From assembly GCF_040938485.1 (NCBI RefSeq), contig NW_027271231.1, positions 496,001 to 560,000 of the forward strand: 64,000 nt of DNA, written 5' to 3'. The notes beneath the pieces were generated by a model. It saw nothing but the letters and a program-made list of their open reading frames with translations, did no database searches and was not told where the DNA came from. The translations under genes were made by a program, and so were the position numbers. This document shows positions 1 through 64,000 of the stretch, in pieces. This DNA is from Diadema antillarum. Its lineage: Eukaryota. The first letter of the stretch is position 1. The number at the start of each line of letters is the position of its first letter.

Positions 1-866
1 TTATTTTGGGTATTGAAAAAAACTTTTCCTTTCTTTATTCATACTTGTTGTTGTTGTTGTTTTTGTCCGATTGTTGTTCAGACGGTCTGTTTTCGTGACC
101 CATGTTGTTCACTCGATAATGCAAATATGCCGGAGATCTATTCAGACACGAGAAGTGGGTGAAGGATGTAGGAGCTTATCGGCGACATAAGATCAGTCTG
201 CTTAGACCTACTACCTTGTTGTATGTATCTTGTGCAGGAATTTCTTCATTGGCACTCGTACCACATGTGTGTGTGGGGGTGTGTTGTTTGATCTTTTAAT
301 ATTTTCATTTTGTAGAGGACATGTCGTTTGTTATGACGGTACAGATTTTGCAGAAAAGAAAGGAGTATAGATGTGTGTAGCGAGCAGGGGCGAGTGTCGA
401 CGGGAAATGAGAAGGTTACTTTCGTTGTAAGGTGGGTTCTGAACTTTAAACACCTGTTCTAAACTCTTCTCGTGTATTTGTGTGACTTTCGTATAGTTCT
501 TTCTGCACGCAAAGGATTCTGTGCTGTGCTTGTTGTGTGAAACTCGGTCGTGTCCTTGTCGCCACTGTCCCCCTAAAAGAAGATTCACCATTTCGCAGTA
601 GAGCGCGACATACCTCACCAGCACGACAGACACTATCGCCCGAACACGGGAGCTACCTTTTTCTTTTCTTTCTTTCTTTTTTGAATTCAATTGAGCATGT
701 ATTCAAACAGAAACCCGCCCTACTTAGCTACTACTGTGGACTATTGAGCGGCAGGCATATATTCCAGTGTAGTTGCCAGCAGTCATGAAGAATGATTACG
801 GCAAACAGACATACAAGGTGACACACAAACAGACAGAGATAGGAACTGGGAAATGAGACGAGAATA

Positions 867-1140
867 GGGGGCACTGTACACATAGTGGATGTGAGACTCC
901 TGACTTTGAAAGGGAGATCCCGAATTCGAATCCGGCCAAGTGCTTGAGTCCTTTGACAAGATATTTTTACCCATGATGTCCCTATCTGGATCAAAGTGTA
1001 TAAACGTTTACCTAGAAATTTTGGGGTATGGATCAATGGCAGTTCCCTATGGAAGTGCAGTGCTAACGCTAATGAAGAGGTTGCCCTAGATACCCCGAAT
1101 AGATAAGATCATACTCATCATGAAGAACGAGCAATAAAGA
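867..1140 (+). mobile_element. tRNA-derived SINE, degenerate
   Basis: tRNA-like head with A-box-like TAGTGG (883) and B-box-like AATTCGAATCC (923-933), followed by GTGCTTGAGTCCTTTGACAAGATATTTTTACCC...GTGTATAAA, a typical SINE core pattern. Confidence 0.65.
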
Positions 1141-1699
1141 CAAACACACGTGGGTTAAGTAGCAATGCCATGCAAACGCGAACATTATTACACAAAATAA
1201 TACTTTATCATACACGCACAGCATGCACAGGCTGGTCTGTGGACGAAATCTGTACCGTTGCGTGTTCTATTCACTGCCATAAAAAAAAAAAACGATGCCC
1301 AAAGTCCGACTCCAGCATAATTATACTCATTTCACCAAATTGCATTTATCGCATATTCTTATAATTTCTACAGCAACTTCTGTCATGTAACTCCTTGCGA
1401 GTACAAAACTGCAGACATTCCTTAATGTACTACGTATTCCTATTTTGTCTCTTTCATTCATAGCACATTTTTCTTATTTTTCTTTCGGTAAGAACAACAT
1501 TTTCTTTGCGTTTTATCTCCTATGATCAGATGATTAGCGTGCTGTTTTTGTCATTTTATATGTCGCTTATTTTTTTTTTTTTTTTTAGTTCTGCTGGTGT
1601 CGTTATTGTGATTACCGCTATCAATGTCACTATCAAAACTATAACTGGTAAAATTAGTAATAGCTTTAAGCACAGGAGCGAAGGTAATAGCAGCCTATG

Positions 1700-1710
1700 T
1701 AGTCGTAACA

Positions 1711-1749
<39 letters not shown>

Positions 1750-2070
1750 ATAGTAATAGCAATATTAGTAGTAGTAGTAGTAGTAGTAGTAGACATAGAA
1801 ACAACAGTAGTAATAATAGTAGCAGTAGTAATATTTCTAAAAAGTAGAAATAGTAGTAGTAGTGGCTACAGTAGTAGTAGTAGTAGTATAGCAGCAGAAG
1901 TAGTGATAGTATAGTAACAATGGTAATACTAACAGTACTAGTAAAAGTGTTGGTAAAAGTAGACGTAGTAAAATAGCAGCAGTGGAAGAAGTAGATGTAG
2001 TAGTAGTATCAAAGTGAGTAGTAGGAATAGAATATAGAGCTACAGCTCCATGAATAGAAATAGTTGCAGT
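1700..2070. repeat. (AGT)n microsatellite with degenerate flanks
   Basis: Pure AGT runs at ~1715-1750 and ~1766-1790, decaying to ~2070; the source of the poly-Ser/poly-Leu ORFs. Confidence 0.9.
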
Positions 2071-4414
2071 AGCGGTAATGATAATATGCTAGATATTGAT
2101 GTCATCTGTAAAGTGATAAGAAAACATGCTACATTGATCATTATTCAGTAAAACTTTCTACTAAAACACACCCCAAAGATATAGAATGTCTATTAGTTAT
2201 CACCGTCTGATTATCTGTCTACCTCGTCGGACGGGGGAGGGGGAGAACAGTGAAAGATGTCATGAAATCCTCACAGACAAAAAGAAAGGAAAATGAAAAT
2301 TCACCGATTCAGGAAGACAATCTTATCACCATATCTCACCGTTCATCCTCACGGACAAACCGTTTGCACGCAAAGTTGCAGTAAGGGTGAAATGAGATTA
2401 TCGCTTAAGGATTTCACCTTAAGATGGGGAGGGGAGAGAAAGGGAGAGAGAGGGAGAGAACGTTAGGTATGGTTCATCTATTTAGAGGCAAGGGAAATCC
2501 CGGATCAGCAAATTGAAGGTGTGGAGTGTGGAGGCTGTCCTCTCGAGGGATCCGAAAGAGGGGCGGAAAGAGGCAAATTTAATGTCAATCCGAAGAACTT
2601 GGCAACAACAGGAATCCTCGATAATTTTTGCCCTTTATTTCTGTTATTGTAGCTGACAGTTAGCATGATACCTCGAAATACACTTTGTGATGGAGAGCGC
2701 GTGCATGTGCTCGTGTAAAGTGTTTGTGCTGTTTGATTCCTGGTTGGAACACATGATTACAAATTCCGACTACTTTCGAAAGGCTTGTTGTATAATTATT
2801 CGCGATTGTTCTATAATATGGGTCAAAGGAAATCGCCAGGTGTATGTGGTGTCAAAATTGGGTCATATATATGTATTTACACACTAATACACACACGCAC
2901 ATGATATATATATATACAAGGTATAGTTATACACATTATATTAATATAAAATATACCTCTAGATTTACATTGAAGATGGGTATAATGAAAAGGGATGGAT
3001 TTCTTTTCTTTTTCTTTAGAGGACCTGAAGAAACAAAGTTGGGAAGGCTAGTTCATTACGTTCGCTTGATTATTAAACTCATACATCACTACACTGCCTT
3101 GGTATTTAGTAATACACTGTATACAGTAATACATACGCATATTCATATTCACACACTTACCGACTTTATATGTATCCACTGGCTTTGGGCATTTATTGTT
3201 TTTCTCACTATTTGACGGGATCTTGAGTCGAAAATGAGTGATACTGATTTCTCACTTTGCTGCAATTATAGTAGGCTTACTGATGACAGTCGTGATTGTC
3301 TGTTTGTTTGTTTTGTTCGTTTTACTAGTATTCACATCATATCCACAAAGAGCCTGCTTTCATTTTGTTCGTTTTAGTCTCAAAACATCGTAAGAATAGG
3401 TAACGCAAAAGAGAAAAATGGCATGTTCACAGTTTTGAAGGGGAAAAAAGAAAAATAGATTTAAGATAAACACATAATATTGACTAGTGTGATTTCACGT
3501 AAGTTTCACAGAATATCGACCAAACTCGCTTCCTGATTACAAATAATGGCATACTGTTCAGGCTGCATTAATAATCAGAAGAAGGAACATTCTACGGGGC
3601 AGATATGTACTCTACTATACTGCTACCTGACTGCGTTGCTCTGAAGGTCAGCGAACACCTTTTTGTCCTTTTTTCAGACGTTTGTCATGAAAACACGATT
3701 TTATGATTGATGAAGGGTAAGATACACTGTTGTCGAACTGTAAATACGAAAAATAGGGGCACTTAATCTGTTTACAGACGTCTGAAAATCAATGTGTTTC
3801 GAATGTCCTGGCTGTTGACGATATGATACGATGGCTGTTTGAGAGGATCATAGAATGGGATTGCTGTTAAATATTGTATTACCAAATCGCAAAAGCGCAA
3901 AGTACAGTATGGATTCGATTCCATGTGCGTTGTTAAAGGAAAAGGCGGGGAAGGCGTGTCTCATGGAATATGTTTGTAATTGTGAGGAGAGCCGAATAGC
4001 ACTTTATCAGGACAAAATATCAAAGCTATGAAGAAAAATCCGAGATCAAACTATCGAGTTTCCCCCTCCATTTGAGTATCATTTTTGTCTGCTGTGTGTA
4101 ATTCTAAGCATGTGTTAGGGAATGAAGATAGACGTAGGCTCACGGAGTTCTTAACAGTAAATCAAAGTAGTGCGAATTAAATGTTTCAGTTCGAGATGTC
4201 GTGTAAGTCGTCAGCTATAGACGTTACTGATATAATTCGTGATGCAGGGAGATCGATGAATAGGAGATATCGATTTTGATGCGGTGGTGACGAGAATGCA
4301 GGTTGGAAAGATAAAATGGCGGAGGTGCTGTTGTGATGGTGACGAAGATAGTGATTGTCAGAAGTTGTAGAATCACTATGCTCATTGTGATCATGATTAA
4401 GGTTGATCTACATT

Positions 4415-4659
4415 GACTACGATCATGATGATAATGATTTTGTTGTTGATGATCTTGAAAATGAAAGGGATGATGCAGATTGAAAAAAATAATAATAATG
4501 AAAAAGATGGTGGTGATGATGATGATGGCGATGACGACGATAATAGCGACGGCGTAGGTGATGAACAGGATGATAAGGAGGTCAACAGCATGATGGTGAC
4601 GATGATGATGATGATGGTGGTGATGATAATGGTGGTGGTGATGATGATGGATGGTGATG
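4415..4659. repeat. (GAT/GGT)n low-complexity repeat running into an assembly gap
   Basis: Visible GAT/GGT triplets up to the N-run at 4660. Confidence 0.85.
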
Positions 4660-5169
4660 NNNNNNNNNNNNNNNNNNNNNNNNNNNNNNNNNNNNNNNNN
4701 NNNNNNNNNNNNNNNNNNNNNNNNNNNNNNNNNNNNNNNNNNNNNNNNNNNNNNNNNNNNNNNNNNNNNNNNNNNNNNNNNNNNNNNNNNNNNNNNNNNN
4801 NNNNNNNNNNNNNNNNNNNNNNNNNNNNNNNNNNNNNNNNNNNNNNNNNNNNNNNNNNNNNNNNNNNNNNNNNNNNNNNNNNNNNNNNNNNNNNNNNNNN
4901 NNNNNNNNNNNNNNNNNNNNNNNNNNNNNNNNNNNNNNNNNNNNNNNNNNNNNNNNNNNNNNNNNNNNNNNNNNNNNNNNNNNNNNNNNNNNNNNNNNNN
5001 NNNNNNNNNNNNNNNNNNNNNNNNNNNNNNNNNNNNNNNNNNNNNNNNNNNNNNNNNNNNNNNNNNNNNNNNNNNNNNNNNNNNNNNNNNNNNNNNNNNN
5101 NNNNNNNNNNNNNNNNNNNNNNNNNNNNNNNNNNNNNNNNNNNNNNNNNNNNNNNNNNNNNNNNNNNNN
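4660..5169. other. Assembly gap (510 N)
   Basis: N-run; other gaps at 20504-20738 (235 N) and 61562-61691 (130 N). Confidence 0.99.
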
Positions 5170-6062
5170 CTGATAAATGTAACGGAAAACGGTTATGTGT
5201 CTCGCTGCTCTTGATCTTGTTCATCATGAACATGGCATTCACTGCAAAAGCCAGTGCCAAAACTGAGAAAATTGATAACGCCCAATATCCTTTATGATTG
5301 TCGTAGGAGAGGAAAATATCGAAACCGATGATGAAGCCGATATTGACGAGAATAATGATCCGGTAAATGAGAATGAGGGAGAGGACCGAGCATGTTTTCA
5401 CCATAATTGATAAACAGTAATGTATTTTTTGACACCTTGTTGATATTGCAGATCATCTGCAGATATGAGCCTTTTAAGATTCACTCACACGTACAAACGT
5501 GTAGCTTCTAAACTCGATATCAAAAGTCACAGCAAGAAGACAGCTCAGTTTATAATCATTTTGAATGTTGCTGCTGTTTGTTTGTTTTTTTTTTCTTCTT
5601 TGGTGATGAGCAGGGAACAGTATTCTGTGTTTATCACGTATCAGCTGATGTTACTTAGCGACGATCCCCCCCCAATAAAATAATATGGCCGGGGTTTTTT
5701 TTTCTGCCTTAGAGGATGTTGTTACTCGGAGTCTTTACATCACAGAATAAGTTGAAATATGGTGCCTGTAGCAAGTTTTTCGCACAATTGATGAGTCACA
5801 ATAATGTCGTGATGAGCACATTGTGATGTTTAATATCTCATTTTGACAGCGTAATTGATATCTCTCTTCGCCGAGAACGACGTGCGGCCTACTTGCATTG
5901 TGCTCTCGATCCAGATTTCTAGTGATTACACCTTTGCTGTTTTATTCGCTACATCTGAAAATGGGAGGAAGCATTGTAAGACAAACAGTGATCCGTCATC
6001 AAAAGTCGTTTTTCAACTTATTGAAGTGGATATGATTAAGGCCAAGACTATAAGAGGGCTTA

Positions 6063-6641
6063 CAGTGCAAAAAGTCTGGTGTTAAATTTCCTGAGCTCAT
6101 TTGTGGTGTTAGATTTCCGGCGCTCATTTGTGGTGTTAAATTTCCGGTGCTCATTTGTGGTGTTAGATTAACACCTCTGGGTGTCACTTCAAAATGAAAA
6201 AAAAAAACCAAAACAACTGTTTTCGAATAGTTACTTGGTTACTGTTCTTCTTGTTGATTTTGAACTTCAAAAAGACAGTCCAGAACTGTCTGGTAGTATA
6301 CTTGATTTCTTTTTTTAAAGATGTGAACACATTTACACCACATTAACACCAGTTGGTGGGGTCTCCTGGTGACACTGGGCAGGTGTTATACCAATGACAT
6401 TAACACCAGCAATATTGAATCAGCAACATGCAGTGTCATTGTTGTATCAACACCAGCGCAGTGTTACAAATATCACCACCTACAGTGTCAAATTAACACC
6501 ACAAAGTGCCAGGTGAACACTTTTCAACACTATCACAACATAATACTTTCTACACCTGTCGGTGTGGTCCTTTATTGACACTTGATTGGTGTTAGATTTA
6601 ACACCCATGGTGTTAAATCTTACATCGATATTTTTGCAGTG
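6063..6641. mobile_element. Non-autonomous CACTA/EnSpm-like DNA element with 27-bp subterminal tandem repeats
   Basis: Ends CAGTGCAAAAA / TTTTTGCAGTG (CACTGCAAAAA on the - strand), flanked by TA on both sides. About 3.5 copies of a 27-bp unit (GGTGTTARATTTCCNGNGCTCATTTGT) at 6078-6176 and many AACACC/GGTGTT motifs in both orientations. Confidence 0.6.
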
Positions 6642-7489
6642 TAGAAAAAAGATCACGAACCAACAACAAAAACTTCAGCTCCTAGTTGAATTCATGATAG
6701 AGGGGAGGGGAGGGGTCTCGATTGTCCGACAATATGATGCGCTAATAAAAAGCACGTGTTCGGGGTCAGGGTGAAGGTTGCCAGGGACCCCCAGGCCGCT
6801 CCTGGCCCGGAGAACCTTGTCTCGTGTACCGGCCCCCCTCAGCTGATCAGTCAGTCCCACCGCTGTCCAGAGTTCTTCGCCGAAGAAAACTATGGGGTCT
6901 TGTAGAGACTCGCCTTAACTTCGGGAAGAGTGGGGCGTAAAGATTCTGACTATGTTTTGTGTTTGTTTTGTCTTGCTTTCTGTTAATTTGTCCTTTGAGC
7001 TGACCATTAGAAATCGAAGGAGAAAAATACCGGGCGGTAAACACGCTCTCAAAGAACGCGGTGATGTTGCGTAGCCAGGTCACGGAACATCGGTCGGTGC
7101 ATTGTAGGAACAGGATGTAAACAAGTGGTGTTTGCGGTGGTTGGATGACCAGGGGTCTAGGGACATTTGAGGGCGCCACAATTTAGGGTAGGTGGTAGGC
7201 AGAAGACATGGACAAAGTCCCGATCGACGTGTGTTTCGAAAGTTGACGTGCCATGTTAGGGAGTGATAATAACATATTGTCAGACATGGAATACCATGTA
7301 AGAGTGAACGTGCCGCCGGAATACGGCCTGCCGAAAATTCTTTGAAATATGGTCTTAATTCACGAGCCAAGAGGGTTACGAAGGGGGAGTAATACATCAT
7401 GGATTACGAATTCGAATAAAAGAAAAGCCCTTAAGCTGTTCAGTCGGTCTTCCCAGTCTTAAAGCGAGAAGAATCATATGCGAGATAGA

Positions 7490-8851
7490 AAGAGAGAGAC
7501 GGAGAGAGGGAGAGGGAGAGAGAGAAAGAGAAAGGGGGATAGAGAAGTACATAATTATAAACGCACGGTATTGGTCGAATGTTTTGTTACTGAGTGGTTT
7601 ATGCTCAGTCACGAGGCCGCGCCCACGTCGTGCGTGATTGGTCGACGCGGTGACAATGGAGGAACCTGTGTGCAGGCAGGCGAACAAGGCGTTGCTCCCT
7701 GACTTTGCCATCACCTTAATGGTTTCCCTCTTTTTTCTCCCTTTGACCCCCTCTGTCACACACTTTTCTTTTCGCCCTTATCATCGCGTATCTCTTGCCA
7801 CACTTAATGAGGCACGTGGATCCAACCATTCGCTATCATCTCGGGTGTCATCAGTGAGAACAGTGCCCCAAGTCATCGGGATTTTACGTGCCGAGCCGCC
7901 TGGTTCTTTCGATTTGCAGCTTAATCTCGTTATTGGATATTTCAAGGGTAATTAATCGAATATCTGCACTACTGTTCGTCGACGATGCCGATCACCTCCT
8001 CTCGTCTGCTTTACGTTTGAAGTTTTGCTTCATTTGAAAAAAAAAGGAGAGAATTATGGATGTTCACTGCACGGTGATCAGCGTGAAAGAAGTGGCGTCG
8101 AAATAATTTCATCAGTCTGACTGTGGATTTATTCACCGGAGTGGGTCGTATCTGTTTGCCTCAGCCTGTGAAATACATTCTACGGAATACAATATTGAAA
8201 GCGTTTATCTTCGAATGTGTGTGTATAGAATTTGTGAAATTGCAAAGTAAGTGCTGTGTCGCCCCAAAATCTCTTCGAAATTGATGGTAATTTCTGCTTG
8301 GGAAGGAGTCGGGAGAGTTTATCTGCTCTAAAAAGTACATTAGTTACTGGCGTGAGTGTGAGCGTATGCAGCATTCCGCCACGGTGCGTTTGTAACTGAA
8401 GACCTAGCGGACCGGGTCCGATGTCATGTTGTAAGCACTCGGCACAAAAGTGCAGCAGATGATGGCGCAGCCAGGTGAATCGGGACCCATGGATAGGCTA
8501 TCCCCAGCGGACTCGGCCGAGAGCTCCGGAACAAGCCCGTGTTATAGGAGAGTCGGTAGGGGCTCCTCCTGTCACAGATATGACACCTGTCCCAAGGTGC
8601 GCATCTCTCGGCGCGCGGCGCATTACGCGGAGTCTTCATTAACCGCGACCTCGACCCCAACTTCAGTGCATCCGTGCGCGTCACACGCGCATAATCAAAC
8701 AAACTCGACGACAACGAGGAGAGCTGGCGAGAGACACGCCAATCTGCGGCGGGTGCCGTCGCACACGGACACTGACTCGGTGTGCTCTTTGAACTCGGGC
8801 TGCGTGCGTCTTTCTCGAACGGCGTCGCTATGGCCGTGGCCGACCCAAAGG
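7490..8851 (+). promoter_or_regulatory. Probable promoter and long CpG-rich 5' leader of the VEGF gene
   Basis: GA-rich tract ~7490-7545; ATTGGTCGA (inverted CCAAT box) twice, at 7570 and 7637; CACGTC/TGCGTG at 7624-7636 and CACGTG at 7813-7818 (RCGTG/E-box cores); GC- and CpG-rich up to exon 1. The TSS cannot be placed from sequence alone. Confidence 0.55.
8459..8851 (+). other. In-frame upstream ATG-initiated extension (131 aa) of VEGF exon 1
   Basis: Frame is open from the TAA at 8432-8434 to the exon-1 donor, with in-frame ATGs at 8459, 8462 and 8489. Translation is not demonstrated. Confidence 0.4.
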
Positions 8852-8956
8852 ATGTATATGGGAAATAATAAGCCGTGGACTGTTGGCGTAGCTATCTACC
8901 TCCTCGTTCTCGTCCTATCACAGCATGTGCTCGCTTCAGACAGCTCACCTGTTTCG
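8852..8956 (+). CDS. vegf: VEGF/PDGF-family growth factor, coding exon 1 (signal peptide MYMGNNKPWTVGVAIYLLVLVLSQHVLA-SDSSPVS)
   Basis: ATG at 8852 (aaggATGt, A at -3), second in-frame ATG at 8858; hydrophobic core VGVAIYLLVLVL followed by VLA-S cleavage motif; 105 nt ending at donor TCG|GTAAGT, phase 0, in frame with exon 2. Confidence 0.88.
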
Positions 8957-11900
8957 GTAAGTACCGACATTTCTCATATGTAAAGCAACGGAGGAGGACT
9001 ACTTTAAGAGGTTGTTCTTCCAGTGCTTCTACTATCACCTCGCCCCTTTCGCCGACTTATATTCTTGTTTATTGGTAAGAGGTAGTAATAGTAGTGAGCG
9101 CATGCAGCGCCACTCACATCATGTTCATCCTTATTTCATACGAGTCTGTTCAACTGTTGCATCCATTTCCAGGACTGATTCTCAATGGTCATGTTCTTAA
9201 TCATGTTGTGACAAAGCAGACACACACACACACACACACACACCCTCACCCTCACACGCAAGTACATGCACACATACAATGAAGACGCCACATTTTGCAA
9301 ACATTGCCGTGTTCTCAATGACTCGCGTTATGTATAGCATATTTTTGTCTCCATAAGTACGGTCGTATAGACCGTGTCACGCAACCTGGTGCTAGACGTT
9401 GGAACTCGGGTGGGCTAAAGTTTTGGTGGCTTCTGCAAACCGATAGCTGCGAGTTGTTTGGTGTGGAATAATAATAGCAATAGTAGTTGAGCTTCTGTAG
9501 CGCGTATAACAAATCAATGTTCCCTATGAGCTTTAAAATATATTATTATCATCCATTTTACAAACACAGTAACACAGAGACATATTGACAAATTACAATC
9601 CTAATGACAAATTCATTTCATTGCCTTGCAGGAAGAGAACGTAACTCTCTCCTGCGTGTTCTTTCTTGAAAGAGGAAATTCATTCTGAACATGATGTAGT
9701 CATGGCAGTAAATATATCAAGAAAAAGAAAGAGAGAGAAAGAAAACAAAATGATCAATGTTCACTTTAATATCAGCCATCGGTGCATTAAATGCAAAATA
9801 CACGACATTGCCAAACAAGCGCTCCCTAGCACACATCCTATAGCGTTAGAAAAGGAACTCTCGCTTTCTTCTCTCGACTTCCCACAAAAAAAAAAAAATA
9901 AAAAATCAGGAGGATCTCGTTCATTGAAACCGTCTGGAGGCGAAGAGTTAACCCGGGGCAAACCGCAAAGAGGATCCGATATGAGGAAGACACTATAAGG
10001 GAATTGTTAAATCAGCCATCTTTTGAGAAAAACCCCGACAAAATCGTCACTCTCCCAGACTAGCTAGCCACCAGCCATCCTAATATAACGCGAAGCGAAC
10101 TATTTTTACTCTAATGGAAATTGCAGTGGAAGGTGCTGGCACCGATTCGTTCTTTGTCATCTTCTGTTCCTAGGTCCAGTGACAGTATAGGATAATGAGG
10201 AAAAAACGAACTGACGTTTAAGTTAAATTCGATCAAATGTAAATGTCAGAAAATTGCCATTAAGTGTACATGTGTTTGTGTTTGAAGGGTGATTCATCCA
10301 AACGGTAAATTGGCAATCGGTGTGTATATATAGTTGTCAATCTGCGCCGCAAAAGATGTTGTACTGACTGCCAACGGAGGTCAAAGTTTTCCACGCGGGA
10401 AACGCATTGGGTCTTATTTTCTCGTTCAGTTGTGAATGTGACGCAGCTTTCAGGAGATTTTATCTCAGGTTTTACAGCACTCATTGACTGCGTAACTTGA
10501 CGTCAGTTTGTCAAAAAAATATGACAGCGTGATTGATTAGTGCATCATGTATATTCTTGAAGCTAATGCTCGGTGTCGTGAATGTAATGATATTTCGCTC
10601 TACCTAAAATATTAACGTCTGAGAGGTCTTTCGAATTGCTTAATTGAAAATAAGAATCTCAAGTCAAACAATGCTCGTACAAGCTGAACTTTTGTCATGA
10701 ACTATTCTATTGAATTTCGTCTTGAATTTTGTATCATCTTGCCCTTCAAGATATGATTTCCTTTTGTTTGCATTTCAAAATGGTTATGGCTTTTCTATTA
10801 GAGATTTTCGGGATATCATAGAATAATGCATTCTTTGTTTTTCTTTGTCTAGGATGGAATGACAATTTAACGAAATAAAACAGAAAAGTTCGTATGAATG
10901 GCATGCAGTCTTTAATATTCTGCTTAGATTCTCCGTCTGCGGGGGATCTTACGTACAGCGAAACTTATAGACAACATCGGTTTTGAATTGGAATGTTTTG
11001 TTACATCTGAAAAGAAATGAAGCTAGTGTGTTTTTGTGTTTGTCATTTCAAAGTGTTGCCGTTAATTGTTTCCTTGTGGTTGTAGAGTGGGAAAGAAGTA
11101 GCACGGTCAGCTACTAGTTTAGCTCTCTTATGGAAAGCAACCAACGTTGGCTCTTAATTGCGCCAAAATTTTAGGGCCATAGCTTATAGATAACCAAAAC
11201 TACAAGTATGAATATCCTATCTGATGATTTAAACGTAAATCAGTCCGACTTTAATATACGAAAAGCGTGACATTACACGAAAACAGAGCGAATAAATTAC
11301 ATAAAGCACCGAATTTTGTATGTGTTTTTTATTGTGAAAAGAAAGAGTATACCAGTGCCAGTATGTGCAAAGTAAGAGGACATAGATATCATTTTCAAGA
11401 TATAAAAAGAAACACAGAAGCTTAAAATATCTATATATCTGTAACTATATTTGTAGGCTTATGCATGTCTCTTTTAGTCCTTAAAGTCTTGACGTGGACC
11501 TTTCGTAATTTCTGGCAGGCAGACATAGACTGCCCTAGAAAATACGGCTACTCATCGTTGCTGACCCTATTAATAAAAGAATTGGCGTCGATTTTTTTTT
11601 TCTCTTCTTGCAAGCATTTTGTTCCAATCCACAAATACCCGCCACGTTCCTGCTTTCCCAGACTGCACAGTGCCTGCATTGTGACCATATTCTGCCTCTC
11701 TCACGAAAAAAAGCAACCTTGGAAAGTGCATCACCTTGTGTTCCCTCTCACCCACTCTCCATGCCTCTTCCTCCCTCTCTCTCCCTCTCTCTCTCACTCT
11801 ATCTCTTCCTGTTATAGCCATTTTGTGACGACAAACATATTGATATCAAACGCCATTTCATCACGCTTGCGAACACGAAAATATCCAACGATTCTAAAGT

Positions 11901-54015: not shown

Positions 54016-54988
54016 AGATAGATGAATATACAGATATATAGATATAAAGAGAGAGAGAGGGGGACGTTTGTGATGAGAAGCGGGATATGTTGATCTTTCG
54101 GGTACTTACAAGAAAGTCAGTATGATGGCATACAGATAAGCGCCGTTTTTAAACATTTAAAGTAAGTTCAACATCAGATAGAGCAAAGTAAAACTTTTCC
54201 ATTAACGTATTGTATCATCGGTTGCCAAAGGGTCAAGCCTATAGCTTATTATTGGCAACCGTTCTGTATGGTAATTCATAACATATGTACTGTTATGATG
54301 TCACAAATGTACATTATATGTGTAATGAAAATTTTTCAAATTGTAGAAACTAGCTGTAGTGAGTATCATATTTGTATATATTATGTTTGATTACTAGTAT
54401 ATTGCTAAAAATGTAAATGATTCCATACAGAGTATAAATAAATCAAAGCAAATTAAATCATTGATACCTCACCTGGTGCAAAACAAAATCGCCTTTCCAT
54501 TATTGTCTCATTTTCTTCGTTTTTAGCAGGTTTAATCGCAAATATCTCAAATTTATGAAACTGGAATTAACTCCTTCTTGGGATCTAATTCTTCATTTAC
54601 TCTGACTGGGACGTGATTGTTAACTATGCAGAGAATTGAATAGGCCTTCTGATAATTGATTTTTATATCTGCCATTTCTCCTCCTGTGATCGCTTCCGGA
54701 CAGCCTATAAGCCAAACAAACAGGAACTACAGACAGAAAATGAACAGCAGCACACATACAAAAAGTCAATCATCCGCCATGAATATTTTATACTTACAAT
54801 TTTATGAGTGCACTTTTTTTAGTTATGTATCTTAGTGCATCAAATACGAAAAGAACACAGCTGAGCTTGTCTGATTACAACCCCCCCCCCCATAAAAAAA
54901 AAGAAACTAAGTTGTAACAAGAAGACGGTCTGTTGGGGGAGAATATATAGGAAAAGGATTTTATCTCTTTTTTTTTAACTTGCCGACG

Positions 54989-55113
54989 ACTGCAGAAGCG
55001 CTGTATATCGAAGTGAAGTCAACAGAAGCTGGCAGACATTAATGTGGCTAATAGTAACTGCAGAGGCGCTGTTTATCGAAATGAAGTCAATAGTAGCTGG
55101 CAAACATAATGTG
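54989..55113. repeat. Tandem duplication, 68-bp period, 2 copies
   Basis: ACTGCAGAAGCGCTGTATATCGAAGTGAAGTCAACAGAAGCTGGCAGACAT at 54989 and ACTGCAGAGGCGCTGTTTATCGAAATGAAGTCAATAGTAGCTGGCAAACAT at 55057. Confidence 0.85.
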
Positions 55114-55804
55114 ATGACACATAATAATGAACGTCAAGAAGTGATTGAGTGGTGTCATTATTGGCGGGCTGAGGGAGGAAACGAATGACAAAAGCTGTGG
55201 ACCCGAAATCCTATTAGCATGCCCTGCATATTCCACATTCTTCGTCATCTCTGTTAACAAAAAATGTTAATGTGCAATTCATGTTAGTTCATGATTAGTT
55301 CTCTGCATGGCAATCATGTGTGCGTGCATGTGTCTATGTGTGCGTGTGTGAATTTGTGTGCGTATCCGTGTCGGAGGAAAAAAAAAACAAACACAGGCTG
55401 TCAGTAAGTTGTCAAAGTAGGATGCTATCGCGCATCAAGGCCCGTTGTGGAAATAGTATAGCGCCCTCTACAAGAAGTTTAGCACCGATGAGCGAATGGG
55501 GTTCACGGTTAATGAATTCAGGGAACACTTTTCCAAACTACAGCTCCGTTACATTCTGTTTCGTGAAGTAGTGATCGTCTTTTAGATAGTAAGAATGTAA
55601 GAAATAAGAAAACAATGTTTGCGACAAAACAATATCTTTATCTCATGCAAGCTTGGCTATGTTTTGTTGTTGTTTGTTTTTGACAAAGTGCACTAGCCAT
55701 ATTCCAGTGTCATGTAGCTGTGATTCGAAATCATTGCTTGTTTGTGACAACATCTTGACGTAATTCTTGATTTCTATGTTTGTCTGTGTTTCTCGTCCGT
55801 GCAG

Positions 55805-56025
55805 CGAGCAATGAGTTCATGGATAGAGTGAAGGAGGAGCAGCAGCGCGCCCGTTGCCAGCCGCGTGATCAGGTGGTGGACGCCTACGAGGAGCTGGGCA
55901 TCCCGCGCGGCTACAACCAGTTCATCTACCCGGAGTGTATCGTGGTGCGGCGGTGCAAGCAGGGCGGCTGCTGCCGGGATGACCAGGAGTGCGAGTCCTC
56001 GAGGAGAACCAATATCACGATGAAC
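55805..56025 (+). CDS. vegf: VEGF exon 3 (N-terminal part of PDGF/VEGF cystine knot: CQPR...PECIVVRRCKQGGCC...EC)
   Basis: Acceptor tgtttctcgtccgtgcag|, donor AAC|GTAAGC, 221 nt, phase 1 to 0. Contains the PDGF/VEGF signature P-x-C-I/V-x-x-x-R-C...G-C-C with cysteines 1-6, an NIT sequon and strong codon bias. Confidence 0.96.
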
Positions 56026-56329
56026 GTAAGCATCCTTTTAATTTACAGAGTCACTCACCAGGCTTGCCGATTATATCCTCTCCTCTATATCCGGTCCTCC
56101 CTTCGTTTTAATTTCATCTTGTAACTCAATTGTCCGATCCCTGTATACGCAATACATCAAGTTGAAGCAACAATGTCGTCAGCTCGCATCCAATTTTATC
56201 GCTTTACTCCTTGAGCAGCTGTACTCATGTCCAGATTCTTCTCCTTTTAAACATTCTTTCTTGGAACCTGTTTCTTACCCCATGCAATGGTTCATTTGGT
56301 CGACTCGAGCATTATTCGACCGTTGTTAA

Positions 56330-56401
56330 CCCGTTCCATACGGGAACCTGGTGGCCTGTGTATTAAGTCTATGGGGAATCCAGAATTCAGTATGGAACGG
56401 G
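56330..56401. mobile_element. 72-bp piggyBac-type MITE in intron 3
   Basis: TTAA|CCCGTTCCATAC ... GTATGGAACGGG|TTAA: perfect 12-bp TIRs and intact TTAA TSD. Confidence 0.8.
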
Positions 56402-56830
56402 TTAATTTTTCACTGTTACGTCAGTTGAAACAAAACCTTTAAACTAGAATCACCGAATGTAATATCAATCGTAATTGCTATTTGAGTTTTTGCTATGGCA
56501 ACAGTGGGAAATTTAATGACCAGATCCGTCTTTGCTTCGCATATTGATTAAAAGTTAGAATTGATTTGAAGTATAATGATTGTTGCCAATATCATCACCA
56601 CTTAAGTAAGGCACGACGCAAATTCCGAAAGTAAAGGATGTGGAGTATGAAAAACCACTTTGTGATGGGCACAGTGACATGCTTGGCCGCTTGACACCAG
56701 CAGTGACTCGTTCTCTAACAAAGAACGTAATGTTAACTGACGAACTAACCACCTTTGATTCCCAGATTCCCCTGAAGCTAATCTTCTCGAATTTCTCTTT
56801 GGTCCACTATATCCTCGCCAACCTTAACAG

Positions 56831-57108
56831 TTCTTCATCAACGCCGTGGAGATCACGCGCGACATCGAGCACGACACCGAGTGCGAGTGCCAGGACAAGC
56901 CGTCCTTCTGTCCGCCGCCAGTGATGGACTGTCCCGACACCAAGGTCTGGTCCTACAGCGAGTGCACGTGCAAGTGCCGCAACCCGTGCCCGAAGCCCTT
57001 CTTGCAGGACGAGGACTCGTGCGCCTGCGACTGCCTGACCAAGGACCGCAACTGCAAGAACATCTACCGGGGCCGGCGGGGCCAGAAGCTCTCTCGGGAA
57101 CAGTGCGA
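56831..57108 (+). CDS. vegf: VEGF exon 4 (end of cystine knot HDTECEC plus Cys-rich CXCXC tail)
   Basis: Acceptor ccaaccttaacag|, donor CGA|GTAAGT, 278 nt, phase 0 to 2. Encodes FFINAVEITRDIEHDTECECQDK...ECTCKC...SCACDC..., matching knot cysteines 7-8 and Balbiani-ring-3/VEGF-C-type repeats. Confidence 0.96.
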
Positions 57109-57653
57109 GTAAGTAGGCCAACACCACCGGAGGGCTTTCTGGAATTTTAAAATATAGCAAAAAGAATGAGTGCATAATACCTTAAAAACAACAACAAACA
57201 AACAAACAAGCAAACAAACAAAGACATTGATTGCGATGGTTTTCTTTTGTATCGCTGCTGTCTAATTATCATTGCGTCTGTTGAGAATGAGAAGGGCGTT
57301 AAGTTGTCTCGAACACTATGGGTTTAGTGGCAACTTAACGCCCTTATCATTCTCAACCGACGATTGTTTTCTTTGTCATGTTGGCTTTAAAAGTGCTTAT
57401 TATCATTTTGGTATCATTATTATTTAGTTTGAATAACAATGCAATCTATATGATTAGTTTCTACTATTATCACTGATAATTGCCTGCATCGTAAGTTGTA
57501 TTGCCAATATACTTAAATTTTGATTAACATGCAAGTAACGTAACTATAATGTATATTCAATTGAGTTTGGAATAGTCTTTAGGCGTTTTCCTTATGTCAC
57601 TTAATGTTGTCAGAACTCTTCCGCAAAATTAAATTTCCCCTACACATTTTTCT

Positions 57654-57690
57654 TTGGAATAACGAACCTTCCGAATAACGAACATCACCC
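57654..57690. mobile_element. Terminal fragment of the 19553-20040 MITE family
   Basis: TTGGAATAACGAACCTTCCGAATAACGAACATCACCC matches the right-end repeats of the 19553-20040 element. Confidence 0.6.
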
Positions 57691-57716
57691 ATTTTGTTCT
57701 CCCGTCTTTACCACAG

Positions 57717-57807
57717 TTGCGTCAAAAAGGGTCTGTGCGCCGTGCCTCCGTGCAGCCATTCTACGTTCTCAATACAACACTGTAGGTGTAGTAACTCGTC
57801 AAGCTGA
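57717..57807 (+). CDS. vegf: VEGF exon 5, terminal coding exon (DCVKKGLCAVPPCSHSTFSIQHCRCSNSSS*)
   Basis: Acceptor ttttgttctcccgtctttaccacag|, phase 2 completes the GAT codon. Continues the Cys pattern CxCV...C..P.C...F....C.C; TGA at 57805-57807. Confidence 0.9.
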
Positions 57808-58760
57808 GAGGGACGGTCCTCTCCCGGGACGATCTTCGACGCTCATCACTCATGTTGCTCGTTCGTTGCACCGCTCGTGAAATCTTTGATTTTGGCGCGG
57901 AACGCGGACTTAGTTTATGTCGATGTTGTTGTTTTTTTGTCTACAAACCAGTAGAAATTACAGACTGTATTCTGATCAACAGACGCCTTTTTACACCTTA
58001 TCATCCTTGCCGTGGTTTTGAATTGCGAGAGGGATTGGTCTTCCCGTCCCTTTCCAAAAGATGAGATCACTTTATCTGTCTAACATGGATTGAACCGAAC
58101 ATTCCTTCGTGCTTCGAACTTAAGGCGAACTTACTTCCTATAACGTGCGGAGACCATGCTGCCCTACTTCGCAAGTTCGCACATTTGAAAGATTCACTGG
58201 TTCTGGACGTAAGTGGGCGCACTACCTGGATATTCGCAGTCAGATGCCTATATTTAAAGCCACTGGGCCATAGGGCCCACGACCTGCAAATCTGGGAGGC
58301 ATTTATCGTGGAATGGGACACGTCACCCGCCAAGGCGCTGTACTCGAATCCGGATCCCGCATGATACTAGTATTTGTTCATGTCTTTACAATGTTTAACC
58401 TTGTTCTTCCTGACCATGTATTTTACGGAGTTATATCTTTATTTTTTTGTTTCTCCTGCTGACTCTACATGATATGTTAATCCACATGAAACTTTGTGTA
58501 CGAAGAGGAAGTGTACAGGCGCGGAATAATCATAAACTTTGAATGTCATAAATGTATTCAGTGTCATGAGTTGTTTGCTGCCGTGTATCGAAAAGTCAAA
58601 ATACTAGAACTGGTGCATGTAATATTTCACATTATGAAAAAGGAATGATGTATATATTTATGTAAATGTATCTATTATCGATAAATATACTATTTAATCA
58701 TTGTCTTAAATGCCCGTTTGAGCATATAGCTTTACATTTACGATATGTAGATGATGCGAA
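57808..58760 (+). other. Proximal 3' UTR of VEGF with AU-rich segment (3' end not defined)
   Basis: Follows the stop codon; AU-rich block with ATTTA at 58656, 58692 and 58736. I found no AATAAA until ~60383, so the UTR may be longer. Confidence 0.5.
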
Positions 58761-59287
58761 GTCAGTATTTCTACAGATTATACCGCGTAGCCACGTATTA
58801 ATAATAGTCTAGGAGAGCGAGGAAGATATTGAAAAAAAAAGAAAGTTAGGCGTATTTATGATTATATAGCTTGGGCTAAAAACCGATGTAGGCAAATTTC
58901 GTTCTTCCATGTTTCGTTTTGTCGAAAGCCGACTCCCGAATACCTCAGCTCTGATGAAAATTGTAACCGTTTTTGTGTTTATTAGACGAAATGCACTGTT
59001 GAGACCCTCCATTGCCAGCCATTGTTACAATGTCTGTTGAGGGAATTCGAATGCTGAAACAATCACTGCTGCTAACATTATTGCTTCCACAAACCAATAC
59101 TTAATGTTATTTTCTATGCTCATAGCATTACCACTTCTGCTGTCTGATCTTATCACTAACTCTGCTTCTGCTACAACGAATACTACAACTATCCTTATCA
59201 ATTTGCTTATTCAGGGCATCGTTACTACTATACTATTATATACTGTAACGACTGCTGCAACTACTAATTCTTCATCTTTGGTCAATA

Positions 59288-59604
59288 TTAGGGAGCTTTA
59301 GATTTGCGACGCTGACGTTTAGACGAAGATTGCGTTGGCCGTTCTCTTCTTCTCCCCGTGTTGCAAACTAGCTTTCGATTTCGCGGAGACGCAACCTATA
59401 CAAAGTAAATTGGCGCCCCATTTGATCCGTGCATGAAGTAGCTCTCTGCGTCGTGAATTGATCGGACGCAAAAATGGCCCAGAACCGACCGTGAAAACTC
59501 TGACGACGCGAGGTTGATTTTGATAAGCAAATTTGCCCGTGCTGAGAACAGTCCTGTTTTTTCCTCTTTGAACGTCCGCGTCGTGCAAATCTAAAGCTCC
59601 CTAA
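59288..59604. mobile_element. ~317-bp MITE downstream of the stop codon
   Basis: Inverted ends TTAGGGAGCTTTAGATTTGC / GCAAATCTAAAGCTCCCTAA in an AT/TA flanking context. Confidence 0.7.
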
Positions 59605-61787
59605 TATCACAACCTTTAAAATAGCTCCATGTTACAATCGTTTACTAGTCTCCATTTTGATAGCAATACACATCCCGTGTGCGGATGAGAGGGGGAAAAA
59701 TCGTGACAGAAAAAAAAAACACTTTTTTTCATAACATCGCTATAACAATATTGTTATCATTACCATTAAAAGTGAATATTTACAGTAGAGGTGGTGCTAT
59801 TGAGGTTTCCCCGGAAAACCAAAGTTTGCAAAGAGTATATAGTTTCATCCGGAAGACAGTAGAAAGGAAAATGAGAGTGAGCATGAAAATGAAGAGAAGA
59901 GGAAAATGCTTTTTGAAAGAATATCTAAGAAATGGAAATTCATGTTGTCTTAGAACTCCACGAAATCAACAATTCGCACACACACACACACACAGATATA
60001 TACAAAGAAAATAATTTGCCATCAGGACATATATACAAGATAACGCAACGACAAAAAAAAAACAACAAACAAACAGGCAAGGCCTTAAGACAGAATCACA
60101 GACAGACAACTCCGGTAAGACGGACCAATCAGTGACAAAGTCTTGAAGAGAGAAAGGGGAGGTGACATTTACACAAAAAGATCGGCGCTCGTATGTACGA
60201 TCGTCCCTTCTAAGCCGTCTTCTTAGCAAGTTCGTTTGCTGTTCTGTGGTCTTCGGAGGTAAATCTCTCACGCTCCCTTGCTCACCGCTTTGGTTCGAAA
60301 GATCTTCCAATACCTTGTTGCTTCCAAGAATTTTAAGCAAATTAAAGCAACATCGGTCAGTTGCGTAAAAAAAAAAAGGAAAATAAAATCACGAGAATAT
60401 CAATCAAGTCTCTTAATGACAAGTACATGGTTCTCTTTCAATGCGAAATTGTATTCTGTTTTTCGTTTTGTATTATGTATACAAAAAAAGCGAGAAAAGG
60501 ATTACATGGCGAATCAATATGGCAAATAGATGTTATCAAATTCATTGCGGCTTGGTTTACTTGGAGTTGTATATATAAATATTATATATACACACACATA
60601 TATATTATGTAAGTATGAATATAGTCGTGTATATTATGGGACTATTTATGTCAGTTGTCATCATATCAAATTCATTCTGCGCCTGTATCATGTAATGTTC
60701 AATACGTAATCTCCAGCCCGGGAGAAATTTTCCTCTCCCCCCCCCCCCCCCCACGATCTGTTGTATTCATTGTGTATTCATATCCATTATTTATATGAGT
60801 CTCTCTCTACTATCATAGCTGCCCCTTATAGGAAGTATTGTTGGTGCTGCTGCGTGAGGATGTATGAACTCATTATCTGTTGTTGAGCCCCAAGTTAGAA
60901 AAGGCTATTTTCTTGTAGCGGTATACGAAATAATGCCAAGTTTTAATTGTCCATTTAATCTTGACGGTATTCAAGTGAGCATTGCAGGTCAGCTATATGG
61001 CTGCCAGCAACCATAACATGGGTATAAGACGGTAACATTGTACTCTCGTATATATTTATATCAGTGTTTTCTGTGTATCGTTCTGATGGACTGAACAAAT
61101 TGCTCAATCGACTATCATAATGGCGGTGACGAATTGGAATGGGAAATCCAAAAAAATGAATGATAATATTTATCAATCAAACGATCATTGTTCTGAGATA
61201 TTAAATGCCCGACGCAGCTCTCCCATGCACTGCTCTTTATATACGGGAAGTGTTGATCATATTCTAAACAATATTTAGAAACATAGTCCTGTGTTTATTT
61301 GTGTGTTTATAATTATTTTTTTACCAGAATTGACTGGTCATATTTGACCTTAAAACTACTGCAAATATCAACATGAGATTGAGTAATTGTGATACCTTAC
61401 ATAAATTTACATGCCAGGTGTGATTTCCTGCATGTTCTTGTCAGCATATTATATTTATGAACTAACGTCAATTATCGTGGAGAAATAGGTGGTAGGTGTA
61501 TTTCCATTCCAATGAAATTATGTTATAGGAGCGACGTCATGACCATGTATTAGTCCTATTANNNNNNNNNNNNNNNNNNNNNNNNNNNNNNNNNNNNNNN
61601 NNNNNNNNNNNNNNNNNNNNNNNNNNNNNNNNNNNNNNNNNNNNNNNNNNNNNNNNNNNNNNNNNNNNNNNNNNNNNNNNNNNNNNNNNNNCACAACATG
61701 GCGGGCGGTGCAAGAACAGTAAATCTATTGACATCAAATCTTGCACATTAATAGACGTAGCTGGTGTTGGGTAGCACCCCTTTAATC

Positions 61788-61822
61788 ATCGAGCTTTCGG
61801 GCGAAAAGCCCTTCTTCAGGAT
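61788..61822 (-). ncRNA. Second copy of the minimal hammerhead ribozyme, opposite strand
   Basis: Mirror copy in the left arm of the palindrome; differs from the + copy only in the stem II loop (TTTTC vs TATTC). Confidence 0.7.
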
Positions 61823-62030
61823 CTATACAGTCAATGACAACAACGTATAAATAAAATCAACCTAGGTATAAAATCATACTAAACTCAACTAGCCTCATAT
61901 ACTATACATTTCAAAATATGTTTTATGTTGAGTATATTTTGAAATGTATAGTATATGAGGCTAGTTGAGTTTAGTATGATTTTATACCTAGGTTGATTTT
62001 ATTTATACGTTGTTGTCATTGACTGTATAG

Positions 62031-62065
62031 ATCCTGAAGAAGGGCTATTCGCCCGAAAGCTCGAT
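62031..62065 (+). ncRNA. Minimal type-I hammerhead ribozyme of the Penelope-associated, dimer-forming kind
   Basis: ATC-CTGAAGA-A-GGGC(TATTC)GCCC-GAA-AGCT-C-GAT: core CUGANGA, 4-bp stem II, GAAA, palindromic AGCU in place of stem III, UC cleavage motif (after C62062) and 3-bp stem I (ATC/GAT). Confidence 0.72.
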
Positions 62066-62122
62066 GATTAAAGGGGTGCTACCCAACACCAGCCACGTCT
62101 ATTAATGTGCAAGATTTGATGT

Positions 62123-62186
<64 letters not shown>

Positions 62187-62376
62187 TCATATATATATGT
62201 TTATACGGATTATAAAAAAATAACGACACATACACACACGCATAACTTATTAATTCGCAAATCTTAACTGACGGTCGTTCCTTTGCCTACTATAAAATTT
62301 ATCGTACCCTCTCCTGTCGCAATTCTACAAATTTTGCTCTTTTTTTTCTCTCTCTCTATCATTCTCTCTTTTTCTG

Positions 62377-62431
<55 letters not shown>

Positions 62432-64000
62432 CTCTTTTCAAGATAGAATGAGGGATCTTGCCAGAGCGGCCATAATGTCTCGTTCTTTGAGTACACTGTT
62501 TACATCCAGTCGTTTAACTTTGACAGCTTATTCTCTTTTCACGAGTCCTTGTCATTGTACTTCACCTAGAACGATGTAGAAGGTGCCTGGTTGCATTTCG
62601 GGGGTGGGGGGGGGGGGGGAGCAGGAGGAGGGAATGGTACAATGCTCGTACACACTTTGCTAGTTGTTTTTGTTTCATTTAACAGCAACTTGGCTGTTTG
62701 CCAACTACTATCACAGACTGGTATTTCAAAAGTTTATCAAATCATGACATGTTCAAGTAGTGATGGGCGGACTTTCCCCAAAAAAATTATCAGGTTGCAA
62801 GAAACCAGGTACCACGACGTTGTCAACATCGACCAAAGCCCTGGTGTTGCTTTGCATTGCCGTCTGTATTTAAAATGTATCGCTATATTAGCCTTTGTTA
62901 ATTTTTTTTTCAGTCGCCTGTAAAGATGACGTCAAAGAATCGAGTATCATGTAGATAAGCGGTACAGGAAGAAATTGCCTTATAATGCCAAGAAATCGAC
63001 GATGATTTATTCTGGATCAATTTTAGACGATTTTTTTTTTAAATCTAAATAAAGTTCCGTAATCAAAATCTTACCACGATAAGTATAGTGGCTGGTGAGG
63101 GACTTCTATCAATGACGTGGCGACATTATAGTAATGCGAGAGGTTCGATGATCTAAAAAAGGAAGCTTTTCAAGTGTGATTCATCGGAAATACGGCATGC
63201 TTGTTTGTCTAACTTTGTTATCAAGATGAACGTATTGGCATTATACCATTTGATGTTATGGCTTATCAGTACTGTACGTTGTAATGCGATTTCAAATTCG
63301 CTTTTTTATTGTATCGCCACATATATTGTCATTACTACGGTGGAGTGTTGTGTTGGTATGACATTGTACTTAATTCAAAATTCAAGTCCAACCATTCTTC
63401 TATTTATCAACTTGATATAGCCACGTTGATAGCGAGTTATTCAATCGTCAGAATATCAATATAATGACTAGCATAGTAAATAGATATATCACATCTATGC
63501 CATTGTCATTCACTCCTCTTGAAATCATACTTACCAATCTATAGTTTCCTATTTCACCCCTTTCTCAACATTTCGTCGTGTTTATTTGTAATCCCGTCAT
63601 GCATTGCATTAAAGACAATAAAATACAGTACAGCGGTACGCTTCGTGGTGAAAGAATCACTCTAGACTATGAGTCGGGTTTTCTTTTTCCACCATGAGTT
63701 AGGAGCCTATACAGATATTGAACGCAAAGTCGATCACATATAAAAAAAACAAGAGAGACAGACATACTGAATGAGTGTTTGTGTGTGTGTGTGTGTGTGT
63801 GTGTTTATCAGAGCTTGTGACATGTGTTCATTTTCCTTTGCTGTGTTTTGATAAGCTTAAGTGAAAAATTGATTTAAAAAGACACATTCAACTACAATGT
63901 ACTATAAATTAGGCCTAGATTAAAAAAAAATCATCACAACAAATACCTACAATATTTACAAAATCATTTCATTATCTTACTCTATACTATGCGCTATACA

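What the first reader, a model, noticed from the sequence alone, without database searches (positions are those of the whole stretch)
8435..8956. In-frame, ATG-started 131-aa N-terminal extension: an invertebrate analogue of L-VEGF?
Seen: the exon-1 frame stays open for 139 codons upstream of the signal-peptide ATG, with in-frame ATGs at 8459, 8462 and 8489. The extension is Ser/Thr/Arg/Pro-rich and probably disordered. My rough estimate of this happening by chance at ~60% GC is about 1%. Established: mammalian VEGFA makes L-VEGF from an upstream CUG, with a ~180-aa extension that is cleaved off and acts inside the cell. Inference: initiation here would place the signal peptide internally, giving a signal-anchored (type II) or cleaved form plus a cytosolic/nuclear N-fragment. 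I am not aware of this being described for this class of VEGF.
Basis: partly seen in the sequence, partly recalled or inferred. Interest (0 to 1): 0.72.

Follow-up and report, generated by a model that had tools for sequence, protein, structure and literature searches.

The report
Conserved long form of echinoderm VEGF3
The open frame ahead of the signal peptide of this sea urchin (Diadema) VEGF3 gene is not chance: sea urchins, starfish and a brittle star have all kept an ATG-started stretch of about 130-150 codons there, and it evolves like protein-coding sequence, so VEGF3 probably also exists as a long form comparable to mammalian L-VEGF.

Summary
The frame of the signal-peptide ATG (8852) is open back to a TAA at 8432-8434 (139 codons), with in-frame ATGs at 8459, 8462 and 8489. 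In this genome alone that is only mildly unusual (2.5-3.5% of dinucleotide shuffles stay open).

The window is a Diadema contig and the gene is the VEGF3 orthologue. Database proteins with the same kind of extension (131-152 aa before the signal peptide, in the same exon) exist for S. purpuratus (440 aa), L. variegatus VEGF3 (434 aa), Asterias (420), Acanthaster (444), Patiria (446) and Amphiura (431/434). The Diadema extension aligns with the urchin ones from the Met at 8462 (tblastn E 1.5e-16).

In starfish DNA the extension evolves as coding sequence:
- 8 of 8 internal gaps are multiples of three, against 8 of 37 in the flanks.
- Third codon positions change most.
- dN/dS is 0.42.

A crinoid and a hemichordate lack the extension.

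I could find no RNA data for Diadema, so the transcription start, translation and processing remain inferred. The long proteins are already in databases, but I found no paper that discusses them. The scan had also noted this stretch separately as "uORFs". I rate it a new variant of a known kind (L-VEGF-like N-terminally extended proteoform), interest about 0.64.

The parts
8421..8462 (+). Out-of-frame 13-codon upstream ORF. Its TGA (8460-8462) overlaps ATG 8459 and abuts ATG 8462 (ATGATG). It matters only if transcripts start upstream of 8421.
8432..8434 (+). In-frame TAA that closes the frame 9 codons before the conserved start ATG.
8462..8851 (+). N-terminal extension, 130 codons (131 from the adjacent ATG at 8459; a third in-frame ATG lies at 8489). 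It is S/T/R/A/P-rich, net basic, and predicted disordered. ATG 8462 has A at -3 and G at +4 and aligns with Met1 of the S. purpuratus and L. variegatus long forms.
8852..8956 (+). Signal-peptide part of exon 1 (35 codons, hydrophobic run of 15 residues). The ATG at 8852 is the start of the published short VEGF/VEGF3 proteins of other urchins. Donor GTAAGT follows at 8957.
8957..45846 (+). Intron 1 (about 36.9 kb).
45847..46034 (+). Exon 2. RefSeq P0046 starts at a Met inside it.
55809..56025 (+). Exon 3, the first part of the PDGF/VEGF cystine-knot domain.
56831..57108 (+). Exon 4, the end of the knot and the Cys-rich tail.
57717..57807 (+). Exon 5 with the TGA stop.

Best explanation
Bases 8462-8851 are the coding N-terminal extension of a long proteoform of Diadema VEGF3.

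Shown:
- The extension and the signal peptide lie in one exon.
- The same arrangement (130-152 codons, ATG with A at -3, frame closed 5-11 codons further upstream) is kept in echinoids, asteroids and an ophiuroid.
- It evolves under coding constraint.

Inferred:
- On mRNAs that begin upstream of 8459/8462, ribosomes start at the upstream AUG. It has a strong context, and later out-of-frame AUGs make leaky scanning to 8852 inefficient.
- The product is a precursor of about 422 aa. Its disordered, net-basic N-region stays in the cytosol, and the hydrophobic segment acts as an internal signal sequence.
- By analogy with mammalian L-VEGF, signal-peptidase cleavage would release ordinary secreted VEGF3 into the ER and leave an intracellular N-fragment.
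- The Met just before the hydrophobic segment is conserved in all seven species. This suggests the classical 292-aa precursor is also made, from shorter transcripts or by internal initiation.
For: - Long forms are in the databases: S. purpuratus 440 aa, L. variegatus VEGF3 434 aa, Asterias 420, Acanthaster 444, Patiria 446, Amphiura 431/434.
- tblastn of the S. purpuratus long form, residues 1-180, hits window 8462-8950 as one HSP in one frame (E 1.5e-16; L. variegatus 6.6e-14).
- For the extension alone, Smith-Waterman z is 12.4 and 9.7 against shuffles. There are 34 invariant columns among the three urchins.
- Exon 1 holds extension plus signal peptide in all five genomes. The frame closes 5-11 codons upstream of the ATG.
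- The chance that the frame stays open is 0.035, 0.012, 0.010, 0.005 and 0.003 in the five genomes. The upstream ATG always has A at -3, while the signal-peptide ATG has T at -3 in starfish and Amphiura.
- In a frame-blind DNA alignment of Acanthaster and Patiria, 8 of 8 internal gaps are multiples of 3, against 8 of 37 in flanking non-coding DNA. Differences by codon position are 38/34/52, and dN/dS is 0.42.
- A. rubens and A. amurensis differ by 1 (synonymous) change in 399 nt of the extension, against 1.4-3.8% in the flanks.
- A second Diadema DNA source about 96% identical has no indel in 8435-8956, but 8 listed indels in the 890 nt upstream.
Against: - There is no RNA evidence for Diadema. 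The only holders of this stretch are DNA-like contigs that run through the intron. The transcription start is unknown.
- Current RefSeq models for Diadema, S. purpuratus and Lytechinus omit exon 1 altogether.
- Four cDNA-based urchin records were deposited as short forms starting at the second Met.
- RefSeq long forms may partly reflect a longest-ORF rule.
- The extensions of different classes show no significant similarity. A single origin is therefore inferred from position and size only.
- I could obtain no nucleotide sequence of exon 1 from a second urchin genus, so the DNA-level coding tests come from starfish.
- Translation, topology and cleavage are untested.
- Published overexpression work used the short ORF, and it is active (PMC6768484).
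Confidence: 0.75

Rival explanations
1. Membrane-tethered VEGF3. The long form is the main product on full-length mRNA, and the internal hydrophobic segment is an uncleaved signal anchor. This gives a type II membrane protein with the VEGF domain outside the cell, acting over a short range or after shedding. No free N-fragment is produced.
For: The upstream ATG has the better context, and the signal-peptide ATG is weak (T at -3) in starfish and Amphiura. One to five out-of-frame ATGs lie between the two. The extension is net positive, which fits the positive-inside rule. AF2 predicts a 24-residue helix at 138-161. VEGF3 acts very locally in urchin embryos (PMC6768484).
Against: The uncharged hydrophobic runs are only 13-17 residues, with small residues after them, as in a cleavable signal peptide. 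The short form with the same segment is secreted and active in published work (PMC6768484). A Met is conserved just upstream of the segment in all species.
Confidence: 0.15
2. Conserved non-coding leader. The region is kept as RNA or DNA (a translational control element, IRES-like structure or promoter-proximal element). The open frame is a by-product and no extended protein is made.
For: The 400 nt upstream of the ATG are as conserved as the extension between Acanthaster and Patiria (0.72 against 0.705 identity). The region is GC-rich, with few stops expected. In Diadema the substitution density in the extension (about 1.4%) is close to that upstream (about 2%).
Against: An RNA element does not require indels in multiples of three (8/8 against 8/37), an excess of third-position change, or dN/dS of 0.42. 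It also does not require an open frame plus ATG in at least seven species whose sequences have diverged beyond recognition between classes.
Confidence: 0.06
3. Chance open frame in a GC-rich 5'UTR, as is expected now and then among thousands of genes.
For: In Diadema alone, 2.5-3.5% of dinucleotide shuffles stay open. The Arg:Lys ratio of 16:1 and the S/T/A/P/G richness are what translated GC-rich DNA looks like. GC at codon position 2 exceeds position 1.
Against: The same feature recurs in four largely independent lineages, and the product of the shuffle probabilities is about 1e-8. There is significant protein-level homology between Diadema and euechinoids in one frame.
Confidence: 0.02

Closest known systems
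Mammalian L-VEGF-A / N-VEGF (PMC3783158, PMC9024919)
   Same: Both have an in-frame extension of 130-206 aa directly upstream of the VEGF signal peptide, encoded in what is usually called the 5' leader. Both extensions are conserved among relatives. The mammalian precursor is cleaved at the signal peptide into secreted VEGF and an intracellular N-fragment, which is the model proposed here.
   Different: The echinoderm extension starts at an AUG in good context, not at a CUG driven by an IRES. No sequence relationship to mammalian N-VEGF was tested here. A crinoid and a hemichordate lack it, which argues for an independent origin in eleutherozoan echinoderms. Translation and cleavage are not demonstrated.
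Sea urchin VEGF/VEGF3 as published (Hemicentrotus BAI67115, Paracentrotus CAL91936, S. purpuratus AIG89732, L. pictus AFH77917)
   Same: This is the orthologous gene. It has the same second Met (MYMGN), the same signal peptide, cystine knot and Cys-rich tail, and is 68-70% identical over the knot.
   Different: Those records begin at the second Met. The Diadema gene, like L. variegatus AHC56516 (434 aa) and the older S. purpuratus XP_003725060 (440 aa), is open and conserved for about 130 more codons upstream.
Other alternative-initiation N-terminally extended proteoforms (for example PTEN-L; surveys in PMC3105428 and PMC4892431)
   Same: Detection is by coding-type conservation of a 5' leader in frame with the main ORF. 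Two proteoforms come from one mRNA.
   Different: Most such cases use non-AUG starts. Here the extension buries a signal peptide, so it should change topology or processing rather than simply add a domain.

Membership tests
PDGF/VEGF growth factor family (Pfam PF00341), echinoderm VEGF3 orthologue | A cystine-knot PDGF/VEGF domain scoring above the curated cut-off. | tested here: met
   Exon 3 alone scores 33.3 bits against a cut-off of 27, E 6.2e-8.
PDGF/VEGF growth factor family (Pfam PF00341), echinoderm VEGF3 orthologue | Best matches are named echinoderm VEGF/VEGF3 proteins, with the same exon structure. | tested here: met
   The top representative is Hemicentrotus VEGF, 70% identical over exon 3. 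The spliced model reproduces Diadema RefSeq P0046 exactly over 248 aa. The exon order matches the S. purpuratus and L. variegatus proteins.
L-VEGF-type N-terminally extended VEGF precursor | An in-frame extension directly upstream of the signal peptide on the same exon or mRNA. | tested here: met
   This holds for the window and for four other genomes. The L. variegatus author-submitted protein contains it.
L-VEGF-type N-terminally extended VEGF precursor | The extension is conserved as coding sequence among relatives. | tested here: met
   Indel phase 8/8, codon-position bias and dN/dS 0.42 in starfish. One-frame homology between Diadema and euechinoids.
L-VEGF-type N-terminally extended VEGF precursor | Initiation at an upstream CUG through an IRES. 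| tested here: not met
   The start is an ATG with A at -3 in all five genomes. IRES activity is not testable here.
L-VEGF-type N-terminally extended VEGF precursor | The long form is translated, then cleaved at the signal peptide into secreted VEGF plus an intracellular N-fragment. | not testable with these tools
   No RNA, ribosome or protein data are available. The only runs found are DNA-like contigs.
L-VEGF-type N-terminally extended VEGF precursor | Sequence homology of the extension to mammalian N-VEGF. | not tested
Its absence in a crinoid and a hemichordate makes homology unlikely.

The most novel reading that the evidence does not exclude
Eleutherozoan echinoderms evolved a bifunctional VEGF3 precursor independently of mammals. 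The secreted knot domain guides skeletogenic cells. A disordered, basic, Cys/His-containing N-fragment of 130-150 aa is released inside the producing ectoderm cell and acts there (for example in the nucleus, as N-VEGF does). On this reading, two deuterostome lineages converged on coupling VEGF secretion to a cell-autonomous signal, and published VEGF3 gain-of-function work in urchins has used a truncated protein.
Probability: 0.25. Interest if true: 0.8.

Novelty: new variant of a known kind. Interest (0 to 1): 0.64.

Why it matters
- VEGF3 is the key ectodermal signal for skeleton formation in sea urchin embryos, and a reference case for comparing biomineralisation with vertebrate vascular programmes.
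- If the native product carries a conserved cytosolic extension of 130-150 aa, the signal peptide is internal. Secretion, range and dosage could then be controlled by start-site choice.
- An intracellular N-fragment could give the producing cell its own read-out, as proposed for mammalian N-VEGF.
- This is directly testable in a tractable embryo, using morpholinos or CRISPR against the upstream AUG alone, and tagged long against short mRNAs.
- It also bears on annotation. Current RefSeq models for Diadema, S. purpuratus and Lytechinus lack exon 1 and hence the signal peptide. The starfish long forms are labelled 'uncharacterized protein'.

Tried and rejected
- **RNA evidence.** The single run search found no run on record as RNA. 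X2-X4 are DNA (one contig runs from 7546 to 9526 through the donor site). The 197-nt contig of X1 also crosses the donor. The transcription start therefore could not be addressed.
- **Word search with the 174-aa ORF** gave nothing. A search with residues 1-147 of the S. purpuratus long form also gave nothing. Both blanks are uninformative, because the long forms are hidden members of clusters whose representatives are short forms.
- **Pfam on the extension** gave no family.
- **My first splice model** (263 aa) missed exon 5 and placed the exon 2/3 junction 4 nt off. I corrected it against RefSeq P0046.
- **Apparent cross-class motifs** (such as PCASH..HNQTNS against Amphiura SHHYHHQINES) are not significant by shuffles or hhalign. 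I dropped them.
- **Exon 1 of S. purpuratus, Lytechinus and the other Diadema assemblies** lies more than 10 kb upstream of the annotated gene starts, so it could not be fetched. No annotated single-exon neighbour was found to anchor a look-up. L. variegatus AHC56516 is not on any held contig.
- **The 2013 Development paper** that introduced Lv-vegf3 and its morpholino is not held.
- **The N runs** in the window were left untouched.

Full report
**1. The observation**

Reading 7800-9600 and translating confirms the finding.
- An in-frame TAA lies at 8432-8434.
- 139 sense codons run to the ATG at 8852. That ATG opens MYMGNNKPW plus a hydrophobic core.
- The exon ends at 8956 before GTAAGT.
- In-frame ATGs lie at 8459, 8462 and 8489.
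- The local G+C is 0.58-0.61, against 0.41 for the window.

The other two frames carry 3 and 7 stops over the same 417 nt. Base composition predicts 1.3% open frames. In 20,000 dinucleotide-preserving shuffles, 2.5% stayed open, and 0.8% were open with an ATG in the first 30 codons. On this genome alone the feature is suggestive, not compelling.

**2. The gene**

Exon 3 matches Pfam PDGF/VEGF above the curated cut-off. A search of protein representatives with exon 3 gave Hemicentrotus VEGF as the best hit.

A follow-up word search returned a 248-aa RefSeq protein of Diadema setosum and D. antillarum (P0046) that is identical to the window's exons 2-5. The window equals contig JBFRCO010000343.1 of GCA_040938485.1 over 13 kb.

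The model that reproduces P0046 and adds exon 1 is:
- exon 1: 8852-8956
- exon 2: 45847-46034
- exon 3: 55809-56025
- exon 4: 56831-57108
- exon 5: 57717-57804, followed by TGA

It gives 292 aa, or 423 aa from 8459.

**3. RNA**

Three runs of 'organism A' are DNA: one contig spans 7546-9526, straight through the donor site. A 197-nt contig from an 'echinoderm metagenome' also crosses the donor. The transcription start in Diadema is therefore unknown.

The DNA contig is about 96% identical. It has no indel in 8435-8956, but eight listed indels in the 890 nt upstream and more in the intron. After ATG 8459 it has four substitutions in the extension, two synonymous and two not. These low-power data are compatible with constraint.

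**4. The decisive evidence is comparative**

Cluster look-ups and sequences show long forms of the orthologue.

| Species | Length (aa) | Record |
|---|---|---|
| S. purpuratus | 440 | XP_003725060.1 |
| L. variegatus | 434 | VEGF3, AHC56516.1 (not a RefSeq prediction) |
| Asterias rubens, A. amurensis | 420 | |
| Acanthaster planci | 444 | |
| Patiria miniata | 446 | |
| Amphiura filiformis | 431/434 | |

Each carries 133-152 residues (139 and 147 in the two urchins) before a Met that immediately precedes the hydrophobic segment.

tblastn of residues 1-180 of the S. purpuratus long form hits window 8462-8950 as a single HSP in one frame (35% identity, E 1.5e-16). L. variegatus gives E 6.6e-14. 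For the extension alone, Smith-Waterman scores exceed all 300 shuffles (z 12.4 and 9.7). Thirty-four columns are invariant among the three urchins, in blocks spread from Met1 to the end. Because the blocks are separated by length differences yet stay in one frame, the net indels between them are multiples of three. The aligned start is the ATG at 8462.

**5. Genomic anatomy in other classes**

Loci were fetched for A. rubens, A. amurensis, A. planci, P. miniata and Amphiura.
- Extension and signal peptide share one exon in all of them.
- The frame is closed 5-11 codons upstream of the annotated ATG, as in Diadema (9 codons).
- The upstream ATG has A at -3 in all five genomes, with G at +4 in Diadema and Amphiura.
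- The signal-peptide ATG has T at -3 in the three starfish and in Amphiura.
- One to five out-of-frame ATGs lie between the two starts, depending on the species.
- Dinucleotide shuffles keep the frame open in 3.5% (Diadema), 1.2%, 1.0%, 0.5% and 0.3% of trials.

Taking Diadema, Asterias, one valvatid starfish and Amphiura as roughly independent lineages, the product of these probabilities is about 1e-8.

**6. Coding tests on DNA**

Acanthaster and Patiria were aligned frame-blind with MAFFT. The extension is 70.5% identical.
- All eight internal gaps are multiples of three (3, 3, 3, 3, 3, 6, 6, 6).
- In four 400-nt flanking non-coding segments, only 8 of 37 gaps are multiples of three.
- Differences fall 38/34/52 on codon positions 1/2/3.
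- Nei-Gojobori gives dN 0.34 and dS 0.80, a ratio of 0.42.

A. rubens and A. amurensis differ at 1 of 399 extension sites. That change is synonymous, since the proteins are identical. The signal-peptide part shows 0 differences in 114 sites. The flanks differ by 1.4-3.8% plus indels.

The coding-type pattern stops at the ATG. The 400 nt upstream are equally similar (72%) but have gaps of all lengths.

**7. Distribution and divergence**

Between classes the extensions are not detectably similar. Pairwise z is below 2, and hhalign gives E 0.42 for echinoid against asteroid and 0.03 for echinoid against Amphiura, over short low-complexity stretches. Motifs I thought I saw across classes are therefore not supported.

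In the crinoid Anneissia the frame closes 5 codons upstream of the start of isoform X1. In the hemichordate Ptychodera it closes after 26 codons without an ATG.

The simplest reading is a gain in the eleutherozoan stem, followed by fast divergence with the frame maintained. Independent gains cannot be excluded. I obtained no holothurian sequence.

**8. Properties**

All seven extensions share these features:
- They are S/T-rich and net positive (+3 to +10).
- They hold 5-11 Cys and 4-9 His.
- They are followed by a 13-17-residue uncharged hydrophobic run.

AlphaFold2 on the Diadema exon-1 peptide, with a shallow 7-sequence alignment, gives pLDDT below 50 for residues 17-115 and a confident helix only at 138-161.

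**9. Mechanism**

What is shown: the extension is a conserved, in-frame, ATG-started sequence that evolves as coding DNA.

What is inferred:
- Full-length mRNAs are translated from the upstream AUG. It has a good context and intervening ATGs. The L. variegatus record implies that such mRNA exists, but I could not inspect that record.
- The basic, disordered N-region stays cytosolic, following the positive-inside rule.
- The hydrophobic segment acts as an internal signal.
- Signal peptidase releases ordinary VEGF3 and leaves an N-fragment.
- The conserved second Met, and the activity of the short ORF in published experiments (PMC6768484), suggest the 292-aa precursor is also made, from shorter transcripts or by internal initiation.

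The main live rival is an uncleaved type II, membrane-tethered form.

**10. Comparison and novelty**

Mammalian L-VEGF-A starts at an upstream CUG, driven by an IRES. It is cleaved at the signal peptide into secreted VEGF and a 206-aa intracellular N-VEGF that is conserved among mammals (PMC3783158; PMC9024919).

The echinoderm case resembles it in architecture, but it starts at an AUG and probably arose independently. Homology to N-VEGF was not tested.

The long proteins are already in databases, so the sequence itself is not new. I found no paper that mentions or studies the extension. The 2013 paper that introduced Lv-vegf3 is not held, so a remark there cannot be excluded.

The scan had also noted this stretch as 'four out-of-frame uORFs' (s1-220916). 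Two of those ATGs (8580, 8830) lie inside the extension.

**11. Caveats**

- There is no Diadema RNA.
- The DNA-level tests come from starfish. The echinoid support is at protein level, plus one low-divergence DNA comparison.
- RefSeq long forms may owe something to a longest-ORF rule.
- Translation and processing are untested.

Noticed in passing
window 8852-8956 and 45847-46034; loci L005-L010: Current RefSeq proteins for Diadema (248 aa), S. purpuratus (249 aa) and Lytechinus (250 aa) start at a Met inside exon 2. They lack exon 1, and so lack the signal peptide of a secreted growth factor. Exon 1 lies 36.9 kb upstream in Diadema and more than 10 kb upstream in the others. This is likely an annotation gap.
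   Followed up: partly
window 46030-46035 and 55804-55809: Two frame-compatible exon 2/3 junctions exist 4 nt apart. Donor 46030|GTGAGT with acceptor CAG|55805 gives ..SSPSNEF.. . Donor 46034|GTATAC with acceptor GAG|55809 gives ..SSRDNEF.., which is the RefSeq form. The stronger-looking donor is not the annotated one.
   Followed up: partly
window 8421-8464: A 13-codon out-of-frame upstream ORF ends in a TGA that overlaps the tandem start ATGATG (8459-8464). This is a stop-start arrangement of the termination-reinitiation type. It is relevant only if transcripts begin upstream of 8421.
   Followed up: partly
L002 (Acanthaster) and L012 (Anneissia): Isoform X2 of Acanthaster (274 aa) and X2 of the crinoid Anneissia (256 aa) replace exon 1 with a different short first exon that has no signal peptide. 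In the crinoid, that exon lies about 8.4 kb upstream of the X1 first exon. These are possible alternative promoters giving non-secreted VEGF.
   Followed up: no
L008 vs window 45000-58000: The same assembly holds a second copy of the VEGF3 locus on another contig, 97.4% identical with many indels. It is probably the other haplotype. The other Diadema assembly (L010) is only 85-90% identical in introns.
   Followed up: no
window 6500-6650: This is a very high-copy repeat. Summed contig depths reach 64,000-224,000 in the DNA runs, with many loose ends and an inverted joint at 6570/6620.
   Followed up: no
window 9221-9242: A (CA)n microsatellite lies about 265 nt into intron 1. Reads appear cut there.
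   Followed up: no
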